In this document: piece by piece, positions 1 to 64,000 of the stretch
How the letters are laid out: each line of letters begins with the position of its first letter
Numbering within the stretch: the first letter of the stretch is position 1
Source: Escherichia phage JS10
Sequence record: EU863409
Strand: one strand, 5' to 3'
DNA: 64,000 nucleotides
The notes under the pieces: generated by a model
The model's database searches: none
Seen by the model: only the letters and a program-made list of their open reading frames with translations
What the model was told of the DNA's origin: nothing
Program-made: the position numbers and the translations under genes

Positions 1-7
1 CTATGCT

Positions 8-706
8 TTAGAACGAGTGGCTTGAGCCTGCTTCCATAGCTAATACGTAAGAAGCTTGTGTACCTTCAAACTTAGCTGCAAATCGAGCATCCTGACCTTC
101 ACCGCGTGCCCATAACAACACATGATAATCGGCAGGCATCATTTTCATATTGGTTTTGTTAATGATGAACTTAAAGTCAGGACCATCATGGTCAGCCACG
201 ACCAGAGAATACAGTGGACGAGTTAATTCTTTATCGTCGACTTGTTTATAACCGTTGATAACAATTTTACCATCGTCTACAGTGATTGCAAATGTATCAA
301 TACTCAGACCAGAGGACACACGCATCAACTGTTGATAATCTTCGGCTTTCAGGTCGAAAATAACTTCGGCCACAGGGAACGGAATAGCTTTACTTGGGAA
401 TGCGATTGTGCTTGGGTCGGCAATAGGCCACTTAATTGTTGAACGTTGGTCTTTAATAATTAATGTTGTTTGGTCTTCACTTACCGAAACTTCAGCACTT
501 TCCGATACCAAAGACAGAATACTTAAGAAGCCATTCAAATCATAGATTGCTGCTTCGATATCGAAGGTATCACTTACAGTAGCTTCACCATAACTTGCAC
601 CGGTAACAGATCGGGTCAGAATGGTGTTACCTGGTTTAAGCATAATGCCTGGGTTAATACCGGAGAAGTTTTTAAGAATGTTCAGGGTTTCTTTAGAGAA
701 TTTCAT
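8..706 (-). CDS. 45: DNA polymerase sliding clamp (gp45)
   Basis: 232-aa ORF resembling T4 gp45 along its length; ATG preceded by AAGGAAA SD; T4 synteny 45-rpbA-45.2-46-47. Confidence 0.9.
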   Translation of the reverse strand: MKFSKETLNILKNFSGINPGIMLKPGNTILTRSVTGASYGEATVSDTFDIEAAIYDLNGFLSILSLVSESAEVSVSEDQTTLIIKDQRSTIKWPIADPSTIAFPSKAIPFPVAEVIFDLKAEDYQQLMRVSSGLSIDTFAITVDDGKIVINGYKQVDDKELTRPLYSLVVADHDGPDFKFIINKTNMKMMPADYHVLLWARGEGQDARFAAKFEGTQASYVLAMEAGSSHSF

Positions 707-731
707 AATGTTTCCTTATCAAGTCAAATTA

Positions 732-1166
732 TTAAGCAATTACGATCATTTGTTTACGGATTGATTCAGGCAGAGATTCAATATACTCTGGAATCTTGGA
801 AGCAATAATAGAACCGGCTTCAAGCAACTGCTCATCAGGGTCGACGCAATAATCATCTTCTAAACGTTCAGAACCGTCGCGGTCGATAACAAGTTTAGCA
901 CCTGCAGCCAAAGAATCTTTAAAGTGTTTACGCATGATTTCAATCCACTTATCAGATACATCATTATCGATGATACTGTACAGCATAAACTTGGTTTCTT
1001 GTGGAAGAGACTGCAATCGGCGTGCAGAGTCGGTATCAATATTCAGTACCCATGATTTACGGATACGGTTCTGATTATGTGGGTTGGAATCAGTACGGAT
1101 GGTTTTAACTTGGATATCTTTAACGGTAACGCCATTAGAAGTAGCAAACATAATATTTTCTCTCAT
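732..1166 (-). CDS. rpbA: RpbA-like RNA polymerase-binding protein (by position)
   Basis: 144-aa ORF at the rpbA position between genes 45 and 45.2; in-frame alternative ATG at 1151. Confidence 0.5.
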   Translation of the reverse strand: MRENIMFATSNGVTVKDIQVKTIRTDSNPHNQNRIRKSWVLNIDTDSARRLQSLPQETKFMLYSIIDNDVSDKWIEIMRKHFKDSLAAGAKLVIDRDGSERLEDDYCVDPDEQLLEAGSIIASKIPEYIESLPESIRKQMIVIA

Positions 1167-1207
1167 TTAGTTGGTAAATGTATTATAAATCAATATTTTA
1201 AAGCAAT

Positions 1208-1399
1208 TTAATCAAAGTACTCATAGACAAACCATGCTGGATTTCTATTTGACATGATTGTAACATATTCTGACTTAAAAGCATTTTGGAGATAATCTTC
1301 AGTAACAAGATGTTCGTCTCCAGAGAAGTTGTTAACTAAAACATATCTCTTTATTTCTGGAACGGCCAACAAATGCTGGCCTGTTATAAAATCACTCAT
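1208..1399 (-). CDS. 45.2-like small protein
   Basis: 63-aa ORF; ATGA start/stop overlap with gene 46 stop; T4 synteny. Confidence 0.5.
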   Translation of the reverse strand: MSDFITGQHLLAVPEIKRYVLVNNFSGDEHLVTEDYLQNAFKSEYVTIMSNRNPAWFVYEYFD

Positions 1400-3078
1400 T
1401 CTAACACCGTGAATCGCCCAACTTTCTTCATTTGAAGATGTTGGCCATAAGCTTGTGGGTCATGGTCTCGGTGAGAGATAATGAACACGTTCGTATCCTC
1501 AAGGCTATTCAAGATGGTTGCAATGCTCTTAACGCCTTCAGAATCCGTGGCACTATCAAAAACTTCATCAAGAATTAACGTGCTGATATTAACACCTGAT
1601 ACCTTAGAAGCAATATCACGCCATGTAAAAAGAAGTGCGATATCAATACGTGCTTTCTCACCCTGTGAAAATGAAGCATAACTAAAGTCTTCACGTCCAC
1701 GTGATTTAATCGTCTCATTGAATTCTTCGTCTAGGGTAAAGACGTAGTCCGCTTCCATAATCTTCAAATAAGAATTAATCTGCTTATTAAAGATAGGAAT
1801 GTATTTCTTAATAATGGAACCTTTAATACCAGTATCCTTCAACATTTCTGTCAGAATTCCACGATGATATTTTTCCATTACCAAGGACGATTTGGTAGAG
1901 ACGATTTTATCAAGCTCTGCTTGAAGCGCAGCAATCTCTTCGGCATTACTTACGAACTCAGCTGCTGCCTGGTCAATTAATACCTTAACCTTTTTGGCTT
2001 TCTCTACGGCAGTAATGGCTTGCTGCTTATGAGTAGCTATCTGAGATTTAATAGCCAACGCTTTATTGCGTTGTTCGGTTACTTGGTCTTTAATGAGCTT
2101 GAGCTCTTGGTATTGCTCATTAATCTTATCCAAAGATTTTTGAAGCTCAAAGTTTTTATCCTTAATTTTAGTAAGGATATTACCATGCTCTTCTAACCCT
2201 TGCATACACGTAGGGCAGTGACCACCAGTTTCGTATAACTTAACCACCTTTGTAAAGGTTGCCATATCATTTTTGATTGCAAATCCTTTATTACTCAGGT
2301 CACTCATGGAGTCGCTAGGGTCATCATCTACGATAACATTGAGTAATTCATCAGTCAGGGATTCTATGCTCGCCTTCGCAGTCCTGGCTTCTTTAACGAG
2401 CTCATCATACATTAATTGTAGGCGGGCGGCGTTCTCGCCGGATAATTTACGTTGACGTTCTTCGTTGTCATTATAAATTTTAATTTGTTGGGTAATAGAA
2501 TCTTGCTTAACGTCTATTACTTGGATTTGGCTATTAGTCTCACGAATTAAAGATTTGTTCAACTTATCCATATCCGCTAATACAGAAACCTCTAAGAGGT
2601 CTTCGACGAGTTTTCTTCTTGCAGGAGTGGATAGGCCCATAAAAGGGGTATATCCAGCTGTGCCGAGTACGACAATTTGTTTGAAGCTTGCATAGGACAT
2701 TCCGATAAGCTGTTCAAATTCCGCTTGGAAGTCTTTACTGCTGGCAGATTCATCAAGACGTTCACCGTCACAAGAGATTTCAAAAACGTTGGGTTTTTGC
2801 CCGCGTTTGATATAGTATTCTTTGCCATCATATTCCATCCACAGTTCGACCAAAAGGTCTTTCTTGTTACTTGAGTTAATCAACTGCCCTTTCTTAACAT
2901 CACGAAAAGGCTTACCGAACAGAGCAAATGTTACAGCTTCAAGGAATGTTGATTTCCCTGCACCATTTTTACCAGTGACTAAGGTCTTTTGGACCTTATC
3001 AAGTTGGATTGTAATAGGCTGCTGCCCTACCGACATAATATTTTTATACGTTACTTTTTTTAACTTAAAAGTCTTCAT
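1396..3078 (-). CDS. 46: recombination endonuclease ATPase subunit gp46 (SbcC/Rad50-like)
   Basis: Walker A GKNGAGKST near N-terminus, long coiled-coil middle, C-terminal signature/D-loop region; start set to internal ATG (MKTFKLKK) with AAGGA SD giving 560 aa. Confidence 0.9.
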   Translation of the reverse strand: MKTFKLKKVTYKNIMSVGQQPITIQLDKVQKTLVTGKNGAGKSTFLEAVTFALFGKPFRDVKKGQLINSSNKKDLLVELWMEYDGKEYYIKRGQKPNVFEISCDGERLDESASSKDFQAEFEQLIGMSYASFKQIVVLGTAGYTPFMGLSTPARRKLVEDLLEVSVLADMDKLNKSLIRETNSQIQVIDVKQDSITQQIKIYNDNEERQRKLSGENAARLQLMYDELVKEARTAKASIESLTDELLNVIVDDDPSDSMSDLSNKGFAIKNDMATFTKVVKLYETGGHCPTCMQGLEEHGNILTKIKDKNFELQKSLDKINEQYQELKLIKDQVTEQRNKALAIKSQIATHKQQAITAVEKAKKVKVLIDQAAAEFVSNAEEIAALQAELDKIVSTKSSLVMEKYHRGILTEMLKDTGIKGSIIKKYIPIFNKQINSYLKIMEADYVFTLDEEFNETIKSRGREDFSYASFSQGEKARIDIALLFTWRDIASKVSGVNISTLILDEVFDSATDSEGVKSIATILNSLEDTNVFIISHRDHDPQAYGQHLQMKKVGRFTVLE

Positions 3079-3328
3079 CGTTATAAGCATCCTTGATGCA
3101 TGATTCAGCCATATGAATTAATGTTTCTGGAGTATCATCTACCATTACATTAAAGCTAAATTCCACAGCCCAATCGGTAGCAACATAAACTTTAATAAGC
3201 TCGCCGGTATCACGAGTGCTCACGGCTTCAAACCAGAACTTAATTGTACTAGGTTGTCCATCATCATCAATAACTATACAGTCGTGTTCCAGTTCAAGTC
3301 CCGATTTTTTGAATTCATCTAAAGTCAT
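3065..3328 (-). CDS. 46.1-like hypothetical protein
   Basis: 87-aa acidic ORF between genes 47 and 46; ATGA overlap with gene 47 stop. Confidence 0.5.
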   Translation of the reverse strand: MTLDEFKKSGLELEHDCIVIDDDGQPSTIKFWFEAVSTRDTGELIKVYVATDWAVEFSFNVMVDDTPETLIHMAESCIKDAYNDEDF

Positions 3329-4347
3329 CGTGTAACCTCATTATAAAGTTGTGCGGCCATAGTCTTAAGGGCTTTAACGTCTTCTTCAGTGTGGCCATCA
3401 GGAAGGGCGTCGATATAATCATACATCATATCCAAGAGGGATTTAACTTCATCTTCCTCTTCAGAATCATCGATATCAACACTATTATCTACCTTAGACA
3501 CAATACGTAAAGAGTGAACAACCTTTTCAAGCTCTGATTCGAACTTAGTAAGACCGTCATCAATTTTATCGACTATAACACGAACTGCGATATTTGTAAA
3601 ATCTTTGTAATCGATAGTCGCGTTAGGATAATGAATCTTACGGTGCCAACAGGTTTCATTAATGATGAAATCCATTTTATGAGTTTCGGTATCGAAAATC
3701 CAGAAACCACGAGGGTCGTTCTCATCGCCTGCAGTAAGGGTCCATGGAGTACCAATGTACTTGACGTTTGCTGCATCAGAAATAGTATGGAAGTGGCCTG
3801 ACCAAACTTGCTTATACTTTTTAAGGAAATCAGGTTCTAAACCGTGAGATTTCATTCCTTTATAGAAATAGAAACCATTTAATTCCCAATGACCAATACA
3901 GAAATCTGCTGTGGTATTTTTGATATGGTCCATGATATCGGTCGTGTTTTCTTCACACATCCATGGAATCAAATCAATTTCGGTGCCATCAAAGTTAACC
4001 GTAGTAGGTTTTTCAATAACCTTGATATGGTCATATTTACCGAGAACTTCAGAAGCAGCATTAGGAGTCAAGGTATTTTTGTAGTGCATATCATGATTAC
4101 CAACAATGGTATACATGGTAATGCCATTAGCTTTAAGCAAATCAGAGATTTCGCGAGCGAATTCCATACACTTATGGGTAATTGCTTTACGAACGTCAAA
4201 GATATCACCGTATTGAATCCATACGGTAATACCATTTGCTTTAGAATAATCAATAGCGTCTTGGATACCTTGACGTTGGATATTTTGTACCCACACATCA
4301 TCGGCCTTCACTCCAAGGTGCCAGTCACCTGTGTTTAATATTTTCAT
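3325..4347 (-). CDS. 47: recombination nuclease subunit gp47 (Mre11/SbcD-like phosphoesterase)
   Basis: N-terminal MKILNTGDWHLG and GNHD metallophosphatase motifs; start at internal ATG matching T4 gp47 N-terminus. Confidence 0.9.
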   Translation of the reverse strand: MKILNTGDWHLGVKADDVWVQNIQRQGIQDAIDYSKANGITVWIQYGDIFDVRKAITHKCMEFAREISDLLKANGITMYTIVGNHDMHYKNTLTPNAASEVLGKYDHIKVIEKPTTVNFDGTEIDLIPWMCEENTTDIMDHIKNTTADFCIGHWELNGFYFYKGMKSHGLEPDFLKKYKQVWSGHFHTISDAANVKYIGTPWTLTAGDENDPRGFWIFDTETHKMDFIINETCWHRKIHYPNATIDYKDFTNIAVRVIVDKIDDGLTKFESELEKVVHSLRIVSKVDNSVDIDDSEEEDEVKSLLDMMYDYIDALPDGHTEEDVKALKTMAAQLYNEVTR

Positions 4348-4487
4348 AAGCCGAGCACCGTTATCGCAATGCAAAATAAAATTATTGAGATGAACCCATC
4401 AGGAGTAGAAAAGAATCCTATCCAACAGGCTCGTGTGAATGTGTAGAATGCCATGAATAACACGACATATCCTAAAAGTAATTCCAT
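4344..4487 (-). CDS. small hydrophobic membrane peptide (47 aa)
   Basis: ORF below track threshold found by translation: MELLLGYVVLFMAFYTF...; GAGGAG SD; stop overlaps gene 47 ATG (ATGA). Confidence 0.45.
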   Translation of the reverse strand: MELLLGYVVLFMAFYTFTRACWIGFFSTPDGFISIILFCIAITVLGL

Positions 4488-4528
4488 ATGTTCTCCTCAG
4501 TTGGTTCATTTTATCATCCGAATATAAA

Positions 4529-4553
4529 GCAAAAAAGGAGCCTAAGCTCCTTT
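4529..4553 (-). terminator. intrinsic terminator-like hairpin
   Basis: GGAGC-TTAG-GCTCC stem-loop followed by U6 on minus strand. Confidence 0.45.
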
Positions 4554-4715
4554 ACCAATTAATACCCCGTACAGAGGTTCATGAGAAGACCTGAACTTGA
4601 TAGGCTTATAGGTAATAGTACCTTCATTTTCCGCTTTAATACGAGCAGCTTCAAATTTAAGTATCATCTCATTTTTGTCAGATTTAATCTTATCAAAATC
4701 CATCGAATTCGTCAT
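4542..4715 (-). CDS. small hypothetical protein (57 aa)
   Basis: Unlisted ORF MTNSMDFDKIK...; AAGAGG SD 8 nt upstream; stop lies in loop of a terminator hairpin; weak support. Confidence 0.3.
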   Translation of the reverse strand: MTNSMDFDKIKSDKNEMILKFEAARIKAENEGTITYKPIKFRSSHEPLYGVLIGKGA

Positions 4716-4988
4716 TCATATAACCTCTTAAACTTTTTCGTATTCGTCATTCATAAGCTTAAAAATCCGGATGTTCATCTTTCATTAGCCACCTGTCCAC
4801 GTTATCATCGTTGCCACCATTTCTTAAGTTGGTGTGAATCCACCCAAACCTTGGCTACAGGCTCAATCCGAAAAATTTCATCGGAATATTGACCCACCAT
4901 TTTGTATTCGGTTTCAGTCTGCTTAATACAAATATTACCGTATGAGCGAAGTCTGAAGGCGGCTCCAATAAGAAGCCGTTTAAAGGGT

Positions 4989-5300
4989 TTATTTACTAGC
5001 GCCATTGATAATTTCCCAAATCTGTTTACGCGTAGTTTCCCACATAACTCTAACGATTTCGTCAGTAGTTGGTTGACGGTAAATACCACGTAATTTAATT
5101 ATAGCATATTTGTAAGCTTCGAAATTGTTTTCGAGAACAGCGCCCTGAGCATGTGTATTAAGACGCTTAATTTCACGGGCATTCTTTTTAAGAATTTTGG
5201 CAGCTTGGGAAGCGGCTTCTTTAGCATTATTCTCTTCTAAACGCTTCTGGGCTTCTTCAATTTGCTCTTCGGTCAATTGAGAAATGTCGGTGCTTTGCAT
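4989..5300 (-). CDS. hypothetical coiled-coil protein
   Basis: 103-aa charged helical ORF; AAGGAT SD; abuts upstream gene stop. Confidence 0.55.
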   Translation of the reverse strand: MQSTDISQLTEEQIEEAQKRLEENNAKEAASQAAKILKKNAREIKRLNTHAQGAVLENNFEAYKYAIIKLRGIYRQPTTDEIVRVMWETTRKQIWEIINGASK

Positions 5301-5301
5301 A

Positions 5302-5529
5302 TTAATCCTTGTAATTCAGTTTTATATAAAAATCTTCGTCGGTAACGTGATAGTTATAAGTTAATGTTCCTTTTTCAGCTTTAATTTCTACCGAATCAGG
5401 GTGTTTTGGGTCTATTACAATAGGAAGCTTGGCAATATCCTTAAGATACATTTTAAGAACATAAGGAATTGCCGAATACTCTCCATCTACTTCTTCTAAA
5501 AGGCCTACCAGGTTAATCTTGAGTTCCAT
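5302..5529 (-). CDS. hypothetical protein (75 aa)
   Basis: Start moved to internal ATG (MELKINL) overlapping the last codons of gene 55 in another frame. Confidence 0.45.
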
Positions 5530-6070
5530 ATAAAAAATCCAGCTCACCAACTTTAGATTCGGCGCTCTTATCAGACCCTGGCGCTTTAACTAAAGAGGTT
5601 TCATACTGAGTCATTTTGTCGTAAATATCCTGGATAAAAGTTTCATCTGCGATACCTACCATGTCGTCGTCATTGGCGTCATAAACGTTATGGACGAAGT
5701 AGCTGTATTTCTTTGCCATTTCTTTACGTTCTTTCTTGATACGCTGAACAAAGGCATTAAAACAAGCCATAGTGATATATGCATGTGGGTTGTCGTATTT
5801 TGTTTCGTCGAAGTTATGAAGACCTTTAATAGAGGCTTCGATTCCATCAGCAATCATTTCTTGCTTCCAAGATTGGGTATATCCGGAGAAGTTGAAACGC
5901 TTAGAAAGGCCTTCAGCAATGAGCATAATAGCCAAGCCGATAACGTCGTTCTGACGAACTATTTTATTAGGGTCGGTATTTTCTCGGAGTTCCGTTTTCC
6001 ACTGGGTAATGGCTTTCAGAAGCTCCTTATTATTTACATAGTTATTTTTAGTCAGTTTAATTTCGGTCAT
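5513..6070 (-). CDS. 55: late-transcription sigma factor gp55
   Basis: 185-aa ORF with T4 gp55-like sequence throughout; GAGGT SD. Confidence 0.9.
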
Positions 6071-6136
6071 TGTTACCTCAGATAACTCAAATCATAGGTC
6101 TATTATATCATAGTATTTGGAGACCCGTTTAAAGCA
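6071..6136 (-). promoter_or_regulatory. promoter-like region with PeSL-like core upstream of gene 55
   Basis: ATAGGTCTATTATATCATAGTA core; TATAAT-like -10; weak -35. Confidence 0.3.
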
Positions 6137-6400
6137 TCAACGGAGTAAGCAATAAGCCTGAAATACTGTTTCAAGGATTTGTATGAACTCGGGATAAGAA
6201 ATTGTATCAGTACATCCATGTTCGGACATATATCCGCAAAATTCTTTAAAAAGTTCCGGATAATCCCGATGGTTGTATTTGGAAATATGAGACTTCCATA
6301 CTAAAGAAGTCTCACCACAAACAAACTCAACATCCATACAGTTATCTATTAAGAAAAATCCGAGACCTTCATAAGCGAGGGTGGTGGATATGGGTTTCAT
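6137..6400 (-). CDS. hypothetical protein
   Basis: 87-aa ORF; ATGA overlap with upstream gene. Confidence 0.5.
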   Translation of the reverse strand: MKPISTTLAYEGLGFFLIDNCMDVEFVCGETSLVWKSHISKYNHRDYPELFKEFCGYMSEHGCTDTISYPEFIQILETVFQAYCLLR

Positions 6401-6663
6401 TGTAGGAATCGAGCTCCTTCTAATGCATCATCAAGATTATCAAACTCATCGACGTAATCAATACCGCCAACTTCATCTTTAGCGTATAGCCAGTACCGTT
6501 TAAATTCATATTCGATAATAAAGTGGTCACCTTCAATCTGGAGAGCCCCATCACCATTAAATTGGACTGCATAACCTGTAAAGCGGACATCATTCAGGAG
6601 TTCTTCTTTCATAGCAATCATTTCCAAGTTTTTATCGTAATTAGAGAGTTTTATTTTAATCAT
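6397..6663 (-). CDS. hypothetical acidic protein
   Basis: 88-aa ORF; ATGA overlaps on both sides. Confidence 0.5.
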   Translation of the reverse strand: MIKIKLSNYDKNLEMIAMKEELLNDVRFTGYAVQFNGDGALQIEGDHFIIEYEFKRYWLYAKDEVGGIDYVDEFDNLDDALEGARFLQ

Positions 6664-6989
6664 TTCGCAGCCTTAACAATTTTCAGGTCAACGAATTTTT
6701 TCTTACGCTGGTTCTTCATACGACGGATGGTTTTGTCTGTGATTTCACCCGGATGCCAAGCTTTAGATTCAACACCGAAGGCAGCAACATCAAACTCATC
6801 AAGAATATATTGAACCAGGATTTCACGAATACCATTCTTACCGATTTTTTGGTCTTTAGAATGCATAATTGGTAACAGTTCAGCAACCCATTGGTCAAGA
6901 ACCTGAGGAGTTACAAAGCCAGTTTTCATCAGTTCATTAACTTTATCGAAAGCGAAAGAGTTCAGTACGTTTTTAATAGCTTGTGACAT
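6660..6989 (-). CDS. hypothetical protein
   Basis: Start at internal ATG (MSQAIKN) directly downstream of a promoter cassette; shares 26 identical nt of RBS plus first codons with gene 13642..14484. Confidence 0.5.
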   Translation of the reverse strand: MSQAIKNVLNSFAFDKVNELMKTGFVTPQVLDQWVAELLPIMHSKDQKIGKNGIREILVQYILDEFDVAAFGVESKAWHPGEITDKTIRRMKNQRKKKFVDLKIVKAAK

Positions 6990-7059
6990 AATAATTTCCT
7001 CAGTTTTAAAATTTATAATCCGTAGGACCATTATACTCTGGTCCCAAGAGTTTGTAAAC
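6990..7059 (-). promoter_or_regulatory. sigma70-like early promoter with stem-loop over -10
   Basis: -35 GTTTAC (plus 7054-7059), 18-bp spacer, -10 TATAAT (7030-7035); hairpin GGACCA-N7-TGGTCC (7025-7043). Confidence 0.5.
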
Positions 7060-7259
7060 TATTTTTGTGCTAATGCACCTTTCCAACCTTCATACATCAT
7101 TGCGGCTGATATTAATATTGCTCCTGCGCATTTTGAATATTTGTTATTCCAAAACCAGTTTAGAAAAACTTCGTCATCAATACCTTGAGCTATCATATTT
7201 TCAAAGAATTGACGACGGGCTTCAGCAATTCGTTGTGATAATTTAGATTCAGGATTCAT
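7059..7259 (-). CDS. hypothetical protein
   Basis: 66-aa ORF; stop overlaps -35 element of downstream promoter. Confidence 0.45.
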   Translation of the reverse strand: MNPESKLSQRIAEARRQFFENMIAQGIDDEVFLNWFWNNKYSKCAGAILISAAMMYEGWKGALAQK

Positions 7260-7391
7260 TTAAATTTTCCAGTTGCCGTTTTCATCAATAAATTTAATCC
7301 AGTCATTTACTGACCACTTAGTCGTATCGCCTTTTGGAGCAACATTTAAGGTGTATAATCCTTGTTTAAAAAGCATACGTTTGATATTCAT
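7260..7391 (-). CDS. hypothetical small protein (43 aa)
   Basis: Internal ATG with GAGGAAAAT SD located 7 nt after stop of upstream gene. Confidence 0.35.
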   Translation of the reverse strand: MNIKRMLFKQGLYTLNVAPKGDTTKWSVNDWIKFIDENGNWKI

Positions 7392-7398
7392 ATTTTCC

Positions 7399-7692
7399 TC
7401 AGCTGTAACGATAGCACTCGTTTGATTTACGTTTTGCAACTCGATGAGAAGTATTGTAATCAGGTTCATCGTCGTTGTAAACATCTTTTTTCAGCTTTCT
7501 CACTTCTTTACGAAGTTGGCGATTCATTTCATTCTTAACTTCAGAATCAACGCCACGCATACGTTTCCACTTGTCAGAACGGAAGATATTTTCATTCAAA
7601 GTTTCTTCCGATACGCCATCAGGTGCTTTACGTCTAGCAATGCAATTAAAATCTCTAGATGGCAATTCTTTACGACGGATAGTTTTACCCAT
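7399..7692 (-). CDS. hypothetical basic protein
   Basis: 97-aa Lys/Arg-rich ORF; GAGGT SD. Confidence 0.5.
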   Translation of the reverse strand: MGKTIRRKELPSRDFNCIARRKAPDGVSEETLNENIFRSDKWKRMRGVDSEVKNEMNRQLRKEVRKLKKDVYNDDEPDYNTSHRVAKRKSNECYRYS

Positions 7693-7694
7693 AG

Positions 7695-7949
7695 TTACCT
7701 CAACAGTTTGTATCCAATAAGGTTTTTAATGTACTGGATGTCTTTGATATCCAAATCCAACTTAAGGTCTTTCAGACGGTCGGCCAGGGTCAAAAAGGTT
7801 ACATGCTTCCAATTCTTCACTGGGCAGCAATAAGTTTTCGGGCCGTTGGCGATTTCAATATTCTTATCAGTGACGGTAAGAAAAATTAGGCGCTCATCAT
7901 CCAGATTAAGGGTGATGACATTTTTCATTGAATGCAATTTCAGGCTCAT
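7695..7949 (-). CDS. hypothetical protein
   Basis: 84-aa ORF; ATGA overlap with upstream small ORF. Confidence 0.5.
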   Translation of the reverse strand: MSLKLHSMKNVITLNLDDERLIFLTVTDKNIEIANGPKTYCCPVKNWKHVTFLTLADRLKDLKLDLDIKDIQYIKNLIGYKLLR

Positions 7950-8122
7950 AATTTAATTTCCTTAGCTATCGAACAAAATACACCACGGTCACAAATCATT
8001 TTAATATTAAGGTCAATTATGGTATACCACACATCCAGGCTAGATATTTCAGTTACTAGAACAGCTTTGCCGTTGATTGAATAATACTGGTTGACTTTAA
8101 TTTCTTTATCTTGGATAGTCAT
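7946..8122 (-). CDS. hypothetical small protein (58 aa)
   Basis: Unlisted ORF MTIQDKEIKVNQYY... immediately downstream of a promoter-stem-loop cassette. Confidence 0.4.
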   Translation of the reverse strand: MTIQDKEIKVNQYYSINGKAVLVTEISSLDVWYTIIDLNIKMICDRGVFCSIAKEIKL

Positions 8123-8180
8123 AATGTTCTCCTCGTGTGTTGATAGGATAGACTATAACACGTGAGGAGAGGAAGTAAAC
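8123..8180 (-). promoter_or_regulatory. PeSL-like promoter-stem-loop cassette (variant)
   Basis: -35 GTTTAC (8175-8180), 17-bp spacer, -10 TATAGT; imperfect inverted repeat whose proximal arm carries GAGGAG SD. Confidence 0.45.
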
Positions 8181-8181
8181 A

Positions 8182-8547
8182 CTAATCTTCAATTAAATCT
8201 CGGTCATAGCCAAGCTCAATCAAAAGGGATTTGAAGGCAGGAATATTTTCTATTTTCTTATTATCAACAAAGATTACAGGATAGCGTATAGCTAAGCTCT
8301 TGAAGCCAGCACGTTTGGCCAATGATACTATAAGAGGCTTATCATATACTGCGCCTGACGGTGTCTGGTTAATCACAGGATAGAAAGTATATTGGATAGA
8401 AAGGGAATTTAGGAGCGATAGAACTGCAATGCACCCTGGACAGCGCATGACCGTCTCAGGGATACCGTAAATCTCAATTTTAGTTAACTTTTGGTCCACA
8501 GGAAATAACTCCTTGGTAGTCCCAAGTTTTGATAACTTCGTCTTCAT
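8182..8547 (-). CDS. glutaredoxin-like redoxin (CPGC motif; NrdH-like?)
   Basis: beta-strand KIEIYG followed by C-P-G-C active-site-like motif; start uncertain because reading frame overlaps the upstream ORF. Confidence 0.45.
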   Translation of the reverse strand: MKTKLSKLGTTKELFPVDQKLTKIEIYGIPETVMRCPGCIAVLSLLNSLSIQYTFYPVINQTPSGAVYDKPLIVSLAKRAGFKSLAIRYPVIFVDNKKIENIPAFKSLLIELGYDRDLIED

Positions 8548-8776
8548 TAGTTCCATATGGGATGTAAATCTGGATAAGGAACCCAGTATCATCAAAAGAG
8601 AAGTAGACGGTAGGTTTAATACCATGAATCTCTGACAGAGCATAGATATCTTTAAGGTCTTCTTCCTTATCTTTAAAGAATTCTGGGTTCAGGTCACAGT
8701 CATGGAAGTACCATTCTTGGCCAAACTTGTCCCAAGCAGCCCAATCAGTAGCTACATACTCTTCAAAACGTTTCAT
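8480..8776 (-). CDS. hypothetical acidic protein
   Basis: 98-aa ORF; ATGA overlap with upstream gene. Confidence 0.5.
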   Translation of the reverse strand: MKRFEEYVATDWAAWDKFGQEWYFHDCDLNPEFFKDKEEDLKDIYALSEIHGIKPTVYFSFDDTGFLIQIYIPYGTNEDEVIKTWDYQGVISCGPKVN

Positions 8777-9000
8777 TCTTTCACCTTCATCATTTTAGAA
8801 ATAACACTATGAACAGACTGGATTCGTTTTTCGAACTCAGAATCTTCAAGACCCTTTTCAGTACTCAGCGCACCAATCATCACAAACAGCAATCCAAATG
8901 GGATAACCAGGATTAAAAGGCACACAATAAACAGGACAAATGTAATATTGGCCAGGATATCAGAAACAGCATTACGAAATTTATTCATACGATAGTCCAT
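8773..9000 (-). CDS. small membrane protein
   Basis: 75-aa ORF with one long hydrophobic helix. Confidence 0.5.
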   Translation of the reverse strand: MDYRMNKFRNAVSDILANITFVLFIVCLLILVIPFGLLFVMIGALSTEKGLEDSEFEKRIQSVHSVISKMMKVKE

Positions 9001-9094
9001 GTATTAGTTACAACAAATAACCATTGAGCAGGATACTCAACACCCATGCGCCGGATAATATCATTCATAGATTCGGTTAAGGCATAAAAATTAA

Positions 9095-9568
9095 TCATTT
9101 AAGCGATTTCCTCAGTTGTTTTTTAAATGAATCGACCATTTGTTTCTTTGTGTCAGATTCATTATAAGTCATTCCATGTGAAAGCATTTCAGCAATCATT
9201 TCTTCCTTACCTAATCTACTGAACTCTTTGGTTTTATCAGGAACGAAATTAGGATGGATATTGTTTTCAGTATAATCAGATTTCAGATAGACCAGCAAAT
9301 TCTCTAACCATTCGAGGTAGTCAACATTTTGACCTTTAAGACCAGAACGGTTGAACTTATGCTTCATTTGTCCTTCTGCAGCATTGCACAGGTTACATAG
9401 TAAACCACGAACCTTACCAGCTTTTGGCCCGCTCAATTCATGGTCGTGGTCAAGGTGGTTACTTTGAACATCAGGGTTTAATTCACGTTTACAAATCAAA
9501 CACTTACCACATTGTGCATCATAAAGTTTTTGTTTTTCTTCTTTGTATAATTTGCCGGTCAACAACAT
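9095..9568 (-). CDS. 49: endonuclease VII (Holliday-junction resolvase, gp49)
   Basis: 157-aa ORF with zinc-binding Cys cluster and HDHE motif matching T4 endo VII. Confidence 0.88.
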   Translation of the reverse strand: MLLTGKLYKEEKQKLYDAQCGKCLICKRELNPDVQSNHLDHDHELSGPKAGKVRGLLCNLCNAAEGQMKHKFNRSGLKGQNVDYLEWLENLLVYLKSDYTENNIHPNFVPDKTKEFSRLGKEEMIAEMLSHGMTYNESDTKKQMVDSFKKQLRKSLK

Positions 9569-9603
9569 AATAAACCCTTACCATTATTAGATAAGGGTAT
9601 TTA

Positions 9604-9789
9604 TTATTTTTCAAATGTGCTATAGAACGAACGGTGCAACCGTTTAAATTGACGAATCATCTTTTTGGTAGGACGAGTATACAATCCCACACAGGTGGCC
9701 ATAAACTGGTCAGTAGGGCTTCCTTTGATAAGAAGTTTCCAGACCTTGTCACCGTTTAACTTTTCGGTATAGACTAATGCAGTTTTCAT
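9604..9789 (-). CDS. hypothetical protein
   Basis: 61-aa ORF; ATGA overlap. Confidence 0.4.
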   Translation of the reverse strand: MKTALVYTEKLNGDKVWKLLIKGSPTDQFMATCVGLYTRPTKKMIRQFKRLHRSFYSTFEK

Positions 9790-10088
9790 GCGACCTCAAA
9801 TTCATTATCATCGTTAGTCCAAAAACACCAGAATGAAGCTTTAGTATCTTCAAACATTTCTTTAGTGTATTCGTATACCTTACCATTGAATTCGATAGCA
9901 GTTACGCCAATGATTCCAGGATTGCCCCATGGAGAAATCTCCACCTTCAAGATTTTAACTTCAGCACCTTCACAGAGCTCGCCTGACTCAAAACCGCGAT
10001 TGCCGTTTAATTCAGGCCAGTCAACATAATGGTCGACATCTTCTTCAGTAATACGAACAGTTTTACCTTCAAATTCAAATAAATTCAT
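9786..10088 (-). CDS. hypothetical acidic protein
   Basis: 100-aa ORF. Confidence 0.5.
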   Translation of the reverse strand: MNLFEFEGKTVRITEEDVDHYVDWPELNGNRGFESGELCEGAEVKILKVEISPWGNPGIIGVTAIEFNGKVYEYTKEMFEDTKASFWCFWTNDDNEFEVA

Positions 10089-10261
10089 CAGAAGGCCTCA
10101 TCAGAAAAGCGGAGTTGAGCTTCAAGCCAATGAATATAATCCGCTGCGGCAAAAATTAAAGCAGATTCTTCATCGGGTAACTTACGAGAATCCGACAATT
10201 CATAAAGCGAATGTTCAATCAGACGGCCTTTATGACGGCCAACTTCAATTTTGGTACTCAT
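10088..10261 (-). CDS. hypothetical small protein (57 aa)
   Basis: Unlisted ORF MSTKIEVGRHKG...; GGAG SD; first gene after promoter at 10262..10331; stop overlaps next ATG. Confidence 0.4.
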   Translation of the reverse strand: MSTKIEVGRHKGRLIEHSLYELSDSRKLPDEESALIFAAADYIHWLEAQLRFSDEAF

Positions 10262-10331
10262 ATCCAAACTCCATATCGATTAAATCATTGTTTGAAGGTT
10301 CATTATACTCTATTTCGGAATCGTTGTAAAC
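10262..10331 (-). promoter_or_regulatory. sigma70-like early promoter
   Basis: -35 GTTTAC (10326-10331), 18-bp spacer, -10 TATAAT (10302-10307); hairpin 10343-10364 just upstream. Confidence 0.5.
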
Positions 10332-10377
10332 CGGTTCCTCTGGCTCGGTAGTTTCCCACCGAGCGACATACCACGGC

Positions 10378-10686
10378 TTAACGGTCACACCACCAACTAC
10401 TTACTTCAAAATCAGGCTCGCCGTCTTCCCAATACCAAGGGCCGATTGGATGCCAATCACCATGCTCATCTTCTTCAAATTCTTCGGATTCGAGCCCAAC
10501 GTATTGCCATTGGACTTCATAAGCAATGTCACCGATTACAACGGTGTTCTCGCCATATGGGTGAGCTACAACAAAGTCTATACCTTCTGCTTTAGCCAGC
10601 CAAACCATATATTCGTATAGTTTATATTCTAGGTCATCTTCGGTGCCATCACCTAGAAAAATGGTCTGTTCATTTAATTCAATCAT
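10378..10686 (-). CDS. hypothetical acidic Trp-rich protein
   Basis: 102-aa ORF; ATGA overlap with nrdC. Confidence 0.5.
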   Translation of the reverse strand: MIELNEQTIFLGDGTEDDLEYKLYEYMVWLAKAEGIDFVVAHPYGENTVVIGDIAYEVQWQYVGLESEEFEEDEHGDWHPIGPWYWEDGEPDFEVSSWWCDR

Positions 10687-10946
10687 TTAAAATATGCTCG
10701 CAGTTGGTCAAAGCCGCCAATAGAAGTTCCATCAGGAGCAAATACCTGAGGCATAGTCAAACCTACTTGAGATTCACGACCAAGAGCAGCCAGGAGTTCA
10801 GCAATCTTCTCATCATCAAATACGCCTTTTTCCGGCATAACGTTAATGAATTCGTAAGGTTGTTTCTTAACATCAAGTAGACGTTTGGCATTATCACAGA
10901 AAACACAACGGTGAATATTTGAATCGTAACCATAAACTTTAAACAT
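10683..10946 (-). CDS. nrdC: NrdC glutaredoxin/thioredoxin
   Basis: 87-aa ORF with CVFC redox motif, matches T4 NrdC closely along its length. Confidence 0.9.
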   Translation of the reverse strand: MFKVYGYDSNIHRCVFCDNAKRLLDVKKQPYEFINVMPEKGVFDDEKIAELLAALGRESQVGLTMPQVFAPDGTSIGGFDQLRAYFK

Positions 10947-10947
10947 T

Positions 10948-11190
10948 TTAAATTCCTAATACTTGTTTGAATGCTTCAGAACGGTCAAGTTCTGTTCCAT
11001 ATTTTTCTAGGTGTTCGTATTTTAAATCATACACATCAGATAGTATATTATTATACGAACGAGTTAAAGCAGATTTCAATACTGAATAACTGTCCGGGAA
11101 TTTACCATGCTCTTTATAATAAGCCAGAGTAAGTTCGCGGACTGCCTTATCGGCAGCCTCTACATATTCTTTACGCTTTGCCATTTTCAT
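10948..11190 (-). CDS. hypothetical protein (80 aa)
   Basis: Start placed at internal ATG beyond stop of upstream zinc-ribbon gene. Confidence 0.4.
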
Positions 11191-11392
11191 CTCGCTCAAA
11201 TCGGTGTTTACAATGGCGGCATTTATACTGAAGCGGATTATGACGCCATTGAACCAACTGGACCTGTTCAGTTCCACATTCAGGACAATTTGGAACATTC
11301 TTAGAAGCTTTTTCACGACGTTCGACAATTTTAATAATTTGATTCCAATCAGGAATAGTTTGGTCAATATCGTCAGCTAATTGGTATTTCAT
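11171..11392 (-). CDS. zinc-ribbon protein
   Basis: 73 aa with CPEC...CRHC four-Cys motif. Confidence 0.5.
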
Positions 11393-12399
11393 TTCAACAG
11401 CTCCAGAGCCTGTTCAAGACGGTCTAAACGATTGGTAGACTCTTCCCAAAGTTTCTTGGCAGCAGTATATTGTCCGGTCAGTTTTTTGTTGATAGCAAGG
11501 GCATCTTTATACGCTTTTTCTAAGGCAACGATTTCCGGTAACTTGGATTTAGTAATTGGTGTATGGGCCATGATAGGGCTGTTCAAGTCGTTAATCAAGT
11601 CTTCTAATGTAGCAGGCTCTTTATCAGTGTTCACAATTTCCTCACATTTTTCTTGGTAAATTTCAGCATCAGTTTTTGGAACAGGGCATTTGATTTCGCG
11701 AACTGTTACTAAAACTTCATATCCTTTCCATCCTAAGTGGTGTTTAACTTCTTGGGTCTCATATTTCTCTACTGTATCCATCAAAGCTAAGGCTTGTTCG
11801 ATAGTATTCAAGGTATCGTAAGCAATATCTTGATACTTTACAACTTCCGCATCATCTTTGGGTTTCCTATTTGGTGACCAGATAACAGAAATAAGCACCT
11901 TTCCTTTATAGCCGTTTGTTTTAATCATGCAATTTGCCATAGGATGAATGGTGCGGCTATCACCGGCAACTACTGTTTTAGTGGCGGCTTTGAGGATTAA
12001 TGCAGAGTTAGCCTTGAATTCAGCGGCCCAACGTTGTGGAAATAAACTACTAGGGTCCATACCTTTAATTTTGACATAACCTTTTATGGTATCACCAAAC
12101 CATTTGTAGCTAACAACATGGCTAGAACCTGGGTGTTTCTCTTTGCCAAACTCTGAAAGGATATCCTTATTAACCAACCGCGAAAGCAGTCGAGAACCTT
12201 TAAATGTATCTACGATATCAGGAATAAACAAGCGGCCCGCGATCTTTTCGATTTCAGCTTTGAAACAGCGCGATAATGCATCATCAATTTGGTCTACCCA
12301 TTTATTGATATTAGAAACTATTACCACATATGGGGTTAATGGAGGGGTATTGGCAGTGATATACGTAGTAAAGGCATTGATGTATTCAGTACGAGTCAT
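11389..12399 (-). CDS. hypothetical protein (336 aa)
   Basis: Start at internal ATG just downstream of promoter 12400..12457; C-terminal coiled coil. Confidence 0.55.
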   Translation of the reverse strand: MTRTEYINAFTTYITANTPPLTPYVVIVSNINKWVDQIDDALSRCFKAEIEKIAGRLFIPDIVDTFKGSRLLSRLVNKDILSEFGKEKHPGSSHVVSYKWFGDTIKGYVKIKGMDPSSLFPQRWAAEFKANSALILKAATKTVVAGDSRTIHPMANCMIKTNGYKGKVLISVIWSPNRKPKDDAEVVKYQDIAYDTLNTIEQALALMDTVEKYETQEVKHHLGWKGYEVLVTVREIKCPVPKTDAEIYQEKCEEIVNTDKEPATLEDLINDLNSPIMAHTPITKSKLPEIVALEKAYKDALAINKKLTGQYTAAKKLWEESTNRLDRLEQALELLK

Positions 12400-12457
12400 G
12401 ATATTCTCCTCAGTAGTTGATAAAAGGATTATACTCCATCCATCCTTGGATGTAAAC
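12400..12457 (-). promoter_or_regulatory. sigma70-like early promoter with degenerate PeSL core
   Basis: -35 GTTTAC (12452-12457), 18-bp spacer, -10 TATAAT (12428-12433); CTCCTCAGTAGTTGATA proximal block. Confidence 0.5.
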
Positions 12458-12458
12458 A

Positions 12459-13340
12459 TTATTTTAGAGCTAATAGTGCCGCACTGAGCTTGTCACGCTG
12501 GTTTTCCATATTCTTGATGCGGGTCAATACGTCTTGAATACTCTTTTTCTCATCTTCAATCTGACCATTTAAACGGTGGATTGATTCCTGAATGCTATCT
12601 GCATAATAGGTCTCAATAGGTTTCATCGTAGGGTTAGTAACAACCAAAGAATTATCAGGTTTAATTTTCCAATGATACGGTTCGGAATTGAATGGACTAG
12701 GCACAGCAGTGGTTTTGAATTTGTCATAGGCTGCATACTGGCCTACGCTGTCACATGATACTGTAGAGGTAGCGATAGATATACGACGTTCCATTTGTGG
12801 GTCCTTTTGTTGAGATTGATAAGGGGTATAAGACAAAAGATATTCACGAGTTAGTTTAACATTAAAATACACTGCATCGGCTCGCCCAGAACAATCAGCA
12901 TATTCATCGGTTGTAACCTTATATGATTCTACAGCCTTAATACGAGTCATTGCTTCTCTGAATAAGGTTTCGAATGCTTCACGAAGGGCCTTATTACCTT
13001 TTGAGGTAGGACGGAAACGAACTTGAATACCGTCAGCCAGAATATTAATGACTAGGTTACGAGCCGTAAAATTAATATTCTTGATATTAACAGGAACCGT
13101 AGAAATACGTCCTGCAGTGGCCAAGAGGTCTTTGATATTAGCTCGCAATGTTGCACCAAACAGGTGGGCTGGGCAACGGCAATAATCGTTCAAAGAACCA
13201 ATATAAGTTCCTTTACGACCTACACCATAAGTATAATTACCATTACAAATATGACCAAAGTCGGCCAGCCGATCGATAGCGATACGACGAGTCGTGTCAT
13301 GGTCGTATATAGAGTATTCTTTACGTGTTTTAATGTTCAT
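12459..13340 (-). CDS. hypothetical protein (293 aa)
   Basis: Long ORF, C-terminal coiled coil; alternative start 13364. Confidence 0.55.
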   Translation of the reverse strand: MNIKTRKEYSIYDHDTTRRIAIDRLADFGHICNGNYTYGVGRKGTYIGSLNDYCRCPAHLFGATLRANIKDLLATAGRISTVPVNIKNINFTARNLVINILADGIQVRFRPTSKGNKALREAFETLFREAMTRIKAVESYKVTTDEYADCSGRADAVYFNVKLTREYLLSYTPYQSQQKDPQMERRISIATSTVSCDSVGQYAAYDKFKTTAVPSPFNSEPYHWKIKPDNSLVVTNPTMKPIETYYADSIQESIHRLNGQIEDEKKSIQDVLTRIKNMENQRDKLSAALLALK

Positions 13341-13341
13341 A

Positions 13342-13557
13342 TTAAAGTCCAAATAATTTTTCATAAAATTTAGCGAAAGGCCATGCGATACACATTATAA
13401 TGCCCACTATCCAGAATATAGGCCATACTAGTGTAATGAATACTGCATCATAGCTTGATTCAATTTCGATTGGATTCCAATCACCCGATTTATGAATGAT
13501 AAAGGTCGTCATAAATCCTAGCACAAAGTAAAGGAGAATAAAACCTAAGATTTCCAT
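13342..13557 (-). CDS. small membrane protein
   Basis: 71 aa, two predicted transmembrane helices. Confidence 0.5.
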   Translation of the reverse strand: MEILGFILLYFVLGFMTTFIIHKSGDWNPIEIESSYDAVFITLVWPIFWIVGIIMCIAWPFAKFYEKLFGL

Positions 13558-13558
13558 A

Positions 13559-13639
13559 TTAACCTATAATGTTTGAGAAAATTAGCCACAGAATACCTGT
13601 GGCTATGATTACATAACCAAGAACAGCGAGCCATTCCAT
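13559..13639 (-). CDS. hydrophobic mini-ORF (26 aa)
   Basis: MEWLAVLGYVIIATGILWLIFSNIIG; AAGGA SD; packed between two genes with 1-2 nt spacers. Confidence 0.3.
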   Translation of the reverse strand: MEWLAVLGYVIIATGILWLIFSNIIG

Positions 13640-13641
13640 AA

Positions 13642-14484
13642 TTAATCCTTAAGAAGATTTAGGATATCGATATATTTCTGGCGTTCAGCCTTAGCTTTGG
13701 CATTCAGGCCAGAGAGTCGGAAAATCTCATCATCTTGTTGTTGGATTGTAACATTCAAGCAAGTAAGCAAATTGCTAAAATACTCGATTTGGGCTTGATG
13801 TTTCTCATTGCTGCGCACTGGCACAGGTTCTGGTTTAGGAGCTTCTGAATGCTCTTCAGCCAGGTCTTTAATTTTATAAAGTTTAATACGTTGGCCTACT
13901 CCAGTTTCAGCATCACCAAAACTAAGAACACCGTGTTGTTCTAATTCAGACAGGGCCAAGCGCAGATGGAACTTCCAGTTGTCATATTGACAACCACTAA
14001 AAGTTGAAATGGTATACTCATTTTCATTTCCAGGGTGGTTAACAATATTAAAGATAATCCAATCACCTGAACCGTTAGTCTTAAATGTCATTTGTTTATC
14101 AAGACCTTTTGCAAGGCGAGCACCAAGAGCCAGTAGACGTCGTTGGTTGGCATGAAGGTCTTGAACAACTTCGCCAAATGACATCGCCGGGATTAAACGA
14201 CCGTAGAGGTCGTAGCCTTTGTTATAATTTTTAAGAATAATTTTGGCATTAGCACGAGACAACATACCTGTTTTACGAAGAGTTTTCATGACCCGGTCTT
14301 CTAAGGTAAACAACCCTTTGGTCTTGTCAAAGATTTTAGTGAAGTCATCTTTAACAGTACAAACATTGAACTTGTCCCACATCATATATAGGACCTTTTC
14401 AACCACTTCTTTAGAACTCGGAATACGACCAAATTTAACAACTTTTTTAACTTCAGAACGAATTTGATTAATTGCTTGTGACAT
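13642..14484 (-). CDS. hypothetical protein (280 aa)
   Basis: ORF starting MSQAI with the same 26-nt 5' block as gene 6660..6989. Confidence 0.55.
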   Translation of the reverse strand: MSQAINQIRSEVKKVVKFGRIPSSKEVVEKVLYMMWDKFNVCTVKDDFTKIFDKTKGLFTLEDRVMKTLRKTGMLSRANAKIILKNYNKGYDLYGRLIPAMSFGEVVQDLHANQRRLLALGARLAKGLDKQMTFKTNGSGDWIIFNIVNHPGNENEYTISTFSGCQYDNWKFHLRLALSELEQHGVLSFGDAETGVGQRIKLYKIKDLAEEHSEAPKPEPVPVRSNEKHQAQIEYFSNLLTCLNVTIQQQDDEIFRLSGLNAKAKAERQKYIDILNLLKD

Positions 14485-14551
14485 AATAATTTCCTCAGTA
14501 AGTAATTAAGAACCTAGAACCATTATACCATCCTTGGTATAAAGCGTTTAT
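14485..14551 (-). promoter_or_regulatory. promoter-like element with stem-loop over -10
   Basis: -10 TATAAT (14522-14527) within hairpin TTATACC-N6-GGTATAA; -35 weak. Confidence 0.35.
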
Positions 14552-15072
14552 GCGAGAACCGTCTTTAAACGCTCTTCAAATTTCTGAAGCAGAGCTTGGC
14601 GTTCAGCTCGTTGTGATTTGTACTGCTCGATACGACCTGAAGTGAGGGCGTACTGTTCGTTTACTGATTCCCGCATGAATTCAGGAATCTCTTTACAAGC
14701 TTTGATTTCGTCAAACTTATCAATAACCGCTTGTTGTTCGGCAATCAAGTTATCAAAATAAGCGATATCTGATTTAACGTTTGCCAGGTCAGATTCGGTA
14801 GGCATTAAACGTTTATTACGCTCAGCTTGATAAGCTTGGTTGGTTTCACGACTCCAGTGAAGAGTACGTTTTTTGTTGGTGTTTTTATAGAGCTCTACAA
14901 TACCAACTGAATCGATGATAGCAATCCAGTTCCAACGGTTTTTGTAAATCTCTCCTCCAGATACGGTAATCTCATTACCACAAGCAACATCATTAAAGAA
15001 CTTGCTTTGTTTTTCAGATTTGAAATTACCATTGTTAAAATTAATCAGTGAAAAAATATCTTTAGCGTTCAT
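14548..15072 (-). CDS. hypothetical protein (174 aa)
   Basis: ORF immediately downstream of canonical PeSL-like cassette. Confidence 0.55.
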   Translation of the reverse strand: MNAKDIFSLINFNNGNFKSEKQSKFFNDVACGNEITVSGGEIYKNRWNWIAIIDSVGIVELYKNTNKKRTLHWSRETNQAYQAERNKRLMPTESDLANVKSDIAYFDNLIAEQQAVIDKFDEIKACKEIPEFMRESVNEQYALTSGRIEQYKSQRAERQALLQKFEERLKTVLA

Positions 15073-15127
15073 GATAACCTCCAGTAGTTGATAGGTCTAT
15101 AGTATCATGTCTAATGGAGATGTAAAC
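15073..15127 (-). promoter_or_regulatory. PeSL-like promoter-stem-loop cassette
   Basis: core TTGATAGGTCTATAGTATCA; -35 GTTTAC; 9-bp inverted repeat arms (one mismatch), proximal arm includes GGAGG SD. Confidence 0.55.
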
Positions 15128-15129
15128 AA

Positions 15130-15471
15130 CTAATAGAAACTTTTTTCACCGGCTTGCCCACTAAACCAGGCGGATTGTGTGTTCTCTTTCCGTTGGTGTT
15201 TAATACGAATAAGGTATTCGTTCCTGATGGCGCAGAGTTCATCTCTGAAGTCGCCTGCCAACTTAACCTGCTTACGGTCTAGATTTATTAAGGCTTGGGT
15301 CTTCGCGGCCAAGCGCAACCTCTTGAAGTCTCCTCCTTCACAACCGGTTTTATAAACCTTCTCAGCGAATTTGTGTTTAGATTCATTATCATAGTCTTCA
15401 ATAGACTGTTTCATGGCATTAGAGTATTTCAACTCTGCTTTTACAAGGTCATAACTAAATTGTTCGAACAT
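15130..15471 (-). CDS. hypothetical protein
   Basis: 113-aa ORF. Confidence 0.5.
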   Translation of the reverse strand: MFEQFSYDLVKAELKYSNAMKQSIEDYDNESKHKFAEKVYKTGCEGGDFKRLRLAAKTQALINLDRKQVKLAGDFRDELCAIRNEYLIRIKHQRKENTQSAWFSGQAGEKSFY

Positions 15472-15481
15472 AATTTCACCT

Positions 15482-16462
15482 TTATTTCAGAAGGGTAACT
15501 TCGGCGATTTCGCTCCAGTCATTTTTATCGGTGGCAATGAAGTCCGCCAGATAAAGAGCTGTACGTAATGATACGTTACGAAGACGAGATACATTGGCCT
15601 TCATCCATGCTAGAGCTTGATAAGTCTCGGCATCAGTCAGACCTCGGTTTTGCATCATATCGGTGGACAGGATAACGTCTTCAACACGAACCATAATCTC
15701 TTCGTTCGAGTGAACTCCGAGGTCTAAGTAAACTGAACGAGATACTAAAGCCTGGAGGTGTGGAGCAAGTTTAGTGCCACGTTCTAATTCACGGTCAATA
15801 TCAACGTTGGTGATGAATACGATGGTGCCTTCATATTCGAATTCTTTATCGATATTTTTATCATCGAGATAAGAACTTGAAGTGCTCCAGCACACCTTAC
15901 GTTTCTCACCGGTATCCAATGCGGCTTTCAGAAGGTTCAGGATATCCATGTCAGAGAATACATCAACATCATCAATAAGAAGAACACTATTAGGGCCGCG
16001 GTTATTCCAAAGTTGCTCGTAAAGACCGATTCCACTAATCTTTCCGTTGATTGATTTATATTCGATAGTTTCATTTTCGTGGGCATTTTGTAATGCTTTA
16101 TCCAAAGAGTATGTTTTACCAATACCTGCGGCACCAGAGATGATAAGGGAACGAATTTTACCATCAATGATTCCGTTAGTCATCATGTTCATTACTTTAA
16201 AACGTTTGTTGATGCGATGTTTCATTTCTTCAGCAGATTCAGTAACCATTGCAGGAGCTTCAGCACCTTCCATTTCAACGTCACATTTGAACACCCATAC
16301 ACCACGTTCAACACCATCAATCTGTACAAATACCTTGCCATCACCGAGGTGAGCTTCAGATTCATGAATTTTATTAGGGAACCAGGTTTTACCTGAACTC
16401 ATGAACGTACCAGAGATTTCATTACCGCGATAGATACCTTTGTTGATTTTGATAGTTAACAT
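15482..16462 (-). CDS. P-loop ATPase (Walker A GAAGIGKT, Walker B LLIDDVD)
   Basis: 326 aa from internal ATG with AAGGAG SD; N-terminal approx 100-aa domain followed by ATPase core. Confidence 0.6.
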   Translation of the reverse strand: MLTIKINKGIYRGNEISGTFMSSGKTWFPNKIHESEAHLGDGKVFVQIDGVERGVWVFKCDVEMEGAEAPAMVTESAEEMKHRINKRFKVMNMMTNGIIDGKIRSLIISGAAGIGKTYSLDKALQNAHENETIEYKSINGKISGIGLYEQLWNNRGPNSVLLIDDVDVFSDMDILNLLKAALDTGEKRKVCWSTSSSYLDDKNIDKEFEYEGTIVFITNVDIDRELERGTKLAPHLQALVSRSVYLDLGVHSNEEIMVRVEDVILSTDMMQNRGLTDAETYQALAWMKANVSRLRNVSLRTALYLADFIATDKNDWSEIAEVTLLK

Positions 16463-16526
16463 TTTATTCTCCTTCACTCAGTAGATTTGATAGGTCTATA
16501 ATAACATGTTTAAAGCAGATGTACAC
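16463..16526 (-). promoter_or_regulatory. PeSL-like cassette (variant, repeat copy 1)
   Basis: GATAGGTCTATAATAACATGTTTAAAGCAGATGTACAC; -35 GTGTAC, -10 TATTAT; palindrome AACATGTT. Confidence 0.5.
16489..16526 (-). repeat. 38-bp direct repeat (copy 1) of PeSL variant core
   Basis: GATAGGTCTATAATAACATGTTTAAAGCAGATGTACAC; second copy at 16801..16838. Confidence 0.7.
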
Positions 16527-16528
16527 AC

Positions 16529-16759
16529 TTATTTTGCAATAATTTCACAGAAGCCATCTTTATAGCGGGCCCATGTTTCACCATTTACTGTATAAAGAGC
16601 AGCTTTACGACCATTAGGCATAACAACTTGTTTACCTTTGTTTTTAGTTACAGCTTCAATAATTTCGTATTCTTCAGCACGATCAGCTTTAAAGGTATCT
16701 TCCAGAGCGATCAAGTTAGTAGTGTAAGAACCGTATTTGTAATTTTTGATAGCGTACAT
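16529..16759 (-). CDS. hypothetical protein (76 aa)
   Basis: Small ORF flanked on both sides by 38-bp direct repeats of the PeSL core. Confidence 0.5.
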   Translation of the reverse strand: MYAIKNYKYGSYTTNLIALEDTFKADRAEEYEIIEAVTKNKGKQVVMPNGRKAALYTVNGETWARYKDGFCEIIAK

Positions 16760-16838
16760 TTTTATATCTCCGTTTGGTTTAAGTTTTCAGCTCTTTAGCT
16801 GATAGGTCTATAATAACATGTTTAAAGCAGATGTACAC
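16760..16838 (-). promoter_or_regulatory. PeSL-like cassette (variant, repeat copy 2)
   Basis: Identical 38-bp core to copy 1 at 16801-16838. Confidence 0.5.
16801..16838 (-). repeat. 38-bp direct repeat (copy 2) of PeSL variant core
   Basis: Identical to 16489..16526; the two copies bracket ORF 16529..16759. Confidence 0.7.
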
Positions 16839-16850
16839 TACTTTTTTGCA

Positions 16851-16880
16851 CTAAACCCAAAAAAGGCCCGAAGGCCTTTT
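16851..16880 (-). terminator. intrinsic terminator
   Basis: GGCC-UUCG-GGCC hairpin with A/U-extended stem and U-rich tail after nucleotidyltransferase gene. Confidence 0.5.
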
Positions 16881-16881
16881 A

Positions 16882-17892
16882 TCATTTATAATACGAGTTA
16901 TGGTTTTCTAGGTAAACCTGCTCAACGAACTTGTCCCAGAACTTCATGTCCACCTTCGCAGGCATACCATTCTTAGCTGCCCAGATGGCATTGGTTTCGA
17001 CTTCATCAACTATAGCTTCGAGCTCAGCCTGTACATCTTTAAAAGCATGTAGCCCTTGTTTGATTTCAAGGATAAATGGTGCTGTTCGTAAAGGATATTG
17101 AAGGTCGCCGGTCATATAGATTTCCTTCAACTGATATCCAGCACGATAAGCATGGCTCAGAGCTTTCCAATCAATGCCTTCATTAGCTTCGGCCTTACGA
17201 GCACGTTCACCATATTCAGCATCAAGTTTATTCAGAGATTGCTTAAGCTCGATTAATGACAAAGTAGTTTGGTACTTACGTCCGAGGACAGTATAGAACG
17301 TTTGAGGACCTGTTTTCTCATGGTTATGAAATACCCATTCACAGAACTCGTTTTCAGGAAGTCGATGTTTGATATCTTCTACCTTAGTGCGACGTTGCTT
17401 AGTAGAACCATCTTCTTGATAATCAACCCACTGTTCAGGAATCTGGTTAACGATAGCCAGTACACCACGCAGAGCAGCCAGACGAGAACCCTTAACACCA
17501 TATTTAGAAGCTTGCTTACGGACGTACCCTAAATAGGCTTTCATGTTAGTTGTATAGAAACGCGAACGGTTATCTTGGATAAATTTCCATACATCAGGTA
17601 AATCAGATTTAACCACCATTTCGGGTGGAGTGTGGAGCATATCCAGAGCAACGGTTTCGCCATCAGCAGCCAGTTTAAAGAAATATTTCAGGCTGTAAAG
17701 CTCATGGTCAACATCATCTTTAGTGTTTTTGGAAGCAGTGTTATTCGTGTTCAGGTTGGTATGGTTCATTGCCGTACCTAACAGAATATCACGCGGATGT
17801 GGAACAAAGATTTCTTTAAAATCGACATCAGATTCCGGAGTACTTGTTCCATAAAGATGGCTACCGAAGTAGCCTTTCATAACTGTTCTCAT
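16882..17892 (-). CDS. Pol-beta-superfamily nucleotidyltransferase
   Basis: G-S-x10-D-V-D motif (GSHLYGTSTPESDVDF) near N-terminus; start at ATG forming ATGA overlap with upstream stop. Confidence 0.6.
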   Translation of the reverse strand: MRTVMKGYFGSHLYGTSTPESDVDFKEIFVPHPRDILLGTAMNHTNLNTNNTASKNTKDDVDHELYSLKYFFKLAADGETVALDMLHTPPEMVVKSDLPDVWKFIQDNRSRFYTTNMKAYLGYVRKQASKYGVKGSRLAALRGVLAIVNQIPEQWVDYQEDGSTKQRRTKVEDIKHRLPENEFCEWVFHNHEKTGPQTFYTVLGRKYQTTLSLIELKQSLNKLDAEYGERARKAEANEGIDWKALSHAYRAGYQLKEIYMTGDLQYPLRTAPFILEIKQGLHAFKDVQAELEAIVDEVETNAIWAAKNGMPAKVDMKFWDKFVEQVYLENHNSYYK

Positions 17893-18341
17893 TCTTTGTT
17901 CTCGAAGTGAATTACAGGACACATCTTAGATTTACGAGCTTTAATGTATTGGACGACGATATTTTCTTTAGTTTCTCGGCCTTCACGCTCAGCTTGAATA
18001 CGTTGCCATTCCTTTTCTTCTCTACGTGCATCATACCACGCGTGTAAATTCATCGCACCTAATGCCAAACCAATGGATAGAGCAATAATAAGAGCTATTG
18101 CAATCAACCCTAAAACAAACCCTAGACTCAACAGAACAGGAGTACTTAATACAAAGAAATGCTCTAATACACCAGCTCCTGCAACAGTTAATCCAAAAAG
18201 CGTACTACCTGCAACAACAGCACAAGCAAAACAAGCCCAAACCATTTTCCAGAAATAAGCACACAAAGAGTGTGGTCGAGAATGACGGTCATAAAAACGG
18301 TCGTGTAATTTAACGTGCCAAGAGTTTGAATTGATAATCAT
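17889..18341 (-). CDS. membrane protein
   Basis: 150 aa with several hydrophobic helices. Confidence 0.5.
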   Translation of the reverse strand: MIINSNSWHVKLHDRFYDRHSRPHSLCAYFWKMVWACFACAVVAGSTLFGLTVAGAGVLEHFFVLSTPVLLSLGFVLGLIAIALIIALSIGLALGAMNLHAWYDARREEKEWQRIQAEREGRETKENIVVQYIKARKSKMCPVIHFENKE

Positions 18342-18351
18342 AATATTTTCC

Positions 18352-18912
18352 TTAAGGGTTCATAGTTGGGATAACAGAGTTCAGATAAGAGACTAAAACT
18401 TTTAGCTCGTCTTTAGTAAATACCACTTCATTTTCACCGTCGTGTCTTTGGGTCAAGGATAGCAAATCACGACCCTGGTGTTGATACACGGATAATTCGG
18501 TATCATAATCCAGTTCTTCTTCATCACCTTCAAATGTTTCACTAGAACGAATCACCGCATCTTGACCTGGAACTTTCCATTCAACTTCAGGCTTGCATTC
18601 TTCCTGGAACAGTTTAAAAATACATTTAAAGAAATTACTAGAATTCCTAATGCTTAGACATTCAGTATCAGTTTCGATATTAAATCCGTCTTCATTTTTA
18701 TAAATTTGGGCCCATACATCGTCGTTAATATCAAACGATGCTCTATGGCGTCCATCAAGATACCCATCTTTATCCAAAACCTTTAAATCATAAAGTGGTT
18801 TAATATCTTGGATAGTTAGTACGATTTTATCGTCTTCTTGTGAAAGCACAATTGCATTATCAACTACTTCAGCGGTCAGTTCACCAAACAATTCAGTTGT
18901 TTCAATAATCAT
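18352..18912 (-). CDS. hypothetical acidic protein
   Basis: 186-aa ORF. Confidence 0.5.
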   Translation of the reverse strand: MIIETTELFGELTAEVVDNAIVLSQEDDKIVLTIQDIKPLYDLKVLDKDGYLDGRHRASFDINDDVWAQIYKNEDGFNIETDTECLSIRNSSNFFKCIFKLFQEECKPEVEWKVPGQDAVIRSSETFEGDEEELDYDTELSVYQHQGRDLLSLTQRHDGENEVVFTKDELKVLVSYLNSVIPTMNP

Positions 18913-18922
18913 TTTCTGTTCC

Positions 18923-19120
18923 TCAACGGTTATGTTTTAAAATACTATAAAGTTCTTCGACTTGGCTTGCATTCAGACAAATCATATCATTTTCTTGTTG
19001 GAGCGTGATTCCGCCTTTTTCTTCCCAATCTTTAACAAAGATGTCATCGTCAGACTCTTCAACATCTGCCAAAAGGACAATAATACCGTCTTCAGAATTA
19101 CCACTTGGGTCGTATAACAT
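18923..19120 (-). CDS. hypothetical acidic protein (65 aa)
   Basis: Start at internal ATG with GAGGAAA SD; 1-nt overlap with stop of upstream mini-ORF. Confidence 0.4.
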   Translation of the reverse strand: MLYDPSGNSEDGIIVLLADVEESDDDIFVKDWEEKGGITLQQENDMICLNASQVEELYSILKHNR

Positions 19121-19215
19121 TACAGTTTCCTCGCTAGCCATGAAAAGAATAAACCTATTAAAACTGGACCAATAAGCATTGTAAGCCAAGCCCAAGGTTC
19201 AAGATAGTAAATCAT
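19120..19215 (-). CDS. hydrophobic mini-ORF (31 aa)
   Basis: MIYYLEPWAWLTMLIGPVLIGLFFSWLARKL; ATGA overlap with upstream gene stop. Confidence 0.35.
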   Translation of the reverse strand: MIYYLEPWAWLTMLIGPVLIGLFFSWLARKL

Positions 19216-19469
19216 CTCATGCTCCTGTGCCAACAGTTACGTGGCTCACGTTTAAAAATTTCATCATGCATTGACTGACAACCTATACAATATATCACAC
19301 CTTTGATAGCTTGACGTCGTGCTTCAGGAATCTCTTCATCACAATCAAAACAATATTTAGCCGATTCACGTTCAACTGCTACTTGCTTACGGGCGTGTAC
19401 TATAGCGGCCTGAACGACCGCTTCCATTTCGAGCTGTTCAGCTCCGTCCTTAGCAAATCCAACAGCCAT
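19212..19469 (-). CDS. TraR/DksA-type C4 zinc-finger protein
   Basis: 85 aa with C-x2-C-x17-C-x2-C (CFDC...CIGC). Confidence 0.55.
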   Translation of the reverse strand: MAVGFAKDGAEQLEMEAVVQAAIVHARKQVAVERESAKYCFDCDEEIPEARRQAIKGVIYCIGCQSMHDEIFKREPRNCWHRSMR

Positions 19470-19651
19470 TATGCTTTCAACTCATTAAGATACTCAACCA
19501 ATGCTGCTTTAGAGTTAGTCAAATCTCTTTTACACTGCTCTATTCCAGAATATGAATAACCTTCGCAATATTCAACAGCTAGGTCATTGGAGGCGTTTTC
19601 AATATGCTGGGCGAGTTTAATAATTTTCTCAATCTGTTCGGTAGTTAACAT
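19469..19651 (-). CDS. hypothetical protein
   Basis: 60-aa ORF. Confidence 0.4.
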   Translation of the reverse strand: MLTTEQIEKIIKLAQHIENASNDLAVEYCEGYSYSGIEQCKRDLTNSKAALVEYLNELKA

Positions 19652-19655
19652 AATA

Positions 19656-19892
19656 TCACCAGTATTTGTTGATAGTAGAAATTAATTCTTGGGCCTGGGT
19701 AGTCTTCAGTTTACATCCACAACCCTTTAATGTGTCTTTAAGGAGCCATGGTTCCTTGAGCTCGTCCTTTTCTAGACGAATTCTGTATCCTCGATAATCG
19801 GCAAAGATACTTCGGTCGTCGAATATCTTAATCTCAAGGATACGACCGTTGATTTCATATTCTAATGAAACCGTAGTACTTGTAAGTTTCAT
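19656..19892 (-). CDS. hypothetical protein
   Basis: 78-aa ORF directly downstream of PeSL-like cassette. Confidence 0.5.
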   Translation of the reverse strand: MKLTSTTVSLEYEINGRILEIKIFDDRSIFADYRGYRIRLEKDELKEPWLLKDTLKGCGCKLKTTQAQELISTINKYW

Positions 19893-19949
19893 ACTGTTCT
19901 CCTCATTAGTTGATAGGTCTATAGTATCACGTTCCTAGAGGATGTAAAC
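19893..19949 (-). promoter_or_regulatory. PeSL-like promoter-stem-loop cassette
   Basis: core TTGATAGGTCTATAGTATCA; -35 GTTTAC (19944-19949); bulged inverted repeat. Confidence 0.55.
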
Positions 19950-19952
19950 ACT

Positions 19953-19984
19953 AAAACGAAAAAAGGTCCCACCGAAGTGGGACC
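19953..19984 (-). terminator. intrinsic terminator
   Basis: GGUCCCAC-UUCG-GUGGGACC hairpin followed by U6CGU4. Confidence 0.65.
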
Positions 19985-19989
19985 TTTGA

Positions 19990-20376
19990 TTATTCTAACG
20001 TTAACAAATACTTAGTCTGGTAAAAGACACCAGTGATGTCGTCCAAAGTCGATTGGATGGCCTTAGGAAGATTTTTGTAGATTTTATCAGACGCTTTAAT
20101 AAGTTCATCAAGAAAATCTATGGGGTCTTTAGGCAGTTCTGAAGCAGATGGTAGTGATGCTTTATATTCTTTGCCACTAAATCCTAAATACTGTTCACTG
20201 AACTGGTCTAGTGGTCCTTGAACTTCTGTATAATAGAAGTCATATGCTTTGTGTCTTGCATAGCTTTTGGTTTCCAAATGGGCTGACTTAAAATAGGCTA
20301 AAGAAACCAACAGCCAACCAATATAAGAATCTACTTCAGTCCCTCGACTAAGTACGAAATCATTGAATTTCATCAT
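19990..20376 (-). CDS. rI.-1-like protein with N-terminal hydrophobic segment (by position)
   Basis: 128 aa, located downstream of rI as in T4. Confidence 0.45.
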   Translation of the reverse strand: MMKFNDFVLSRGTEVDSYIGWLLVSLAYFKSAHLETKSYARHKAYDFYYTEVQGPLDQFSEQYLGFSGKEYKASLPSASELPKDPIDFLDELIKASDKIYKNLPKAIQSTLDDITGVFYQTKYLLTLE

Positions 20377-20653
20377 CTACCTTCATTAGTTTAGCGTATC
20401 GTTCTCCGATAGCCCGACCTTCAATCGAGCAAGACTCTATTGTATTGCAATTTGAAATTTTCCAAGAAGCAGTTACATAAGCCCAGTAGTCTTCGGAGGC
20501 CTTTACACTAGGTTTACTCATTTGCGCATAAACTGGCATCGCACTACTAGCAAAGGCGTCCATCAATTTAGGGTCGGATTTGTTTGCTAGTGAAGATGTT
20601 GGGCTTAAACATCCAATCATAAGGATACAAGCCACTGTACGGAAAATACCCAT
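20360..20653 (-). CDS. rI: lysis-inhibition regulator RI (antiholin) homolog
   Basis: 97 aa; N-terminal signal-anchor-like segment; C-terminal C-x5-C-x-IEGRAIGERYAKLM resembles T4 RI; TATAAATA late promoter upstream. Confidence 0.6.
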   Translation of the reverse strand: MGIFRTVACILMIGCLSPTSSLANKSDPKLMDAFASSAMPVYAQMSKPSVKASEDYWAYVTASWKISNCNTIESCSIEGRAIGERYAKLMKVDDEIQ

Positions 20654-20743
20654 ACAAAAGTCCTTTGTTATTTTATACGAATTTGCCTTTCGGCCTTAAC
20701 CGATAGCGATTACCAAAAGCTAAAGCTCTACGGTTAGTATTAC

Positions 20744-20751
20744 TATTTATA
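20744..20751 (-). promoter_or_regulatory. T4-type late promoter (TATAAATA) for rI
   Basis: Exact TATAAATA on minus strand overlapping stop codon of upstream gene. Confidence 0.5.
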
Positions 20752-21025
20752 GCTTTTTAAGCTTACGACAATACGAATAGAACACGTCGTTAAAATTATA
20801 TTCAACCCAATTCCTCTGTATAGGCGAGGTAATGGAAAGCATATAATGCGCTTTAATTAAATCCATCCCATTTTTATTAGGGCATTCTTTATTATTAGCA
20901 TTATACGTCGCTGCTACAACTTCTATCTCTCTTTTGTAAGCCGCATCATCCATGATGGGCGAAAGAACAATATAAGAGATGGCCACAGCGAACGCTAGAA
21001 TTAAAATCTTTGAATTTAGGTCCAT
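20747..21025 (-). CDS. small membrane/secreted protein (rI.1 position)
   Basis: 92 aa with N-terminal hydrophobic segment, between tk and rI. Confidence 0.45.
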   Translation of the reverse strand: MDLNSKILILAFAVAISYIVLSPIMDDAAYKREIEVVAATYNANNKECPNKNGMDLIKAHYMLSITSPIQRNWVEYNFNDVFYSYCRKLKKL

Positions 21026-21032
21026 AGTACCC

Positions 21033-21605
21033 TCAACTCGTTATTTCTATCCAGTGCTTCCTGCACAATGACACGTAAGAATCGTTGCCACCTATAGAAA
21101 CTTGGGCTCCGTCCTTAATTGCGACACCATCTTGGACCCTAGCAGTCATAGTAGCTTTACGGCCGCAATGGCACACACCTTTGTACTCAACGAGTTTATC
21201 TGCCGTAGCGAGTAATTCAGCAGAACCAGGAAACAGTTTACCCTGAAAATCAGTTCTTAGCCCGTAACACATAACTGGAACATTATAATTGTCTACTATC
21301 TTTGCCAGTTGTTTTATCTGTGCAGGTTCTAAGAACTGTGCTTCATCCACAAACACACAGTGGATATCTTTTTGAGATTCAGCCCAACGATAGAACTCGT
21401 ATAGGTCCATATCCGGAGTCACTGCATTAGCCTCTTGACTAATCCCTATACGAGACGAAATGGTATGGCTTGATTCTCTATTGTCTATCGCAGGCTTTAA
21501 AAGGAGCACGCCCATACCACGTTCTTTGTAGTTATGAGCTGCCGTTAGCAATGAAGCGGTCTTACCTGAGTTCATTGCCGCATAATGAAAATAAAGTTGA
21601 GCCAT
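21033..21605 (-). CDS. tk: thymidine kinase
   Basis: 190 aa; P-loop AMNSGKT, zinc-ribbon CHCG...C; matches T4 Tk. Confidence 0.9.
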   Translation of the reverse strand: MAQLYFHYAAMNSGKTASLLTAAHNYKERGMGVLLLKPAIDNRESSHTISSRIGISQEANAVTPDMDLYEFYRWAESQKDIHCVFVDEAQFLEPAQIKQLAKIVDNYNVPVMCYGLRTDFQGKLFPGSAELLATADKLVEYKGVCHCGRKATMTARVQDGVAIKDGAQVSIGGNDSYVSLCRKHWIEITS

Positions 21606-21614
21606 ATTACCTTC

Positions 21615-21800
21615 TTAAAGCGTATTCACATAAGCTATTAATTCGTTTTCTTTCTCATCAAACCGATCAGCAAATTCTTCTTGCTGTTCGGGAGATAGCG
21701 GGCCATATTCATCGTAAAAAGCGTTTGCTTCTGTATGCTCATCCAAAAGCTCATGGATAAGCTCAAACAATCTACTTTTCTGACTAATACTTAAACTCAT
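21615..21800 (-). CDS. hypothetical acidic protein
   Basis: 61-aa ORF. Confidence 0.4.
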   Translation of the reverse strand: MSLSISQKSRLFELIHELLDEHTEANAFYDEYGPLSPEQQEEFADRFDEKENELIAYVNTL

Positions 21801-22024
21801 TTAGGTTCACCATATCGCACAAATTTAGGATGTTCGCAATAACCGGAATGAAAACCTTCACCCTTATGATTAGAACATCCTTTATTAGAACAGTACCACC
21901 AGTAATCAAATTCACATTCCATTTCATCGTTGCATAAAGCTGCGATTACCGGCCATTCACATTTTTCGCATTTAGCAGTTTTAAGAATTCGGGCTTGGCT
22001 CATAACCATTGCACCTTTAAGCAA
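21797..22024 (-). CDS. Cys-rich zinc-binding-like protein
   Basis: 75 aa with multiple CxxC pairs. Confidence 0.45.
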   Translation of the reverse strand: MLKGAMVMSQARILKTAKCEKCEWPVIAALCNDEMECEFDYWWYCSNKGCSNHKGEGFHSGYCEHPKFVRYGEPK

Positions 22025-22212
22025 TATTCTTCTACATGCTGTTTACGTTTATTTTTATCTATAAAAGTATATTCAACGTATTCACCAATATACCATTTAT
22101 CGGTGTTATGCTGACTTTTTATAGGGCATTTAGTTACTCGGGTTTCGGTCCAGCGCCGAATAATTTCCGCTTTGTTTTTAGGGTCAAACGGATGCGGATA
22201 ATGGGCTTTCAT
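22000..22212 (-). CDS. hypothetical protein
   Basis: 70-aa ORF overlapping neighbours; start uncertain. Confidence 0.35.
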   Translation of the reverse strand: MKAHYPHPFDPKNKAEIIRRWTETRVTKCPIKSQHNTDKWYIGEYVEYTFIDKNKRKQHVEEYCLKVQWL

Positions 22213-22651
22213 AATCTACCACCACTAAATTAACATCAGGAGTAAACAAATTAATCAATTGATAAACCTTGTCCCAATCACCACCAGCAATACCACAACC
22301 AATGCGAGGAATATAAATTCTTGGTTTAAACAAAAGACCTTTTGCTTGTTGATTTAATTCTATCATACAGTTTACTAAAGCACCATAATCAAGATTAGGG
22401 CCTGGTTCGTATTGGGTGTATAAATTATAGCAAATTTGTCCATTATTACCTGTGGCTTGGGTATATGTTCCAAGTTTTGCTATATCACCTAAATAAGTGG
22501 TTTTATCGATAGCAAGAATAGGTGGATAAGCCTTAGCCAATTGTCCAGCTACACCTGAACCCATTGTGTGAAAGCAGTTACACCCGTGTGCAACATTATT
22601 GCCTTGAAGAAACAGGGCGACGATATCGCCCTTAATATAATCAATAATCAT
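22184..22651 (-). CDS. macro-domain protein (ADP-ribose binding/processing)
   Basis: 155 aa; N-terminal GDIV...GCNCF and GSGVAGQ glycine-rich motifs typical of macro domains. Confidence 0.65.
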   Translation of the reverse strand: MIIDYIKGDIVALFLQGNNVAHGCNCFHTMGSGVAGQLAKAYPPILAIDKTTYLGDIAKLGTYTQATGNNGQICYNLYTQYEPGPNLDYGALVNCMIELNQQAKGLLFKPRIYIPRIGCGIAGGDWDKVYQLINLFTPDVNLVVVDYESPLSASV

Positions 22652-23004
22652 TTAGAGTTTAGCCCTCGGTTGTAAGAGTCAACGAGTCTGTCTACCATAG
22701 ACGCGCACATTTCTTTGTACTTTTTATCAGATGGAACACATTCAGTAACGTTTAGACGTTGCTCGTATCTTTTAGAAAGAGTTTTCTCTTTCATTCGGCG
22801 ATGCTCGACGTCGTTCTGTCCATCTTTAAAAGCAGCTGTTATTTTTGAACTGAATTCAATAACACATTCAGTATTACTCGGATGACAATAATCTTTTGCT
22901 GTACGGGTGGCATACTCGACAATTGAATTATTTGTATCATCAACCTGTGATGCTAATACTCCCGGAGCAATCAACATAAGCGCTATAGTCATCTGTTTAA
23001 TCAT
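22648..23004 (-). CDS. secreted protein with signal peptide (vs position)
   Basis: 118 aa; N-terminal signal peptide ending ...GVLASQ; paired Cys. Confidence 0.5.
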   Translation of the reverse strand: MIKQMTIALMLIAPGVLASQVDDTNNSIVEYATRTAKDYCHPSNTECVIEFSSKITAAFKDGQNDVEHRRMKEKTLSKRYEQRLNVTECVPSDKKYKEMCASMVDRLVDSYNRGLNSK

Positions 23005-23544
23005 TTAATATACCGCCTCAAACATCTTTTTAGATTTTAGGTAATTGGCCTTTTCTAGAACTTCGGAAGCATATTTACTGCCTGCTTTGACATTCCAGCC
23101 CGCATTATAAGAAGCAATCGCTTTTCTCAGGTCACCTTTGTGAACATCAATCCAATAAGACAGTTCAATGTAGGCCCAAGAGGCACTGTTCTGTCGTTTT
23201 TGGACCATACGGATTATTTCTTTGTCTGTCATCTTCCAACCTACCTGTTTAACACGACTTCTTAACGTAGGCAAGTAATTTTGGAACATGCCATAAGCAT
23301 GGTGCTTATCTTTATTTAAACCCTGATTAATTCCGGCGGATGATTCTTGCCATAGTAATCCGGCCATGATATATCCTAATCCTTTTTGATTAGGGTTTTC
23401 TTTGAACTTTCCCGACTTTTGGTATTGTTCACCGAAAGCATACGCATAATGTAAATTATCGAGTTGTTCATTACTGAAAGTAGGCTCTACGCTATAGGCA
23501 GACATACTAACTGTCAATAGTAAAGTGGCTAATACTTTTTTCAT
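23005..23544 (-). CDS. periplasmic lytic-transglycosylase-like protein
   Basis: 179 aa; signal peptide; LLWQESS...AYGMFQ resembles SLT catalytic region. Confidence 0.55.
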   Translation of the reverse strand: MKKVLATLLLTVSMSAYSVEPTFSNEQLDNLHYAYAFGEQYQKSGKFKENPNQKGLGYIMAGLLWQESSAGINQGLNKDKHHAYGMFQNYLPTLRSRVKQVGWKMTDKEIIRMVQKRQNSASWAYIELSYWIDVHKGDLRKAIASYNAGWNVKAGSKYASEVLEKANYLKSKKMFEAVY

Positions 23545-23556
23545 GAGACCTCATTA

Positions 23557-24015
23557 TTAAAGATAGATTACTTTCGTGCTGGTTTTACCTTCTAAACGTT
23601 TAGAGTTAACAAATGCCATACGACATTTTAATGAATACCCTTTATCAGGATGTTTACGATCTACGGTCATACCCAACCATAAGGTTTTATCGGTAATCTC
23701 GAGACGCAGTGGACGATACACTTTACCTGGGACAATTTCAGATTCTACGTCAGGAAGAGGCTCCTGGATTAAAAATTCATGGATTTCTTTAACATGATTG
23801 TGGAGCTTCTTGAACAAAGAGAAAACATATTTTTCGTCAATTTCACGTTGGATAGCACGGTCCAACAAGTGATTAGAGTACTTAATAAAGAAAGCTGGGA
23901 CACCGCTCTTAATGGCGGCTTTTTTGATGGACGCGTTAAGTTCACGAAATTCGGTTTCGAACTGACGACGTAATTTGTTGCGGCGGATGAATACTTCTGA
24001 ATTAATTTCTGACAT
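23557..24015 (-). CDS. regB: RegB site-specific endoribonuclease
   Basis: 152 aa resembling T4 RegB (FIRRNKLRR, LLDRAIQREIDE); downstream of canonical PeSL-like cassette. Confidence 0.8.
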   Translation of the reverse strand: MSEINSEVFIRRNKLRRQFETEFRELNASIKKAAIKSGVPAFFIKYSNHLLDRAIQREIDEKYVFSLFKKLHNHVKEIHEFLIQEPLPDVESEIVPGKVYRPLRLEITDKTLWLGMTVDRKHPDKGYSLKCRMAFVNSKRLEGKTSTKVIYL

Positions 24016-24072
24016 TTTGTAATCTCCTGTAGTTGATAGGTCTATAGTACCACGTCTACAGGAGATGTAAAC
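24016..24072 (-). promoter_or_regulatory. PeSL-like promoter-stem-loop cassette (upstream of regB)
   Basis: -35 GTTTAC, 17-bp spacer, -10 TACTAT; perfect 9-bp arms CTCCTGTAG / CTACAGGAG (24024-24032 / 24056-24064). Confidence 0.6.
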
Positions 24073-24077
24073 TGCTT

Positions 24078-24356
24078 TTAGTATTTTTCTTCAGGTTGGA
24101 AAACGGAACGACAGGCCCACATGGATGCTTCTTTCAAGCGTTCGATTGCCGTACGAATCTGGGCGAGACGTTCATGAGTGAGGTCGAATTCTTCATCACT
24201 CATTTTATCAACACCCGAGCATGTAAAGGCTTCAACATATTCTTCTTCTAGTGCTTTAAAGATTAAGCCTAATCGAACTTCAGCATCTTTAATGGCATTC
24301 ACTTTACTGATTTTATCGTCGGTATGTGGCTTGTAACCTTTGATATCTTCAATCAT
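24078..24356 (-). CDS. hypothetical protein (vs.3-vs.8 region)
   Basis: 92-aa ORF; ATGA-coupled chain. Confidence 0.45.
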   Translation of the reverse strand: MIEDIKGYKPHTDDKISKVNAIKDAEVRLGLIFKALEEEYVEAFTCSGVDKMSDEEFDLTHERLAQIRTAIERLKEASMWACRSVFQPEEKY

Positions 24357-24571
24357 TTCACTTCCTCATCAGATGCAATATCATATTCTACAAAACGAAG
24401 GCCGTCATATCCACCACTAACAGAGATATACGTAGTCGGGTAAACAGTTTCTTTACCATTCCATTGGCCACCGTCCCAACATTCCATAAAGCCTTGTTCG
24501 CCCTGTTCGTGGAACCAGTCAACAAACATCTTCAGAGCTTCATCAGAGCCTTCAATTGTCAATTTAGACAT
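24353..24571 (-). CDS. hypothetical protein
   Basis: 72-aa ORF. Confidence 0.45.
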   Translation of the reverse strand: MSKLTIEGSDEALKMFVDWFHEQGEQGFMECWDGGQWNGKETVYPTTYISVSGGYDGLRFVEYDIASDEEVK

Positions 24572-24860
24572 ATTTTTTCCAGTCAGAAATCATATGAATC
24601 TCTTGGTCATACGTCAAGAGACTACGAGTTATAATACCCTTACAAGGCCCTGAGATGAACTCGAGGGTGAAGTAAGGAACCTGTTTCATTAATCGGATAC
24701 TAGGAGCGTGGCATCTAAAACGAGAGCCCTTAAAGGGCCCTGACATGAATACATATTCTAATGGATAGAAATAAGCATGCTCAAAGTTTGTAGTAAGGTC
24801 CTCTCTTCGAACCTTACGTGAGAAATAACAGAACTCAAAAAGTTCTTCATCGGTCATCAT
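24564..24860 (-). CDS. hypothetical protein
   Basis: 98-aa ORF with internal duplicated SGP(F/C)KG segment. Confidence 0.45.
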   Translation of the reverse strand: MMTDEELFEFCYFSRKVRREDLTTNFEHAYFYPLEYVFMSGPFKGSRFRCHAPSIRLMKQVPYFTLEFISGPCKGIITRSLLTYDQEIHMISDWKKYV

Positions 24861-25384
24861 TGCATTCCTATCACAAAGAACAGTGGCAGAGGTTTAGAAC
24901 CCTGGCACATAAATTTGTTAATCATTACCTGGTAAGCTTCATAGAACTTATCCATCGATGGAAGGCGCATTGGCTCTTCGATAATAATCAATAATCGAGT
25001 AACTGATAGACCACGATACTTATGGAAGTTATCTTCGTCTAAAAATGAACGCACGGTATCATATACAACAAATCCAGGACCTTCTACTTGAAGGTGTGGT
25101 TGGGCCTTAGAAACCCTTTTTATTATATTACAGATTTCTCGTGAGCGATGCGAAGAACTTGACATAACAATCACATCATTACCCTTGGAAACCCAATCAG
25201 CTGCGAACTGAGCAAGGGCACTTGTTTTACCTGTTTGACGCCCGCCGTCAAGTCGAAGAGTACCAAATTCTTGCATTCTTGAAGTGGGTTCGTACCAGGT
25301 ATATTGGTCTGAGTCTAAACGTTCAATGGCGCGTTCAGCGAAGGCGTGCATTAAGGTTAGATAAATGGGAGTTAAAAATTTCAT
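24857..25384 (-). CDS. small P-loop NTPase-like protein
   Basis: 175 aa; GGRQTGKTSA Walker A and LLIIIEEP Walker B-like. Confidence 0.5.
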   Translation of the reverse strand: MKFLTPIYLTLMHAFAERAIERLDSDQYTWYEPTSRMQEFGTLRLDGGRQTGKTSALAQFAADWVSKGNDVIVMSSSSHRSREICNIIKRVSKAQPHLQVEGPGFVVYDTVRSFLDEDNFHKYRGLSVTRLLIIIEEPMRLPSMDKFYEAYQVMINKFMCQGSKPLPLFFVIGMQ

Positions 25385-25544
25385 AATGGTCTCTTAGTTG
25401 TGGGGCCGTTCCTTGGCACATAATTCATCCATGTATCCGTATGTAAACCCTTTACCGCACTTGGGCTCGACCTTATTACAGGTAGGGAAAGGTCCATCAC
25501 TCAGAGGACGCGACGTTCATGAGGAGAGGGCCGGCTTGCCTTTA

Positions 25545-25844
25545 TTAGAAAGAACCAGAACCTTTAATTGTATTCTGGCGACCTTTATTTTCTAATTCAG
25601 AGTGGTCGATTTCGTATGCTTGGGCTACACCAAAGGCCTTTTTAACTTTAGCTAAAGAGCCTTTAGATGTAACAATATTAAAAGTATTACCTTTAGTAAA
25701 ATCAACCAAATCCACTTGTACGCCCTGTTTACCGAGGCTTGCTACAATAGCATCAACATATTCTTGGTCTAAGGTGCCTTGGACACCTATTTGGAATGCT
25801 TTAGGAGCTTTGGCTTCTGTAATAAATTCTTGATAGGTTTTCAT
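25545..25844 (-). CDS. internal-protein-like capsid-targeted protein
   Basis: N-terminus MKTYQEFITE (capsid targeting sequence with I-x-E protease site); 99 aa. Confidence 0.6.
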   Translation of the reverse strand: MKTYQEFITEAKAPKAFQIGVQGTLDQEYVDAIVASLGKQGVQVDLVDFTKGNTFNIVTSKGSLAKVKKAFGVAQAYEIDHSELENKGRQNTIKGSGSF

Positions 25845-25898
25845 ATTATTCCTTAAGTTGATAGAAGTATTCTATCACGGATTTAATTAAGCGTAAAT
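25845..25898 (-). promoter_or_regulatory. promoter with stem-loop over -10 (PeSL-related)
   Basis: -35 TTTACG, 17-bp spacer, -10 TAGAAT inside hairpin GATAGAA-N3-TTCTATC. Confidence 0.4.
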
Positions 25899-26303
25899 AG
25901 CCTTGCCATAGTGTTTGTACCAGGTAGGGCGTTGTGCAATTTTTTCGTCCAAACGGGCTTGTGAAATAGCGATAGAAGCTTCGTGAGGAACATAATCACC
26001 ACGGAATTCCTGAGGAATATCACTAATGTCCTGGACTGTAGTATCCTTGATATTAAAGCCACGTTTTAAACATTCGGCTATAAGCTCGATTTGACGCTTA
26101 CGTAAAAATTCAAGCTTATCATAAAAGAATGTAACGTGGCCTGTACCAAGGATAAAAGTAGGGCTGATTTTAAAATCACGAACACGTTTACCGTTAGCAA
26201 CATGCTTACGAACTGCACCGAAAACACGTGGTAATTCACGATATTCAGCCATTAAGTGTTGGTCAGCCAATTCAGATACTAAGGTAAGGTTGATACGAGT
26301 CAT
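25887..26303 (-). CDS. denV: endonuclease V (pyrimidine-dimer DNA glycosylase DenV)
   Basis: 138 aa, near-identical to T4 DenV along its length. Confidence 0.92.
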
Positions 26304-26359
26304 TTTTAATCTCCTGTAGTTGATAGGTCTATAGTATCATGCCTACAGGAGAAGTAAAC
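26304..26359 (-). promoter_or_regulatory. PeSL-like promoter-stem-loop cassette (upstream of denV)
   Basis: Same architecture and arms as regB cassette; -35 GTTTAC 26354-26359. Confidence 0.6.
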
Positions 26360-26758
26360 TTATTTGTAAGTTTTCATCCAATTCTTGAACAGAGCTGCAA
26401 CGTCTTTCTCTTTAACGTTCAATTTAACGTCCAGCATTTTGCCACCAGCGGCACGTGTCTGACGAATCTTAGCCGTACCGGTTTCGCCATTCCACTCAAC
26501 ATAATACTGCCCGGTGTTCATAGCGATACCATCGCCATAGTCTTCGTTCTTAGAAGTAGTGAATGCCAACTTCATGGTCTTAGAGACACGGGCCTGCATG
26601 CCTGTCTGCAGAGCGTTACGAACGCGAATAACCTGAGGAGTGGCCTGGGTCAGGTTCTCGTTCAGTTCTTCGGTGAACTCTTCTGATTCAAACATTGCCA
26701 AAAGTTCAGCGGGCGCCGGGATTACAGCTTCGGCGATAAATTCATTGTAAGTTTTCAT
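26360..26758 (-). CDS. internal-protein-like capsid-targeted protein (ipII position)
   Basis: N-terminus MKTYNEFIAE; 132 aa; C-terminus ends WMKTYK-stop, a remnant CTS start. Confidence 0.6.
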   Translation of the reverse strand: MKTYNEFIAEAVIPAPAELLAMFESEEFTEELNENLTQATPQVIRVRNALQTGMQARVSKTMKLAFTTSKNEDYGDGIAMNTGQYYVEWNGETGTAKIRQTRAAGGKMLDVKLNVKEKDVAALFKNWMKTYK

Positions 26759-26799
26759 ATAGGTCCTTTAAAGGTAAATGTGTTTAAGTATAGGCTTTA

Positions 26800-27396
26800 T
26801 TAATTACCACGGGCTGCATTAGCAACGGCGTAAGCGTACTGAATATTAGCGTCTTTAAACGTACCTTTAGAGGTATCTAGCTCTGCCTTAAAGCCGGCTT
26901 TAGTCATAACATCGGCAAATTCTTTACGGAAAGCCATTGTATCAAGACCTTTCCATGCTGATTTATGCTTGGCAAATTCAAGACCAGCGAAGTTGACTGC
27001 TTTAGCCAATTTATTATCAATAGTCCATTTACCTGCTTTAGGCACAAATATCGGACCTTTCTGTTTAGAGAATAGTTTTAAATTCCAGCGACGAAGGTCG
27101 CCGTCGGCTTTAACAAAAGCTGCGTCCAAGTTACTAGCAACAACATCTTGAATATGGCCAAATTTAAGCCCATCAGCTTCAATATTTAGGTCGTTACGCC
27201 AGCGAAGTCCTTCCCAGGCGAAAGCTTTAAAGTCGGAAGCTTTTGTAGCTAAATACCGTTCAATAGGAGCTGTTTTAGCGTCAAAGCCGTTTCCTGGGTT
27301 GTCAACGCCGTTTCCTCGGTAGGTCCACTCATCTTTATTAATGCCTTTGACCTTTCCTGCAGTAGCTTCGGTGATAAATTCTTTATACGTTTTCAT
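26800..27396 (-). CDS. internal-protein-like capsid-targeted protein (ipIII position)
   Basis: N-terminus MKTYKEFITE; 198 aa Lys/Ala-rich. Confidence 0.6.
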   Translation of the reverse strand: MKTYKEFITEATAGKVKGINKDEWTYRGNGVDNPGNGFDAKTAPIERYLATKASDFKAFAWEGLRWRNDLNIEADGLKFGHIQDVVASNLDAAFVKADGDLRRWNLKLFSKQKGPIFVPKAGKWTIDNKLAKAVNFAGLEFAKHKSAWKGLDTMAFRKEFADVMTKAGFKAELDTSKGTFKDANIQYAYAVANAARGN

Positions 27397-27475
27397 ACGG
27401 GTCCTTCAAATGTAAATTTAATTAGTCTGTTCAAGTAACTGTAGATATACTATCACAATTCTAGGAGATGTAAAC
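27397..27475 (-). promoter_or_regulatory. PeSL-like cassette (variant) upstream of internal-protein operon
   Basis: -35 GTTTAC (27470-27475), 17-bp spacer, -10 TAGTAT. Confidence 0.45.
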
Positions 27476-27480
27476 TGCTT

Positions 27481-27969
27481 TTATCTATAAGCAGCCCAAG
27501 TACCTGTTTTAAAGGTGGCGATAACACGCTTGGCACGATTCGGGGTTTGCTTGTACCAACGAGACTGCGCCAGGTTAACTGCCGCATCGTCCCAACGTTT
27601 CTGTTGGAGCATACGTAAAGAGTTAGTGAACCCTGCCACACCTGCTTCACCCATTTGGAAGACCATATTAATCAATGCGCAACGACGAACTTCGTCCAAC
27701 ACATCATAAACCGGTTTCAATTTAGGATTGCGCATTATAGCTCTACGAGCATTTTCCACTGAACGATTAAAGAGTTGTTCAGCTTCAGCCATAGTAATAC
27801 GACCATTACAAACTCGACCCATAAGCTTATCAAGTTCAGCGCGAGCAACATCTTTAGATGGGTTCTTGGTAACTAACTGGCCAATACCAATAGTCCAATA
27901 ACCTTCGGTGTCTTTATAAAGGTTTAAATCAAGACCTTCGTCTTGACGTAACATATCAAAAATATCCAT
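27481..27969 (-). CDS. e: endolysin (T4 lysozyme, gene e)
   Basis: 162 aa; catalytic E11/D20-containing N-terminus [21 protein letters not shown]; matches T4 lysozyme. Confidence 0.92.
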
Positions 27970-27973
27970 AATT

Positions 27974-27993
27974 ACCTCCTGATTATAGGAGGT
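27974..27993 (-). promoter_or_regulatory. Shine-Dalgarno-sequestering hairpin of gene e
   Basis: Inverted repeat ACCTCCT-GATTAT-AGGAGGT; proximal arm is the AGGAGG SD. Confidence 0.55.
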
Positions 27994-28000
27994 ATTTATA
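27993..28000 (-). promoter_or_regulatory. T4-type late promoter (TATAAATA) for gene e
   Basis: Exact TATAAATA immediately 5' of a CCTCCT-N6-AGGAGG hairpin and the e start codon. Confidence 0.6.
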
Positions 28001-28450
28001 TCAAAAGAGTGAATCTAAAACCTTAAACATCGACGGGCCCATGACATATTCCCATTGCGGACGTTTAATCAAAGCGAAAGCGTCGAATTCCGGAATCGTA
28101 CGACCATCAGGGAACGTATGGTAAGCTGTACATTTGCAATTCTTGAACTGCTCGTGTTCGACAGGCACAGTATATAAGAACAGGTGTAGATTCTTATTGC
28201 TTGAATATTTGAACTCACCTAGGTCTTTCAGGAACGCAGGGTCATATGCTGTGAATCCAATCTCTTCTTCGGTTTCACGCATTGCCGCTTGAATAGGCTC
28301 TTCACCCGGTTCGACATGACCTTTAGGGATGTCCCATTTATGACGCATGTTCTCTGGATTACGAGAGCCTGTTACACGACCCATAACCAATTCTTTATCG
28401 GCGGTCATGAACAAAATACCAGCGGATAATTCTTTCGCTTTCTTACTCAT
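28001..28450 (-). CDS. nudE: Nudix hydrolase NudE
   Basis: Nudix box [22 protein letters not shown]; start at internal ATG 2 nt after upstream stop. Confidence 0.75.
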
Positions 28451-28679
28451 CGTCTCGTTCCCATGATTGTTTAAAGATATCTCGTATAATAATTTCAACA
28501 CACGTTTCTGTTGACGGACTTTCACTATCAGACACTTGAATCATATAATCAGAAATAGGTCGGAACATATCCAAGTCGCTTTCTAAATCTTCTTTGATTT
28601 TCTCTTCTGATGTTCCTGTGTCATAGGAATACAGATAAGAATCGCATGACTCGGATTTAATATAAATCGCAATACTCAT
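28443..28679 (-). CDS. hypothetical acidic protein
   Basis: 78-aa ORF; ATGA overlap. Confidence 0.45.
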   Translation of the reverse strand: MSIAIYIKSESCDSYLYSYDTGTSEEKIKEDLESDLDMFRPISDYMIQVSDSESPSTETCVEIIIRDIFKQSWERDDE

Positions 28680-29263
28680 TTACGGCATTCCTCAATAAAA
28701 GAATTTAATGTATTTTTCTTAGTGATATCGTCATACACCTTTTTAACTTTAGAAATACGAAAAGGTACTTCAATAACTGCAGTCCATAAAAATGATGCGA
28801 TAAGTCCTAAGATGGCCGCAGACATCGCTGAAGCGAATACACTAATGGGTAAGTCATTATCTGTTGTCAGGAAAAACCCTAGGAGTGGGAAAAATAATAT
28901 CCCCATCCAAACATAGAACCTAGAACTCACTAATTTGTCGTATTCATCACTCCATGTACGGAAGCCGTATTTTTTACTATAACAAATCAATGGGTCTGGT
29001 GTCTGTTCTTTATGGGGTTCTGGTTGCCAACCATTTACGATATAGCCCATTTTATATTCCTCAATTAAAAGTTGTTTCATTTCAGCAGTACAACCCGACC
29101 AATCTATTGTACTGGCTGAAATTCCTTCATCACCATCATCAATATTTCGCCAGGACTTTTTAATAATCATATTCTCACCACTTGGGATAATGATTCCGGC
29201 ATTTTCTGACCGACGGATGAAGTTTACATCAACACCCATGCAACCAGGTTCATAAAGGGCCAT
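28676..29263 (-). CDS. membrane protein with C-terminal FIEEC module
   Basis: 195 aa, two hydrophobic helices, ends NTLNSFIEECRK. Confidence 0.5.
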   Translation of the reverse strand: MALYEPGCMGVDVNFIRRSENAGIIIPSGENMIIKKSWRNIDDGDEGISASTIDWSGCTAEMKQLLIEEYKMGYIVNGWQPEPHKEQTPDPLICYSKKYGFRTWSDEYDKLVSSRFYVWMGILFFPLLGFFLTTDNDLPISVFASAMSAAILGLIASFLWTAVIEVPFRISKVKKVYDDITKKNTLNSFIEECRK

Positions 29264-29949
29264 TACCAGCCCTCCATAGGAAATTCCAGATATACTTGAG
29301 CATTAACACGGATTTCATTAGTAATCTTTTTAACACGGTCAGTATTACGAGAGACACGACCAAACCAGCGCCAACCGTTACTTACCGCACGAGAACCCGT
29401 ATGCCATGTCTGCCAATCAAACTGGAGCAATGTGCGGTCAGGAGCATCCCACTTGGTTAATTCATTGGACTCAATTTTTTCCAGAACTTCTTTATGCCAC
29501 TGGCGATAGATAAGTTCGCCTTCAGGAATCTGACTAAATTGCGCAGTTCCGGTTGCAAAATAAGTAGGACACACATCAGCGTTAACAAGACCAAGAATAT
29601 GTTCAGAATGGTATCGAGGATTATCATAATCAGGTTGGCCTGCGGTAATAAAGTGTTGACCCACCGGAATATCCGGACGTGGTACATCATCATGGTGATA
29701 ACCTGGGATAGCAGGATACCAACCAGGCATAAGCATATGAACTCGGGAATCAAATACAACCTGGTCGGTGTTCCACTCATCTGGCAGGTTCATAATGAAG
29801 CTGCGAGTAATAGGGCCACCATTATCAAAAGCGAAAGCCAATGAGCTGTTGAAGAACATAGTTTCGTTTTTGATTTTATCGTTAGAAATTTTACCGGCAA
29901 AACTACCCACTGCACGAGCTTGAGAATTAAAAGTTTTCGGGCTGTTCAT
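29263..29949 (-). CDS. hypothetical protein (228 aa)
   Basis: His/Trp-rich ORF, function not recognisable. Confidence 0.55.
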   Translation of the reverse strand: MNSPKTFNSQARAVGSFAGKISNDKIKNETMFFNSSLAFAFDNGGPITRSFIMNLPDEWNTDQVVFDSRVHMLMPGWYPAIPGYHHDDVPRPDIPVGQHFITAGQPDYDNPRYHSEHILGLVNADVCPTYFATGTAQFSQIPEGELIYRQWHKEVLEKIESNELTKWDAPDRTLLQFDWQTWHTGSRAVSNGWRWFGRVSRNTDRVKKITNEIRVNAQVYLEFPMEGW

Positions 29950-29963
29950 AATATTTTCCTCAA

Positions 29964-30176
29964 TTACTTTTTGTTGAAAAAGTACATTTTACCTTTAGGG
30001 GATAAGGATACACGAAGTGCGTTACCGATACCAACTGAACATTTAACCAGGTCAGCAGATTTCAATTCACCAAATGCTTGACGAAGGTCACCGTCACGAG
30101 TGTTAACCATCAGACATTTAGCACCAGCTGCACGAACTTCATTTAACATGTTGATTGCTTGGTTAGAAAGTTTCAT
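29964..30176 (-). CDS. hypothetical protein (70 aa)
   Basis: Start at ATG with GGAGAATAAA SD directly after PeSL-like cassette. Confidence 0.45.
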   Translation of the reverse strand: MKLSNQAINMLNEVRAAGAKCLMVNTRDGDLRQAFGELKSADLVKCSVGIGNALRVSLSPKGKMYFFNKK

Positions 30177-30242
30177 TTTATTCTCCATTTCACTCTGTTG
30201 TTTTGATAGGTCTATAGTATCACACCTATAGACCTTGTATAC
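30177..30242 (-). promoter_or_regulatory. PeSL-like promoter-stem-loop cassette (type with core-derived stem)
   Basis: -35 GTATAC, -10 TACTAT; perfect 10-bp stem AGGTCTATAG / CTATAGACCT (30208-30217 / 30226-30235). Confidence 0.55.
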
Positions 30243-30254
30243 TGTTTTATGCAA

Positions 30255-31214
30255 TTATTTTTCGAAAGGACGAATTAAATGTTGGTTAGCCTTGAAACGA
30301 TTAACATAGTCTTCGCGACCCAGGGTGTTATACATATTAACCACAGCTTGGTAGTTTTCCCAGGCATACTCACGGAACCATCCAGAAGTAATGGAGGTAC
30401 AGACTTTTTCCAGAGCAACATGGAAGCTCACGGATGGAGAGATATTGAACTCATTAGGAACCTGCGAACGCTCTAGAGCAAGTACACATGCTTCTTCATA
30501 TACGCCAGCCAGTTTAATAGCTTCAGGCAAAGCTTCAAACTTCTCACGTGAGGTCATGACTTCAGAACCATCTTTCATATAAAAGGTATACGCTGGGCGT
30601 CCAGCCAATGCCACAGCTTCATGGATAGAGTCATGGTCTAATGTATAAATGGTATCATTAAAGAACGATGATTTGTTTACATCCAATTTAGGATGAGAAT
30701 AGCTCAACGTTTCTTTCTGGCGTTGCAGCATGATTTCTTGGAGCTCTTCATTCAAGGTTACACCTTTATTACGAAGATATTTGATGTGGGACATCGTCTT
30801 CAAAAAGAACGGGTTGTTCTTCAAATAACGATGGCTCATTTTGATAGCCAGACAGATATCAGGCGTGGCCCAATAGAAACCAGTAAGACGATCCTTTTTA
30901 ATATGATTTTCAGCATATTTCAGGAGACGATAACTTGAGGTGAAATCTTCGTCCTGAAGCTCACCGGTAATTTCTCGTACGTTAGTCAGAGCACGGACAA
31001 TATAAGCTTCAAAATAGGTTTCTTTACCATTGTACATACATTTAAAGGCCTGGACATCTGGATTATCCACAGGGACATGGGCGCCGAACATCCGGGCTTT
31101 AAATTGATTCCATGAGCCTTGGTCGGCAATAAAATCCCAATCAGAATTTTCAATATACTTACTTTCAATCAGACCAGCGTGGTGCAGTGCACGAGAACCA
31201 ATAACTAGCATCAT
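30255..31214 (-). CDS. hypothetical protein (319 aa), possible nucleotidyltransferase-like N-terminus
   Basis: N-terminal IGSRAL...SDWDF weakly resembles a G-S...D-x-D fold motif; otherwise unassigned. Confidence 0.5.
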   Translation of the reverse strand: MMLVIGSRALHHAGLIESKYIENSDWDFIADQGSWNQFKARMFGAHVPVDNPDVQAFKCMYNGKETYFEAYIVRALTNVREITGELQDEDFTSSYRLLKYAENHIKKDRLTGFYWATPDICLAIKMSHRYLKNNPFFLKTMSHIKYLRNKGVTLNEELQEIMLQRQKETLSYSHPKLDVNKSSFFNDTIYTLDHDSIHEAVALAGRPAYTFYMKDGSEVMTSREKFEALPEAIKLAGVYEEACVLALERSQVPNEFNISPSVSFHVALEKVCTSITSGWFREYAWENYQAVVNMYNTLGREDYVNRFKANQHLIRPFEK

Positions 31215-31241
31215 AATATTTTCCTCATTAATAAAGACGAG

Positions 31242-31394
31242 TTACTTCATATTTACCCAGTTCAGATTTTTTGCTTCAATACGCGTTGCGGCTAGATTAG
31301 CAGCCTCTAGTGAAGAAAATTGAACCACTTGGGAAGTATTCTGCCTTACGCCACCTTGTGGGTGAGTAACAAAAACAATAAGAACATTATACAT
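31242..31394 (-). CDS. hypothetical small protein (50 aa)
   Basis: Unlisted ORF MYNVLIVFVTHPQGG...; GAGGAAAA SD; shares 16-nt initiation region with gene 30255..31214. Confidence 0.35.
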   Translation of the reverse strand: MYNVLIVFVTHPQGGVRQNTSQVVQFSSLEAANLAATRIEAKNLNWVNMK

Positions 31395-31415
31395 AATATT
31401 TTCCTCAGAGTAAAC

Positions 31416-31664
31416 TTAAATTTCAGCAACGTAATCGTTATGCAATTCCCACATATTATCAGAATTATTCTTAACGATAGGAATTATCTCATTAGAGATT
31501 TCTTCTGCATAAGGGTCATTGATACAGTGAGCATCTTCAAAACGAACACCGTAATCAGACTTCTTATAGGCAAAGCCATAAATCTTTTTAAACTTAGCAC
31601 GACTAATTCGTACCGGCTCATCAGACTTATCAGACTTATCAGACAGCGGAGAGTAATACCACAT
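31416..31664 (-). CDS. hypothetical protein
   Basis: 82 aa with SDKSDKSD from a 9-bp tandem repeat; GAGGAG SD. Confidence 0.45.
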   Translation of the reverse strand: MWYYSPLSDKSDKSDEPVRISRAKFKKIYGFAYKKSDYGVRFEDAHCINDPYAEEISNEIIPIVKNNSDNMWELHNDYVAEI

Positions 31665-31708
31665 AATGTTCTCCTCATGTTGGTGTACGGTAATAGTAAC
31701 ACGGTTTT

Positions 31709-32038
31709 CTAGAGTTGTACATCACTTCTACAATATTCTAAAAATAATTTATCGTTGTCTACTGTATCCCAACGTCGCCAAGATGGATTCCAGACCAAAG
31801 CGTTGTCACCACAATCATTGAGCTTAAAATGGTCATAGTACATGGCTATGTGTCTAGTCTCGTCACCAGAGAACCCTAGTATAGGCTCGCCGTGGGTATG
31901 ATACATATGGTGATGCATTGAGAGGTCGCATTTATAAAACATCTCACGTTTACCACGAATGAACAAGAAAGCTTGTCCATTCATATAGAATTCTTTATCC
32001 GTTTTCAAAAGGTATTTGAATACTGAATCTTTATGCAT
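31709..32038 (-). CDS. hypothetical His-rich protein
   Basis: Start at ATG with AGGAGG SD; HHHMYHTHGE metal-binding-like stretch. Confidence 0.5.
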   Translation of the reverse strand: MHKDSVFKYLLKTDKEFYMNGQAFLFIRGKREMFYKCDLSMHHHMYHTHGEPILGFSGDETRHIAMYYDHFKLNDCGDNALVWNPSWRRWDTVDNDKLFLEYCRSDVQL

Positions 32039-32068
32039 AAGTCCTCCTACCACATCCGTGTGGTTAAA

Positions 32069-32296
32069 TTATTTTCCTAACGAAATACGAGTAGGTTTTT
32101 TGCCAAAGTATTCTTCATAAGAACCATCTAAACGACCTGCTTTAGACCGACAATATGAATCATACTTTTTGTAATAGGTCATCTCAGTATTATAACGTGG
32201 ATGTCTATCAGCCATAATAATACTTAATGGCCAACCTTTGGCATACTCGCGAAGACCGTTTATTTTACGAATGTATCTTTTCTTTAATTTTAGCAT
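32069..32296 (-). CDS. hypothetical basic protein
   Basis: 75-aa Arg/Lys/Tyr-rich ORF. Confidence 0.45.
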   Translation of the reverse strand: MLKLKKRYIRKINGLREYAKGWPLSIIMADRHPRYNTEMTYYKKYDSYCRSKAGRLDGSYEEYFGKKPTRISLGK

Positions 32297-32514
32297 GAGC
32301 TCGGGTACCAGATTTTACCATCGGAACGAGCAACGAAGGTGCGACCAGCTTCTTCGCCGTAACAAGAGCTATTCAGCCAATCTTCAAGACGAACTTCACC
32401 ATCGTAATCGTCTAACTCAACACCAAAACTTTGAGCAGAAGCCATATCTTTTACTTTCTTATACAATGCAGCCAGTTCAAGAGCAGCTTTTTCTAATTCA
32501 TTAATATCAGTCAT
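32290..32514 (-). CDS. small acidic protein, W-x-S-S-C C-terminal family (copy 5)
   Basis: 74 aa ending WYPSSC; last of five tandem paralogs. Confidence 0.5.
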   Translation of the reverse strand: MTDINELEKAALELAALYKKVKDMASAQSFGVELDDYDGEVRLEDWLNSSCYGEEAGRTFVARSDGKIWYPSSC

Positions 32515-32526
32515 TTTTTTTATTCC

Positions 32527-32736
32527 TTAGCAAGACATAGAGGAGCTAAACCAGAAACCTTCACCATCTGGGATACCGTAATCATCACGGACCCATTCGT
32601 AATCATCATATTCCGGACTAGAAGCCGGAATATATTCTTCGCCACCAGCGTGGAAGTGCTGACCTGTTTCGTCAGCCACGGACTGGCCTTTACGTACTAA
32701 TTCACGGATTTGTTTTTCAATTTCATCAATAGTCAT
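32527..32736 (-). CDS. small acidic protein, W-x-S-S-S-x-x-C family (copy 4)
   Basis: 69 aa ending WFSSSMSC. Confidence 0.5.
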   Translation of the reverse strand: MTIDEIEKQIRELVRKGQSVADETGQHFHAGGEEYIPASSPEYDDYEWVRDDYGIPDGEGFWFSSSMSC

Positions 32737-32745
32737 TTTATTACC

Positions 32746-32943
32746 TTAGCATTCGTAAGAGGAGGACACCCAAGAGGTACCACTAATAGTAATACAACCG
32801 TTATAAAGCGTGATATGTCGTTCTAGGTCACGGACACCATCAATATAGATATCAGCTTCTTCGCGTTCTTCTTTACAAATTTGAATAACGTTTTCAATTG
32901 CTGCAGCGGCAGTTCGGATTGCACAATCTAATTCACGAGACAT
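32746..32943 (-). CDS. small acidic protein, W-x-S-S-S-x-x-C family (copy 3)
   Basis: 65 aa ending WVSSSYEC. Confidence 0.5.
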   Translation of the reverse strand: MSRELDCAIRTAAAAIENVIQICKEEREEADIYIDGVRDLERHITLYNGCITISGTSWVSSSYEC

Positions 32944-32952
32944 AATATTTCC

Positions 32953-33234
32953 TTAACATTCAGAAGAAGAGGACACCCAACCACCATTTTCCAGGTCAGT
33001 TGTATAGTCATGAGTATTAACAATAGCCCATTCAGGATGACCATCTTCTTCCCAATGGGCAAGGTCAGCTTTCAAGGCACCAGGAGAATAATAGTCACCG
33101 CCCATACCGCGAGCAGGGTATATATTAAAATGAGTCTCATATTTGTCTGCAATTTCCTCGGCACGACGAATAGCTTCATGAATTTCTTTTACTGCGGCCA
33201 GAAGCTCTGGGTTGTTATGATTATCATTCATCAT
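32953..33234 (-). CDS. small acidic protein, W-x-S-S-S-x-x-C family (copy 2)
   Basis: 93 aa ending WVSSSSEC; shares IADKY...GGDYY block with copy 1. Confidence 0.5.
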   Translation of the reverse strand: MMNDNHNNPELLAAVKEIHEAIRRAEEIADKYETHFNIYPARGMGGDYYSPGALKADLAHWEEDGHPEWAIVNTHDYTTDLENGGWVSSSSEC

Positions 33235-33243
33235 AGCTTTTCC

Positions 33244-33534
33244 TTAGCACATTGCCGAAGAGGAGACCCAGGCACCAACTGTAACGACACCGTTTTCAAC
33301 TTCACCGCCATTGTTTTCAATTTCATCTTTAAACCACTGGGAGCATTCATAACCAACAGGGTAGTATGTACGTCCTGAGCCATAATCACCTGTTCCGAAT
33401 TGAATACCATACTTATCGGCAATAGCTTCACATTTGTGTTCGATGGTATCCACTTTATTCAGAAGAGCATAGATAGCCTTTTCTGCAGATTTCTCGTCGT
33501 TGTATTCAGGGATTTCAATTTCAATTTTATTCAT
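33244..33534 (-). CDS. small acidic protein, W-x-S-S-S-x-x-C family (copy 1)
   Basis: 96 aa ending WVSSSAMC; ATGA overlap with upstream membrane protein gene. Confidence 0.5.
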   Translation of the reverse strand: MNKIEIEIPEYNDEKSAEKAIYALLNKVDTIEHKCEAIADKYGIQFGTGDYGSGRTYYPVGYECSQWFKDEIENNGGEVENGVVTVGAWVSSSAMC

Positions 33535-33884
33535 GATTTACATTCCTTAATAAAGGTTTCAAGGTCATTACGGTTGGTTTGTTTTACATACTCATTATAA
33601 TTAGCCATCTCTAAAGCATATCTCTTACGGATGGGGGCATTCAAAGCATTTGTATGGCAAATATCATACACGAGAGGGATAAAATAAGCCACGACAGCCG
33701 GAGCGATTATCATATAGAAACCCATCTCAATAGGCATGACTCCTTCGATTGCAGCCATAACTGTGGTCATTACCAGACCAACCAGACCGCCGAGCATACC
33801 GGTGACAATTCCCATAAATAAGGAAATAGCAATATCATATTCAGCCAATTGATAAACATGTGATGAAAGACTAGGCCGCTCCAT
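33531..33884 (-). CDS. membrane protein with C-terminal FIKEC module
   Basis: 117 aa from internal ATG with AAGAGG SD; two hydrophobic helices; ends NDLETFIKECKS. Confidence 0.5.
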   Translation of the reverse strand: MERPSLSSHVYQLAEYDIAISLFMGIVTGMLGGLVGLVMTTVMAAIEGVMPIEMGFYMIIAPAVVAYFIPLVYDICHTNALNAPIRKRYALEMANYNEYVKQTNRNDLETFIKECKS

Positions 33885-34413
33885 TTTGAACCTCTTTAGC
33901 GTATTCACGGCATTCTTTAATAAAACGATTAAGTTTACGTTGCTGTTTACGACTCTCTGATGTGTATTCGTTGGCTAAAATAATAAGCTCATCTTTATCG
34001 TAGTTTTTGATATCCGAATAACTCGGACGGCGGTCGACCATACCAAATACATCCCCATTTTCTAGTGCCACATAACATACTAAATGATAATCATCATCTG
34101 CAACATTAATATGTACACAGTCAGTACTCTCGTTTAAAGAATATACTGAATATCTCACTCCAGCGAATTTAGCACTCTGTATACCCAATCCAAGGTCAAT
34201 AATTTCTAAAGCTTCTGCAAAAGAAAGGTCTTCAGCTAAAGCAAAGATAAAGGGTAATTTGGTAGTATATCCACGTCTACTTGTTCGACTTAAGAAATCA
34301 TTGGAATAACCTAGGTCTTGGCGAATTCTATAAAGAACAGTATTAGTTTCATGGGAAAGACCACTATGTTTAAACCAGTCTACATTTGATATAAGGTCGG
34401 TATATAAGCTCAT
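33871..34413 (-). CDS. hypothetical protein with FIKEC module
   Basis: 180 aa; ...RKLNRFIKECREYAKEVQNGAA at C-terminus. Confidence 0.5.
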   Translation of the reverse strand: MSLYTDLISNVDWFKHSGLSHETNTVLYRIRQDLGYSNDFLSRTSRRGYTTKLPFIFALAEDLSFAEALEIIDLGLGIQSAKFAGVRYSVYSLNESTDCVHINVADDDYHLVCYVALENGDVFGMVDRRPSYSDIKNYDKDELIILANEYTSESRKQQRKLNRFIKECREYAKEVQNGAA

Positions 34414-34461
34414 AATATTCTCCTCTCCTCCAAATAGGGAGACCGAAGTCTCCCGGTAACA

Positions 34462-35055
34462 TTACTTAAGTGAATTAATGTAGTCGTCGATATCGGCAGA
34501 AGTCGTATCCATTCCAACTTGTGGGCCTTTAAACGTTTCTACACGTAGCAGGGTATCTTCAATATCAATCTTAGTCAGTGCAGCGATTTCAACCACATCA
34601 TCGGCAGTAGCAATACCAAGGGCAGCCATATTACGAGTTTCACGGATGTACTCGAGCTTAACAGCCAGTTCCTGACGAGAGTCATCAAGTTCCTTGACCT
34701 TCAGTTTAATTTCATTACGCATTTCGATATAATCGTCAGCTTTCTTACGAAGTTGAGTGGCTGTACGACGATAAAGGAGGCCGAGTTTAGCATGTACCTG
34801 AACATCGGCGCCTTCGGCAATCAGTTTACGAATTTCGCGTTCTTTAGAAGCAGCCAGTTGGTCTTTTTCATTTGCCAATGCACGAATGCGTTTTTCTTCA
34901 TTCACAGACTTAACATGAGCAGTCTGGAGTTCGGTAATTTTATCAATCAGGGTAGAAGCAGCTTTAGTATACTGGTCTTCGATTGACAGGTTCTGAGTCA
35001 TTGCGGTACCCAGTTTAGAACGGATGAACTCAACAATTTTCTTTAAAGTATTCAT
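34462..35055 (-). CDS. coiled-coil protein, possibly PspA/IM30-like
   Basis: 197 aa almost entirely heptad-like helices; start at ATG with AAGGAAA SD after a GTTTAC-N18-TATAAT promoter; homology assignment tentative. Confidence 0.5.
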
Positions 35056-35128
35056 AGTATTTCCTTCAGTCGGTTGGTATTTTGTAATCCATGAGGACAT
35101 TATACCCTGTCCTCTGAGGGTTGTAAAC
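35056..35128 (-). promoter_or_regulatory. sigma70-like early promoter with stem-loop over -10
   Basis: -35 GTTTAC (35123-35128), 18-bp spacer, -10 TATAAT (35099-35104) inside hairpin GAGGACA-N7-TGTCCTC. Confidence 0.5.
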
Positions 35129-35132
35129 ATTT

Positions 35133-35531
35133 TTATTTCATTTTGGCGAGGCAGATTTCATTGGCTTCCCATTGAGCTTGCTTAATAATAGCTTTGGATA
35201 CAGGAACCTTTTGACCATAAGTTTTTGACGTTGAGAGAACAATATATTTGTTTGCCTCATTATGCCAACCTAGTGATTTTTCACCATGACTACCTTTAAC
35301 CACAGCTGACACCTCAACAGAGCAACCACCATCAGAAATCTTGGTTTCTACAATCCATTCATTTCTCTCGGCAGCTTCAATTTCCGATCTCCTTTTTTCT
35401 TCATACATGGCGGCCCAATCAGTTTTTGCCAAGCTGAAAGTAAGAGCTTTCTCTAATTCTTTGGCAGCTTTTTGTTGTTCAGGCGTTAATGAATTGTACA
35501 ACTCTTGCATTTCTTTATCTTCGATATTCAT
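35133..35531 (-). CDS. hypothetical protein (132 aa)
   Basis: Start at ATG with GTGAAGGAG SD after PeSL-like cassette. Confidence 0.5.
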
Positions 35532-35595
35532 TATGCTCTCCTTCACTCCGTTGTTTTGATAGGTCTATAGTATCATATTCTACGAAAGAGTAAAC
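35532..35595 (-). promoter_or_regulatory. PeSL-like promoter cassette
   Basis: core TTGATAGGTCTATAGTATCA; -35 GTTTAC (35590-35595); hairpin degenerate. Confidence 0.5.
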
Positions 35596-35618
35596 ATCTT
35601 TTTTAAACTTTTAGAAAC

Positions 35619-35646
35619 AAAAAAGGCCCAACCTTTCGGAAGGGCC
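35619..35646 (-). terminator. intrinsic terminator
   Basis: GGCCC...GAAA...GGGCC hairpin plus U6; identical sequence repeated at 36242..36270. Confidence 0.55.
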
Positions 35647-35651
35647 TCGAA

Positions 35652-36206
35652 TCAGTTCTTGTAGAACCGGAATGGGTTCACGTGGAAGGCTAACATAGCT
35701 TTAGGGATTTTACGAGACAAAAGGCTCTTAAGCTTCCAGCCACAGTAAACGCGAAGGTAAAATGTGATTCCGCCGACCTTAAGATAAGGAACTGAAGCAA
35801 ATACACCCCAGGCATCATCATTCCACATCCACAACCAACCATGGTGGGCTTTATCAGGAGAACCTGATTCTACGTCAGGATTACCACGATAATGGAATTC
35901 CGAGCTACAATCACGGCCTAGTTTATGATAAGCAAAGTTATAAGCTTTATTTCGCCATAGCCAAGCTACTCTCTGGAGATAAACACCGCCAGGCATTTTC
36001 CTGATTTTAGCCCAACGTTTAATATGACCTTTATCGCCGTCAATTGGATTATCGTATGTCATCATCCAATCAAAACCATATGGCAATTTACCAGTCTTTT
36101 TATTATGAAAAGGAACCACAAAAGGCGCAAGGATAACGGCTAGAACCATAGAGATAAAATCTAGTGGGACCAACAGAATCCAACTCAAATATTTTAAAAG
36201 TTTCAT
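35652..36206 (-). CDS. membrane-anchored protein (184 aa), late-promoter driven
   Basis: N-terminal signal-anchor helix; TATAAATA 27 nt upstream; flanked by identical terminator hairpins. Confidence 0.5.
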   Translation of the reverse strand: MKLLKYLSWILLVPLDFISMVLAVILAPFVVPFHNKKTGKLPYGFDWMMTYDNPIDGDKGHIKRWAKIRKMPGGVYLQRVAWLWRNKAYNFAYHKLGRDCSSEFHYRGNPDVESGSPDKAHHGWLWMWNDDAWGVFASVPYLKVGGITFYLRVYCGWKLKSLLSRKIPKAMLAFHVNPFRFYKN

Positions 36207-36232
36207 ATTATTTCCTAAGTTAGTTTACTGTA

Positions 36233-36240
36233 TATTTATA
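36233..36240 (-). promoter_or_regulatory. T4-type late promoter (TATAAATA)
   Basis: Exact TATAAATA 27 nt upstream of gene 35652..36206, just downstream of a terminator. Confidence 0.5.
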
Positions 36241-36241
36241 C

Positions 36242-36270
36242 AAAAAAGGCCCAACCTTTCGGAAGGGCCT
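36242..36270 (-). terminator. intrinsic terminator after tRNA/sRNA cluster
   Basis: Same 29-bp hairpin plus U6 as at 35619..35646. Confidence 0.55.
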
Positions 36271-36279
36271 TTAACCTAG

Positions 36280-36439
36280 GGTAGCCTTGTCGGGGTTCCA
36301 CCTGCTAGGCAAGTGTTCTGTGCGCCGTTTCAGCTGTGAGATAAGGGACTTTAAGAGGAACTCATGTACTCCTTAAAGTCGGGTCTTATTCAGGGAACTT
36401 CAGTCCGACGACTTACCGGTAGCGACCCGGTTTCTTGTT
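36280..36439 (-). ncRNA. candidate structured small RNA adjacent to tRNA cluster
   Basis: About 160 nt non-coding, GC-rich inverted repeats (e.g. CTTTAAG...CTTAAAG), between tRNA-Arg and a terminator; no tRNA cloverleaf found; analogous position to T4 species 1/2 RNAs. Confidence 0.25.
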
Positions 36440-36515
36440 TGGTCGAGACAGTAGGGATCGAACCTACGACCTACGGTTTAGAAGACCGTTGCTCTTCCTT
36501 CTGAGCTATGCCTCG
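36440..36515 (-). tRNA. tRNA-Arg (anticodon UCU)
   Basis: 76-nt cloverleaf: anticodon stem ACGGT/ACCGT with loop CTTCTAA, T-arm GTAGG-TTCGATC-CCTAC, encoded CCA; unusual C1-G72 acceptor start. Confidence 0.65.
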
Positions 36516-36519
36516 TATT

Positions 36520-36594
36520 TGGCGGACATGCATGGATTCGAACCATGGACCAATTGATTAACAGTCAACTGCTCTACCACTGAGCTACACATCC
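36520..36594 (-). tRNA. tRNA-Asn (anticodon GUU)
   Basis: 75-nt cloverleaf: D-arm TAGCTCAGTGGTAGAGC, anticodon loop CTGTTAA, T-arm CATGG-TTCGAAT-CCATG, encoded CCA. Confidence 0.75.
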
Positions 36595-36598
36595 AAAT

Positions 36599-36672
36599 TG
36601 GTGGCCCTGGGTGGAATCGAACCACCATCCAGCGATTATGAGTCGCTCGCTTGACCGTCCAGCTACAGGGCC
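36599..36672 (-). tRNA. tRNA-Met/Ile2 (anticodon CAU)
   Basis: 74-nt cloverleaf: acceptor GGCCCTG/CAGGGCC, anticodon stem AGCGA/TCGCT with loop CTCATAA, T-arm GGTGG-TTCGATT-CCACC, encoded CCA. Confidence 0.75.
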
Positions 36673-36677
36673 TTAAT

Positions 36678-36944
36678 TTAAATTACAAATCCAGCAGGAG
36701 CATTATCATCTTTAGCCATGTGCTGAATTGTATGATAAGTCATTTCTTCAGGAGCAACCAGATAAGCCGCAGCATTAACTAGTGGAATTATTTTTGGTTT
36801 AGCGAATGTGCTATCGGCAATTGCCATAAAGGGCTCGCCGTCGGTCTCAACTTCGCCAAATTGACATTCATATGAAATAGAACAACGTTTAGTAGTTGTT
36901 GTCTTGGTTTCTGGGTCATAAAAAGCTAATTTTAATACTAACAT
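36678..36944 (-). CDS. hypothetical protein (88 aa)
   Basis: Start at ATG with GAGG SD; first gene upstream of tRNA cluster. Confidence 0.4.
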   Translation of the reverse strand: MLVLKLAFYDPETKTTTTKRCSISYECQFGEVETDGEPFMAIADSTFAKPKIIPLVNAAAYLVAPEEMTYHTIQHMAKDDNAPAGFVI

Positions 36945-37073
36945 AAACACCTCAAATAAAATTAAGTAAAGTAAGTTTGATTAATAGACCTTGTCTATTA
37001 TGAAAGGCTCTTTGAGGGAAGAACCTTTGGTAATAGAGGGTATTAATGATAGAGTAATAATATCACATAATTC

Positions 37074-37559
37074 TTAAAGCATATCAAGTGCTTTCACATC
37101 AGGGATTTTAATTTCTTCTTCAATAATATACAGCTTAACGTAAGAAATTACACGGATGAAATCACCATCATATTCACAAGCCATACCAAGGAGCTCAGTA
37201 AGGGCTTCATTCAAGTAGTATTCTTCCTCGTCGTCATTCAGCAAGGCTTCTAAGTCTTGGATACCGAGGGCCTTATCTAAAAATTCAGGGGTCAACTGGC
37301 CTGATTTTACACCCGATTCAATGTAGGCTATAACCAGATGCTTAACTACGTCCCATTCCGAATTACCACATTTATCCGGGTTGTTGCAATGCGAACCATG
37401 GAAAAGTTCTAGGATATATTTGTACTGTTGGATTTCATGTTCTTCTACGCCAAATACAGTCTGGGTTTTATAGTTATCGCCATCATTTTCCCAGGTTTCA
37501 ATTTCAATCACATAACCTTTAGGGATAGTTTGTCCGAATTTAATATTCATTGTGGCCAC
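37074..37559 (-). CDS. hypothetical acidic protein
   Basis: 161-aa ORF. Confidence 0.5.
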   Translation of the reverse strand: MATMNIKFGQTIPKGYVIEIETWENDGDNYKTQTVFGVEEHEIQQYKYILELFHGSHCNNPDKCGNSEWDVVKHLVIAYIESGVKSGQLTPEFLDKALGIQDLEALLNDDEEEYYLNEALTELLGMACEYDGDFIRVISYVKLYIIEEEIKIPDVKALDML

Positions 37560-37837
37560 ATATTAATATAATCAAGTTTAATAGAAGCAATCTTCAAAGG
37601 ATTTTTAAAGATGTCGTATTCGACCAATCCATTTTCAGTTGCAGTATAAAAAGTAAAGTTGACAGAATTATAGCGTTGGCTGTTAACTTTGAGTTTAACA
37701 TCGCTTGAACTACGGCCAATATTAACCTGTTGAACATCAAGCACAGCATCTTTGCCGTAATTTCGAATCAACAACTCGGCTGCAACCTGATCGGATTTAT
37801 AGCCATTCTCTGGATTAGTAACCTTAACGTATAACAT
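37547..37837 (-). CDS. hypothetical protein
   Basis: 96-aa ORF overlapping neighbours. Confidence 0.5.
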   Translation of the reverse strand: MLYVKVTNPENGYKSDQVAAELLIRNYGKDAVLDVQQVNIGRSSSDVKLKVNSQRYNSVNFTFYTATENGLVEYDIFKNPLKIASIKLDYINMWPQ

Positions 37838-38239
37838 TTAACCCTCGTCTACAATAGTGTGGGTATTGGCATTAACAATCTGCCACCAGCCAAAACGATT
37901 GGAACCGTAAAGAGGTTTATTCTCGTTTTCTTTAATGATATCGCGCAGTTCATCTTCAGAGAAGGCTTTAGCGATTAAATCAGTATACCCACCACGTGGA
38001 TAATAATTATCACCCGCAAACAAAAGGAAATTTACCTTTCCGGAAGGAACATATGCTTCCTTAGGATACTTGTTTCCTGCGTGGTCGACAACTTCAATAT
38101 AACGGTAAGGAATATCAGTTCTTTCAACCCATTGCCATGCTGCTGCAGGGGATTCAAAAGCATCTACACCTAAACGGTTATCTTCATCTTTAGACGGATT
38201 ATTTTCGTAATCCGCATATACATAATATTCAACGTTCAT
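37838..38239 (-). CDS. hypothetical protein
   Basis: 133-aa ORF. Confidence 0.5.
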   Translation of the reverse strand: MNVEYYVYADYENNPSKDEDNRLGVDAFESPAAAWQWVERTDIPYRYIEVVDHAGNKYPKEAYVPSGKVNFLLFAGDNYYPRGGYTDLIAKAFSEDELRDIIKENENKPLYGSNRFGWWQIVNANTHTIVDEG

Positions 38240-38424
38240 TATTCACCTTTAGAGATTTTATCCATAACAAAAGAGATTGAACCAATTAAGAATGCCACTA
38301 CTAAAGAGATTGTATTCTCGGAAGTTGTAAGCAAATCCAACATGAATCCTGCAAACATACTAAAGCCAAAAGCAGTAACGGCGGCCAGTGCAGTAACATT
38401 TCTAATTAATTCACAACGTTTCAT
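38239..38424 (-). CDS. small membrane protein (61 aa)
   Basis: Start at ATG with GGAGAATAAA SD after PeSL-like cassette; two hydrophobic helices. Confidence 0.45.
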   Translation of the reverse strand: MKRCELIRNVTALAAVTAFGFSMFAGFMLDLLTTSENTISLVVAFLIGSISFVMDKISKGE

Positions 38425-38490
38425 TTTATTCTCCAATCACTCATTTGTTTTGATAGGGCTATAGTATCATCACTAAAGCCCGTTGTAAAC
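38425..38490 (-). promoter_or_regulatory. PeSL-like promoter-stem-loop cassette (covarying stem)
   Basis: core GATAGGGCTATAGTATCA with stem GGGCTATAG / CTAAAGCCC; -35 GTTTAC. Confidence 0.55.
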
Positions 38491-38492
38491 AC

Positions 38493-38786
38493 TTATTTTG
38501 TAATTTCTTTGATTTTAGAAACTACTTTATCTTTGGTAAGACCGGAAAAAGTCTTATATTTTGTAAAGTGGATATCATCACCAAGATTAATATAATATTT
38601 CTTTTTAACCGTATTGAATGCTATACTAACAGGTTTACCATTTACTGTAATAGTAATTTGCTGAGCCTTATCAACATCACCTGAGCCAAAGGCTCTTTTA
38701 ATATCGCTACTAATATCGGCCATAGCCGCTTTGTTAATGGAATACAAATCTGTCGATTCTTTGATAAATTCTTGATAAGTTTTCAT
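38493..38786 (-). CDS. internal-protein-like capsid-targeted protein
   Basis: N-terminus MKTYQEFIKE; 97 aa; downstream of canonical PeSL-like cassette. Confidence 0.6.
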   Translation of the reverse strand: MKTYQEFIKESTDLYSINKAAMADISSDIKRAFGSGDVDKAQQITITVNGKPVSIAFNTVKKKYYINLGDDIHFTKYKTFSGLTKDKVVSKIKEITK

Positions 38787-38855
38787 TTTTTTGTTTCCGT
38801 TAGGTTGGGTTTGTTTTGATAGGTCTATAGTATCATGCCTATAGACCTTGTAAAC
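38787..38855 (-). promoter_or_regulatory. PeSL-like promoter-stem-loop cassette
   Basis: -35 GTTTAC (38850-38855), 17-bp spacer, -10 TACTAT; perfect 10-bp stem 38821-38830 / 38839-38848. Confidence 0.6.
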
Positions 38856-38866
38856 ATCTTTTTAAA

Positions 38867-39780
<914 letters not shown>

Positions 39781-39788
<8 letters not shown>

Positions 39789-40542
39789 TTTTATTTCCTA
39801 ATAATTTATCAATAGTGGTGTATAGTTCAGAAAGAGTGCCGTTATTTTCAACAACAACGTCACCAGGTAAAATTGGTAGACCCGCTTCAGTGATGTGCGA
39901 GTCTTGTACTTGACCGGTTTCAGCGCGAACTACATGAATAATCGTAGCACCCATCGCTCTGAGCGAATCAATTTCATGTGTTTGACGAACATCAGGTACG
40001 ACATAGTATTTCGCATCAGAGTATATTTTATCAAAATAGTCTAAAGCGAACAACTTAACCCAATACATCTTATCAAATTGGTTAACAATAATATCAGTCC
40101 CAAGGGTCTGCATGAGACGACGTACTGACCAATTGTTATTTTTATTTATTACTTCAAATAGCCGGTCTTTTGTTTCTTCAGACAGATACTGGACCGGGGT
40201 AAGACCATAATGATATGCGGTAAGAACGTCAATTCCTGGAATAGGAAGGATATTATTCAGTTTAACAATAGCATGTTCAAAAATATCAACCACATCATAT
40301 GGTTTTAAAGGAAGGATTTCTTCACGGTCGTAACCGATACCTTCAAAACAGTTAAAATCAAGTTTAGGCATATAGATACGGTCGAATACAGGGTCATCAG
40401 ATATGTATTCATAAGCTTCAGCCAGATACTTTTTAATAGGACCAGCGAGTTGGAATTTTACGGAATCCATATTCTCAATTACATAGTTAGCAACGGTATC
40501 CTTACCGCTACGTTTGATTCCTACAATTGATATTAGTTTCAT
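39781..40542 (-). CDS. 1: deoxynucleoside monophosphate kinase (gp1)
   Basis: 253 aa; P-loop GIKRSGKDT; T4 synteny. Confidence 0.85.
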
Positions 40543-41132
40543 TATTTTCTCATAGATGGATGCATAGACATACGAGCCACACGTTGTTCGGCATACGAAT
40601 CAATTTGTGGACGACCTGTAACTATTGTACCATCTATTTCTACAGCAAACGATTTGAAGTTGAATGTTGCTGTAGCGATTATCGCAGGGTCGGAATCTTC
40701 TTTATAAGAGTACTGAATCTCGGAAAGGTCTGATGGCCAACCACCGTAGTAATGAATGCTCATTACGATTTTCTGTTTGTTGTTATCAAGAATGTGGAGG
40801 GTGATAGCCTCAGGCTGGCCTTTAGGATGCCAGGCTTCAGATTCATGTGTTACATAGTTGTTTAATGATAGCATCCATTTATAAACGTCCAGCCATGATT
40901 TCAATTCGCGGTCTACAAGAAAGTTCACAATCAAAGGGTCGAATTCTACAGTAGAACCTGGCAGTTTAGCACGGTTTATACCTTGGGTCGATCCTGGGAC
41001 GTCTGAGACCGGAATATGGATACCTGGTAGTGTTACATCTTGTACGTTCAATTTGAATGACTGCGTCATTCCTGAGTCACTAACCTCTAAGATAAAGTTG
41101 GTAGTGTTAGTTTGGTTAAATAAACCGTTCAT
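40542..41132 (-). CDS. 3: tail completion / sheath stabiliser (gp3) by position
   Basis: 196 aa from internal ATG with AGGA SD; T4 order 1-3-2-4. Confidence 0.6.
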   Translation of the reverse strand: MNGLFNQTNTTNFILEVSDSGMTQSFKLNVQDVTLPGIHIPVSDVPGSTQGINRAKLPGSTVEFDPLIVNFLVDRELKSWLDVYKWMLSLNNYVTHESEAWHPKGQPEAITLHILDNNKQKIVMSIHYYGGWPSDLSEIQYSYKEDSDPAIIATATFNFKSFAVEIDGTIVTGRPQIDSYAEQRVARMSMHPSMRK

Positions 41133-41217
41133 AGGATTCCTATATTGCTTAAGTCCTAGCCAGTGTATAATGGTCCTAGGTCTGTTCCATTCAATAACTG
41201 GCTGGGATAATAGATTA

Positions 41218-42045
41218 TTATGCGTTCTTCCATACTTTCTGAGCTGAGTAACGCTTACCTTTAGATACAAATTGCTGAAGCGGAAGCATGACCACATTAG
41301 CCCAATCAGAAGGTTTTATCTCTACTAAAGGACCCTTGATATTTCCAGGGATATAAGCCTTAATCATCACGTCAGCGCCAGCGAATCCTTTTACCTTACT
41401 CCAATCGATTTTTAATTTAGTCGAGTTCGTAATGGTAGGCGTACTCGCGTATTGCTTCAGCAATTCTTCTAGAAATTGCTGGCGTGCTTTAGGCGGAATA
41501 TAGTGTAAGTTCAACCCGTACATCAGATTATGCTTACCAAGCCCAAGATAAATGATTAAAGGATATTTGTCCCAGTAGGGTAATGTGTCCTTGTGTTTAG
41601 CATCATAGATATAAGCATAAAGCTTGCCAGGAGATGGTTTAGATACCTGGTGTCCACGAATTCCTTTCTTTAATGTTTCTGTAAACCATTTAGCTGATTT
41701 ATTGTTTACAGCAGCACCTTCGTTAGCAATCTTATCACGAATACTCTTTCTAAAACTATTCACCAAAATTAATTGACGTTCGGCTTTGGTCAATTTATTG
41801 CCAGGTTTCTTCTGGAGTTTTTCGACCTGTACAGCAGTTTTAATTCGACTCGAGTATCGAGACATCGCAGATGTAAAGCTAGAATACTTAATGCCTTTAT
41901 CTTCAGCGAATTTCTTAGCCGAGACACCTTTGGCCTTAGCTTTGGCATATTCAACACCTAAAGCTATCCATTGTTGCTCTGAACGAGTGGGCTTAGAACC
42001 TTTTGTGGTTTCAGTGGCCTCATTGATGTAGGAAAATATACTCAT
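41218..42045 (-). CDS. 2: DNA end-protector protein (gp2) by position
   Basis: 275 aa; ATGA overlap with gene 4 stop. Confidence 0.65.
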
Positions 42046-42491
42046 CCTTTCCATCCTAATTTTTTCAGTGAGTTTTCAGTTATCAATCTAAAATTGATTC
42101 CCATTTTATCTGCTGTAGCTTTAGCAGCTTTCCATTTATCTTTATTTACACTCCATGTATAATGTTCGTTGATATATCTCTTTTTAGCGGCTGTAGTCAT
42201 TTTAGCAGGAGCCGCTGGAGGATGGGTTTCTTTAAAAGGTTTGACTTCAAAAAAGAATTGTTGGCCGTTATCAAACTTAACCCAGAAGTCCATAAAATAT
42301 CGACGTTTCTTTCCATCAGCATTACTAAAATACGGAATAACTACCTCTTCAGAGTTCCATTGGACTACGTTAGGATGATTGTCAAGCCAACGCATGAGCC
42401 ATGCTTCCCATGAGGAACGATATTGGATTTTCTTCCAGTCACCTTTATATTTTTGTAAGTTGGTAGGTTTAAATTTCCCTGAGTAAGCCAT
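42042..42491 (-). CDS. 4: head completion protein (gp4)
   Basis: 149 aa resembling T4 gp4 (MAYSGK..., KKRRYFMD); TATAAATA late promoter upstream. Confidence 0.85.
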
Positions 42492-42502
42492 AGTTGCCTC
42501 CT

Positions 42503-42510
42503 TATAAATA
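42503..42510 (+). promoter_or_regulatory. T4-type late promoter (TATAAATA) for gene 53 operon
   Basis: Exact TATAAATA 28 nt upstream of gene 53 ATG. Confidence 0.6.
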
Positions 42511-42517
42511 TTAATAT

Positions 42518-42525
42518 TATTTATA
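42518..42525 (-). promoter_or_regulatory. T4-type late promoter (TATAAATA) for genes 4-2-3
   Basis: Exact TATAAATA on minus strand 27 nt upstream of gene 4 ATG; divergent from the gene 53 promoter. Confidence 0.6.
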
Positions 42526-42537
42526 CTCGGAGGCCCT

Positions 42538-43140
42538 ATGCTCTTCTCATTTTTCGATCCTATCGATTACGAATCAAAAACAGTCAAGCCAGATTCCGGC
42601 TCATTAACAAATGCCGATGTATTGAGCGTGCCGATGACTGATATATTTAGAAATTATAAAGAATACTTTGATAGAGTGGCTAAAAATTATACACTAAAAA
42701 CTTATTATATCAATGGAGCCCCGCGTCCGGAAGAATTAGCCCATCTTCTTTATGGCAATGTCCAATTATATTGGGTTCTACTGATGTGTAATAATATATA
42801 CGACCCGTATTATGGATGGATTACCGGCCAAGAAGCCGCCTACCAAGCAGCCATCCAAAGATATTCTACTGCTGGTGGAAACCAGGTCCTTTACCATGTA
42901 AACGAAAAAGGCGAGAAATTCTGGAATCTTGTCAACACACCAGAAAATCCGTATACTTGGTATGATAAAGGCGATACAGAAAAACGTTATCCTCAATACG
43001 AAGGCCCGTTGGCTGCAGTAGATATTTACGAGGATGCTATTCGCAAAAATGAATATAAGCGTGAAATAAAAATTATAGACCCTAATGATATTGAGTCTTT
43101 TATTTCTGCCCTTATTCGTGAAATGGAGAAAGCCCTCTAA
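42538..43140 (+). CDS. 53: baseplate wedge protein gp53
   Basis: 200 aa resembling T4 gp53 (MLF.FFDPI, TYYI.G.PRPEELA); GGAGG SD; TATAAATA upstream. Confidence 0.85.
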   Translation: MLFSFFDPIDYESKTVKPDSGSLTNADVLSVPMTDIFRNYKEYFDRVAKNYTLKTYYINGAPRPEELAHLLYGNVQLYWVLLMCNNIYDPYYGWITGQEAAYQAAIQRYSTAGGNQVLYHVNEKGEKFWNLVNTPENPYTWYDKGDTEKRYPQYEGPLAAVDIYEDAIRKNEYKREIKIIDPNDIESFISALIREMEKAL

Positions 43141-44882
43141 TGATTAACATGTCTGATAATTTAAGTTGGTTCGTCGGTGTAGTTGAAGACCGAATGGACC
43201 CACTCAAACAGGGCCGAGTACGCGTACGCGTCTGGGGTATGCATCCATATGAAAAAGTACAAGGTCCTGTAAAAGGCCTTCGTACAGAAGATTTACCATG
43301 GATGTCGGTATTAATGCCTACATCTTCTGCCTCTGTTTCAGGTATCCAAACCGCTATGACTGGTATGGTCCCTGGTACACAAGTTTACGGACACTTTCTT
43401 GATAAGTGGAAATTAAACGGGCTTGTCCTCGGCACATATGGTTCAGCTTCAAAACAAAAGGCGAATCCAAACGAAGGTTTTAGTGACCCAACAGGACAGT
43501 ATCCGCTTTATTTAGGTAATGATGCCGCTGCACTAAACCGAGGTGGTGAAGTTGGGTATGATGCCACTTCTAACGTAATACAAGATGCAAACACTGATGT
43601 AGGTATTAATCCGGATGGATTAGATTTAAGCCAAGTTAAGCCTGATGATAATCCTAATTTCACAATAGAAAACATGCTTCATCGTGATGAAGGGCTTAGA
43701 CTGAAGGTATATTGGGATACCGAAGGATACCCTACTATTGGTATAGGTCACCTTATTACACCACAACCTATTAGAGATATGAATCAGATAAACAAAATAT
43801 TATCTAATCAAATAGGCCGAGAAGTTAAAGGTAACCCTGGTGCAATATCAATGGACGAGGCTTCCAAGTTATTCCAAGAAGACCTTAAAAAAGTTCAAAA
43901 CGATATAGGCAGGCATAGTGTTGTAGGTCCGGTTTACAATAAAGAAAACCGTTCAAGACAAATGGCTCTTGAAAACATGGCTTTCCAAATGGGTTTAGGT
44001 GGACTTGCCAAATTTAAAACGATGCTTGGCGCAATGCTAGTCGGAGATTATAAGAAAGCATTTGATGCCGCTCGTGATTCAGTATGGTTCAACCAAACTA
44101 AAGGCCGAGCATCAAGGGTATCAATGATTATCCTTACGGGTAATATGGAATCATACGGTATTATGGCCCCTAAAGAAAGAGAATTTAAAGGACGTTCGTA
44201 TAGGATGATTCAAACCTTTGCGGCTCCTGCAAATTCTGACCCAGCCGACCCATGGACTCCGGAAGATACAAGGATTCTTTTTAAAGAACCTGATTCTAGT
44301 TATAAAGGCGAATACCCATATGTCCAAACCATGCAAACTGAAGGTGGGCATATCCAAGAATTCGATAACACCCCAGGGCAAGAACGTTACCGATTAATCC
44401 ACCCTACAGGTAGTTACGAAGAAGTCGCTCCTGACGGACGTAAAACTTCTAAGACAGTAGCCGACGGGTATTATATGACCCAAGGCGATTCCAATACTTA
44501 TGTTGGCGGTAATAATAAAGTCAATATAGGTGGCGATGAAACCTATTATAATATGGCAAACGTTCGACGTCAAACTGACGGTTCTGAAAGCATCCATATT
44601 CGTGGTAATGAAACCAAAACAGTAGAAGGCGACGGGACCCTTATTGTTAAAGGAAATGTTACGGTTATTGTTGAAGGCAATGCCGATATAACTGTTAAAG
44701 GTGATGCAAAAACCTTAGTCGAAGGCAATCATGATTATACAGTAAATGGAAATGTTAAGTGGTCGGTAAACGGAAACGTCGATATGACTGTTGCCGGTAA
44801 TTGGTCTGAAACTATGTCGACTATGAGTTCTATTGCGTCCGGTCAATATACTATTGATGGTTCGAGGATTGACATTGGCTAA
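43140..44882 (+). CDS. 5: baseplate hub and tail lysozyme gp5
   Basis: 580 aa; central lysozyme domain (YWDTEGYPTIGIGHLI); C-terminal beta-helix repeats. Confidence 0.9.
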   Translation: MINMSDNLSWFVGVVEDRMDPLKQGRVRVRVWGMHPYEKVQGPVKGLRTEDLPWMSVLMPTSSASVSGIQTAMTGMVPGTQVYGHFLDKWKLNGLVLGTYGSASKQKANPNEGFSDPTGQYPLYLGNDAAALNRGGEVGYDATSNVIQDANTDVGINPDGLDLSQVKPDDNPNFTIENMLHRDEGLRLKVYWDTEGYPTIGIGHLITPQPIRDMNQINKILSNQIGREVKGNPGAISMDEASKLFQEDLKKVQNDIGRHSVVGPVYNKENRSRQMALENMAFQMGLGGLAKFKTMLGAMLVGDYKKAFDAARDSVWFNQTKGRASRVSMIILTGNMESYGIMAPKEREFKGRSYRMIQTFAAPANSDPADPWTPEDTRILFKEPDSSYKGEYPYVQTMQTEGGHIQEFDNTPGQERYRLIHPTGSYEEVAPDGRKTSKTVADGYYMTQGDSNTYVGGNNKVNIGGDETYYNMANVRRQTDGSESIHIRGNETKTVEGDGTLIVKGNVTVIVEGNADITVKGDAKTLVEGNHDYTVNGNVKWSVNGNVDMTVAGNWSETMSTMSSIASGQYTIDGSRIDIG

Positions 44883-44916
44883 TATTTTACCTATGAGCAC
44901 TGATTTAGGAGATTCC

Positions 44917-45414
44917 ATGGAAGGAGCCTCAATCGATGTTACGTTTACCGCTCAATTAGAAACAAACGAAACATTAGTTGAAATAAATATAACAGAATAT
45001 GAGCCAACAGAAGGCATTATTGTCGATGGGGCTCGTTTATACGGAACCTATGAATCGGTATTCGGATTTTCTGAAGATGCTTTAAAATATCGATTAGGTG
45101 ATGAATTTAAAACAGCAGGTTCATGGAAAGATTTACCAGAGGACAAGAGCACTCAATTATACCTCTGGAAAGCCCCTGGTAATCTTCAGAAGACTTTTTC
45201 CTATACCGTCACATTAATCTATGACTTTCAGGAAGAGTCATCAGGAGGTGATACAGGGAGCTCAGGAGGAAGTAATTCTAGAGCCGGTAACGAAACAGAC
45301 CCTCCTCCAGCACCGGTAAGAAAAACTCTTACTAAGGTTTATACCAAGGTTATAGTGGGTAATTGGAGTCGCTGGGGAGACCAATTAAGAGAATATGTAT
45401 ATGCAAGACCATAG
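44917..45414 (+). CDS. 5.1-like hypothetical protein
   Basis: Start at ATG with AGGAG SD; 165 aa. Confidence 0.5.
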   Translation: MEGASIDVTFTAQLETNETLVEINITEYEPTEGIIVDGARLYGTYESVFGFSEDALKYRLGDEFKTAGSWKDLPEDKSTQLYLWKAPGNLQKTFSYTVTLIYDFQEESSGGDTGSSGGSNSRAGNETDPPPAPVRKTLTKVYTKVIVGNWSRWGDQLREYVYARP

Positions 45415-46015
45415 ATACTTTTACCTATATTGCATAACCAATAAATTAAATGGTATGATTTATGTGGGTGTTCATCAAACAGATAATTTAGAAGATGGAT
45501 ATATGGGGTCTGGTAAGGCCCTTAAAGAAGCCCAAGCCGAACTAGGGATGGATAATTTCGACAAACATATTATTAAATTCTTTGGAACCCAGGATGAGTG
45601 TTATTTAGCTGAAAGAGAAATAGTTAACAAATCCTTCGCAAAGTCTTCTTTAACATATAATATAAAGAAAGGAGGCATGGGTGGTTGGATTGTAAGGAAT
45701 GGATATAAACATACCGAAGCTACTAAAGATAAAATGAGAATTTCCGGTAGTGGATGTAATAATGGATTTTATGGAAAGAAACATTCTGAAGAAACTATAA
45801 AAGCTATTGCCGAAGCCAACTCTAAATGGGAAAGAAAGCCAAATCAAAGGGAAAAAATGTCTAAAAAGCATTCAGGCAAAAACAATCCTATGTTTGGTAC
45901 TGTGGCTCCTAATGCAATAACAGTTAAATACAACGGGGAAGAATATACAAGCATTTCTTCTGCGGCAAAAGCAGCAGGATTATCCACTTCAACATTTAGA
46001 AGAAGGTATCTATAA
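45395..46015 (+). CDS. GIY-YIG homing endonuclease (Seg-like)
   Basis: N-terminal [25 protein letters not shown] motif followed by repeated NUMOD-like G(Y/K)KHSEET modules. Confidence 0.75.
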
Positions 46016-46308
46016 TGTCGGGCTTAAGTTATAATCAATGCGTAACAGCAGGTCATGAAGCATGGCCTCCTACAGTAATAAATGCCACCCAGGGTAAAGT
46101 ATTTACAGGCGGCATTCCTGTATTAGTCGATGGGGACCCAATAACTCCTCATACAGAAATTAAAAAACCATATGAAACCCACGGTGGGGTAACCCAACCT
46201 AGAACATCAAAGGTATATGTTACAGGCAAAAAGGCTGTCCAAATGGCAGACCCTATTTCGTGCGGAGATACAGTCGCACAAGCCTCATCTAAAGTATTCA
46301 TAAAATAG
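46015..46308 (+). CDS. 5.4: baseplate spike tip PAAR-like protein gp5.4
   Basis: 97 aa, size and position match T4 gp5.4. Confidence 0.8.
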
Positions 46309-46316
46309 GAATTAAA

Positions 46317-48275
46317 ATGGCTACTCCTACGAATTACCAATTAACAAGAACCGTTAACGCTATCCCAAAAGTATTTGTGGGAGCTACGTTTGAAGAAATT
46401 AAAAAGAATATTATCGATTGGCTTTCCAGCCAGGAAGAATTTAAGGATTACGATTTCGTTGGTTCTCGAATGAATATCCTTATTGATATGCTTGCTTATA
46501 ATACTCTTTATATACAGCAATTTGCTAACACAGCTTTATACGAGTCTTTTATAGGAACAGCAAACCTTCGTTCTTCGGTTGTCCAAGCTGCACAAGATAA
46601 CGGATACCTTCCTAGTTCTAAATCCGCGGCAAAAACAAGTATTATGTTGACCTGTACTCAGGCCCTGAATGAAAAGAATATTCGTATCCCACGTGGTACT
46701 AAATTCTTGGCCTATGCTCGTGATACTTCAGCAGACCCGTATGCTTTTGTTACCACGGAAAACGTTATTGCCGTACGTGATGTTAATAACCAATATCTCC
46801 CTATTGTATCTTTAGCACAAGGTCGTATTATTCGTACTGAACTTAAGTATGACCCTAAAACCCCTATTCTTATTCGTGACCCAGATATCGATAGACAAGA
46901 AGTCAAACTTTATGTCGATGGTGCAGAATGGACTAACTGGACTAATAAATCCATGGTTCATGCTGGTAGTACATCAACCATTTACTATATGCGTGAAACC
47001 GTAGATGGTAATACCGAATTCTTCTTTGGTGAAGGCGTTGCCGAAAAATCAGTTGCGGGCGGTGTATTAGAAGCTAACTATATTGGTGGTTTAAAACCTG
47101 TTAAAGATGCTACCATTGTTATAGAATATCTTCGTACCGATGGTGAAGTTGCTAACGGCGCAGTGGACTTTAGTTATGCGGATTCTTTGGCATATATTAC
47201 GGTTGAAAAAATTACAGAAAACTATGATGGGAATCCGGATTATGTAGGTGCTGATGGTGGTGGTGACCCTGAAGATATCGAACGTATTCGTGAACTGGCT
47301 GTAGTTAAACGCGAAGCCCAGATGCGTGCCGTAACTGGTACGGATTATGATACATTCGTTTCAGAGCGATTTGGTTCTATTGTACAAGCAGTACAAACCT
47401 TTACGGACCCAAATAAACCAGGTTACGCCTTTGTTACTATTAAACCTAAATCAGGATTGTATTTGACTGCGGTTCAACGTGAAGATATCCAAAATTATCT
47501 TTCAGAATTTAACTTGGCGCCTATTACTCCTTCGGTTATTTCTCCAGACTACTTGTTCTTAAAGCATAAAATTAAGGTTTCATATGCACTGAACAAATTA
47601 CAGGAATCCGAACAATGGCTAACGGCTCAAATCCTTTCTCAAATAGACCGTTATTATATTAACGAAGTTGAAATATTCAACCACGGATTTGCCAAGTCTA
47701 AAATGCTGACTTATATTGATAATGCAGACCACAGTATCCTTGGCTCTTCGGCTACGGTAACAATGGTTCGCGAGGTATTAAACTTCTTCAAAACACCTGA
47801 AGCGGGTATTAAATACTATAATCAATACACCAACCGTTCTGTAACTTCTAGTGAATTTGAGTTCGTCCCAACAAACGTATCGGATGATATTAAATCTTAT
47901 AACGTACGTATTGTTGCCACAGATAAAGACGAACGAGGCGATGGTAAAATGGTTATAGGTCCTTTCCGTCCAGGTGATGTAATTGAAAACCAATACATCC
48001 AACCTTATACCGGAGATGACTTCGATAAAATGGCAGCTCCTGCAGACCAATCAGTCTACTATGTTATTGGCGAAATTGATTATTACTCAGACTTTATTTT
48101 CTGGGATATCGCCGCAATAGGCCTTACTTCTGACCGTTTTGAAGTCCAGTCTATTGAACTTTATGCAGGGCCAGACCAAGACAACATCTTTACCAAAGAC
48201 GGTTCTCTAATCGTATTTGAAGATGACCTTCGTCCTCAGTACACAACTATAGAGTTGGAACCAATTACAATATAA
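46317..48275 (+). CDS. 6: baseplate wedge protein gp6
   Basis: 652 aa; T4 order. Confidence 0.85.
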   Translation: MATPTNYQLTRTVNAIPKVFVGATFEEIKKNIIDWLSSQEEFKDYDFVGSRMNILIDMLAYNTLYIQQFANTALYESFIGTANLRSSVVQAAQDNGYLPSSKSAAKTSIMLTCTQALNEKNIRIPRGTKFLAYARDTSADPYAFVTTENVIAVRDVNNQYLPIVSLAQGRIIRTELKYDPKTPILIRDPDIDRQEVKLYVDGAEWTNWTNKSMVHAGSTSTIYYMRETVDGNTEFFFGEGVAEKSVAGGVLEANYIGGLKPVKDATIVIEYLRTDGEVANGAVDFSYADSLAYITVEKITENYDGNPDYVGADGGGDPEDIERIRELAVVKREAQMRAVTGTDYDTFVSERFGSIVQAVQTFTDPNKPGYAFVTIKPKSGLYLTAVQREDIQNYLSEFNLAPITPSVISPDYLFLKHKIKVSYALNKLQESEQWLTAQILSQIDRYYINEVEIFNHGFAKSKMLTYIDNADHSILGSSATVTMVREVLNFFKTPEAGIKYYNQYTNRSVTSSEFEFVPTNVSDDIKSYNVRIVATDKDERGDGKMVIGPFRPGDVIENQYIQPYTGDDFDKMAAPADQSVYYVIGEIDYYSDFIFWDIAAIGLTSDRFEVQSIELYAGPDQDNIFTKDGSLIVFEDDLRPQYTTIELEPITI

Positions 48276-48302
48276 GCCTCTTCGGAGGTTTAAGGAGATT
48301 TA

Positions 48303-51300
48303 ATGTCTGTACAAGCGCCTTATGTTACTAGTCTGAGAATTGATAAGCTCTCGGCTAACCATGTGAGCATTCTTTGGGATGACGTAGGCGCCAACTTCTA
48401 TTATTTCGTAGAACTGGCCCAAACGAAGGATGCGGGTGTAGAAATTCCCGACGATAGATTATTTTGGAGAAATTTAGGTTACACCCCTAATAACGAATGG
48501 TTTGAAGAGGCATTCATTTCTCCTAATTCATTTTATAAAATGCGAGTTGCGGTCGCTGCTCAGGGGTTTGAGCAGTCTGAGTGGGTTTACACTGAAGAAT
48601 TTGAAACTTTCTCTACCAACGCATATACATTTGAGCATATGCGTGAATTCACATTGTCTAATAAATTTATTGAAGAAAAATTCACAAAAAATAATCAGAA
48701 TTATGTGAACTTTAATACCGATGCCATTATGGCTTCCTTAATGACGGAAGATTTTAACTTTACGCCGGCGTATTCGCATTTGTCATCTATATCAAATTAT
48801 GTTTTAAAAGCCGACCGATTCCATGAAATCCAAGGAAGCATTCAAGCAGTTTGTAAAGACCCTAGACGTTCTATTTTAATGGAACTTGGTGGAGTTCTGT
48901 ATCTTTTAGAAAGATTCCAAAGCACAGCTAAAGTTTCTAATGATAAAGGACAAAACTGGCACTATATTAGATTGTTTAACGATAGAGTGGGTAATCCGGT
49001 ATCTAGAACGGCTCATTACCAAACAGAAACTACTACATACGTACTAGGTTATGACCAAATATTTTACGGGCGTAAATCAAGTGATATTAGATGGTCTGCT
49101 GATGACGTTCGCTTTAGTTCTCAGGACGTAACATTTGCTAAAATCGGTAGTGATATAGACCTTCCGTTTGAAATAGAAATATTTGGGTCATACGCAAAAC
49201 TCCCATTGCCTATTTCCACTATCGCCGAAGCTATGTGTGCTTCTGACGATTTCATTTATGTTGCGGGTAGAGACAGAGTTTATAAAGCAAAAACATCCGA
49301 GGCCCCTATAGACACCGACCCTAGCTCACCAACTTACGGCGAGAAGATATTTGAAAGCGGATATTCAACTATCACAGGGAACCCTAAAGCTGTTTGTTAT
49401 AAATTAGATTCTATTCAAGGGCATACGTTTGCTTTAATTACAGGTGAAGTTAAAGAAGAAAAAATGGACCCTACAGTAGAGGCTAACGTAATTGATTCTG
49501 AATCTAAAGGTGTCTATTGGTTGGATGTAGAAACAGATACTTGGACTCGTGTATTCGGAAATACTGAAGAAGAACGTCGTCGTATAGAGCATGGATATAC
49601 TAGCATGTCTACAGATGGTGAAGAATTATTTTTCAGTTCAAGCAACTTTAGATACGAAGTAGAGGTTGATTCTGAACTTCCTTGGAAATATCCTGAAATT
49701 GTTACTTCGGCCGTTAAATACGTTAAAGACGAACAGTGGATTCATAATAAGCATTATTTGATGATGAGCTTTAGGTCTAACTCTAAATCAGATTTTAAAG
49801 AATTTAAACCAGGTCGTATGGCTTATTATGCTGAACCATTCTTCAGTTGGTCACGTCGTGATGGAACCCGTTCTTGGATTACTACAGGTGACCATGCGAT
49901 GGTTGTTTATAACGATGCTTTGTATCAGAAAATAATCGACCTTAATAGTGGTTCATCGCCGGAACGTATTGTTCACGAGATTTGGAATAAAGGATTTTGC
50001 AAAGTTACATCCCCTAATATCGAATTTAATGGCTTTAAAAAATATTCCTCTGGTATGATGATTCACAAATCTACCGGTGAATTAGTTGGTTATTTTGAAT
50101 TCGACTATCGTGTGCGTGATGAAGTCCGTGTTATTTGGAAGCCTAAAGAAATTATGTTTACGGCAGAGCTCCAAAACCAAGAGCATGAAATTCCATGGGC
50201 CCCTAAAGAAGAGACCGGCGAACAAGACCCTGATTTGAAACCGTTATTGGTCAAAATGGTTCCGGATAGTTATTTACTCCAAGATTCCAATTTTGAAAAA
50301 TTCTGCGAATATTATCTACAGTTTATTAGTGATGGTTCCGGCACTCATTATAATAATTTGTTAAACCTTATTCGTAATCAGTATCCTCGTGAAGAAGACT
50401 CATGGGAATACCTATGGTCTGAAATTTATAAACGTAATATCTATTTGTCAAAAGAAAAACGCGACGAAGTTGTTAGATTTTTCCAAGCTCGTCAGTCTGA
50501 TTTTTGGTCAACTAAAGGTACTGAAGCTTCATATAAATTCCTGTTTAAATTGCTTTATAATGAAGATGTCGAAATTGATATCGAGTCCAAGAACTCTATC
50601 GAATATGATATCATCGTAGAATCCGACAATATCAGTGAAGATATCGTAGGCCAAACGATTTATACTCCTACAGGAAGAAGTAATGTTACTTATATAGAAC
50701 GAAATTACAAAGATGGTAAATTGCAATGGCGTTTAACCATTCATAATCTTTTGGGTCGTTTTATAGTCGGTCAGGAAATCAAATCTGAACGTACTTCATT
50801 TAAGGGTATGATTGTTCAAGGTGTTCGCGGCAAAGAGCTTTTGAGTAACAATATCGATTATATCAACCGTAACCGTTCTTACTATGTGATGACTATTAAG
50901 TCTAATCTCCCGACCTCTCGTTATCGCAATGACGTTTTGAGATTTGTTCACCCGGTAGGTTTCGGCTTTATAGGTATAACTTTGCTTTCTATGTTTGTTA
51001 ACGTTGGTTTAACACTAAAACATACAGAAACCATTATTAATATCCTTAAGAACTATAAATGGGACTCAGGTTTGCCATCTGAATGGTATGATAGAGTTGC
51101 TGTAATAGGTTTTGATGGTAATATAGAACGAGACCCTCGTACAGGTGCTCCGATGTACAACGTTGGACCTAAAGCAGGTGAGCCATTTGATATTCCTGCC
51201 GATTATGATGCAGAAAATGATTTCTCTGTATTCCAAGGTCAATTACCACACGAACGTATTAAAAAGCATAGTCCATTGTTTGACCAAAGTGCTGTGACTT

Positions 51301-51398
51301 TTGCCAATTGGCGTGCACTGGTTGATAAGCGTCTTAAAGACGATATTGGAAATCCTAGAGACCCTAAAGTTCCAACTCAGGTAAAAATTAATGATTAA
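48303..51398 (+). CDS. 7: baseplate wedge protein gp7
   Basis: 1031 aa; T4 order and size. Confidence 0.85.
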   Translation: MSVQAPYVTSLRIDKLSANHVSILWDDVGANFYYFVELAQTKDAGVEIPDDRLFWRNLGYTPNNEWFEEAFISPNSFYKMRVAVAAQGFEQSEWVYTEEFETFSTNAYTFEHMREFTLSNKFIEEKFTKNNQNYVNFNTDAIMASLMTEDFNFTPAYSHLSSISNYVLKADRFHEIQGSIQAVCKDPRRSILMELGGVLYLLERFQSTAKVSNDKGQNWHYIRLFNDRVGNPVSRTAHYQTETTTYVLGYDQIFYGRKSSDIRWSADDVRFSSQDVTFAKIGSDIDLPFEIEIFGSYAKLPLPISTIAEAMCASDDFIYVAGRDRVYKAKTSEAPIDTDPSSPTYGEKIFESGYSTITGNPKAVCYKLDSIQGHTFALITGEVKEEKMDPTVEANVIDSESKGVYWLDVETDTWTRVFGNTEEERRRIEHGYTSMSTDGEELFFSSSNFRYEVEVDSELPWKYPEIVTSAVKYVKDEQWIHNKHYLMMSFRSNSKSDFKEFKPGRMAYYAEPFFSWSRRDGTRSWITTGDHAMVVYNDALYQKIIDLNSGSSPERIVHEIWNKGFCKVTSPNIEFNGFKKYSSGMMIHKSTGELVGYFEFDYRVRDEVRVIWKPKEIMFTAELQNQEHEIPWAPKEETGEQDPDLKPLLVKMVPDSYLLQDSNFEKFCEYYLQFISDGSGTHYNNLLNLIRNQYPREEDSWEYLWSEIYKRNIYLSKEKRDEVVRFFQARQSDFWSTKGTEASYKFLFKLLYNEDVEIDIESKNSIEYDIIVESDNISEDIVGQTIYTPTGRSNVTYIERNYKDGKLQWRLTIHNLLGRFIVGQEIKSERTSFKGMIVQGVRGKELLSNNIDYINRNRSYYVMTIKSNLPTSRYRNDVLRFVHPVGFGFIGITLLSMFVNVGLTLKHTETIINILKNYKWDSGLPSEWYDRVAVIGFDGNIERDPRTGAPMYNVGPKAGEPFDIPADYDAENDFSVFQGQLPHERIKKHSPLFDQSAVTFANWRALVDKRLKDDIGNPRDPKVPTQVKIND

Positions 51399-52395
51399 TT
51401 CTACAGTAGTTTATCGTTCTATTGTTACTTCAAAATTTAGAACGGAAAAAATGTATAACTTTTACAGAACAATAGGTGACGGTGAAGACCAGAACACTAT
51501 GTATGTATCTTTCGGAAGGGCCCGACCGTGGGCCGATAACGAAAATGACCCTGGTTTTGCGCCACCCTATCCTGTAGATGATTCTGAAGGCGTAGAAGAC
51601 GTCTGGACCAACATGATGGGTTGTGTTAAGGTTTATAAGAGTATGCTGGATTGTGTTGTCCCACGCAAAGACTGGGGTGACACAACTTATCCTAACCCAT
51701 TTACTTTCCAGATCGGTGAAATTGTAGTAGCGAATAGCCAGCCACAAAACCGTACTGATGTAGGTGCTGGGTGGATGGTTTATCGTTGTGTAGATATTCC
51801 TGAATCAGGTACATGTTCTATTTTGTCCCTTGATAATAAAACCGAGTGTATTAAACTTGGTGGCAAATGGACTTCAAATGTGCAATCAGTTAAAGCCCCG
51901 GCAGGACAGGGTGATACGGAAGGTATGGTGGATACCGGTGATGGATATCTCTGGGAATATTTGTATGAGATTCCACCTGATGTAAGTATTAACCGATGCA
52001 CTAATGAATATATTGTAGTTCCATGGCCAGAAGAAATTGCTGAGGACCCAGAACGTTGGGGATACGAGAATAACCTCACTTGGCAACAAGACGATTATGG
52101 ATTAATTTACCGTATTAAAGCCAATACTATTCGCTTTAAAGCATTCTTAGATTCGGTTTATTTCCCTGAATTTAGTTTGCCAGGCAACAAAGGTTTTAGA
52201 CAGCTTTCGATAATTTCTAACCCGTTAGAAGCTAAAGCTCACCCATCCGATCCGATCATTAAAGCCGAAAAAGAGTACTATGATGTTATAGACCTCTCCC
52301 GCCACTCCGGTGAAATGATTTATATGGAAAACCGTCCTCCGGTTATTCGTTCCATGGACCAAACAGAAGAAATTAACATTGTCTTCGAATTCTAA
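51391..52395 (+). CDS. 8: baseplate wedge protein gp8
   Basis: 334 aa resembling T4 gp8 throughout. Confidence 0.9.
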   Translation: MINSTVVYRSIVTSKFRTEKMYNFYRTIGDGEDQNTMYVSFGRARPWADNENDPGFAPPYPVDDSEGVEDVWTNMMGCVKVYKSMLDCVVPRKDWGDTTYPNPFTFQIGEIVVANSQPQNRTDVGAGWMVYRCVDIPESGTCSILSLDNKTECIKLGGKWTSNVQSVKAPAGQGDTEGMVDTGDGYLWEYLYEIPPDVSINRCTNEYIVVPWPEEIAEDPERWGYENNLTWQQDDYGLIYRIKANTIRFKAFLDSVYFPEFSLPGNKGFRQLSIISNPLEAKAHPSDPIIKAEKEYYDVIDLSRHSGEMIYMENRPPVIRSMDQTEEINIVFEF

Positions 52396-52398
52396 TAA

Positions 52399-52420
52399 GG
52401 GCCGCAAGGCCCTTTCGGGG
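52399..52420 (+). terminator. weak terminator/attenuator-like hairpin after gene 8
   Basis: GGGCC-GCAA-GGCCC then TTTC; short U tract. Confidence 0.3.
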
Positions 52421-52489
52421 GTATCATTATCCTTTAAGCGGGAGACTTTGGAGCATCTATTTATAATAGTGCAAAGGTGTTATTACTAT

Positions 52490-52497
52490 TATAAATA
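52490..52497 (+). promoter_or_regulatory. T4-type late promoter (TATAAATA) for gene 9
   Basis: Exact TATAAATA in the gp8-gp9 intergenic region. Confidence 0.55.
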
Positions 52498-52523
52498 CAC
52501 TATATCAATAATGAGGCATACCT

Positions 52524-53384
52524 ATGATTAAGCAAACTGGTAAAGAACTAATTGACGTCGGTGAAATTGGTAATGCCAGCACCGGCGACATTCTTTATGA
52601 CGGCGGTGTTAAACTGAACACTGACTTAAACAACATCTATAATACTTTCGGCGACCAACGTAAAACCGCTTTAACCGGCGAATTGACCGGCCAGAAATTA
52701 CACGCTACAGGCTATTATCAAAAATTTGGTGATATGGACCAAGCAAGCTCGGTTGATTTAGGCTCTTTGGTGGATATTGATGCTTCTAGCGGTTCTATCG
52801 TATTAACCACTGTAAAGGGTGCAGTTGGTGAAGGAATTGAGATTATCAACTCTAACGGAAGTATTTCATCTACCAACTATCTTGAAATCCGTATATTAGA
52901 TACTTTTGCAAGCCATCCTACTTCGACCCTGCGTATTGTAACACCTTATACCAGAGTTCTTTTATGGTGTGTATCGGATACAAACGGTGTTGCGGTATGG
53001 GATTATTCAATTGAAAGCATGTTTGGTGATAAACGAGTTCCATTAAATAAGACATATAATATATCTTCTGTCGCTCGTGATATCCCGGTGGTTTATTCAG
53101 GTCAATATTCATTGGTCAAACTTTTAGTTACTGCAGTGAATGCCAACGAAACCATTTACAAAGCTTCAGAATATCTTGTGTTTATCGACAACCAAGCTAA
53201 AAAGATTTATTCCACTGAATACGCAGTTATTAAACGTGGACAAACTTCAGATGATGACGAAATTTATTCTCTAGATTTTAAATTCGATACATCAAACTAT
53301 ATTATCGCGACCGCTTCTTCTGTCAATCCTATGAGGCTTGCAATTAAGGTCGTAGAAACCCAAACTATTGGAGTTCCAGTATAA
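52524..53384 (+). CDS. 9: baseplate wedge / long-tail-fibre attachment protein gp9
   Basis: 286 aa; TATAAATA late promoter upstream; T4 order. Confidence 0.8.
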   Translation: MIKQTGKELIDVGEIGNASTGDILYDGGVKLNTDLNNIYNTFGDQRKTALTGELTGQKLHATGYYQKFGDMDQASSVDLGSLVDIDASSGSIVLTTVKGAVGEGIEIINSNGSISSTNYLEIRILDTFASHPTSTLRIVTPYTRVLLWCVSDTNGVAVWDYSIESMFGDKRVPLNKTYNISSVARDIPVVYSGQYSLVKLLVTAVNANETIYKASEYLVFIDNQAKKIYSTEYAVIKRGQTSDDDEIYSLDFKFDTSNYIIATASSVNPMRLAIKVVETQTIGVPV

Positions 53385-55195
53385 TGAAACAAGACTTAAA
53401 AGTAGGTTCCGCTGTTGATGACGGGTCCGGTGATTACCTGCGCGCAGGTGGTCTTAAAATTAATAACAACTTCAATGAGCTTTATTACCAATTAGGCGAC
53501 GGCAATAACCCACATGCCGCAGGCGCTTGGAAACAACATTCTACTGAAGACGGTGCTTTGTTGAATGCCGTAATGGGTCATAGCTATACCCTTAATACCC
53601 AGGGTGGGCGTATTAACGTCCAGCTTCCTAAAGGCTCTCCTGAAGAATATAACTTTGTTATCCGTGTACGTGACGTGTATTCTTCATGGCAAGCTAACCC
53701 AGTAACCTTAATCCCTGCCACAGGTGATACCATTAAGGGTTCAGCTACTCAAGTTGAAATTGCTCGCAACTTCTCTGACCTTGAATTGGTTTATTGTGCA
53801 CCTGGTCGTTGGGAATATGTTGAAAATAAGCAAGTAAACCGTATTCCAAATAACGACCTTGCTACCGTAGCAACTAAGCAGTTTATTGCTACTGAAGGTC
53901 AAACAGATTTTCTAGATGTTTTCCCTGGCCTTTCTTACAACGTAGCAAGTTTAAGCGTTTCACAACGTGGTAACAATTTGTTCTATGGTGTTGATGATAT
54001 TTTTGATGCTGCTACCGCAGAGTTTGGTTCTCCGGGTGCTCAACCAGGTGAATTGGTTGCCTTGAATGGTAAGGACATCCGTTTAAAATATCCATGCGAA
54101 GCAGGTGATACTGTTATTATCAAATCGTATAATGACGGACTTGCCCAATGGCGCAGTTCTTATAACCGCCGTGATATAACAATCAAAAGTTCAGAATTGA
54201 CTAAAGACGTTTCTGTTCCTGGTTCTTCTTTCGTGGGTGATTTGAGTACTTCACATGTTATATCAGCAGCTGATTTGAATATTTCCGTTAACAGTCCTAT
54301 CAACCCAAATGCTTGCCAAGTCATGCTTAATAGCACATTACTTCATCAAGCTGGTACTGCAGGCCTTCCTTCGTTTTATTGTGAAGGTGCCGACGGACGT
54401 ACTGCTACCGAGTGTTTTAATGCAGGCGGGCAATGGACTCAATCTAAATCAGACTATATTTTTAATTTGACCCCTGAAGATAAGATTGAATCCATCGAAT
54501 TTGGACGTGACTTTGAACATGGCGATATTCTTACGGTAATTTGGTACAATAACGATATCGGCACTACCATGGAAATTGATGAGATTTTGGATTATACCAA
54601 TAACATCTATATTTCTAAAGGCCCTTCTATTGATATATCAGGCCAGGTTCGTATCACTGATGTAGATAATCCTTTTGCACCTAACGTTGAACCTGTCGCC
54701 CCATCTAATATTACAATAGATACGGCATCGACATTTTTTGATTTAATTTACCCTGTAGGAACCATCTATGAGAACACGGTGAATCCTAATAACCCTAAAA
54801 CTTATATGGGCTTTGGTTCATGGAAGCGTTTATCTGATGTGTTCTTGGTAGGTTGGTCTCCTGACGCTAGTTCTTTGTTTAATGCAAATAATAACGACCT
54901 GGATTCAGCGGGTGTTCCACAATCAACTGCAGGCGGGACTGGTGGTGCTCATGTGGCTAATTTGAAATATGAGAATATCCCAGAACTTAATACAGATGAT
55001 AAAGTCCTTATTGCTGATAACGATGGCCCTATTTTTGTAGGTGGATGTTTAGTTGACCCTGATTCACAAGGACCGGCTTATACAAAATATCGTGAAGATA
55101 AAGCCAGTATTAATAAGGCCCAAGGGACCACTCCTATCCCGGTTAATACTCTACCACCATACTTAACTGTTCATCGCTGGATGAGGATTGCATAA
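53384..55195 (+). CDS. 10: baseplate wedge and tail pin protein gp10
   Basis: 603 aa; T4 order and size. Confidence 0.85.
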   Translation: MKQDLKVGSAVDDGSGDYLRAGGLKINNNFNELYYQLGDGNNPHAAGAWKQHSTEDGALLNAVMGHSYTLNTQGGRINVQLPKGSPEEYNFVIRVRDVYSSWQANPVTLIPATGDTIKGSATQVEIARNFSDLELVYCAPGRWEYVENKQVNRIPNNDLATVATKQFIATEGQTDFLDVFPGLSYNVASLSVSQRGNNLFYGVDDIFDAATAEFGSPGAQPGELVALNGKDIRLKYPCEAGDTVIIKSYNDGLAQWRSSYNRRDITIKSSELTKDVSVPGSSFVGDLSTSHVISAADLNISVNSPINPNACQVMLNSTLLHQAGTAGLPSFYCEGADGRTATECFNAGGQWTQSKSDYIFNLTPEDKIESIEFGRDFEHGDILTVIWYNNDIGTTMEIDEILDYTNNIYISKGPSIDISGQVRITDVDNPFAPNVEPVAPSNITIDTASTFFDLIYPVGTIYENTVNPNNPKTYMGFGSWKRLSDVFLVGWSPDASSLFNANNNDLDSAGVPQSTAGGTGGAHVANLKYENIPELNTDDKVLIADNDGPIFVGGCLVDPDSQGPAYTKYREDKASINKAQGTTPIPVNTLPPYLTVHRWMRIA

Positions 55196-55860
55196 TGACT
55201 TTAACTGAAATGAAAAGCGGGTTAAAATCCCGCTTAGCTGACTATTTGGAATTATCTTACACCAGTGACAAGCCTACTGCTGTTGCTGACCAACGACCTA
55301 TCGGTGGCCCTTCTGCAAACCAAACCCAGAAGGGTGTTTATTTTCCTACAGTCCAAAGTGCAATAGATGATATTGCATTTAGAACAGAGCTTCCTGTGAA
55401 CTCTGTTATTATTACCACAGAAAACAGAGCACCTGGATTTATCCAACAATCTGATAAAATTACATTTACCGGTTCTATTTCTTCAGGCGGCGAACTTGGC
55501 GACCCTGTTATTATTAAAGTGTTTGGACTTCCTGTAGAGGTCTTAGTTGGTGATTCATCTGTATTGGTTGCATCTAAAGTAAATGATGTATTTTTAGACG
55601 CCATTGCTAATAGCTATATTTTAGCCGAAACGTCTATTGACGCCTTAGACCAATCTACCTTGAATATTAAATACAATGACTATCAGAATCATATTTTTTC
55701 ACCATATAAACAATCGGGTTGTACAATTTCCCATACTATAGTCCAGCAGCCAAGGGCTGGATATGGTAAGTGGGAATACTTAGGTAACTCTACCCAATCG
55801 TTAGCAGGTGGTACAGTTAACGGCACGATTCCTTTATATTACTATAAGAGATTATATTAA
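55195..55860 (+). CDS. 11: baseplate wedge and tail pin protein gp11
   Basis: 221 aa; T4 order and size. Confidence 0.8.
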   Translation: MTLTEMKSGLKSRLADYLELSYTSDKPTAVADQRPIGGPSANQTQKGVYFPTVQSAIDDIAFRTELPVNSVIITTENRAPGFIQQSDKITFTGSISSGGELGDPVIIKVFGLPVEVLVGDSSVLVASKVNDVFLDAIANSYILAETSIDALDQSTLNIKYNDYQNHIFSPYKQSGCTISHTIVQQPRAGYGKWEYLGNSTQSLAGGTVNGTIPLYYYKRLY

Positions 55861-57386
55861 TGTCAACAAACACACTAAAACACATTAGTGATAAATCGGA
55901 ATTCAAATCATTCGACCCTACTGGGTCGAATTTCCCGCCTGATATTACTAATGTTCAAGAAGCATTGGCAACTATTTCATTAATCGGCGTCACAGGTAAT
56001 GTTCCTTCAGCCACAGAAACGTCCCAAGGCATTATTCGTCTTGCCACCACACAAGAAGTAATGGATGGATTGGATGCTTATAGTGCAGTGACTCCGGCAA
56101 CTTTAAAAGCTCGTTTAGATATTCCTACTCAGGCAACAGAAACTTATGTAGGTATCACCCGTTATGCTACTAACGCTGAAGCCATAGCAGGCACAGAGCC
56201 CCAGGCTGCAATCGTAGCAACCTCTTTGAAAGCGGTAATGGATTATACATTTGAGAACCGTTTATCAACAGAGAACGCCACAGGCGTTATCAAGATTTCA
56301 ACTACACCTGCTGCATTAGCTGGTACCGATGATACCACAGCAATGTCCCCACTTAAAGTATCGCAAGCAATTGGTGCGGCCACAGCAGCGTTACCGGTTT
56401 ATTCTACGGCAACGACCACAAATGAAGGTTTGGTTCGTTTAGCTACTAATGCTGAAGTTGGCAATGGAAGTCTTTCGGTAGGTATTGCTATTTCTCCAGC
56501 CGGATTAGCCACATTAACTTCCACCGAAGCCAGAAGTGGTATTATTAAACTCGCAGGTTGGGATATGGTATCTAATGGTACTGACCATACTGCCGCTGTT
56601 ACTCCGGCATCTTTGCTAGCTCGTACAGGTAATACAGGACGAATTGGCTTGGTTCGTTTATCTACTACAGTTGGACAAGGCGATGGTAATACGGCCCTGG
56701 CTTATAATGCTAACGTTATTTCTACTTCAGGTGGTGAAATATGGGGTACTTTAAACGTTAATGGCACATTACGTCGTAATGGTGTTGATGTTGTTACCCA
56801 CGACCAATTATCAGATAGCGTTCCGGTAGGTACTATTTGTATGTGGGGTGGACATGAAGGTAATATCCCAGGCAAATGGCGAGCTTGTGTAGGTGGGACT
56901 TATACTGGCGGTGCATATTTAAATGCTGTTGGCGGACGTTGGGGATGGTGGGGTGCTATTCCAGATTTCCGTGGATTATATCCTCGCGGTGCTAACATGG
57001 TCGGTGGATATTCTGAAGGTGAAGTTAACCCACATATTGCCGGTAACCGAGGAGAAGACGGTAAAGGTAAAGCCCGTTTAGGTAACGGTGTAGGTTCGTT
57101 CCCACAATCTTCTGTTCAAGCCCAAGCATTACGTTATCATAAACACGCCGGTGGTTTTGGTGAACATGATAACTATGGTGCTTTTGGTAACACCGCTAAC
57201 TCTGGGTATGTTGGTACTCGTAAAGGACTTGACTGGGATAACCGTAGTTATTATACTAACGAAGGGTTTGAGACCACTGAACCTTGGAACCGTGATGGCC
57301 ATACCACACTGAATAGTGAAGGACTTATTGCAAATGAAACACGTCCTTGGACAATGTCCGTTCTTTTTATTATTAAAGTAGAATAA
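55860..57386 (+). CDS. 12: short tail fibre gp12
   Basis: 508 aa; N-terminal G-x-x-R-L-A-T repeat motifs typical of gp12. Confidence 0.85.
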   Translation: MSTNTLKHISDKSEFKSFDPTGSNFPPDITNVQEALATISLIGVTGNVPSATETSQGIIRLATTQEVMDGLDAYSAVTPATLKARLDIPTQATETYVGITRYATNAEAIAGTEPQAAIVATSLKAVMDYTFENRLSTENATGVIKISTTPAALAGTDDTTAMSPLKVSQAIGAATAALPVYSTATTTNEGLVRLATNAEVGNGSLSVGIAISPAGLATLTSTEARSGIIKLAGWDMVSNGTDHTAAVTPASLLARTGNTGRIGLVRLSTTVGQGDGNTALAYNANVISTSGGEIWGTLNVNGTLRRNGVDVVTHDQLSDSVPVGTICMWGGHEGNIPGKWRACVGGTYTGGAYLNAVGGRWGWWGAIPDFRGLYPRGANMVGGYSEGEVNPHIAGNRGEDGKGKARLGNGVGSFPQSSVQAQALRYHKHAGGFGEHDNYGAFGNTANSGYVGTRKGLDWDNRSYYTNEGFETTEPWNRDGHTTLNSEGLIANETRPWTMSVLFIIKVE

Positions 57387-57395
57387 GGGTAAAAA

Positions 57396-59795
57396 ATGAT
57401 TAACAAATTGGAACTTAGTGAGTTACCATTTGTTGACGGCGTACCTGATGCTCCTCAAAAGCGTATCCAATGGATACGCGAGGGTGATTGTATGTCTGCG
57501 GCAAAAACAAAATACGGCAATGAAGGTAATTTGAACGCTGCTGCTTTAGGAGTTCAGAAAAACGTAGAAGCTCTTGATGCCAACGATTTAAAAACTGCTG
57601 ATAAAGTTAATGAGCTTATAGAAAACGTTAATAATATCAATGACGCTTTAGAAATGTCAACAGATATTTCTATCATTCAACAAATAGAGAAAAACCGTGT
57701 TGATATTGTAGACCTTAAAAAAGTCACCGAAGATACAACAGAAAAATTGGACACCTTAACAACCAATTTTGATTTCTTGCGTGAAGATGTTGGTTATCAT
57801 GACCCTTTACAAGACGGCCCATATTTAACTGTACGTGAAAATATTGTTCTTCTTAAAACTGAAATAGGTCATTATGAAAACCAGGATATAAACGGCAATC
57901 CACTGCCTCCTGGCGAAACTAATGAAGCCACTGGTATAAAACGCCGCATCATGGATAATACCACTGAATTGGTGGACCATCGTCTCCGCCTTGATACCCT
58001 TGAAAGAAACTATGAAGATTCTGATGTTGGACAATTGGGTATTAAATTAAATGAAATTCGCGCCGAATTAGGACCACATTCTGATACGGTAGGTAAACAA
58101 CCTGCATATACCCGAATTTCAGTATTAGAAACGGCTGCAGTTAATTTTAATACAGCTATTGACGAAATTAAGGATAATATTGATTTCTCTGGTATGCCTA
58201 TAAAGGACCGAGTAACTACTTTAGAAAGCAAAACCTTTACCTTAGAAAATTCGGTTAATGTTGATTTAAAACCTAGAGTAACTTCTATAGAAACTCAAAT
58301 CGGATCCGAGTCTGCACCGGCATCTATTAATGGTCGTTTAAGCGGACTTCGTACTGATGTAAATGATTTAAAAACCGTAGTAGGTGTTAGTTCAAGTGAT
58401 GGCCTACGTTTCCAAGTTACTGATATCAACCGCCGTTTAGGTAGTGAAGTATCTCCGGCTGCAGGAACCATTAATAAGCGTTTAAATGATGTTATTATTC
58501 AAGCAAACCAATCCACCTCGTCTATCCAGGATATTCAGGTAAAAATTGGTAACAACCAATCCGGTATTAAGGGTACTTTACTTAAACTCACCGATAAGGT
58601 TGACGGGACGAACCCTAACGGAGCTACCGTAGAAGAACGTGGTCTTATTAATGCGGTTACTTCTTTAGAAACCCAGATGCAAGGTAAATTAGGTGATGCA
58701 CCTTCTGATGGTAAACTCTATGCACGTCGAAATGCGGCATGGGCTGAAGTTGTTAATAATTCCACAGAAATAGAAACCGTTAAAGCCGATTTAGTTGTTA
58801 CCGACGGTAAAGTGACCGCGTTAACTTCCAGAGTAGATGGTAATGATACCTCAATTTCTTCTCTTGATACTCGTACCGGTGCATTAAACACTTCGGTTGG
58901 CGAGATTAAAGCTGATATAGTTTCTATAAAGGCTAAAGATGATGAACAGGATGGTCGTTTAACAGCACTTGAATCTAGTGATGTGACCATTAACGGTAAA
59001 ATTGCTGCTCTTGAAACTAAGACAGATACCACTGATGATGATGTCACAGCACTGGCTTTAGACGTTTCTTCTTTAGAGAACCAATTGACTCCTATAAAAG
59101 CCGATATTACCAAAAACAAAGGTGATATTGTTGCCTTAACTGGTCGAGTGGCTTCTACTGAAGGCGAAATTAATGCAATTAAAGTTGATACAGCCAAAAT
59201 TGCTCCTTTAACAACTAGAGTTACTACGGCAGAAGGTAAAATCACTACTTTAGAAACAGGGCTTGCCGCTGTTAAAGTCGAATCCGATAAGGTAGCAGGT
59301 ATTAATACCCGCCTTAGCACTGCAGAAGGTGACATCGGAACACTTAAAACAGGGTTGGCTGAAGTTAAGGGTGAATCCGATAAAGTAGCAGCTATAGATA
59401 CCCGTTTAGGTGTTGTTGAAGTTGAATCAGGTAAAGTAGCAGGAATCGATGCTCGTTTGGGTGATGTTGAAGGCGAAGTTAGTACTCTTGAAACGGGTTT
59501 AGCTGCCGTTAAAGTCGAATCCGATAAGGTAGCAGGTATTAATACCCGTTTAGGTACGGTCGAAGGTAAAGTTGGTACTCTTGAAACAGGTTTGGCTGCT
59601 GTTAAAGTTGAATCTGATAAAGTTGCTGACTTAGGAACCCGTTTAACCGCCGCCGAAGGTAAAATTACGGCCTTAGAAACAGAATTATCTAAACGTCCAC
59701 CGGTGGCTCCTGCCGCAGACGGACTTCCGTATGTTCTGGTTGATAACGCATGGGTATTATTGTCTGATTTTGTGACTTTAAACTCAGCGCCATAA
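57396..59795 (+). CDS. wac: fibritin (whisker antigen control, wac), expanded
   Basis: 799-aa coiled-coil protein with C-terminal foldon-like YVLVDNAWVLLSDF; internal tandem repeats; followed by terminator. Confidence 0.8.
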   Translation: MINKLELSELPFVDGVPDAPQKRIQWIREGDCMSAAKTKYGNEGNLNAAALGVQKNVEALDANDLKTADKVNELIENVNNINDALEMSTDISIIQQIEKNRVDIVDLKKVTEDTTEKLDTLTTNFDFLREDVGYHDPLQDGPYLTVRENIVLLKTEIGHYENQDINGNPLPPGETNEATGIKRRIMDNTTELVDHRLRLDTLERNYEDSDVGQLGIKLNEIRAELGPHSDTVGKQPAYTRISVLETAAVNFNTAIDEIKDNIDFSGMPIKDRVTTLESKTFTLENSVNVDLKPRVTSIETQIGSESAPASINGRLSGLRTDVNDLKTVVGVSSSDGLRFQVTDINRRLGSEVSPAAGTINKRLNDVIIQANQSTSSIQDIQVKIGNNQSGIKGTLLKLTDKVDGTNPNGATVEERGLINAVTSLETQMQGKLGDAPSDGKLYARRNAAWAEVVNNSTEIETVKADLVVTDGKVTALTSRVDGNDTSISSLDTRTGALNTSVGEIKADIVSIKAKDDEQDGRLTALESSDVTINGKIAALETKTDTTDDDVTALALDVSSLENQLTPIKADITKNKGDIVALTGRVASTEGEINAIKVDTAKIAPLTTRVTTAEGKITTLETGLAAVKVESDKVAGINTRLSTAEGDIGTLKTGLAEVKGESDKVAAIDTRLGVVEVESGKVAGIDARLGDVEGEVSTLETGLAAVKVESDKVAGINTRLGTVEGKVGTLETGLAAVKVESDKVADLGTRLTAAEGKITALETELSKRPPVAPAADGLPYVLVDNAWVLLSDFVTLNSAP
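59223..59675 (+). repeat. tandem coiled-coil repeat region inside wac
   Basis: At least three copies of an approx 30-aa unit TLETGLAAVKVESDKVAGINTRL; two copies share a long identical nucleotide block. Confidence 0.6.
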
Positions 59796-59796
59796 T

Positions 59797-59818
59797 AAAA
59801 GGGCTTCGGCCCTTTTTT
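59797..59818 (+). terminator. intrinsic terminator after wac
   Basis: AAAAGGGC-TTCG-GCCC followed by T6. Confidence 0.7.
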
Positions 59819-59820
59819 GC

Positions 59821-59828
59821 TATAAATA
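59821..59828 (+). promoter_or_regulatory. T4-type late promoter (TATAAATA) for gene 13
   Basis: Exact TATAAATA directly after the wac terminator. Confidence 0.6.
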
Positions 59829-59849
59829 CGGTTATTAGAGGAATAAAAC

Positions 59850-60785
59850 ATGGCAAGTGAATCATATAACCCTAAGCAACTCAAGGACGCTATTCTGCGC
59901 CGCCTGGGTGCACCGATTACAAATATTGAAGTAACTACTGACCAAGTATATGATTGCATCCAGCGCGCCCTGGAGCTCTACGGCGAATACCATTATAACG
60001 GGTATAACAAAGGTTATCAGGCTTTTTATATTGGCCATGACGATGAAGAAAAATTCCGTAATGGCGTATTCGACCTTAAAGGACGTAATATATTTGCAGT
60101 AACACAAATTTTGAGAACTAACGTTGGCTCTTTAACATCTATGGACGGGCAAGCAACTTATCCATGGTTTACAGATTTTGTACTAGGTTTGGCAGGTATT
60201 AATGGTGGTCTTGGGTCTTCATGTAATAGTTTTGGGCCTAATGCCTTCGGCGCCGACCTTGGCTATTTTACACAATTAATGCAATATCGTTCTATGATGC
60301 AGGACCTTTTGGTTCCGCTGCCTGATTATTGGTATAATGATGCCACTGAACAATTGAAGGTAATGGGCAACTTTGTTAAAGGCGACTTTATTGTAATTGA
60401 AGTTTATACCCGTTCATTTAATGGCGTTGATTCCATGGTTGGGAATACAGCAGGATATGGATATGCTTCTGGTGGCTGTGACGAAAATGAATGGAGCCCT
60501 GGGGCTATTTGGGACAATCCTGCACGTCGAATTTCAGGAATGAGAGCTGGCGAGGACCTTGGACTACAAGATGGCGCGTATAATAACCGTTGGGTCAAAG
60601 ATTACGCTACGGCATTAGTTAAAGAGGTCAATGGTAATATTTTAGCCAAACACCAAGGTATGCAATTAGCCGGCGGAACCACTGTAGATGGCATTCGATT
60701 GATTGAAGAAGCTCGTTTAGAAAAAGAACGTCTTCGCGAAGAATTAGATTTGCTCGACCCACCAACACCTATTTTAATTGGATAA
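59850..60785 (+). CDS. 13: neck protein gp13
   Basis: 311 aa resembling T4 gp13; TATAAATA upstream. Confidence 0.85.
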
Positions 60786-60787
60786 TT

Positions 60788-61561
60788 ATGGCTACTTTTG
60801 ATTCGAGTTTATTTGCTAAGCTGGAAAATAACACCGGCTATGCTAACACGAACGAAACTGAAATAATGAACCCTTTCGTCAACTTTTATCGCCATGAGAA
60901 CACTCAAACATTGGCTGATGCTTTAGTTGCTGAGTCTATTCAAATGCGTGGTATCGAGCTTTATTATATACCACGCGAATACGTTAATCCTGACCAGCTA
61001 TTTGGCGAAGACCTTCAGAACAAATTTACTAAAGCCTGGAAGTTTGCGGGTTATTTGGATTCCTTTGAAGGTTATTCTGGTGACAATACTTATTTCAGTA
61101 AGTTCGGTATGATGGTTAATGATGAAGTAACAATCACAATTAACCCTAACCTTTTTAAACATCAATGCAACGGCACTGAACCTGTTTCAGGTGACTTGAT
61201 TTATTTCCCAATGGATAACAGCCTATTTGAAATTAATTGGGTTCAACCTTACGACCCATTCTATCAAGTTGGTACAAACGTCCAGCGTCGCATTACTGCT
61301 ACCAAGTTCATTTATAATGGTGAAGAACTTCGTCCTGAATTACAGAGAAATGAAGGCATTAATATTCCTGAATTCAGTGAGCTTGATTTAATGCCTGTTA
61401 AGAATATTGATGGGTTGGCTGATATCTCTGATATCCAATATGAAGAGGTTAATGAGATTAATGCTGAAGCAGCGGAATTCGTACACCCTTATGTAGTGCT
61501 TAATGGTAGAGGAGAAGATGCTCCTCCTACAGCATTTGATGATGCTTTTTTAGATGATTAA
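60788..61561 (+). CDS. 14: neck protein gp14
   Basis: 257 aa; T4 order. Confidence 0.8.
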
Positions 61562-61567
61562 ATAATA

Positions 61568-61590
61568 CATGGCGCATCCCGCGCCATTTT
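61568..61590 (+). terminator. weak terminator/attenuator-like hairpin after gene 14
   Basis: ATGGCGC-ATCCC-GCGCCAT then TTT. Confidence 0.3.
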
Positions 61591-61600
61591 AGGAGGTTTG

Positions 61601-62463
61601 ATGTTTGGACATTGGTATAATAGTTCGCTACGTCGCTATATTGTTTTGATGGGTGATTTATTTTCCCATGTTCAAGTAGCACGTCAAAGAGAAGATACAG
61701 GGCTTAAATTTATTAAGGTTCCTATTACGTACGCTTCTAAAGAAAGATTTATGGCTAACTTAGGTAAATGGACGGCAGTACAGAATATCCCAAATCCTAA
61801 TATGACGCCAAAAGAAAGGGCTGAACAAAAAGCTAAGGTGGAAACTGTTCTTCCACGTATGAACCTCCAAATGGTTGACATGCTTTATAACTCACAATAC
61901 AAAACAGCTCTTCAAAATAGAACACAAATTCAATTTGAGAATGGAGACCCTCGTAAACGAGTCAGCCAATATTCTCCTACTCCAGTAAAAATGATTTTCG
62001 AACTGGGCATTTACACTAGAACCCAAGATGATATGTTCCAAATTGTGGAACAGATTATGCCTTATTTCCAACCTCATTTCAATACCACCATTACGGAACT
62101 CTATACAAACGAAATTAAATTTGACCGTGATATTCGTATTGTATTCCAGTCTATTGCAATGGACGAACAATTAGAAGGTGATACCACTTCTCGTCGACGT
62201 TTAGAATGGTCTATGATGTTTGAGGTTAACGGATGGTTATATCCTCCAGTTAAAGAAATGGAAGGCGAAATTAAAACCATTTATCTTGATTTCTTTGCTA
62301 ACTCAAAGGAACTCGCTCCTGAAGGTAATTTTGAATCTGTTGATAGCGAAGTGGTTCCAAGAGATGTAGAACAAGCAGAATGGGATGGAAGTTCCGTTCA
62401 AACATATTCACAAGATATTCCAGTGCCTGTCGAGCCAGCGCCTCCAGCACCAAGGAGAAACCC

Positions 62464-62467
<4 letters not shown>
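61601..62467 (+). CDS. 15: tail sheath stabiliser / terminator gp15
   Basis: Start at ATG after AGGAGG SD (track start is a TTG one codon upstream). Confidence 0.8.

Positions 62468-64000
<1,533 letters not shown>

Follow-up and report, generated by a model that had tools for sequence, protein, structure and literature searches.

An early-gene block of phage JS10 that may consist of two conserved modules: a T4-like e.6 set, and a family of small Cys-ended proteins linked to a putative enzyme

The window analysed here is a stretch of 64,000 nucleotides of Escherichia phage JS10 (EU863409), a Dhakavirus. It contains an early-gene block that is located in the e-to-tRNA variable region of this T4-like phage of the JS10/JS98 type. 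Ten consecutive genes of the block are found on the minus strand, all of them downstream of a GTTTAC-N18-TATAAT early promoter, as the first-pass annotation had indicated, and the question is whether they form one dedicated module, directed at the membrane or at the interaction with the host, as it had also proposed. The explanation that we prefer, with a probability of about 0.5, is that two conserved modules have been placed end to end, driven from cassettes of the promoter-early stem-loop (PeSL) kind and accompanied by filler genes. The first module would be a tail-docked e.6 scaffold and the second a single enzyme with many partners. The genes, including the neighbours that matter for the argument, are:

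35133..35531, minus strand: 132-aa gene upstream of e.6 (PHROG 8232; dN/dS 0.12-0.21)
34462..35055, minus strand: e.6 orthologue, 197 aa (74% identity to T4 e.6)
33871..34413, minus strand: 180-aa soluble protein at the e.5 position (PHROG 8788; only the tail shared with T4 e.5)
33531..33884, minus strand: 117-aa two-helix membrane protein with two hydrophobic segments, T4 e.3 homologue (PHROG 2330)
33244..33534, minus strand: small-family member of 96 aa ending in GAWVSSSAMC (PHROG 899)
32953..33234, minus strand: small-family member of 93 aa ending in GGWVSSSSEC, the member that was modelled (PHROG 899)
32746..32943, minus strand: divergent small-family member of 65 aa ending in SWVSSSYEC (PHROG 4882)
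32527..32736, minus strand: small-family member of 69 aa ending in FWFSSSMSC (PHROG 899)
32290..32514, minus strand: small-family member of 74 aa, two-motif subtype with DWLNSSCYGE and a final IWYPSSC (PHROG 899)
32069..32296, minus strand: basic 75-aa protein (PHROG 7065)
31709..32038, minus strand: His-rich 109-aa protein with 8 His (PHROG 9796)
31416..31664, minus strand: 82-aa protein like RB69 ORF135c, with the array on one side and the 319-aa gene on the other (PHROG 3723)
30255..31214, minus strand: 319-aa DUF7277-DUF7275 protein (PHROG 2141; Pfam)

All ten genes are under purifying selection in the comparison with five Dhakavirus relatives (dN/dS 0.00-0.41, mostly <=0.26), indicating that they are real. 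They are joined by overlaps (an ATGA, and two of 14 and 7 nt) and by spacers, four of which measure 9-12 nt; the two longest, of 48 and 30 nt, each contain a hairpin. That the genes are co-directional and tightly packed behind a T4-type early promoter is thereby supported. That the small proteins are diversified is unproven, given that their orthologues are under strong purifying and not diversifying selection. It had also been stated that none of the genes could be assigned a T4 function; actually, three have counterparts in T4, which are e.6, e.3 and, for the tail only, e.5. A role in the interaction with the host is likewise unproven, and the PADLOC models, which cover defence only, gave nothing significant for the ten genes, the best value being E = 0.009 for the membrane protein.

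The regulatory elements found around these genes are:

35567..35648, minus strand: upstream cassette of the PeSL kind, with a terminator stem at 35648..35623 followed by TTTTTTG and then GTTTAC...TACTAT at 35595..35567 (hairpin scan, promoter pattern)
35093..35128, minus strand: e.6 early promoter, GTTTAC at 35128..35123, 18 nt, TATAAT at 35104..35099 (11/12 as a sigma-70 site)
34437..34454, minus strand: hairpin of the C(UUCG)G type, GGGAGAC-TTCG-GTCTCCC, in the spacer that follows e.6 and directly before the Shine-Dalgarno sequence of the next gene
31386..31415, minus strand: second early promoter, GTTTAC-N18-TATAAT, some 170 nt upstream of the gene for the 319-aa protein

Five sites in the window have the pattern GTTTAC-N16-19-TATAAT, where 0.06 would be expected, and each of them is on the minus strand. 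At e.6 the -10 box is surrounded by an inverted repeat, GAGGACA-N8-TGTCCTC (35114..35093), that shows compensatory changes in PhAPEC2 and X20, and the position of the promoter is kept in T4, X20 and PhAPEC2. Promoter-early stem-loops have been defined before, including a class with the stem-loop over the -10 box (PMC2839356), and their cassettes belong to the variable regions of T4-like phages (PMC2839356, PMC4122927); PeSL-like sequences were already mentioned in JS98 (PMC2839356). With a sigma-70-like promoter with consensus boxes and a stem-loop overlapping it, the e.6 promoter is, judged by its sequence, a PeSL of that class. Like the described ones, it combines a strong early promoter with a stem-loop before uncharacterised genes in a variable region. 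We found no difference, and the promoter part of the JS10 block is a known kind of element.

The transcription unit probably begins one gene further up, at the terminator-plus-promoter cassette 35648..35567, and the 132-aa gene is probably co-transcribed with e.6; in Serratia phage X20 a homologue of this gene likewise precedes e.6. The 31-nt terminator of the cassette has an exact second copy at 36240..36270, and identical copies of the PeSL cassette flank an indel relative to JS98. From 35623 to about 27000 there is no canonical intrinsic terminator, so the claim that no terminator intervenes stands for canonical ones inside the block, but a conserved hairpin is present 3' of the 197-aa gene. 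This hairpin was considered as a Rho-independent terminator and rejected, as it has a 7-bp stem and a UUCG loop but its tail, TATTTGGAG, lacks a U-run; it was not picked up by a simple scan for terminators either. The PhAPEC2 equivalent is followed by TTTTGG and was annotated as a terminator by ARNold. The position is kept in nine lineages with different stems, and the hairpin is likely an attenuator or a stabiliser of RNA 3' ends.

The first gene after the promoter starts at 35055, as set by a GAAGGAA Shine-Dalgarno sequence and by the homologues (a 222-aa ORF from 35130 is an artefact). Its product is the orthologue of T4 e.6, with 74% identity over the full length of 197 aa. The AlphaFold2 model agrees with the all-helical protein expected from the sequence (helices at 3-18, 25-80 and 86-145), and shows an amphipathic N-terminal helix followed by a long helical hairpin (residues 25-80 and 86-145). 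The hydrophobic moment of the first helix is 1.66, a value reached by 0.9% of shuffles. When the model was compared by Foldseek with the PDB (350,542 chains), the eight best matches were all Vipp1 or PspA and the next one was CdvB2, which backs the earlier guess of a PspA-like protein at the level of the fold. The predicted likeness to PspA, Vipp1 (IM30) and ESCRT-III proteins extends to the size (197 aa against about 220), the amphipathic N-terminal helix, an acidic E-D motif, the hairpin of two helices of ~55-60 residues and the shorter C-terminal helices. Furthermore, small membrane protein genes come after e.6 as pspB and pspC come after pspA.

Searches by sequence gave no PspA signal. None of 31 e.6 family members matched Pfam PF04012 (PspA_IM30) or Snf7 at E up to 10, and the e.6 profile found neither PspA nor Vipp1 among PDB sequences. 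With hhalign, residues 1-60 aligned in register to residues 1-60 of PspA/Vipp1 (P = 0.005), at a probability of only 6.7% and with a shallow PspA profile of 10, mostly enterobacterial, sequences. BAR scaffolds (SNX5, I-BAR, F-BAR) were only 6-12% identical to e.6; these are eukaryotic dimeric three-helix bundles and the match is of the kind that any long helical bundle yields. It is quite conceivable, although we do not favour it, that e.6 is a generic coiled coil functionally unrelated to PspA/ESCRT-III and with no role at the membrane. The rank of Vipp1/PspA among all those chains, the N-termini in register, the amphipathic helix and the small membrane proteins that come after e.6 in the loci examined from Tevenvirinae and Marfavirus speak against it. 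We consider e.6, on its predicted structure, a candidate PspA/ESCRT-III-like or BAR-like scaffold.

The two genes that follow share a short C-terminal motif. Only two copies of F[ILV][KR][ED]C are present in the six-frame translation, in the adjacent 180-aa and 117-aa genes, confirming the FIKEC module that had been noticed on both proteins and that corresponds to a C-terminal tail F-[IV]-K-E-C-R, found also on T4 e.5, e.4 and e.3. Both had been described as membrane proteins, which holds for the 117-aa protein with its two hydrophobic segments but not for the 180-aa one, with no predicted membrane segment. The 180-aa protein shares with T4 e.5 solely the tail RFIKECREYAK, and the 117-aa protein, ending in TFIKECKS, matches T4 e.3 over its full length (blastp E = 2e-9). 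After e.6 there is always a protein with F-[IV]-x-x-C-R at its end, and the protein at the e.5 position carries the motif in eight lineages even where the remainder is unrelated. Small two-helix membrane proteins then follow in the examined Tevenvirinae and Marfavirus loci; each locus has one or two, and nearly all of them carry a related tail. The order e.6, e.5 position, e.3 is the same in JS10 and T4, although T4 has two membrane proteins in this set and JS10 has one. This first module (35128 to 33531) is the JS10 version of T4 e.6-e.5-e.3.

The five small proteins that come next have a different tail. Their last strand and C-terminus bear a near-invariant W-x-S-S-S-x-x-Cys-COOH, which in JS10 reads WVSSSAMC, WVSSSSEC, WVSSSYEC, WFSSSMSC and WYPSSC, and the paralogues are only 24-34% identical to each other. 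The family is large and phage-only (186 representatives at 50% identity), and the chain ends exactly on the Cys in 169 of 183 members of one set and in 186 of 194 of another. All six Ser and both Cys codons are in use in the tail, so that the constraint acts at the protein level. The proteins are acidic (median pI 4.45). The model of the 93-aa member (pLDDT 92.3) predicts a helix, a beta-hairpin, another helix and a C-terminal strand made by WVSSS, a fold with no significant match in the PDB. Several copies are found per genome and their number differs between close relatives. The 65-aa member is absent from phage KIT01 and the orthologue of the 69-aa member is not annotated in JS98. The two-motif subtype, represented by the 74-aa protein, is present in 33 of 80 loci and also in X20, Aeromonas phage 31, phiAS4, CC2 and ESCO13.

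The partner of this array is not e.6 but the 319-aa gene, which fell outside the coordinates of the first-pass annotation. In GenBank, small-family members were found alongside a 319-aa homologue in 12 of 12 loci. In IMG/VR, 73 of the 80 loci with the 319-aa gene carry one to six members within 4 kb (the profile gave no match in the other seven), and the members are nearly all (192 of 194) upstream of that gene on the same strand. No further gene family is common to more than 40% of those 80 loci. Homologues of the basic 75-aa and His-rich 109-aa proteins are absent from the families common to the compared loci, and these two genes thus look like lineage-restricted fillers.

These distributions bear directly on the possibility that all ten genes are a single co-functioning operon, membrane-directed or dedicated to the host interaction. 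The shared strand, the tight packing and the lack of a canonical terminator between the genes agree with it, as does the order e.6, e.5-like, e.3-like, small family, identical in JS10, PhAPEC2, X20 and Klebsiella phage F48. However, Aeromonas phages 31 and phiAS4 have the array and the 319-aa gene adjoining nrdD, with nrd genes between them and e.6, which is ~2.7 kb away. The pair is also present in Phapecoctavirus, Otagovirus, Menderavirus and Acinetobacter phages/Lazarusvirus loci, and e.6 is not among the families common to the non-T4-like loci compared. Conversely, T4 has e.6-e.3, but its e-tRNA region, as far as examined, contains no array and no 319-aa gene. The phage records with e.6 number 1109, and those with the 319-aa gene 732. 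A single operon in this functional sense is therefore very unlikely. What remains of the dedicated module first proposed is a real co-directional early block, made of two modules of which the array travels with the 319-aa gene.

The 319-aa protein has at its N-terminus IGSRAL...(15)...DWDF, a G-S...D-x-D pattern that in the alignment resembles that of nucleotidyltransferases, and DHD..H and KVCTSITSGWFR are invariant. These conserved-residue patterns are what suggest that it is an enzyme. The searches against PDB sequences, Pfam, NCBIfam and PADLOC gave nothing besides DUF7277 and DUF7275, and hhalign gave no match to the E. coli CCA-adding enzyme. Among the genomes of 185,579 species of bacteria and archaea only 7 loci were found, all in metagenome-assembled (MAG) contigs. 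The small proteins might inhibit or regulate a toxic 319-aa enzyme as antitoxins do, in the manner of the MenT/AbiEii nucleotidyltransferase toxin-antitoxin systems. Apart from the G-S...D-x-D pattern, no nucleotidyltransferase or toxin family was matched in Pfam, NCBIfam or PADLOC, and we regard this as unlikely.

We give similarly little credit to the idea that the small acidic proteins act alone, for instance as decoys or sponges for host proteins or defences or as inhibitors of these, with the 319-aa gene beside them by inherited order and no shared function. They are indeed small, acidic, early and multicopy, with numbers that vary between close relatives, and in an Erwinia jumbo phage one member is beside Pnk and RnlA, and a 319-aa homologue is absent from the 3 kb around it. 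Yet none matches a PADLOC model, and the order holds across phage groups that have no other neighbourhood gene in common. In regions known for shuffling (PMC2839356), this is hard to explain by inheritance alone.

Most likely, the second module is one enzyme with a panel of tail-tagged small partners. Clusters of one enzyme and many substrates are known, for example the RiPP precursor arrays (prochlorosins with ProcM) or GlnD with PII. Like the RiPP-type arrays, the JS10 locus has diverged small genes with a conserved recognition segment beside a single conserved putative enzyme. In some lanthipeptides a Ser/Cys pair forms a C-terminal aminovinyl-cysteine, which the S-x-x-C-COOH ending resembles. 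RiPP precursors are leader-core peptides, whereas the JS10 small proteins (65-96 aa) are predicted to be folded domains. A RiPP cluster was rejected, since the scanned proteins included no known family of RiPP enzymes and the partner matched only DUF7277 and DUF7275.

Altogether, in the two-module reading the e.6 protein would form an inner-membrane scaffold of the PspA/ESCRT-III or BAR type, onto which the shared FIKEC tail might dock the partner proteins. The second module (33534 to 32290 plus 31214 to 30255) comprises the five acidic members of the small family, of predicted alpha/beta fold, together with the 319-aa protein. The latter would recognise or modify the conserved tail, and the variable middle of each small protein may give every paralogue its own target. 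A stronger version, which we consider rather doubtful, is that this is an undescribed two-part system widespread in large lytic phages, in which a single enzyme acts on or through the invariant tails ending in Cys, and separately that T4 e.6 is a viral member of the membrane-remodelling PspA/ESCRT-III superfamily with tail-docked partners. If true, the enzyme might nucleotidylate, decarboxylate or conjugate the small proteins, and each paralogue would become a differently targeted effector.

The studied stretch, flanked by the lysozyme gene e and tRNA genes, is one variable region of the T4-like genomes. The window matches Dhakavirus phages, with 96% nucleotide identity to JS98 across the stretch, and of ten proteins looked up from the stretch and its downstream neighbour, nine were identical to those of Escherichia phage JS10 (EpJS10_0120-0129). 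Every gene of the stretch is annotated as "hypothetical" in public records, and for none of the ten did Pfam, NCBIfam or PADLOC yield an informative match. The ten minus-strand ORFs described in a first-pass annotation were all found where it had placed them. The start of the coiled-coil gene is at 35055, preceded by GAAGGAA, rather than at the ATG further up that opens a 222-aa ORF, consistent with the 197-aa length of its homologues. At the junctions there is a single ATGA overlap, and two further gene pairs overlap by 14 and 7 nt; the remaining spacers are short in four cases (9-12 nt) and longer in two. Compared with five Dhakavirus relatives, dN/dS was 0.00-0.41 for every gene and mostly below 0.26, indicating that all ten are expressed proteins under constraint. 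Close relatives differ in alleles and gene content. Phage KIT01 lacks the 65-aa member of the small protein family discussed below, the membrane protein has a 59-60% identical allele in fDHCT2 and KIT01, and the 69-aa small-family member has a 58% identical allele in fDHCT2. These differences are mosaic exchange, as expected in such T4-like regions (PMC2839356, PMC4122927). The orthologue of the 69-aa member in JS98 (7120..7335 of its record) is unannotated, though 99% identical and under purifying selection.

The early promoter proposed for the coiled-coil gene, an orthologue of T4 e.6, is present, with GTTTAC at 35128..35123, 18 nt of spacer and TATAAT at 35104..35099 (11 of 12 positions of the sigma-70 consensus). 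The GTTTAC-N18-TATAAT-type pattern has five occurrences in the window, all of them minus-strand, versus 0.06 expected, and the position of this promoter upstream of e.6 is kept in T4, Serratia phage X20 and PhAPEC2. Its -10 box is enclosed by an inverted repeat (35114..35093) that covaries across lineages; a -10 box inside an inverted repeat is one class of the promoter-early stem-loop (PeSL) cassettes of Arbiol and colleagues (PMC2839356). Other features of the region and the window are:

36440..36672, three tRNAs
35648..35567, minus strand, canonical terminator and further GTTTAC promoter, one gene upstream of e.6
34454..34437, hairpin with a 7-bp stem and UUCG loop, between e.6 and the next gene
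31415..31386, minus strand, another GTTTAC-N18-TATAAT promoter
38827..38855, 38461..38490, 35567..35595 and 26331..26359, minus strand, copies 1-4 of a recurring promoter cassette
24044..24072, 19921..19949 and 15099..15127, minus strand, copies 5-7 of the same cassette

Given the terminator-promoter cassette at 35648..35567 and the promoter at 31415..31386, the unit previously delimited at 31709..35128 is part of a longer multi-promoter early array, a layout that is ordinary for T4-like variable regions. The hairpin after e.6 has a counterpart at this position in nine lineages, with stems that vary in sequence, among them GGGGC/GCCCC in T4, AGAGGGC/GCCCTCT in X20 and GGGCCTC/GAGGCCC in Aeromonas phage 31, and is therefore a selected RNA structure. 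It is annotated as a terminator in PhAPEC2; because the window version has no U-run, we read it as a putative attenuator or 3'-end stabiliser. A 50-aa ORF (31242..31394), whose ATG falls between the two boxes of the promoter at 31415..31386, is a questionable gene since it is missing in phages C6, KIT01 and IME08. Two identical copies of a 31-nt minus-strand terminator (35617..35647 and 36240..36270; AGGCCC-TTCCGAAAGGTT-GGGCCT, then a T-run) flank the 184-aa DUF7338 gene (35652..36206), at the spot where the window lacks e.8 and gp135 in comparison with JS98, a difference that looks like an indel from recombination between PeSL cassettes. The recurring cassette, GTTTAC...(GGTCTATAG)...GATACTATAGACCTATCAA, includes an inverted repeat that encloses a TACTAT -10 box, and the window contains at least seven dispersed, near-identical copies of it.

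Module A consists of the e.6 orthologue (74% identity to the T4 protein), a 180-aa protein in the e.5 position and a 117-aa membrane protein homologous to T4 e.3 along its whole length (E = 2e-9). The C-terminal tail shared by the last two (FIKEC, F-[IV]-K-E-C-R) is real and wider than the first reading had seen. It is found in T4 e.5 (...KFVKECREYVK), e.4 (...KFVKESRCKS) and e.3 (...EFVIDCRKIK), and tails of the same type (...FVKMCR, ...FIKHCR, ...FVDYCRR, ...FVNYC) end the proteins after e.6 in PhAPEC2, X20, Klebsiella phage F48, Aeromonas phages 31 and phiAS4, and phage CC2, even where the remainder of the protein is unrelated. For a common tail on otherwise differing proteins that always come after e.6, the best explanation is a docking peptide that they share, which may dock on e.6 itself. 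A by-product of the downstream Shine-Dalgarno sequence would account at most for the K-E codons in the 117-aa gene, leaving unexplained the F, I/V, C and R, the 180-aa gene and the Aeromonas tails. The 132-aa gene at 35133..35531 may also be part of Module A; a homologue lies in the same position upstream of e.6 in X20 (locus L005, 4642..5037), and T4 has there the unrelated e.7.

Mean column identity in the e.6 family is 67% for 31 diverse sequences. Present in 1109 phage records and with a dN/dS of ~0.01, e.6 is among the most conserved T4-type early genes without known role. An AlphaFold2 model (mean pLDDT 74.5) has a short amphipathic N-terminal helix, two long helices (residues 25-80 and 86-145) and, towards the C-terminus, short ones. 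Foldseek comparison of this model with 350,542 PDB chains placed eight Vipp1/PspA entries at the top (E 4e-3 to 7e-2), followed by the archaeal ESCRT-III protein CdvB2. As to the suggestion that the coiled-coil protein is PspA-like, a membrane-scaffold fold is plausible, but PspA homology is unproven: hhalign placed residues 1-60 of e.6 on 1-60 of a small PspA/Vipp1 profile, with "EDQ" opposite the PspA "EDP", at a probability of 6.7%. This test was weak and the profile shallow, because the homologue search gave almost only enterobacterial PspA. Direct searches of PDB sequences with e.6 and its profile found nothing, nor did literature searches yield anything relevant on e.6 or phage-encoded PspA/ESCRT-III. 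UniRef and several GenBank records label e.6 homologues "Host specificity protein", and no evidence or paper was found behind the name. Were e.6 a PspA/ESCRT-III-like scaffold onto which membrane partners dock, this would offer a testable view of the way in which the phages handle the host's inner membrane at an early stage of infection.

The sequence features on which one dedicated host-interaction or membrane-directed operon had been proposed are real, but the proposal was an over-reading, and its correction is the most useful new point here: the array of five small paralogues ending in W-x-S-S-S-x-x-C belongs with a 319-aa gene (30255..31214, Pfam DUF7277 plus DUF7275) beyond the proposed limits. 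A homologue of this gene comes directly after small genes in X20, Aeromonas phages 31 and phiAS4, CC2, Klebsiella F48 and PhAPEC2. Furthermore, in the Aeromonas phages a trio of small genes plus the 319-aa homologue is located beside nrdD, apart from e.6, and the T4 e-tRNA region has neither component. The pairing extends outside the T4-like family to Phapecoctavirus ESCO13, Pseudomonas phage phiPsa397 and Stenotrophomonas phage Mendera, and is present in Acinetobacter phage Stupor. Of 80 IMG/VR loci that form an unbiased set, selected solely by a DUF7275 homologue, 73 had one to six small-family members within 4 kb; nearly all of these (192/194) were upstream on the same strand, and no other gene family was common to more than 40% of the loci. 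Four IMG/VR loci (L072, L093, L098 and L041, a contig of Enterobacter phage CC31) have a full 319-aa homologue and no small-family gene within 4 kb by profile or tail pattern, and would make useful natural controls. The 319-aa family is essentially phage-only; among 185,579 species genomes it appeared at seven loci, all on MAG contigs, four of them with small-family genes upstream. One exception to the pairing is Erwinia phage Hallingskeid (366 kb; L019 3013..3246), where a single, strong 77-aa member (...AWISSSQMC) directly follows the polynucleotide kinase Pnk and the RNA ligase RnlA and no DUF7275 gene lies within 3 kb. The CC2 trio is ~3 kb downstream of rnlA, and a link of the small family to RNA repair is possible.

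The five paralogues, 24-34% identical, are old duplicates. When 1.8 billion representative proteins were searched with a profile, 186 small-family clusters were recovered, nearly all of 65-140 aa and acidic (median pI 4.45). In order, their common layout is a helix, "IADE.G..F.F..YGMGGTYYP", a linker that is acidic and rich in Trp, and "G-W-x-S-S-S-x-x-C". Giant proteins topping this search (P0095, 4728 aa) were spurious, summing 8-10-bit matches to "AEDADAIADST..GGDY" repeats. Copy number varies widely between lineages, with up to six in IMG/VR loci and at least five ahead of the 320-aa partner gene in Klebsiella phage F48 (L012 1434..3031). In 169 of 183 members the stop directly follows the Cys. 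In the tail each of the six Ser codons and either Cys codon can be found, so the constraint acts on the protein. Because of this variety, and because the stop contexts are of three kinds, an RNA-level signal such as anti-Shine-Dalgarno pairing was rejected. In the confident model of the 93-aa member (pLDDT 92.3, pTM 0.80), WVSSS makes up strand three of a small sheet, and order is lower in the final three residues. The idea of internal head proteins bearing a leader for capsid targeting was set aside, as there is no consistent L-x-E leader and these are early-promoter genes. A direct search of PDB sequences with one small protein found nothing, and literature searches gave nothing relevant on the tail motifs or the PHROG numbers.

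Apart from its two Pfam DUFs, the 319-aa family was recognised by no profile or structure library tried, PDB sequences gave nothing with the protein or its profile, and nothing relevant on DUF7275/DUF7277 was found in the literature. Its alignment has an N-terminal IGSRAL...D-x-DF, a pattern that appears typical of nucleotidyltransferase folds, and invariant DHD..H, EE, ER and KVCTSITSGWFR. A tRNA nucleotidyltransferase was dropped because hhalign against the E. coli CCA-adding enzyme found nothing. Tentatively, at roughly three chances in ten, one enzyme (the 319-aa protein) would work with a panel of tail-tagged small proteins as substrates or adaptors, which fits the strict pairing, the conserved, exposed tail and variable middle, the several paralogues per enzyme and the strong purifying selection on each orthologue. 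Possibly, the small proteins instead regulate a toxic enzyme in an antitoxin-like manner, or act alone as decoys. The pairing indicates which genes to co-express and the tail which residues to mutate. It joins dispersed "hypothetical proteins" into one defined unit of two components, found in T4-like phages, ~100-kb and ~150-kb myoviruses and jumbo phages, and essentially absent from cellular genomes.

Follow-up and report, generated by a model that had tools for sequence, protein, structure and literature searches.

Why does a T4-related phage carry five consecutive small genes whose products have diverse N-terminal heads and all end in a version of the same short box, W-x-S-S-S-x-x-C? The genes in question lie in Escherichia phage JS10 (sequence record EU863409), from which a stretch of 64,000 nucleotides, here called the window, was analyzed. 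The window represents a JS98-like Dhakavirus, a relative of T4, and is 97.6% identical to phage JS98 across positions 32000-34000. A reading of the letters alone (the sequence-only reading) had described five consecutive minus-strand genes of 65-96 aa with related C-terminal tails and a Shine-Dalgarno sequence in each spacer, and both the ORF listing and the sequence bear this out (Table 1). The junctions between the copies follow the pattern TAAGG(A/T)A-N-ATG, in which the stop codon overlaps the Shine-Dalgarno-like AAGGA; the ATG of copy 1 overlaps the stop codon of the upstream membrane-protein gene, and the gene after copy 5 begins within the final codons of that copy. All five copies are present in the JS98 genome, where copy 4 is unannotated in the reference record. 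In T4, e.3 directly adjoins e.2, and the interval between these genes in the window is a variable insertion zone relative to T4. The syntenic e.2/e.3 junction, the only region of T4 that was compared, holds no counterpart of the array. The annotators of JS98 and of Aeromonas phage 44RR2.8t cited only RB69 ORFs as relatives and no T4 genes.

Table 1. Features of the array, its partner gene and their surroundings in the window
Feature	Position	Strand	Description
Copy 1 (type 1)	33244..33534	-	96 aa; tail GAWVSSSAMC (ends WVSSSAMC); phrog_899
Copy 2 (type 2)	32953..33234	-	93 aa; tail GGWVSSSSEC (ends WVSSSSEC); phrog_899
Copy 3 (type 3)	32746..32943	-	65 aa; tail TSWVSSSYEC (ends WVSSSYEC); phrog_4882
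Copy 4 (type 4)	32527..32736	-	69 aa; tail GFWFSSSMSC (ends WFSSSMSC); phrog_899
Copy 5 (type 5)	32290..32514	-	74 aa; short tail KIWYPSSC (ends WYPSSC); phrog_899
Partner gene, 319-aa DUF7277+DUF7275 protein (RB69 ORF134c, phrog_2141)	30255..31214	-	homology and predicted fold
Four small genes between array and enzyme gene	31242..32296	-	75 aa (pI 10), 114 aa, 82 aa, 50 aa
e.3-like membrane-protein gene (phrog_2330), upstream boundary of the array	33531..33908	-	PHROG match
Best sigma-70-like promoter match	35099..35127	-	TTTACA-17-TATAAT, 11/12; consensus match only
Second sigma-70-like promoter match, just 5' of the 50-aa ORF and the enzyme gene	31386..31414	-	TTTACT-17-TATAAT, 10/12; consensus match only
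Four 48-nt junction repeats	32507-32554, 32726-32773, 32933-32980, 33224-33271		tail codons, TAAGG and start
Three tRNA genes	36443-36672		

When compared with their orthologues in Shigella phage SP18, the copies have dN/dS values between 0.11 and 0.35 (0.13 for copy 1) and are therefore genuine coding genes under constraint. All five products are acidic, as had been noted, with computed pI values of 4.18-4.59 and net charges of -6 to -12. HMM comparison places copies 1, 2, 4 and 5 in phrog_899 (E = 8e-24, 3e-19, 3e-13 and 2e-9, respectively) and copy 3 in phrog_4882 (E = 2e-36), two entries under which the small-protein family is already catalogued without a function. No characterised family was found for the small proteins in Pfam, NCBIfam, PADLOC, PDB sequences, PDB folds or BFVD, the last of which returned uncharacterised family members only. 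Together with the blank at the T4 junction, these profile and fold searches agree with the initial impression that the array is not a described T4 family.

The relationship among the five copies is less uniform than the sequence-only reading, which took all of them for paralogs, had assumed. When the last nine residues were removed and the remaining heads were compared by BLAST, copies 1 and 2 (E = 0.004) as well as copies 2 and 4 (E = 8e-5) proved similar, so that paralogy holds for copies 1, 2 and 4; the head of copy 3 and that of copy 5, however, matched neither each other nor any remaining copy, and because of this the tail must be regarded as the shared unit. In an alignment of all five proteins, W, S, S and C of the tail are invariant, Gly and Trp are near-invariant, and copy 5 carries the motif twice, as an internal DWLNSSC and as the terminal WYPSSC. 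The view that the tail is not a copied nucleotide block stands in part: the serine codons do differ among the copies, but DNA comparison also revealed a 48-nt block of tail, Shine-Dalgarno and start at the gene junctions, with four occurrences that are 60-79% identical. In an AlphaFold2 model of copy 2 (pLDDT 85.2), a long helix at the N-terminus is followed by a beta-hairpin, another helix and a terminal strand formed by G-G-W-V-S, while the last three residues (pLDDT <50) are predicted to be disordered.

Of the 614 stop-to-stop ORFs in the window that reach 40 aa or more, only five carry the tail, all of them in the array, and because of this restriction the pattern exceeds what chance would provide. 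A protein search with copy 2 alone retrieved 7 matches, close relatives only, and a profile built from the five copies 42, while tblastn with copy 1 matched 378 phage records (Escherichia, Aeromonas, Enterobacter, Klebsiella, Serratia, Citrobacter and others). A search of 1.84 billion representatives with the small-protein profile yielded 214 clusters at 50% identity, nearly all of them made up of free-standing proteins with lengths of 70-140 aa and with a match that extends to the final residue, and no informative fusions were found among these clusters. Among the best 150 of the 214 representatives, the tail closes the protein in 138, the Cys being the final residue, and in 8 more a single residue follows the Cys. 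The resulting logo reads G-G-W-h-S-S-S-x-x-C, and W(-7), S(-4), S(-3) and C(0) are invariant in the 131 tails of eight residues. Deviations occur in Acinetobacter phage Octan, whose tails WYNSSESC, WSPSSESY and WSNSES include some that end in Y or S and lack the Cys. Judged from these comparisons, the tail is not lineage noise: it is present in orthologs from related phages and is conserved at the protein level, as the differing codons had suggested, far outside this lineage. The heads are much less constant. Copy types are kept as orthologous types across genera, and 61 of 218 tail-bearing ORFs have heads unlike any of the five copies. This strengthens the earlier proposal that diversified heads share a common handle; the accompanying suggestion that the heads inhibit or mimic host proteins gained no support. 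The likely partner of the handle is a nucleotidyltransferase (NTase) of MenT-like type encoded at the same locus.

In the window, the gene for this enzyme follows the array on the same strand, about 1 kb downstream and beyond four small genes. The latter are lineage-specific fillers outside the conserved core, because they are missing from 44RR2.8t and from Phapecoctavirus nepoznato. On the minus strand, no terminator-like site was found between the upstream promoter match (35127-35099) and the enzyme gene, and the sigma-70-like promoter matches along with the lack of such an intervening site suggest that array and enzyme gene are co-transcribed early. In 44RR2.8t the small genes have been relocated to the nrdD-nrdC.2 region and still stand directly before the homolog of the enzyme gene; it was this arrangement that gave the first hint of a link. 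Edwardsiella phage PEi20 has five copies of tail-protein genes beside the enzyme gene, RB69 has three intact copies and a split copy 1 adjoining it, and tail proteins are likewise encoded next to the enzyme in nepoznato, Pseudomonas phage phiPsa374, Stenotrophomonas phage Mendera, Acinetobacter phage Octan and the Salmonella jumbo phage Munch.

The association was surveyed in both directions. For the forward survey, 80 IMG/VR loci were chosen solely because they encode the enzyme, and ORF ends were compared with the pattern W.[SPTAN]S{1,3}.{0,3}C. At least one same-strand ORF ending in the tail was present at 72 of the 80 loci, and the tail occurred on 206 of 3,990 same-strand ORFs versus 0 of 4,324 ORFs on the opposite strand, counts that include related genomes and thus are not independent events, with at least six distinct phage lineages represented. 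The tail ORFs lie upstream of the enzyme gene in 200 of 202 cases, at a median distance of 884 nt and within 2.5 kb in 97.5%. Two of the eight loci that lack the tail have relaxed versions of it (WVQSSC, WAGSSC) and one has no upstream sequence. In the reverse direction, loci were sought by a degenerate DNA pattern that encodes the type-2 motif PAYGMGG; it gave 61 matches, 26 of which are true family loci, the other 35 being chance matches or not scored as belonging to the small family. The enzyme gene is present at all 14 small-family loci that have at least 3 kb of downstream sequence.

The linkage of the two kinds of genes across unrelated phages is therefore almost obligate and directional, and array and enzyme gene together point to a two-part phage module. 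A search by family identifiers and descriptive terms through 8 million articles and preprints returned no publication on this module; its PHROG and Pfam entries are function-less, and neither the tail motif nor the linkage appears in their descriptions. The dependence of the two parts on each other appears to be asymmetrical. The enzyme occurs without tail proteins in distant homologs from Vibrio, Gordonia and Streptomyces phages, and also in a close lineage (survey loci L066, L067, L071 and L092) and at the CC31-like locus L037, and must therefore have a function that is independent of the small proteins. As the enzyme occurs alone and the small genes never do, the small proteins appear to depend on the enzyme and not vice versa.

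These distributions bear on the possibility that the tail serves another partner altogether, be it as a degron, as a metal or persulfide site or as a handle for a host protein, and that array and enzyme gene share nothing other than an early hyperplastic block. A terminal Cys could indeed bind metal, the genes between array and enzyme vary by lineage, and the variability of the e.3-e.2 region relative to T4 would fit as well. Hitch-hiking, however, cannot explain a linkage that is seen in at least six unrelated lineages and that persists after relocation, and it accounts neither for the reciprocal co-occurrence in 14 of 14 loci nor for the strict upstream order on the same strand. We consider this explanation decidedly unlikely.

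The partner protein of 319 aa matches phrog_2141 (E = 2e-150) and the Pfam pair DUF7275/DUF7277 (E = 3e-78 and 2e-26), with two scores, 262.4 and 92.9 bits, that exceed the gathering cut-off of 27 for each domain; relatives were matched in 733 phage records. Its AlphaFold model, calculated with 54 homologs, has a mean pLDDT of 92.6 and predicts an NTase fold of the MenT/AbiEii/ANT type, with three-dimensional similarity of the modeled catalytic domain to MenT/AbiEii toxins. The motifs of Pol-beta NTases, hG[GS] and [DE]h[DE]h followed by a third acidic residue, are present, and G6, S7, D25, D27 and E69 are invariant across the 54 homologs and kept in distant homologs too, which is consistent with the prediction of an active enzyme. 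Assignment to a described family is less straightforward. There is no match to DUF1814 (PF08843) at E values up to 1, and the protein does not qualify for that family by its specific motif IV; PADLOC and NCBIfam returned no match, and a profile search against PDB sequences retrieved no MenT. The same protein gave matches to PsaB (phmmer and profile search against PDB sequences) that are due to chance, and fold comparison alone identified it as an NTase.

The C-terminal DUF7275, a helical domain of 170 aa for which no clear structural match was found, is the most conserved part of the enzyme. We compared enzymes with and without associated tail proteins. The distant tail-less homologs keep G6, S7, D25, D27, K125, S127, H128, K139, H194, D195, H198, P207, Y209, E240, E241, E248 and R249 and are devoid of R129, T140, R165, Y172, H174, P175, C272, S274, S277, F280, R281 and W285, and the close tail-less lineage carries the exchanges Y209F and W279R. 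The residues that differ by tail association are candidates for a tail-binding surface, deduced from few independent lineages, and the differences between clades may reflect one or a few evolutionary events.

A block of residues that is specific to tail-associated clades in a domain of this conservation is also what would be expected if the tail docked on DUF7275 and the variable head recruited a substrate of its own, be it a particular tRNA, another RNA or a host protein. A single constant handle combined with a variety of heads would suit such specificity adaptors, and the neighborhoods of the enzyme gene often contain genes for tRNAs, RNA ligase, kinase and phosphatase. The heads, on the other hand, are tiny (about 55-85 aa), acidic and free of known RNA-binding features, acidic proteins bind RNA poorly, and in some phages the enzyme works without any small protein. 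On balance, a recruiting role of this kind is unlikely.

By analogy, the module appears to work most like pairs of an NTase and a protein encoded next to it, namely MenAT1 and HEPN/MNT. MenT1 is inhibited by a 68-aa protein that is usually encoded upstream (PMC10435456), and the small phage genes, too, are almost always found upstream of the enzyme and never alone. The enzyme might accordingly be a MenT-like toxin that extends tRNA 3' ends and is directed against host translation or defense; the small proteins would be its inhibitors, their tails plugging the acceptor or active site as pseudo-substrates, and each head would release the enzyme upon its own cue or at its own time. Against this antitoxin-like gating, which we hold to be somewhat improbable although it is the closest competitor of the reading favored below, speak several features: up to five or six distinct inhibitors per enzyme, kept as orthologous types across genera, would be unexpected; the invariant residues are Ser, Ser and Cys instead of a hydrophobic or charged interface; MenA1 acts via its long helix and not via a tail (PMC10435456); and no MenA or AbiEi antitoxin is related to the small proteins by sequence. 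The module departs from MenAT1 in further respects. While MenAT1 resides on bacterial chromosomes, the module described here is found in virulent phages. The phage enzyme is located outside PF08843, the family of AbiEii/DUF1814 proteins, and adds the highly conserved, helical DUF7275 to the catalytic domain. Each locus encodes between one and six small partners, whose sequences have no relation to MenA1 and which end in the invariant W-x-S-S-S-x-x-C box.

The second analogy leads to the reading that we tentatively favor, at less than even odds: the tail would act as a C-terminal box through which the small proteins engage the enzyme, with a Ser hydroxyl as the most likely acceptor of a nucleotidylation. 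In the type VII system HEPN/MNT, MntA, a minimal NTase, adenylylates the product of the neighboring gene (PMC7641770), which provides a precedent for the modification, by such an enzyme, of a hydroxyl on the protein encoded beside it. The small proteins themselves do not match the HEPN RNase partner with its Rx4-6H motif. Besides the MntA precedent, a modification box is favored because the invariant residues of the tail are nucleophiles, because the tail sits at the C-terminus or within one residue of it, because ANT and Lnu, structural relatives of the enzyme, nucleotidylate hydroxyls, and because a constant tail on many unrelated heads resembles modification signals. ANT(2''), LnuA and LinB differ from the phage enzyme in that their substrates are small-molecule antibiotics and in that they have neither partner proteins nor a DUF7275.

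According to this proposal, the five genes would encode client proteins of the NTase whose gene lies about 1 kb further downstream in the same run of genes, each client being built from a small acidic alpha+beta head and an invariant G-G-W-h-S-S-S-x-x-C-COOH box that would serve the MenT/ANT-like enzyme as recognition and acceptor signal. Through Trp and the first Ser, the box would be attached to the head as a beta-strand. Its last, flexible residues would reach into the acceptor site of the enzyme, where a nucleotide monophosphate would be placed on a Ser hydroxyl or possibly on the Cys thiol. A single enzyme could thereby service many different heads, which, once modified, would address various targets of host or phage during early infection. 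We infer each of these steps, that is, the physical contact between the two partners, the tail as contact site, the transfer of the nucleotide to the tail and the downstream role. The comparison with a CaaX box is an analogy only: in both cases a short, invariant, Cys-containing C-terminal box on unrelated proteins would be read by one enzyme, whereas the Cys of the phage tail is terminal and not at -4 (138 of 150 representatives end with it, so that the tail is no CaaX-type prenylation box), the enzyme has an NTase fold and is not a prenyltransferase, and the modification is hypothetical.

Several observations weigh against a modification box. MenT-family enzymes act on tRNA 3' ends and not on protein Ser (PMC10435456). 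Conservation of the tail may be partly structural, because Trp and the first Ser are predicted to lie within the folded head. The type-5 tail, W-x-P-S-S-C, and some tails from Acinetobacter phages vary the spacing of the Cys or lack it, and the enzyme occurs without tail proteins at the CC31-like L037, at L066/L092 and among the Vibrio phage and actinophage homologs. The further-reaching proposition that the tail is a dedicated tag for a new kind of protein modification, a Ser- or Cys-linked (oligo)nucleotidylation by a MenT-like enzyme with which virulent phages would arm or switch a repertoire of small effectors, we regard as rather doubtful.

Modification of the tail could also take a different chemical form. 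AviCys peptides form their ring from the pattern S-x-x-C at the C-terminus. If the small proteins were RiPP-like precursors, dehydroalanine would arise from a tail Ser by activation and elimination and would be joined with the terminal Cys in a ring of the lanthionine or AviCys type; an NTase could in principle activate the Ser. The logic of such precursors is reversed here, however, with a constant 'core' and a variable, folded 'leader', and no dehydratase, cyclase, decarboxylase, protease or exporter family was detected among the neighbors by Pfam and PHROG. Moreover, type-5 tails have Ser only at -1 and -2, and some tails have no Cys. With constant tails, variable heads and no dedicated modification enzymes nearby, the proteins do not fit the pattern of lanthipeptide/AviCys-type RiPPs, and a relationship of this sort is very improbable indeed.

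Should the link between array and enzyme be functional, widespread early genes that are now 'hypothetical' would become parts of one system. Phages that carry such genes include T4 relatives (JS98-, RB69- and SP18-like), Phapecoctavirus, and Pseudomonas, Acinetobacter, Aeromonas, Stenotrophomonas and jumbo phages. A functional link would also extend the biology of MenT/AbiEii-type enzymes from bacterial toxin-antitoxin defense to the phage side of the conflict. The module may reveal protein nucleotidylation on Ser/Cys tails or, alternatively, a multi-input set of inhibitors for a tRNA-modifying toxin. If the tail is indeed a modification tag, phages would encode a system of a writer plus tagged clients for which there is no described counterpart. 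The combination of tail motif and neighboring enzyme gene provides a simple sequence rule for finding client proteins with new heads, and these are candidates for functions in host takeover or anti-defense.

Every junction of the five-gene array carries a 48-nt block made up of the codons for the C-terminal tail (W-x-S-S-S-x-x-C), followed by the stop codon and Shine-Dalgarno sequence and then by the start of the next gene. Unequal recombination between these blocks could alter the copy number of the genes or exchange their heads.

Features in the window of phage JS10
Feature	Position (nt)	Strand	Remarks
48-nt junction block	32507-32554, 32726-32773, 32933-32980, 33224-33271		60-79% identity among copies
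75-aa protein gene	32069-32296	-	strongly basic product, pI 10.0, phrog_7065
Three tRNA genes	36443-36672	-	~3 kb upstream of array

Phage JS98 (L001, NC_010105) contains an intact copy 4 at 6526-6735, equivalent to 32527-32736 of the window. Its reference record lacks an annotation for this gene, and the list of coding sequences passes from orf126 to orf127. In RB69 (L004), a frameshift splits the type-1 gene (4989-5204 and 5137-5295) into ORF139c and ORF138c, the former lacking the tail and the latter ending in the degenerate version AWVSSPALC. Because the gene is split and its tail degenerate, the type-1 copy appears to be dispensable in this laboratory strain. The type-5 proteins, i.e., copy 5 of the window (32290-32514) and its orthologues in loci L005, L006 and L007, contain the motif twice, as an internal D-W-x-x-S-S-C-Y-G-E and as the terminal W-x-P-S-S-C. 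An internal duplication may have produced the pair, and the motif is evidently able to occupy a position within the chain as well.

The gene for the phrog_7065 protein, which is restricted to close relatives, overlaps the end of the gene for the acidic copy 5 and starts within its final codons (tcATGCtaa). According to the JS98 annotation, the three tRNAs are those for Arg, Asn and Met. In loci L005, L007 and L010-L014, the gene for the DUF7277+DUF7275 enzyme, a predicted MenT-like nucleotidyltransferase, is often found near genes for tRNA, RNA ligase, kinase or metallophosphatase, and other frequent neighbours are nicotinamide phosphoribosyltransferase, Sir2 and 'DprA-like' genes. The enzyme gene may belong to an RNA-repair or NAD-related context.

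Close homologues of the enzyme occur without a nearby tail protein in four IMG/VR loci (L066, L067, L071 and L092), and the enzymes of all four carry both Y209F and W279R. These loci probably represent one lineage, and the two exchanges may therefore reflect a single event. In the Acinetobacter phage Octan (L009), Cys243 of the enzyme is replaced by tyrosine, and the tails encoded at 2498-3116 include WSPSSESY and WSNSES. Tyrosine or serine takes the place of the terminal cysteine in some tail-family members from Acinetobacter phages, and these end-residue variants provide natural material for probing the role of that cysteine.

Follow-up and report, generated by a model that had tools for sequence, protein, structure and literature searches.

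Three minus-strand genes in the window, the 64-kb stretch of phage DNA analysed here, end in nearly the same short peptide, each close to the start of another gene. This raises the question of what is conserved at these gene ends: a shared protein module, or a coding junction that couples translation and serves as a recombination linker. A sequence-only reading of the same DNA had left this choice open, and both sides of it proved to be supported, in layers.

A C-terminal tail shared by three genes

The three proteins, of 180, 117 and 195 residues, terminate in ...RKLNRFIKECREYAKEVQNGAA-stop, ...NDLETFIKECKS-stop and ...NTLNSFIEECRK-stop, respectively (Table 1). In the six-frame translation of the 64 kb, F[IV][KE]EC occurs exactly three times, always at the 3' ends of these genes, whereas residue shuffling yields 0.05 occurrences on average and never more than 1 (Poisson P(>=3) ~2e-5). 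The looser pattern [LM]xxF[IV]x[ED]C is likewise observed three times, against 0.2 expected. With a motif of only 5–10 residues, a chance match of short peptides comes to mind; however, three occurrences versus 0.05 expected, every one C-terminal and conserved across four genera, refute this explanation and leave it a negligible probability. The earlier claim of a recurrent C-terminal module is therefore upheld, except that the N at position -5, which was part of the pattern as first described, is missing from the 180-aa protein. At the DNA level, the likeness among the three tail sites is limited to about 14–17 nt with mismatches (TTTATTRARGAATGY).

The F codon lies 20, 20 and 40 nt from the next start in the three genes, in line with the claim that the motif is found within about 40 nt of the following gene. 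Two of the carriers had also been described as membrane proteins, and the hydropathy profiles agree: a pair of hydrophobic spans, followed by a basic stretch, is seen in both the 117-aa and the 195-aa protein, while the 180-aa protein has no such span. By the positive-inside rule, the basic stretch after TM2 would place the tail in the cytoplasm.

Table 1. Positions of the genes, tail motifs and initiation regions in the window
Feature	Position	Strand	Description
lysozyme gene e	27481–27969		beyond nudE
nudE	28001–28525		beyond e.2 and the 78-aa gene
e.2 homologue	28676–29263	-	195 aa; phrog_2203, E=5e-71; BLASTP against T6 e.2, E=2.5e-24 over 165 aa
SD and start at the end of e.2	28677–28693	-	GAGGAA (motif E-E codons), 7-nt spacer TGCCGTA, ATG of the 78-aa gene; ATGA overlap
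tail motif of e.2	28679–28708	-	L-N-S-F-I-E-E-C-R-K
e.3-like gene (JS98 orf130 equivalent)	33531–33884	-	117 aa; BLASTP against T6 e.3, E=1e-10, full length
SD and start at the end of the e.3-like gene	33532–33548	-	AAGGAA (motif K-E codons), 8-nt spacer TGTAAATC, ATG of the first small-array gene
tail motif of the e.3-like protein	33537–33563	-	L-E-T-F-I-K-E-C-K; unchanged among 18 members of the family that are as little as 39% identical
e.5-like gene (JS98 orf131 equivalent)	33871–34413	-	180 aa, soluble; phrog_8788, E=8e-114; no hydrophobic span
translation-initiation region of the e.3-like gene, in the e.5-like 3' end	33882–33897	-	AAAGAGG, TTCAAA (6 nt), ATG
tail motif of the e.5-like protein	33907–33933	-	L-N-R-F-I-K-E-C-R; stop codon 10 residues further on; the following gene has its SD elsewhere
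tRNA genes	36440–36672		just upstream

Relationship of the genes to T4 e.5, e.3 and e.2

The window comes from a JS98-like T4-type phage (Dhakavirus), and positions 28000–36300 match such phages at 91–96% identity over nearly the full length (megablast). According to the JS98 annotation, the order on the minus strand is e.6, orf131, orf130, several small ORFs, e.2, a 78-aa ORF, nudE and e. The motif-bearing genes share with T4 e.2–e.5 the location between e.6 and nudE/e, the order, the sizes, the two-TM architecture and the C-terminal tail. Unlike T4, the Dhakavirus lineage lacks e.4, and an inserted 4.3-kb block with five small paralogues, among other genes, separates its e.3-like gene from e.2. 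The 78-aa gene between e.2 and nudE is also an addition, and one is present in Mosigvirus and in the metagenomic genome L016.

The 195-aa protein belongs to the e.2 family by similarity and by position upstream of nudE and e, with the 78-aa gene intervening, and e.2 homologues carry the precomputed Pfam family PF26896 (Phage_T4_Y06M). It is composed of an N-terminal soluble domain, hydrophobic spans at about 116–134 and 137–168, a basic stretch and the tail, and is extended by about 31 residues at the N-terminus relative to T4 e.2. The AlphaFold model of e.2 is weak (pLDDT 59), with the N-domain unresolved; it predicts a TM helix at 105–133 and a single long helix at 140–194 that runs from TM2 through the tail at a pLDDT of about 60–80.

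The 117-aa protein aligns with T6 e.3 over 121 columns and has hydrophobic spans at about 17–46 and 51–77, followed by the basic stretch and lastly the tail; similarity and the two TM spans together assign it to the e.3 family. It matches phrog_2330 (E=1e-46) and, weakly, the e.2 family phrog_2203, while its similarity to e.4 is not significant (E=0.065). In a direct BLASTP comparison, e.2 and the e.3-like protein align with E=1e-4 over 106 aa, spanning TM1, TM2 and the tail. Given this alignment and the PHROG cross-match, the two membrane proteins are probably old tandem paralogues.

The gene for the 180-aa protein directly follows the e.6 homologue, as e.5 does in T4. When the protein is compared directly with T4/T6 e.5 by BLASTP, the 15-aa tail alone aligns (E=4e-4). 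However, a 176-aa protein of L016 bridges the two, matching the window protein with E=6e-20 and T4/T6 e.5 with E=3e-5 over 67–136 aa, and hhalign aligns the e.5-like and e.5 families over 102 columns (E=2e-5, probability 76%). Because of this bridge and alignment, together with the e.5 position, the 180-aa protein is probably a diverged e.5. We had considered that the body of e.5 was replaced by an unrelated gene with the tail retained, and dropped this idea given the bridging homologue and the hhalign result. The AlphaFold model of the e.5-like family (pLDDT 40) is unusable; the tail helix of this protein is predicted at about residues 153–179.

The description of the three proteins as otherwise unrelated thus does not hold, since they are equivalents of the neighbouring T4 genes e.5, e.3 and e.2, and the two membrane proteins are weakly similar over their full length. 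T4 e.2, e.3, e.4 and e.5 correspond to the UniProt entries Y06M, Y06N, Y06O and Y06P, and separate precomputed Pfam families exist for e.2 (PF26896), e.4 (PF26873, Phage_T4_Y06O) and e.5 (PF26876, Phage_T4_Y06P). Scans of the three proteins and the small array against NCBIfam and a Pfam set without the PF26896 model gave no significant match; a Ribosomal_S18 hit falling on the tail (E=0.006) failed the cut-off. A PDB sequence search with the family profiles returned no relatives, and a literature search on e.2–e.5 or Y06M–P yielded nothing relevant and no account of the shared tail.

Conservation of the tail among T4-type phages

The expectation that the motif recurs in related genomes was borne out. 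The same tail is present in four consecutive genes of T6, T4, Mosigvirus APCEc01, the Gaprivervirus-type genomes L007, L008 and L011, and L016 (Table 2), with the consensus hydrophobic(-3)-x-x-F-[IV]-x-[E/D/G]-[C, or V/S/I in e.4]-R for e.5, e.4, e.3 and e.2.

Table 2. C-terminal tails of the four genes in related phages
Phage	e.5	e.4	e.3	e.2
T6/T4	...LEKFVKECREYVK...	...IMKFVKESRCKSQ(N/S)-stop	...MKEFV(S/I)DCRKIK-stop	...LNNFITECRKLK-stop
Mosigvirus APCEc01	FIMECREYVK	FVKEIRC	FIKECRK-stop	FITECRNLR-stop
Gaprivervirus-type L007	...LNRFIKECREYAKGV...	...AEEFIKEVRNGTA-stop	...LETFIKECKS-stop	...LNSFIEECRK-stop
metagenomic L016	RLDRFIKECRD	EEFILEVRHAKA-stop	FESFIKECKS-stop	FNEFIKGCRK-stop

Within every orthologue family, the tail is the best-conserved part. 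For e.2, which roughly 675 genomes carry, an alignment of 15 sequences reaching down to 46% identity shows no substitution at the L, N, F, I, E, C, R and K of the tail. The tail Cys is not universal, as e.4 lineages have V, S or I at this position, and their Cys is either displaced by two positions or lacking. The hydrophobic residues at -3, 0, +1 and +4 have the spacing of an amphipathic helix (muH 0.3–0.7), and the tail is predicted to be helical. No significant RNA structure was detected at the junctions.

In hhalign comparisons between families, the tail alone aligns, over 13–25 residues (E=2e-5 to 1e-3). A search of 1.84 billion cluster representatives with a 39-column profile of the tail hit seven clusters at E<=1e-3, all of them e.2-, e.3- or e.5-like or a fusion. 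As judged by this search, the tail is not a widespread module and is confined to the T4-type phage group. These comparisons show the tail to be, on the evidence of the alignments, ancient, under purifying selection at the protein level, and the best-conserved part of each protein.

Protein constraint and the overlaid translation signal

The tail retains its residues although the codons for them differ: Arg appears as CGT, AGA, AGG or CGA, Ile/Val as ATT, ATC, GTT or GTG, Cys as TGC or TGT, and Phe as TTT or TTC. In the e.5-like tail, the pairwise synonymous difference reaches 0.56, 0.56 and 0.36 for the C, R and Y codons, respectively. Since Arg spans codon families and synonymous variation affects the Cys, Arg and Tyr codons, these patterns indicate that selection acts on the protein sequence of the tail.

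On the other hand, the residue x preceding the acidic position varies with the position of the next start. It is K or E, giving RAGGAA, in every gene whose x-E codons sit 5–10 nt before the next ATG, and these codons supply the SD in e.2 and the e.3-like gene of the window, in T6 e.5 and e.4, in Mosigvirus e.3 and e.4, and in the e.5-like gene of L016. In e.2 and e.3 of T6/T4, where x is T or S, the R-K codons provide the SD instead, as AGGAAA. Genes whose SD does not come from the x-E codons differ at x, with T, S, A, M or L, although K is still found in some e.5-like alleles, including that of the window; the e.5-like orthologues have K, A or T there. In e.4-like genes, Val replaces the Cys, and GAG GTG or GAG GTT creates GGAGGT.

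At each of the three junctions in the window (Table 1), a purine run lies 5–10 nt before a start that overlaps or abuts the stop; the stop of the e.3-like gene and the start of the first array gene overlap as ATGA. The claim that the motif codons contain an SD-like string is correct for two of the three genes (AAGGAA or GAGGAA), whereas the 180-aa gene has AAAGAA in the motif, and a separate AAAGAGG serves the next gene. The only change seen in the e.2 SD among orthologues is GAG to AAG, which retains the SD. The nucleotide comparison shows packed genes with overlapping stops and starts, in which the codons at the end of each tail also encode the SD and spacer of the next cistron.

Synonymous divergence is unusually low at these ends. 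As compared to 0.25–0.29 for whole genes (same-residue pairs), the last 7–13 codons have 0.016–0.026 in the e.3-like gene, its lowest window, and 0.11–0.16 in e.2, among the lowest 4–8% of windows; these statistics are from 10–12 related genomes that are not independent. In the e.3-like gene, the last 13 codons show zero synonymous change across 10 genomes, versus 0.19 in the gene body. Both the K/E at x before a next start and the suppressed synonymous change follow from the SD overlaying the tail codons. The tail codons thus seem to double as the SD of the next cistron, for putative translational coupling, and the reduced synonymous variation fits this. Alternatively, the total nucleotide invariance of the e.3-like tail could reflect recent recombinational homogenisation.

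The RNA folds at the three junctions are no more stable than those of shuffled sequences (z = +1.0, -0.5 and +1.5). A hairpin in which motif codons sequester the SD (AUUCUUU/GAGGAAU in e.2; CCUUGA/UUAAGG in the e.3-like gene) was set aside because these folds do not exceed the shuffles, and inspection by eye of the T6 tails revealed no equivalent complementary stretch.

Gene loss and mosaicism at the conserved ends

The e.2 gene is 90–100% identical to those of L009 and L010 up to about codon 75, falls to 30–40% identity across the TM region and exceeds 90% again from about codon 186, at the tail. The e.3-like gene displays the same pattern against L005 and L009, being 100% identical again over about its last 29 codons.

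An e.4-like gene lies between the e.5-like and e.3-like genes in L007, L008, L011 and L016, but not in the window. Direct copies of GRGGTTCRWAATG, made up of SD, spacer and ATG, lie on both sides of this gene in L007; two copies are also present in L008 and L011, while the window has a single copy of this 13-nt junction, as the initiation region of the e.3-like gene. The e.5-like protein of the window ends in ...AKEVQNGAA-stop, a chimera of the L007 e.5-like tail (...AKGVQNANVISAR-stop) and the e.4-like end (...EVRNGTA-stop). Given that T4, T6, Mosigvirus and L016 all possess e.4, its absence is, from this distribution, a deletion in the Dhakavirus lineage. The alignments show the conserved tails and junctions bordering hypervariable TM cassettes and the endpoint of this gene deletion.

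A natural e.4::e.2 fusion of 106 aa, joined inside TM1, exists in five UFV05-type genomes, in which e.3 is absent, and the T4 reference record contains a frameshift in e.2. Since the loss of e.4 here, of e.3 in the fusion phages and of e.2 by frameshift in T4 are tolerated, an obligatory four-part complex of the e.2–e.5 products is unlikely.

A putative cytoplasmic docking helix

We consider it reasonably probable that the motif forms the central part of an amphipathic helix which the products of a co-translated gene set have in common and which serves for docking in the cytoplasm, with a translation-initiation signal overlaid on it. A short helix of this kind would end the products of a conserved early, non-essential cluster, e.5, e.4, e.3 and e.2, of which e.5 would be soluble and the other three two-pass inner-membrane proteins; the window has e.5-, e.3- and e.2-like members. 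The helix may act as a docking or oligomerisation element, as conservation, amphipathicity, cytoplasmic placement and operon co-expression suggest. It would tie the co-translated proteins together, bringing soluble e.5 onto the membrane proteins, or attach all of them to a single shared partner on the cytoplasmic side of the inner membrane. A role in recombination would then be a by-product of conservation rather than the function under selection. In a bolder form that we regard as unlikely, the four tails would be the assembly code of a hitherto unrecognised early T4 inner-membrane complex: the membrane proteins e.2, e.3 and e.4 and soluble e.5 would bundle by their C-terminal helices, the one conserved Cys of each might contribute to a shared metal or redox site, and the hypervariable TM cassettes, as the evolving surface, would face host membrane targets or serve exclusion or defence.

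The overlaid signal raises the alternative that the element is purely one of nucleic acid, an SD, spacer and start or a coupling signal, with the peptide as its mere read-out. RAGGAA in the motif is mostly 5–10 nt from the next start, synonymous change in the tail codons is suppressed, stereotyped initiation regions are frequent hereabouts (family D2), and 21 nt of the e.3-like end, ATTAAGGAATGTAAATCATGA, are unchanged in L016 despite 39% protein identity. However, an SD accounts for two codons only, while L/M(-3), F, I/V, C and R persist as codons change. The e.5-like motif lies 26 nt before the next start and is not an SD, yet it is conserved with synonymous variation. In T6 e.2 and e.3, the SD shifts to the R-K codons and F-[IV]-x-[ED]-C remains, and the junction folds stay within the range of shuffles. 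We therefore judge this alternative unlikely. A mobile peptide module, captured independently by unrelated proteins across phages, would explain why profile–profile comparison between families aligns the tail alone and why the body of e.5 is unrelated to the membrane proteins. Against it, the tail profile hit just seven clusters among 1.84 billion representatives, the tail is carried in every case by one set of neighbouring genes in an unchanged order, and the weak similarity between e.2 and the e.3-like protein, which extends across TM1, TM2 and the tail, fits old tandem paralogy. We regard such capture as very improbable.

A further alternative is that the tail is primarily a recombination linker, retained for swapping, losing or gaining TM cassettes or genes as a coding analogue of PeSL cassettes. 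The fall and recovery of identity in e.2 and the e.3-like gene, the endpoints of the e.4-like deletion in direct repeats of GRGGTTCRWAATG and the chimeric e.5-like C-terminus agree with this alternative, and PeSL-mediated shuffling is documented (PMC2839356). The paralogue tails, however, share only the short mismatched DNA stretch given above, with no direct repeat of at least 16 nt at the tails; the deletion endpoints lie in the SD–spacer–ATG repeat, outside the FIKEC codons, and the e.4::e.2 fusion was joined in TM1, away from the tail. Moreover, breakpoints collect wherever a conserved block adjoins a diverging one, and selection for future recombination is a weak evolutionary explanation, so that we hold a linker function to be rather unlikely and prefer the docking helix with its overlaid initiation signal.

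Comparison with known systems

An SD of the downstream gene embedded in the last codons of the upstream gene, with ATGA overlaps, is a frequent arrangement in the densely packed operons of T4 and other phages. The junctions described here resemble such coupled cistrons in their ATGA overlaps, in RAGGAA or AGGAAA 5–10 nt before ATG and in their lower synonymous variation. Unlike an ordinary embedded SD, the SD here is located within a peptide motif conserved across paralogues, and x is effectively set by the RNA signal. The tail is thus a dual-use feature of known genes and not a new kind of element; what is new is a previously undescribed link between known hypothetical genes, a modest novelty.

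In the hyperplastic regions of T4-type genomes, modules are shuffled by way of promoter-early stem-loop (PeSL) cassettes (Arbiol et al. 2010, PMC2839356; Comeau et al. 2014, PMC4122927). The junctions share with these cassettes a short conserved sequence at a gene boundary, beside a variable region and at the endpoints of insertion, deletion or replacement. However, PeSLs are intergenic units of a sigma-70-like early promoter and a stem-loop terminator, whereas the junctions here are coding, overlapping and only 13–17 nt long, with neither promoter nor stem-loop. No long direct repeat was found at the tails, the folds are no better than shuffles, and neither mini-circles nor promoter activity is implied for the junctions.

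The e.2–e.5 genes have been hypothetical since T4 was sequenced, and the tail links them into one probable functional unit and provides a handle for finding their partner or partners. The locus also offers a natural case in which a peptide motif and a ribosome-binding site compete for the same codons, and one in which conserved gene ends frame hypervariable membrane cassettes. For T4-type phages, the result aids annotation and the building of hypotheses.

The small genes downstream of the e.3-like gene had been noted to end in -EC or -SC before GGA-rich spacers. We observed these ends, as C-termini in -MC, -EC, -EC, -SC and -SC followed by TAAGGAA-type SD strings; the array nevertheless forms a separate family (phrog_899/4882) with a tail of its own, W-V-S-S-S-x-x-C.

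Variable membrane segments of the e.2 and e.3-like proteins

Between window positions 28760 and 29040 (codons about 75–168), the transmembrane region of the e.2 gene is only 30–40% identical in nucleotide sequence to its counterpart in the comparison loci L009/L010 (7225–7560). The region occurs as at least two alleles that cannot be aligned; the N-domain before it is nearly identical and the tail after it identical. The same pattern is seen in the e.3-like gene, with divergent transmembrane alleles inside conserved flanks. These alignments suggest that the membrane-embedded parts of both proteins are under diversifying selection or subject to cassette exchange.

A natural in-frame joining of e.4 and e.2 is found in five complete genomes. 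This locus of the UFV05-type phages has lost e.3 and the N-domain of e.2, and the fusion protein matches the Pfam families Y06O and Y06M. In the T4 reference, the e.2 frame is lost and then regained (frame 2 to 1 to 2); T6 carries an intact gene of 162 aa. Because the T4 frame shifts out and back, the second transmembrane segment and the tail ...IEMPWRLRRQQKIFDEKKYAQNLNNFITECRK are still readable in the original frame; the frameshifts reflect either a laboratory-strain pseudogene or old sequencing errors.

Coordinates of the features (window positions unless another locus is named)
Feature	Location	Strand	Description
31-nt repeat ACAAAAAAGGCCCAACCTTTCGGAAGGGCCT	35617–35647, 36240–36270	−	two identical copies; terminator-like
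Small paralogue array	32290–33534	−	five in tandem (96, 93, 65, 69, 74 aa); phrog_899, one phrog_4882
45-nt direct repeat	30178–30222, 35531–35575	−	89% identity; leader and start of two unrelated genes
Initiation region TGAGGAAAATATTATGA	29946, 31211, 31391, 31661, 34410, 35052	−	six copies, 17 nt each; stereotyped
T4 e.2	L019 (NC_000866) 1481–1975	−	annotated length only 102 aa
e.4::e.2 fusion	L015 (OP555981.1) 3001–3321		106 aa; UFV05-type phages; e.4 N-terminus, e.2 transmembrane region and tail

Gene starts and the small paralogue array

A GTG at 33906–33908 shares the reading frame of the e.3-like gene. It precedes the annotated ATG by eight codons, comes 4 nt past the AAAGAA of the e.5-like tail motif and, when the e.5 tails are aligned, falls two codons upstream of the T6 e.4 start. 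This GTG is probably not used as the start, since the better SD belongs to the ATG at 33884.

The small paralogue array follows the e.3-like gene, as it also does in Mosigvirus APCEc01 and the metagenomic relative L016. The C-terminal sequence is W-[VF]-S-S-S-x-x-C-stop in four of the five paralogues and YPSSC-stop in the remaining one. The stop of each of the four upstream members is followed by a TAAGG(A/T)A-type SD serving the next array gene.

Repeated leaders and a putative cassette

Given its six copies, TGAGGAAAATATTATGA is a nearly identical SD-spacer-ATG string reused by gene starts of the region. The 45-nt direct repeat, with the layout ...TGATACTATAGACCTATCAAAACAAC...GGAG...ATG, may represent a shared promoter or leader.

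The ACAAAAAAGGCCCAACCTTTCGGAAGGGCCT copies, each comprising a GC hairpin and, on the minus strand, a T-run, enclose a 184-aa membrane-protein ORF (35652–36206). The match of the window to JS98 ends at about 35543; this boundary and the flanking repeats together give the ORF region the appearance of a cassette that has been inserted or swapped between repeated stem-loops. Such a putative exchange would resemble that of the PeSL cassettes, which bring about the shuffling of modules in T4-type phages.

Follow-up and report, generated by a model that had tools for sequence, protein, structure and literature searches.

The 64-kb stretch of DNA analysed here (the window) derives from a JS98-like Dhakavirus, a T4-type coliphage, and all elements described lie on its minus strand (Table 1). 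The upstream transcription unit opens with a cluster of three tRNA genes, after which comes a homologue of the T4 stable-RNA gene rnaD. The rnaC homologue, adjacent in T4, WG01 and MN04, is absent from both the window and JS98 (a 146-nt deletion). A trailer located between stable RNA and hairpin in T4 and all relatives leads into the first of two copies of a 31-nt exact direct repeat, ACAAAAAAGGCCCAACCTTTCGGAAGGGCCT. The second copy lies behind an ORF encoding a DUF7338 protein, its hairpin starting 5 nt past the stop codon. The leader preceding this ORF also precedes another cargo gene (ORF139) in WG01.

Table 1 Features of the hairpin-bracketed locus in window coordinates.
Feature	Position	Strand	Basis or assignment
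tRNA-Met(CAT), tRNA-Asn(GTT) and tRNA-Arg(TCT) cluster	36440..36672	-	ARAGORN; Rfam tRNA above gathering score
T4 rnaD homologue (species 2 stable RNA)	36318..36439	-	Alignment with T4, WG01, MN04 and JS98; T4 annotation
Conserved trailer AACACTTGCC..GGTGGAACCCCGACAAGG..	36271..36317	-	Alignment; T4 sequence
Upstream 31-nt repeat copy	36240..36270 (hairpin 36269..36248, U-run 36247..36242)	-	Predicted intrinsic terminator closing the tRNA/stable-RNA unit
Exact T4-type late promoter core TATAAATA	36233..36240	-	Motif scan
5' leader with Shine-Dalgarno AGGA (36216..36213)	36207..36232	-	
DUF7338 / phrog_2143 ORF, 184 aa	35652..36206	-	Pfam, PHROGs, AlphaFold2, hydropathy, dN/dS
Downstream 31-nt repeat copy	35617..35647 (hairpin 35646..35625, U-run 35624..35619)	-	Predicted terminator of the late transcript
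Early-promoter cassette (sigma-70-type; -35 GTTTAC at 35595..35590, 17-nt spacer, -10 TACTAT at 35572..35567)	35547..35616	-	A-rich upstream element, -35, -10, conserved leader AGACCTATCAAAACAAC
Next gene, homologue of JS98 gp133 / RB32 ORF130c, phrog_8232	35133..35531	-	

The early promoter beyond the second repeat copy belongs to a cassette family (D2, D3, D5 and D7 families) with 7–9 copies in the window, and is of the type found ahead of e.8 in WG01, GRNsp7 and JS98. Here, the e.8-type promoter and leader are joined directly to the gp133 homologue, with neither e.8 nor the internal-protein-like JS98 gene orf135 present at the locus. No database phage carries this exact junction (hairpin, early promoter, gp133 homologue) in one piece. 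The initial annotation placed the DUF7338 gene inside the early region. This 'early region' is a simplification, since the neighbourhood also contains other late-promoter genes. A scan of the locus against Rfam returned tRNAs alone above threshold; matches of both hairpins to BjrC68 (21.6–21.7 bits, below the gathering score of 39) were dismissed as chance.

Both repeat copies are predicted to act as intrinsic terminators. On the minus strand each folds into an outer stem of 7–8 bp and an inner one of 2 bp, separated by a 2x2 U.U internal loop and closed by a GAAA loop, with UUUUUU directly 3' of the hairpin. The hairpin energies are -17.4 and -17.8 kcal/mol (z ~ -3 compared to shuffles), and it is solely because of the internal loop that a consensus terminator scan overlooked them. 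The repeat occurs twice in 64 kb even with three mismatches permitted, and in none of 100 shuffles. These observations bear out the description of two identical terminator hairpins given in the initial annotation, one closing the tRNA/sRNA cluster (the tRNAs and stable RNA being placed upstream by ARAGORN and alignment) and the other following the gene. Pairing is kept across 11 distinct hairpin copies from five genera, with 98.9% of cells paired compared to 20–74% in slid controls. Changes within the stem consist of one pair switching from G:C to C:G (5 vs 6 copies) and one from G:C to G:U. This covariation probably reflects just one compensatory event, and hence provides modest backing for conservation of the pairing.

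At least five U follow the hairpin in 11 of 11 distinct copies, and the copies are placed after stop codons or RNA genes and ahead of promoters. This is the signature of an intrinsic terminator, and makes it distinctly unlikely that the hairpins serve mainly as stabilisers of RNA 3'-ends, as processing signals or as DNA recombination or cruciform sites, rather than as terminators. Such a reading could account for the upstream copy following stable-RNA genes, as the precursors of the T4 tRNA, rnaC and rnaD stable RNAs undergo processing, and for the coincidence of the hairpin with recombination junctions described below. The terminator and stabiliser or recombination roles are mutually compatible. 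The predicted terminator after the gene is shared by JS98, MN04, UP19, WG01, GRNsp7 and LF82-5, each with a copy past the stop codon of DUF7338, but not by DK-13 or the VR5-type contigs.

The exact late-promoter motif reported in the initial annotation was confirmed by our scan. It lies 2 nt past the upstream U-run and 26 nt ahead of the ATG at 36206, and the upstream element carries this core without a -35/-10 pair. Overall, TATAAATA is no commoner in the window than chance predicts (8 copies observed vs 7.4 expected). However, six of the eight sit 21–27 nt before the ATG of a same-strand ORF of at least 149 aa, the lysozyme gene e included. An identical TATAAATA is found at the same position before DUF7338 in JS98, UP19, MN04 and LF82-5, with one-base variants in DK-13 (TATAAATC), Pet-CM3-4 and STP4-a. 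The motif is furthermore kept before different cargo in WG01, dhaeg and GRNsp7. Relaxed late-promoter versions are present ahead of homologues in Gelderlandvirus (AATAAATA) and Karamvirus (a terminator, then CATAAATA); the late-promoter consensus and the poor conservation of its position -13 are documented (PMC1524935). The positional evidence argues strongly for TATAAATA being a functional late promoter; expression of the window gene is predicted to be late only.

Late timing does not appear to be a property of the whole family, given that several homologues have no late promoter of their own. In WG01 and GRNsp7 the DUF7338 gene is the second gene of a late unit, behind another terminator and without its own TATAAATA. 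For the homologues of RB43, Miro and phiAS5, a terminator immediately precedes the ATG and a late promoter could not be recognised, and in Felixounavirus and Roomu-2 the homologue is located between tRNA genes without terminator or late promoter. Where homologues lie behind a terminator or within tRNA arrays, read-through or co-transcription is suggested. Since intrinsic terminators of the T4 type often leak, some early transcription may also run on from the tRNA unit into the window gene. The protein could on this basis be made throughout infection, mainly by early and middle read-through, with the TATAAATA merely incidental or minor, as its chance-level total would allow. We consider this unlikely: the hairpin and U6 just upstream are predicted to be stable, the placement of the motif before ORFs is strong positional evidence for its function, and the motif keeps its distance in relatives and persists when the cargo differs.

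The 184-aa product begins with a strongly hydrophobic segment (maximum of 2.45 in a 19-residue Kyte-Doolittle window), in agreement with the N-terminal membrane anchor noted earlier. The initial annotation had suggested a profile search of the protein, and this identified it as Pfam DUF7338 (PF24027; 212.6 bits vs a cut-off of 27, E=4.6e-63), with residues 1–183 aligned to positions 1–179 of the 180-position profile, as well as phrog_2143. The domain layout consists of an N-terminal transmembrane helix (approximately residues 6–33) and a C-terminal alpha/beta domain of ~150 aa. The AlphaFold2 model has a pLDDT of 95.8, and no match of the predicted fold was found among solved structures; recurrent hot-dog-fold matches (FabZ, Rv0098) were too weak to reach a meaningful threshold and were disregarded. 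The charge bias is predicted to favour an N-in/C-out orientation. The product may hence be a single-pass inner-membrane protein with a cytoplasmic N-terminus, the alpha/beta domain probably being periplasmic.

DUF7338 is widespread, with 858 clusters at 50% identity, and a profile search of 1.84 billion representatives revealed no informative domain fusions. The dN/dS of 0.016–0.03 indicates strong purifying selection, and residues T50, D52, W82, W84, R85, N86, Y89, R152, W157 and K158 are invariant. The gene appears dispensable yet selectively maintained. No mention of DUF7338 was found in the literature searched, and for Bas63 (Felixounavirus) the main text of PhageMaP gives category-level statements alone, with no gene-level data. 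The envelope-acting or exclusion role put forward in the initial annotation is a guess. With low confidence, we propose an accessory, envelope-directed late function, for example modulation of lysis, or keeping progeny phages from adsorbing to infected cells or debris.

A more specific proposal would be that DUF7338 is a holin or lysis-timing protein like T4 gpt, and the cassette a mobile lysis module. The late promoter and the predicted gpt-like architecture (one transmembrane helix and a large periplasmic domain) are in line with this, as is the 'holin' label attached to homologues in some GenBank records. The gene furthermore adjoins rI in Mosigvirus and lies ~0.7 kb from the endolysin gene in STP4-a, while the phiAS5 homologue, flanked by the tail-fibre gene and a gene for lysozyme, is near asiA, approximately the place of t on the T4 map. 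However, neither sequence nor structural homology to Phage_holin_T was found, leaving the 'holin' labels unsupported; membership of that family was rejected and a gpt-like role appears improbable.

A comparison with related genomes, as had been suggested, found the cassette to be present or absent as a unit between relatives. Three matched pairs of empty and filled sites were identified, two of which differ by exactly one hairpin-to-hairpin unit. In Dhakavirus, the empty site of dhaeg contains one hairpin, then GTATAAATAGATAAG and orf135, while the filled site of JS98 reads hairpin, late promoter, DUF7338, hairpin, late promoter, orf135. The Mosigvirus pair occupies a separate locus, after rI: Bas46 (empty) has a single hairpin and then an early promoter, and in LF82-5 (filled) a late promoter and DUF7338 stand between this hairpin and a second copy, with the early promoter following. 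The hairpin spacing is 623 nt in both LF82-5 and the window. With LF82-5 as query, 23 records displayed at least 80% coverage, corresponding to the cassette-bearing arrangement, while around 20 of the 40 matches listed covered 70% of the query in two pieces that span 1376–1382 nt compared to 2001 nt. The third pair, in Tequatrovirus, consists of T4 (a single hairpin, without cassette) and GRNsp7. At this tRNA locus the exchanged segment reaches the e.8 start codon, and the case is hence equally explained by recombination in the flanking genes.

These data strongly back the cassette-like insertion proposed in the initial annotation, with the cassette seen at two different loci and spread over four genera or more. 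The upstream hairpin is a homologue of the lone hairpin after the T4 tRNA-rnaD-rnaC cluster: hairpin and 47-nt trailer align collinearly with AGCCCCGACCGAAAGGTTGGGGCTTTTT of T4, the hairpins differing by one compensated base pair and the internal loop. In T4, by contrast, the hairpin is single and is followed by GGTATCTAAG, a ~170-nt spacer and the e.8 early promoter, without late promoter or cassette. As the upstream copy is the ancestral T4-type tRNA/rnaC terminator, the duplication can be viewed as the footprint of insertion at that hairpin. Neither this ancestral hairpin, nor the other cargo of the module, nor the place of the arrangement as a late-promoter counterpart of the known promoter/stem-loop cassettes discussed below was part of the initial annotation.

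The hairpins might alternatively be ordinary, separately maintained terminators of a common type, and the gene a stable resident without mobility. Related hairpins do occur as single copies after rnaC in T4 and after rI in Bas46, and GC hairpins with tetraloops are listed as common among T4 terminators (table in PMC5931544). However, the window copies share 100% identity across 31 nt, whereas the gene has diverged at synonymous sites (dS of 0.5–0.7 vs WG01 and GRNsp7). In addition, at two unrelated loci exactly one repeat unit separates empty from filled genomes, and the DUF7338 gene, at 75–100% amino acid identity, is patchy across Dhakavirus, Tequatrovirus, Gaprivervirus and Mosigvirus. A permanently resident gene is hence highly improbable, and the empty/filled pairs already largely refute it. 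Instead, the sites suggest that the region is probably a self-contained, horizontally mobile late-gene cassette located behind a pre-existing hairpin copy.

The closest parallel to such a mobile cassette is provided by the PeSL and PmSL cassettes of T4-type phages (Arbiol et al. 2010, PMC2839356; Comeau et al. 2014, PMC4122927). These share the intergenic modules of terminator stem-loop and promoter in hyperplastic regions, the bracketing of single non-essential genes and the coincidence with places where close relatives differ by insertion, deletion or replacement. For PeSL211/210, reporter assays with lacZ behind the element have been performed. The PeSL excision/insertion model envisages one element at an empty site and two at a filled site, and this is what is observed for dhaeg vs JS98, Bas46 vs LF82-5 and T4 vs GRNsp7. 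The downstream copy in the window (hairpin and GTTTAC-N17-TACTAT) is an ordinary PeSL-type element with the strong sigma-70-like promoter that characterises PeSLs. In contrast, the upstream hairpin (and both copies in JS98) bears the late TATAAATA rather than a sigma-70 or Mot-type promoter, and hence the bracketing pair consists of one late-type and one early-type element. A late-promoter version of the PeSL is absent from PMC2839356 and PMC4122927, and none was found in our literature search. Other differences concern the homology shared at the hairpin (~23–38 nt, far below the ~100 bp of PeSLs), copy number (two hairpins in the 64-kb window, part of the genome, vs dozens) and cargo, which is a conserved, widespread gene family here rather than an ORFan.

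By analogy with these systems, a cassette comprising the TATAAATA late promoter, a short leader, the DUF7338 ORF and one intrinsic-terminator hairpin would recombine with a resident hairpin terminator, leaving the cargo between direct hairpin repeats with a spacing of 623 nt. The cargo would be removed again when these two repeats recombine, such that gain and loss would follow the route proposed for PeSL cassettes, possibly via excised circles. Simple homologous recombination at the hairpin would be plausible, although the shared homology is far shorter than in PeSLs. Once inserted, the upstream hairpin would halt early and middle transcripts arriving from the tRNA cluster. After the onset of replication, gp55/gp33/gp45-RNA polymerase would start a few nt downstream of TATAAATA and produce a monocistronic mRNA of ~0.6 kb ending at the downstream hairpin, with transcription of the gp133-homologue gene restarting from its own sigma-70-type early promoter.

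The arrangement also resembles the morons of lambdoid phages (Hendrix/Juhala, summarised in PMC2839356), in which a lone accessory gene, equipped with a promoter and a terminator of its own, is located between resident genes and is transcriptionally autonomous. Morons are typically expressed from prophages and are thought to be inserted by illegitimate recombination without conserved flanks. Here, by contrast, the phage is virulent, the promoter is of the late-lytic type and conserved repeats form the flanks.

DUF7338 is not the only cargo associated with the module. In IMG/VR, the hairpin and TATAAATA precede either DUF7338 (5 matches) or internal-protein-like MK[TS]Y..FL genes (7 matches), several of the latter being themselves located between two hairpins with a T4-type right flank. 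The alternative or additional cargo (JS98 orf135, WG01 ORF139 and the IMG/VR matches) starts with MK[TS]Y.(E/Q)FL, similar to the MKTFKEF of T4 IPI, and 'internal virion protein' is a weak PHROGs match for its N-terminus. The ip genes of T-even phages are expressed late and are highly polymorphic. DUF7338 differs in lacking the N-terminal targeting motif and in carrying a transmembrane helix, and is hence not an internal head protein.

A broader model, which we offer tentatively as a possibility somewhat short of even, is that T-even phages possess mobile late-gene cassettes for which a terminator hairpin acts as portable attachment site, hopping between loci and genera with internal-protein-like or DUF7338 cargo, the latter a late envelope effector. 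Cassettes of this kind may hop between the rnaC and rI terminators and among Dhakavirus, Tequatrovirus, Gaprivervirus and Mosigvirus. DUF7338 could then be a structurally novel, periplasm-facing late envelope effector, previously unrecognised. If true, this would constitute a late-transcription counterpart of the PeSLs that operates on only ~25–40 nt of hairpin homology; so short a requirement would hint at a structure-assisted mechanism (cruciform cleavage or template switching) in place of ordinary homologous recombination. For the window cassette itself, the modular shuffling documented for early and middle genes of T4-type genomes probably reaches late genes as well. Nolan et al. (PMC1524935) observed late promoters solely before orthologues of T4 late genes; a non-T4 accessory gene travelling with its own late promoter would be an exception to that pattern. 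The clean empty and filled sites offer a directly testable system, based on a 623-bp unit with defined junctions. Its large phage-wide family, confident unmatched predicted fold and strong purifying selection make DUF7338 a high-value functional target, and the hairpin/TATAAATA/hairpin layout represents a natural design for insulated, late-expressed payloads in T-even therapeutic phages.

The genomic neighbours of DUF7338 were also considered as a guide to its function. A functional link to rI was rejected because the hairpin is already present at the empty Mosigvirus site. Similarly, a link to tRNA genes was discarded: ~8 lineages have DUF7338 within or next to a tRNA array, whereas ~9 other contexts do not. 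The proximity of the T-even cassette to tRNA genes can be explained by the hairpin terminating the tRNA unit.

The window derives from a JS98-like T4-type coliphage of the genus Dhakavirus, and JS98 itself is 98.4% identical over window positions 35100-36700, one indel aside. Every gene of this region lies on the minus strand. In transcription order, the tRNA genes are followed by a T4 rnaD homologue with a conserved trailer, hairpin copy 1, the T4-type late promoter core TATAAATA and the 184-aa ORF, then by hairpin copy 2, an early promoter and the next gene. The two identical terminator-type hairpins and the exact late promoter motif described around this ORF in the initial annotation were both recovered.

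Coordinates of features in the window and in loci (L) of relatives carrying homologues
Feature	Position	Strand	Remark
tRNA-Met, tRNA-Asn, tRNA-Arg	36672..36440	-	first in transcription order
T4 rnaD homologue	36439..36318	-	alignment with T4, WG01, MN04, JS98 (A3)
rnaD homologue, interval kept in window and JS98	36271-36439	-	L015 2409-2672; A3
Hairpin copy 1 (upstream)	36240-36270	-	six U
Late promoter core TATAAATA	36240..36233	-	2 nt past U-run, 26 nt ahead of ATG
DUF7338 gene (184 aa)	35652..36206	-
Hairpin copy 2 (downstream)	35617-35647	-	six U
Early-promoter cassettes	15075-15148, 16474-16547, 16786-16859, 19897-19970, 24020-24093, 26307-26380, 27446-27483, 30197-30259, 35543-35616, 38444-38506, 38810-38872		ahead of minus-strand genes
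ORF starts coding MKTY(Q/N)EF..	25808-25859, 26722-26773, 27360-27411, 38750-38801, 39040-39091
Divergent TATAAATA pairs	42503-42525, 52458-52497		motifs 15-32 nt apart
Tandem coding repeats	59139-59645		related 30-mers at 60378, 62261
Second hairpin-TATAAATA junction	59790-59850	+	311-aa ORF follows
tRNA-associated DUF7338 loci	L006 3001-3558; L013 3004-3570; L010 3001-3558; L004 2995-3555; L005; L009

The hairpin repeat is exact over 31 nt. No third copy occurs within the 64-kb window with three mismatches or a degenerate pattern allowed, and none was found in shuffled sequences. The minus-strand fold of each copy has an outer stem of 7-8 bp, which a 2x2 U.U internal loop separates from a 2-bp stem with a GAAA loop; the folding energies are -17.4 kcal/mol for one copy and -17.8 kcal/mol for the other, at z about -3. 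Across 11 distinct hairpin copies from five genera, standard pairs make up 98.9% of pair cells, while shifting the partner by one to three columns leaves only 20-74% paired in controls; a run of at least five U follows the stem in all 11. One pair alternates between G:C and C:G (5 versus 6 copies) and another changes from G:C to G:U. This covariation is modest, probably a single event, and is consistent with a selected hairpin structure. Both hairpins are predicted to terminate transcription.

It had also been proposed that the upstream hairpin closes the tRNA/stable-RNA cluster and that the gene entered as a cassette; the former agrees with collinearity to T4 sequence past rnaC, the latter with empty/filled polymorphisms at two loci in relatives. 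Trailer and upstream hairpin align collinearly with the T4 sequence 3' of rnaC (alignment with T4, WG01, MN04 and JS98). T4 has a single hairpin copy, AGCCCCGACCGAAAGGTTGGGGCTTTTT, followed by GGTATCTAAG, a spacer of ~170 nt and the e.8 early promoter, and contains neither a late promoter nor a DUF7338 gene between hairpin and e.8 promoter. Given this single hairpin and the collinearity, the upstream copy is the ancestral hairpin closing the cluster. The rnaD (species 2 RNA) homologue is kept in the window and JS98; the rnaC (species 1 RNA) homologue, kept by T4, WG01 and MN04, has been lost from both by a clean 146-nt deletion that leaves trailer and hairpin intact. Rfam has no family for rnaD or rnaC.

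At the Dhakavirus locus, the empty site of dhaeg reads tRNAs, rnaD, trailer, one hairpin, GTATAAATAGATAAG.. and orf135. The filled sites of JS98, MN04 and UP19 read hairpin, GTATAAATATACAG.., DUF7338, hairpin, GTATAAATAGATAAG.. and orf135, which is the dhaeg arrangement plus exactly one unit. The Mosigvirus DUF7338 gene (75% amino-acid identity) occupies another locus, directly past the antiholin gene rI. Two hairpin copies enclose it here too: GTATAAATA comes after the upstream one and an early promoter after the downstream one, and the distance of 623 nt from hairpin to hairpin equals that in the window. In Bas46, an empty Mosigvirus, the rI stop codon is followed by one hairpin and the early promoter as at the filled site. 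With LF82-5 as query, 23 records with at least 80% coverage have the cassette-bearing arrangement, and about 20 of the 40 matches listed are split into two pieces that cover 70% of it and span 1376-1382 nt versus 2001. The filled genomes would have gained the unit by recombination at the hairpin. In Tequatrovirus the T4 site is empty, and GRNsp7 carries hairpin, TATAAATA, an internal-protein-like gene, a second terminator, DUF7338, hairpin and the e.8 early promoter. Because the segment exchanged between these two runs up to the start codon of e.8, the Tequatrovirus case could also be due to recombination in flanking genes. WG01 has an internal-protein-like gene and then DUF7338; further variants occur in DK-13 (Gaprivervirus) and in VR5-type contigs. 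VR5-type genomes have a deletion variant without the second hairpin and late promoter, in which the DUF7338 stop directly precedes what is left of orf135, its final codons, and the orf135 terminator (contig L037, ~9391, minus strand).

Published PeSL cassettes, and PmSLs as their middle-promoter form, combine a terminator stem-loop with a promoter. These modules lie on either side of non-essential genes in hyperplastic regions, and through them genes are inserted, deleted and replaced, an empty site having one element and a filled site two (Arbiol et al. 2010, PMC2839356; Comeau et al. 2014, PMC4122927). The downstream element here is a typical member of the PeSL family, whereas the upstream element, like both elements of JS98, has a late promoter in place of the early promoter that defines a PeSL. 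No late-promoter version appears in either paper, nor did a literature search return one; late promoters have been described exclusively 5' of T4 late-gene orthologues (Nolan et al. 2006, PMC1524935). The late-promoter unit appears to be shuffled by the same mechanism as PeSLs, and we class the hairpin-bounded unit as a late-promoter variant of these cassettes.

The window's own arrangement resembles JS98 on its left side and WG01 on its right side. The e.8 and orf135 genes of JS98 are absent (window 35531-35560 versus L001 2931-2989 and 3252-3300), and the e.8-loss junction falls inside the Shine-Dalgarno region (GAAGGAGAG joined to CATAATG); hence, the gp133 homologue is now joined to, and driven by, an e.8-type promoter with its leader. 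This fused junction was found in one piece in 0 of 50,697 phage records searched. The downstream element comprises the hairpin, GTTTAC-N17-TACTAT and a conserved leader, with 7-9 promoter/leader copies in the window. These related cassettes (GTTTAC-N17-TA(C/T)(T/A)AT, then AGACCTATCAA..) give the region the PeSL-like layout of hyperplastic DNA.

At 8 copies against 7.4 expected, the TATAAATA motif shows no excess in the window, but the copies are placed in a clearly non-random way: six lie 21-27 nt ahead of a same-strand ATG (ORFs of at least 149 aa), including that of the lysozyme gene. Transcription of the DUF7338 gene is predicted to be late only. Among the well-placed copies is a second junction at 59821, where the terminator hairpin AAAAGGGCTTCGGCCCTTTTTT is followed after 2 nt by TATAAATA, 21 nt before the ORF, so the DUF7338 cassette is not the only place where a late promoter follows a terminator. 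Two divergent pairs of exact TATAAATA were also seen, and the correct spacing of three of their four motifs ahead of ORF starts suggests back-to-back late promoters.

An IMG/VR scan for hairpin plus TATAAATA returned 12 sites, with DUF7338 downstream at five and an MK[TS]Y..FL protein at seven. In several T4-like contigs the MK[TS]Y..FL gene itself has a hairpin on each side, and the T4-type right flank GGTATCTAGGCC comes next. These proteins share an N-terminal motif with T4 IPI (MKTFKEF), one weakly matches 'internal virion protein' in PHROGs, and they may be internal head proteins. Five ORF starts in the window code MKTY(Q/N)EF.., the capsid-targeting motif that characterises the internal head proteins of T4, suggesting a large set of internal-protein-like genes. 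The tandem repeats (~93 and 144 nt, 60-77% identity) possibly belong to a repetitive-domain late protein.

The 184-aa protein matches Pfam DUF7338 over its full length (E 4.6e-63) and also phrog_2143, neither of which carries an assigned function; no known fold relatives were found. Matches by tblastn occur in 591 phage records (Tevenvirinae, Pseudotevenvirus, Slopekvirus, Felixounavirus, Pseudomonas and Aeromonas phages), and a profile search gave 858 clusters at 50% identity, virtually all of which hold proteins of 170-200 aa that stand alone. The dN/dS of 0.016-0.03 (versus WG01, GRNsp7 and DK-13) shows purifying selection; the gene is dispensable, because empty genomes exist. The N-terminal segment is strongly hydrophobic. 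In 30 homologues its N side carries a charge of about +2.7, compared with +1.7 basic residues and roughly one acidic per sequence on the C side, a distribution that speaks for a signal anchor in N-in/C-out orientation. Genomic context offers only hints: in a Chitinivorax prophage the gene comes last, behind those for the tail fibre and its assembly, and in one metagenomic contig it stands alone on the opposite strand. We tentatively suggest an accessory late function directed at the envelope.

No supporting evidence was found for the label 'holin' in some records. In the Aeromonas phage phiAS5 (L012 2992-4345), the gene lies directly past the tail-fibre gene, abuts a T4-lysozyme-family gene and is near asiA, presumably about where the T4 map has holin gene t. 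The gene lies away from tRNAs in about nine other contexts, and inside or directly past tRNA arrays in unrelated phages: between tRNA genes in Felixounavirus NS7 and Pseudomonas phage Roomu-2, within or directly after arrays in Karamvirus Pet-CM3-4 and Gelderlandvirus STP4-a, and about 0.9 kb from the sole tRNA in RB43/Miro.
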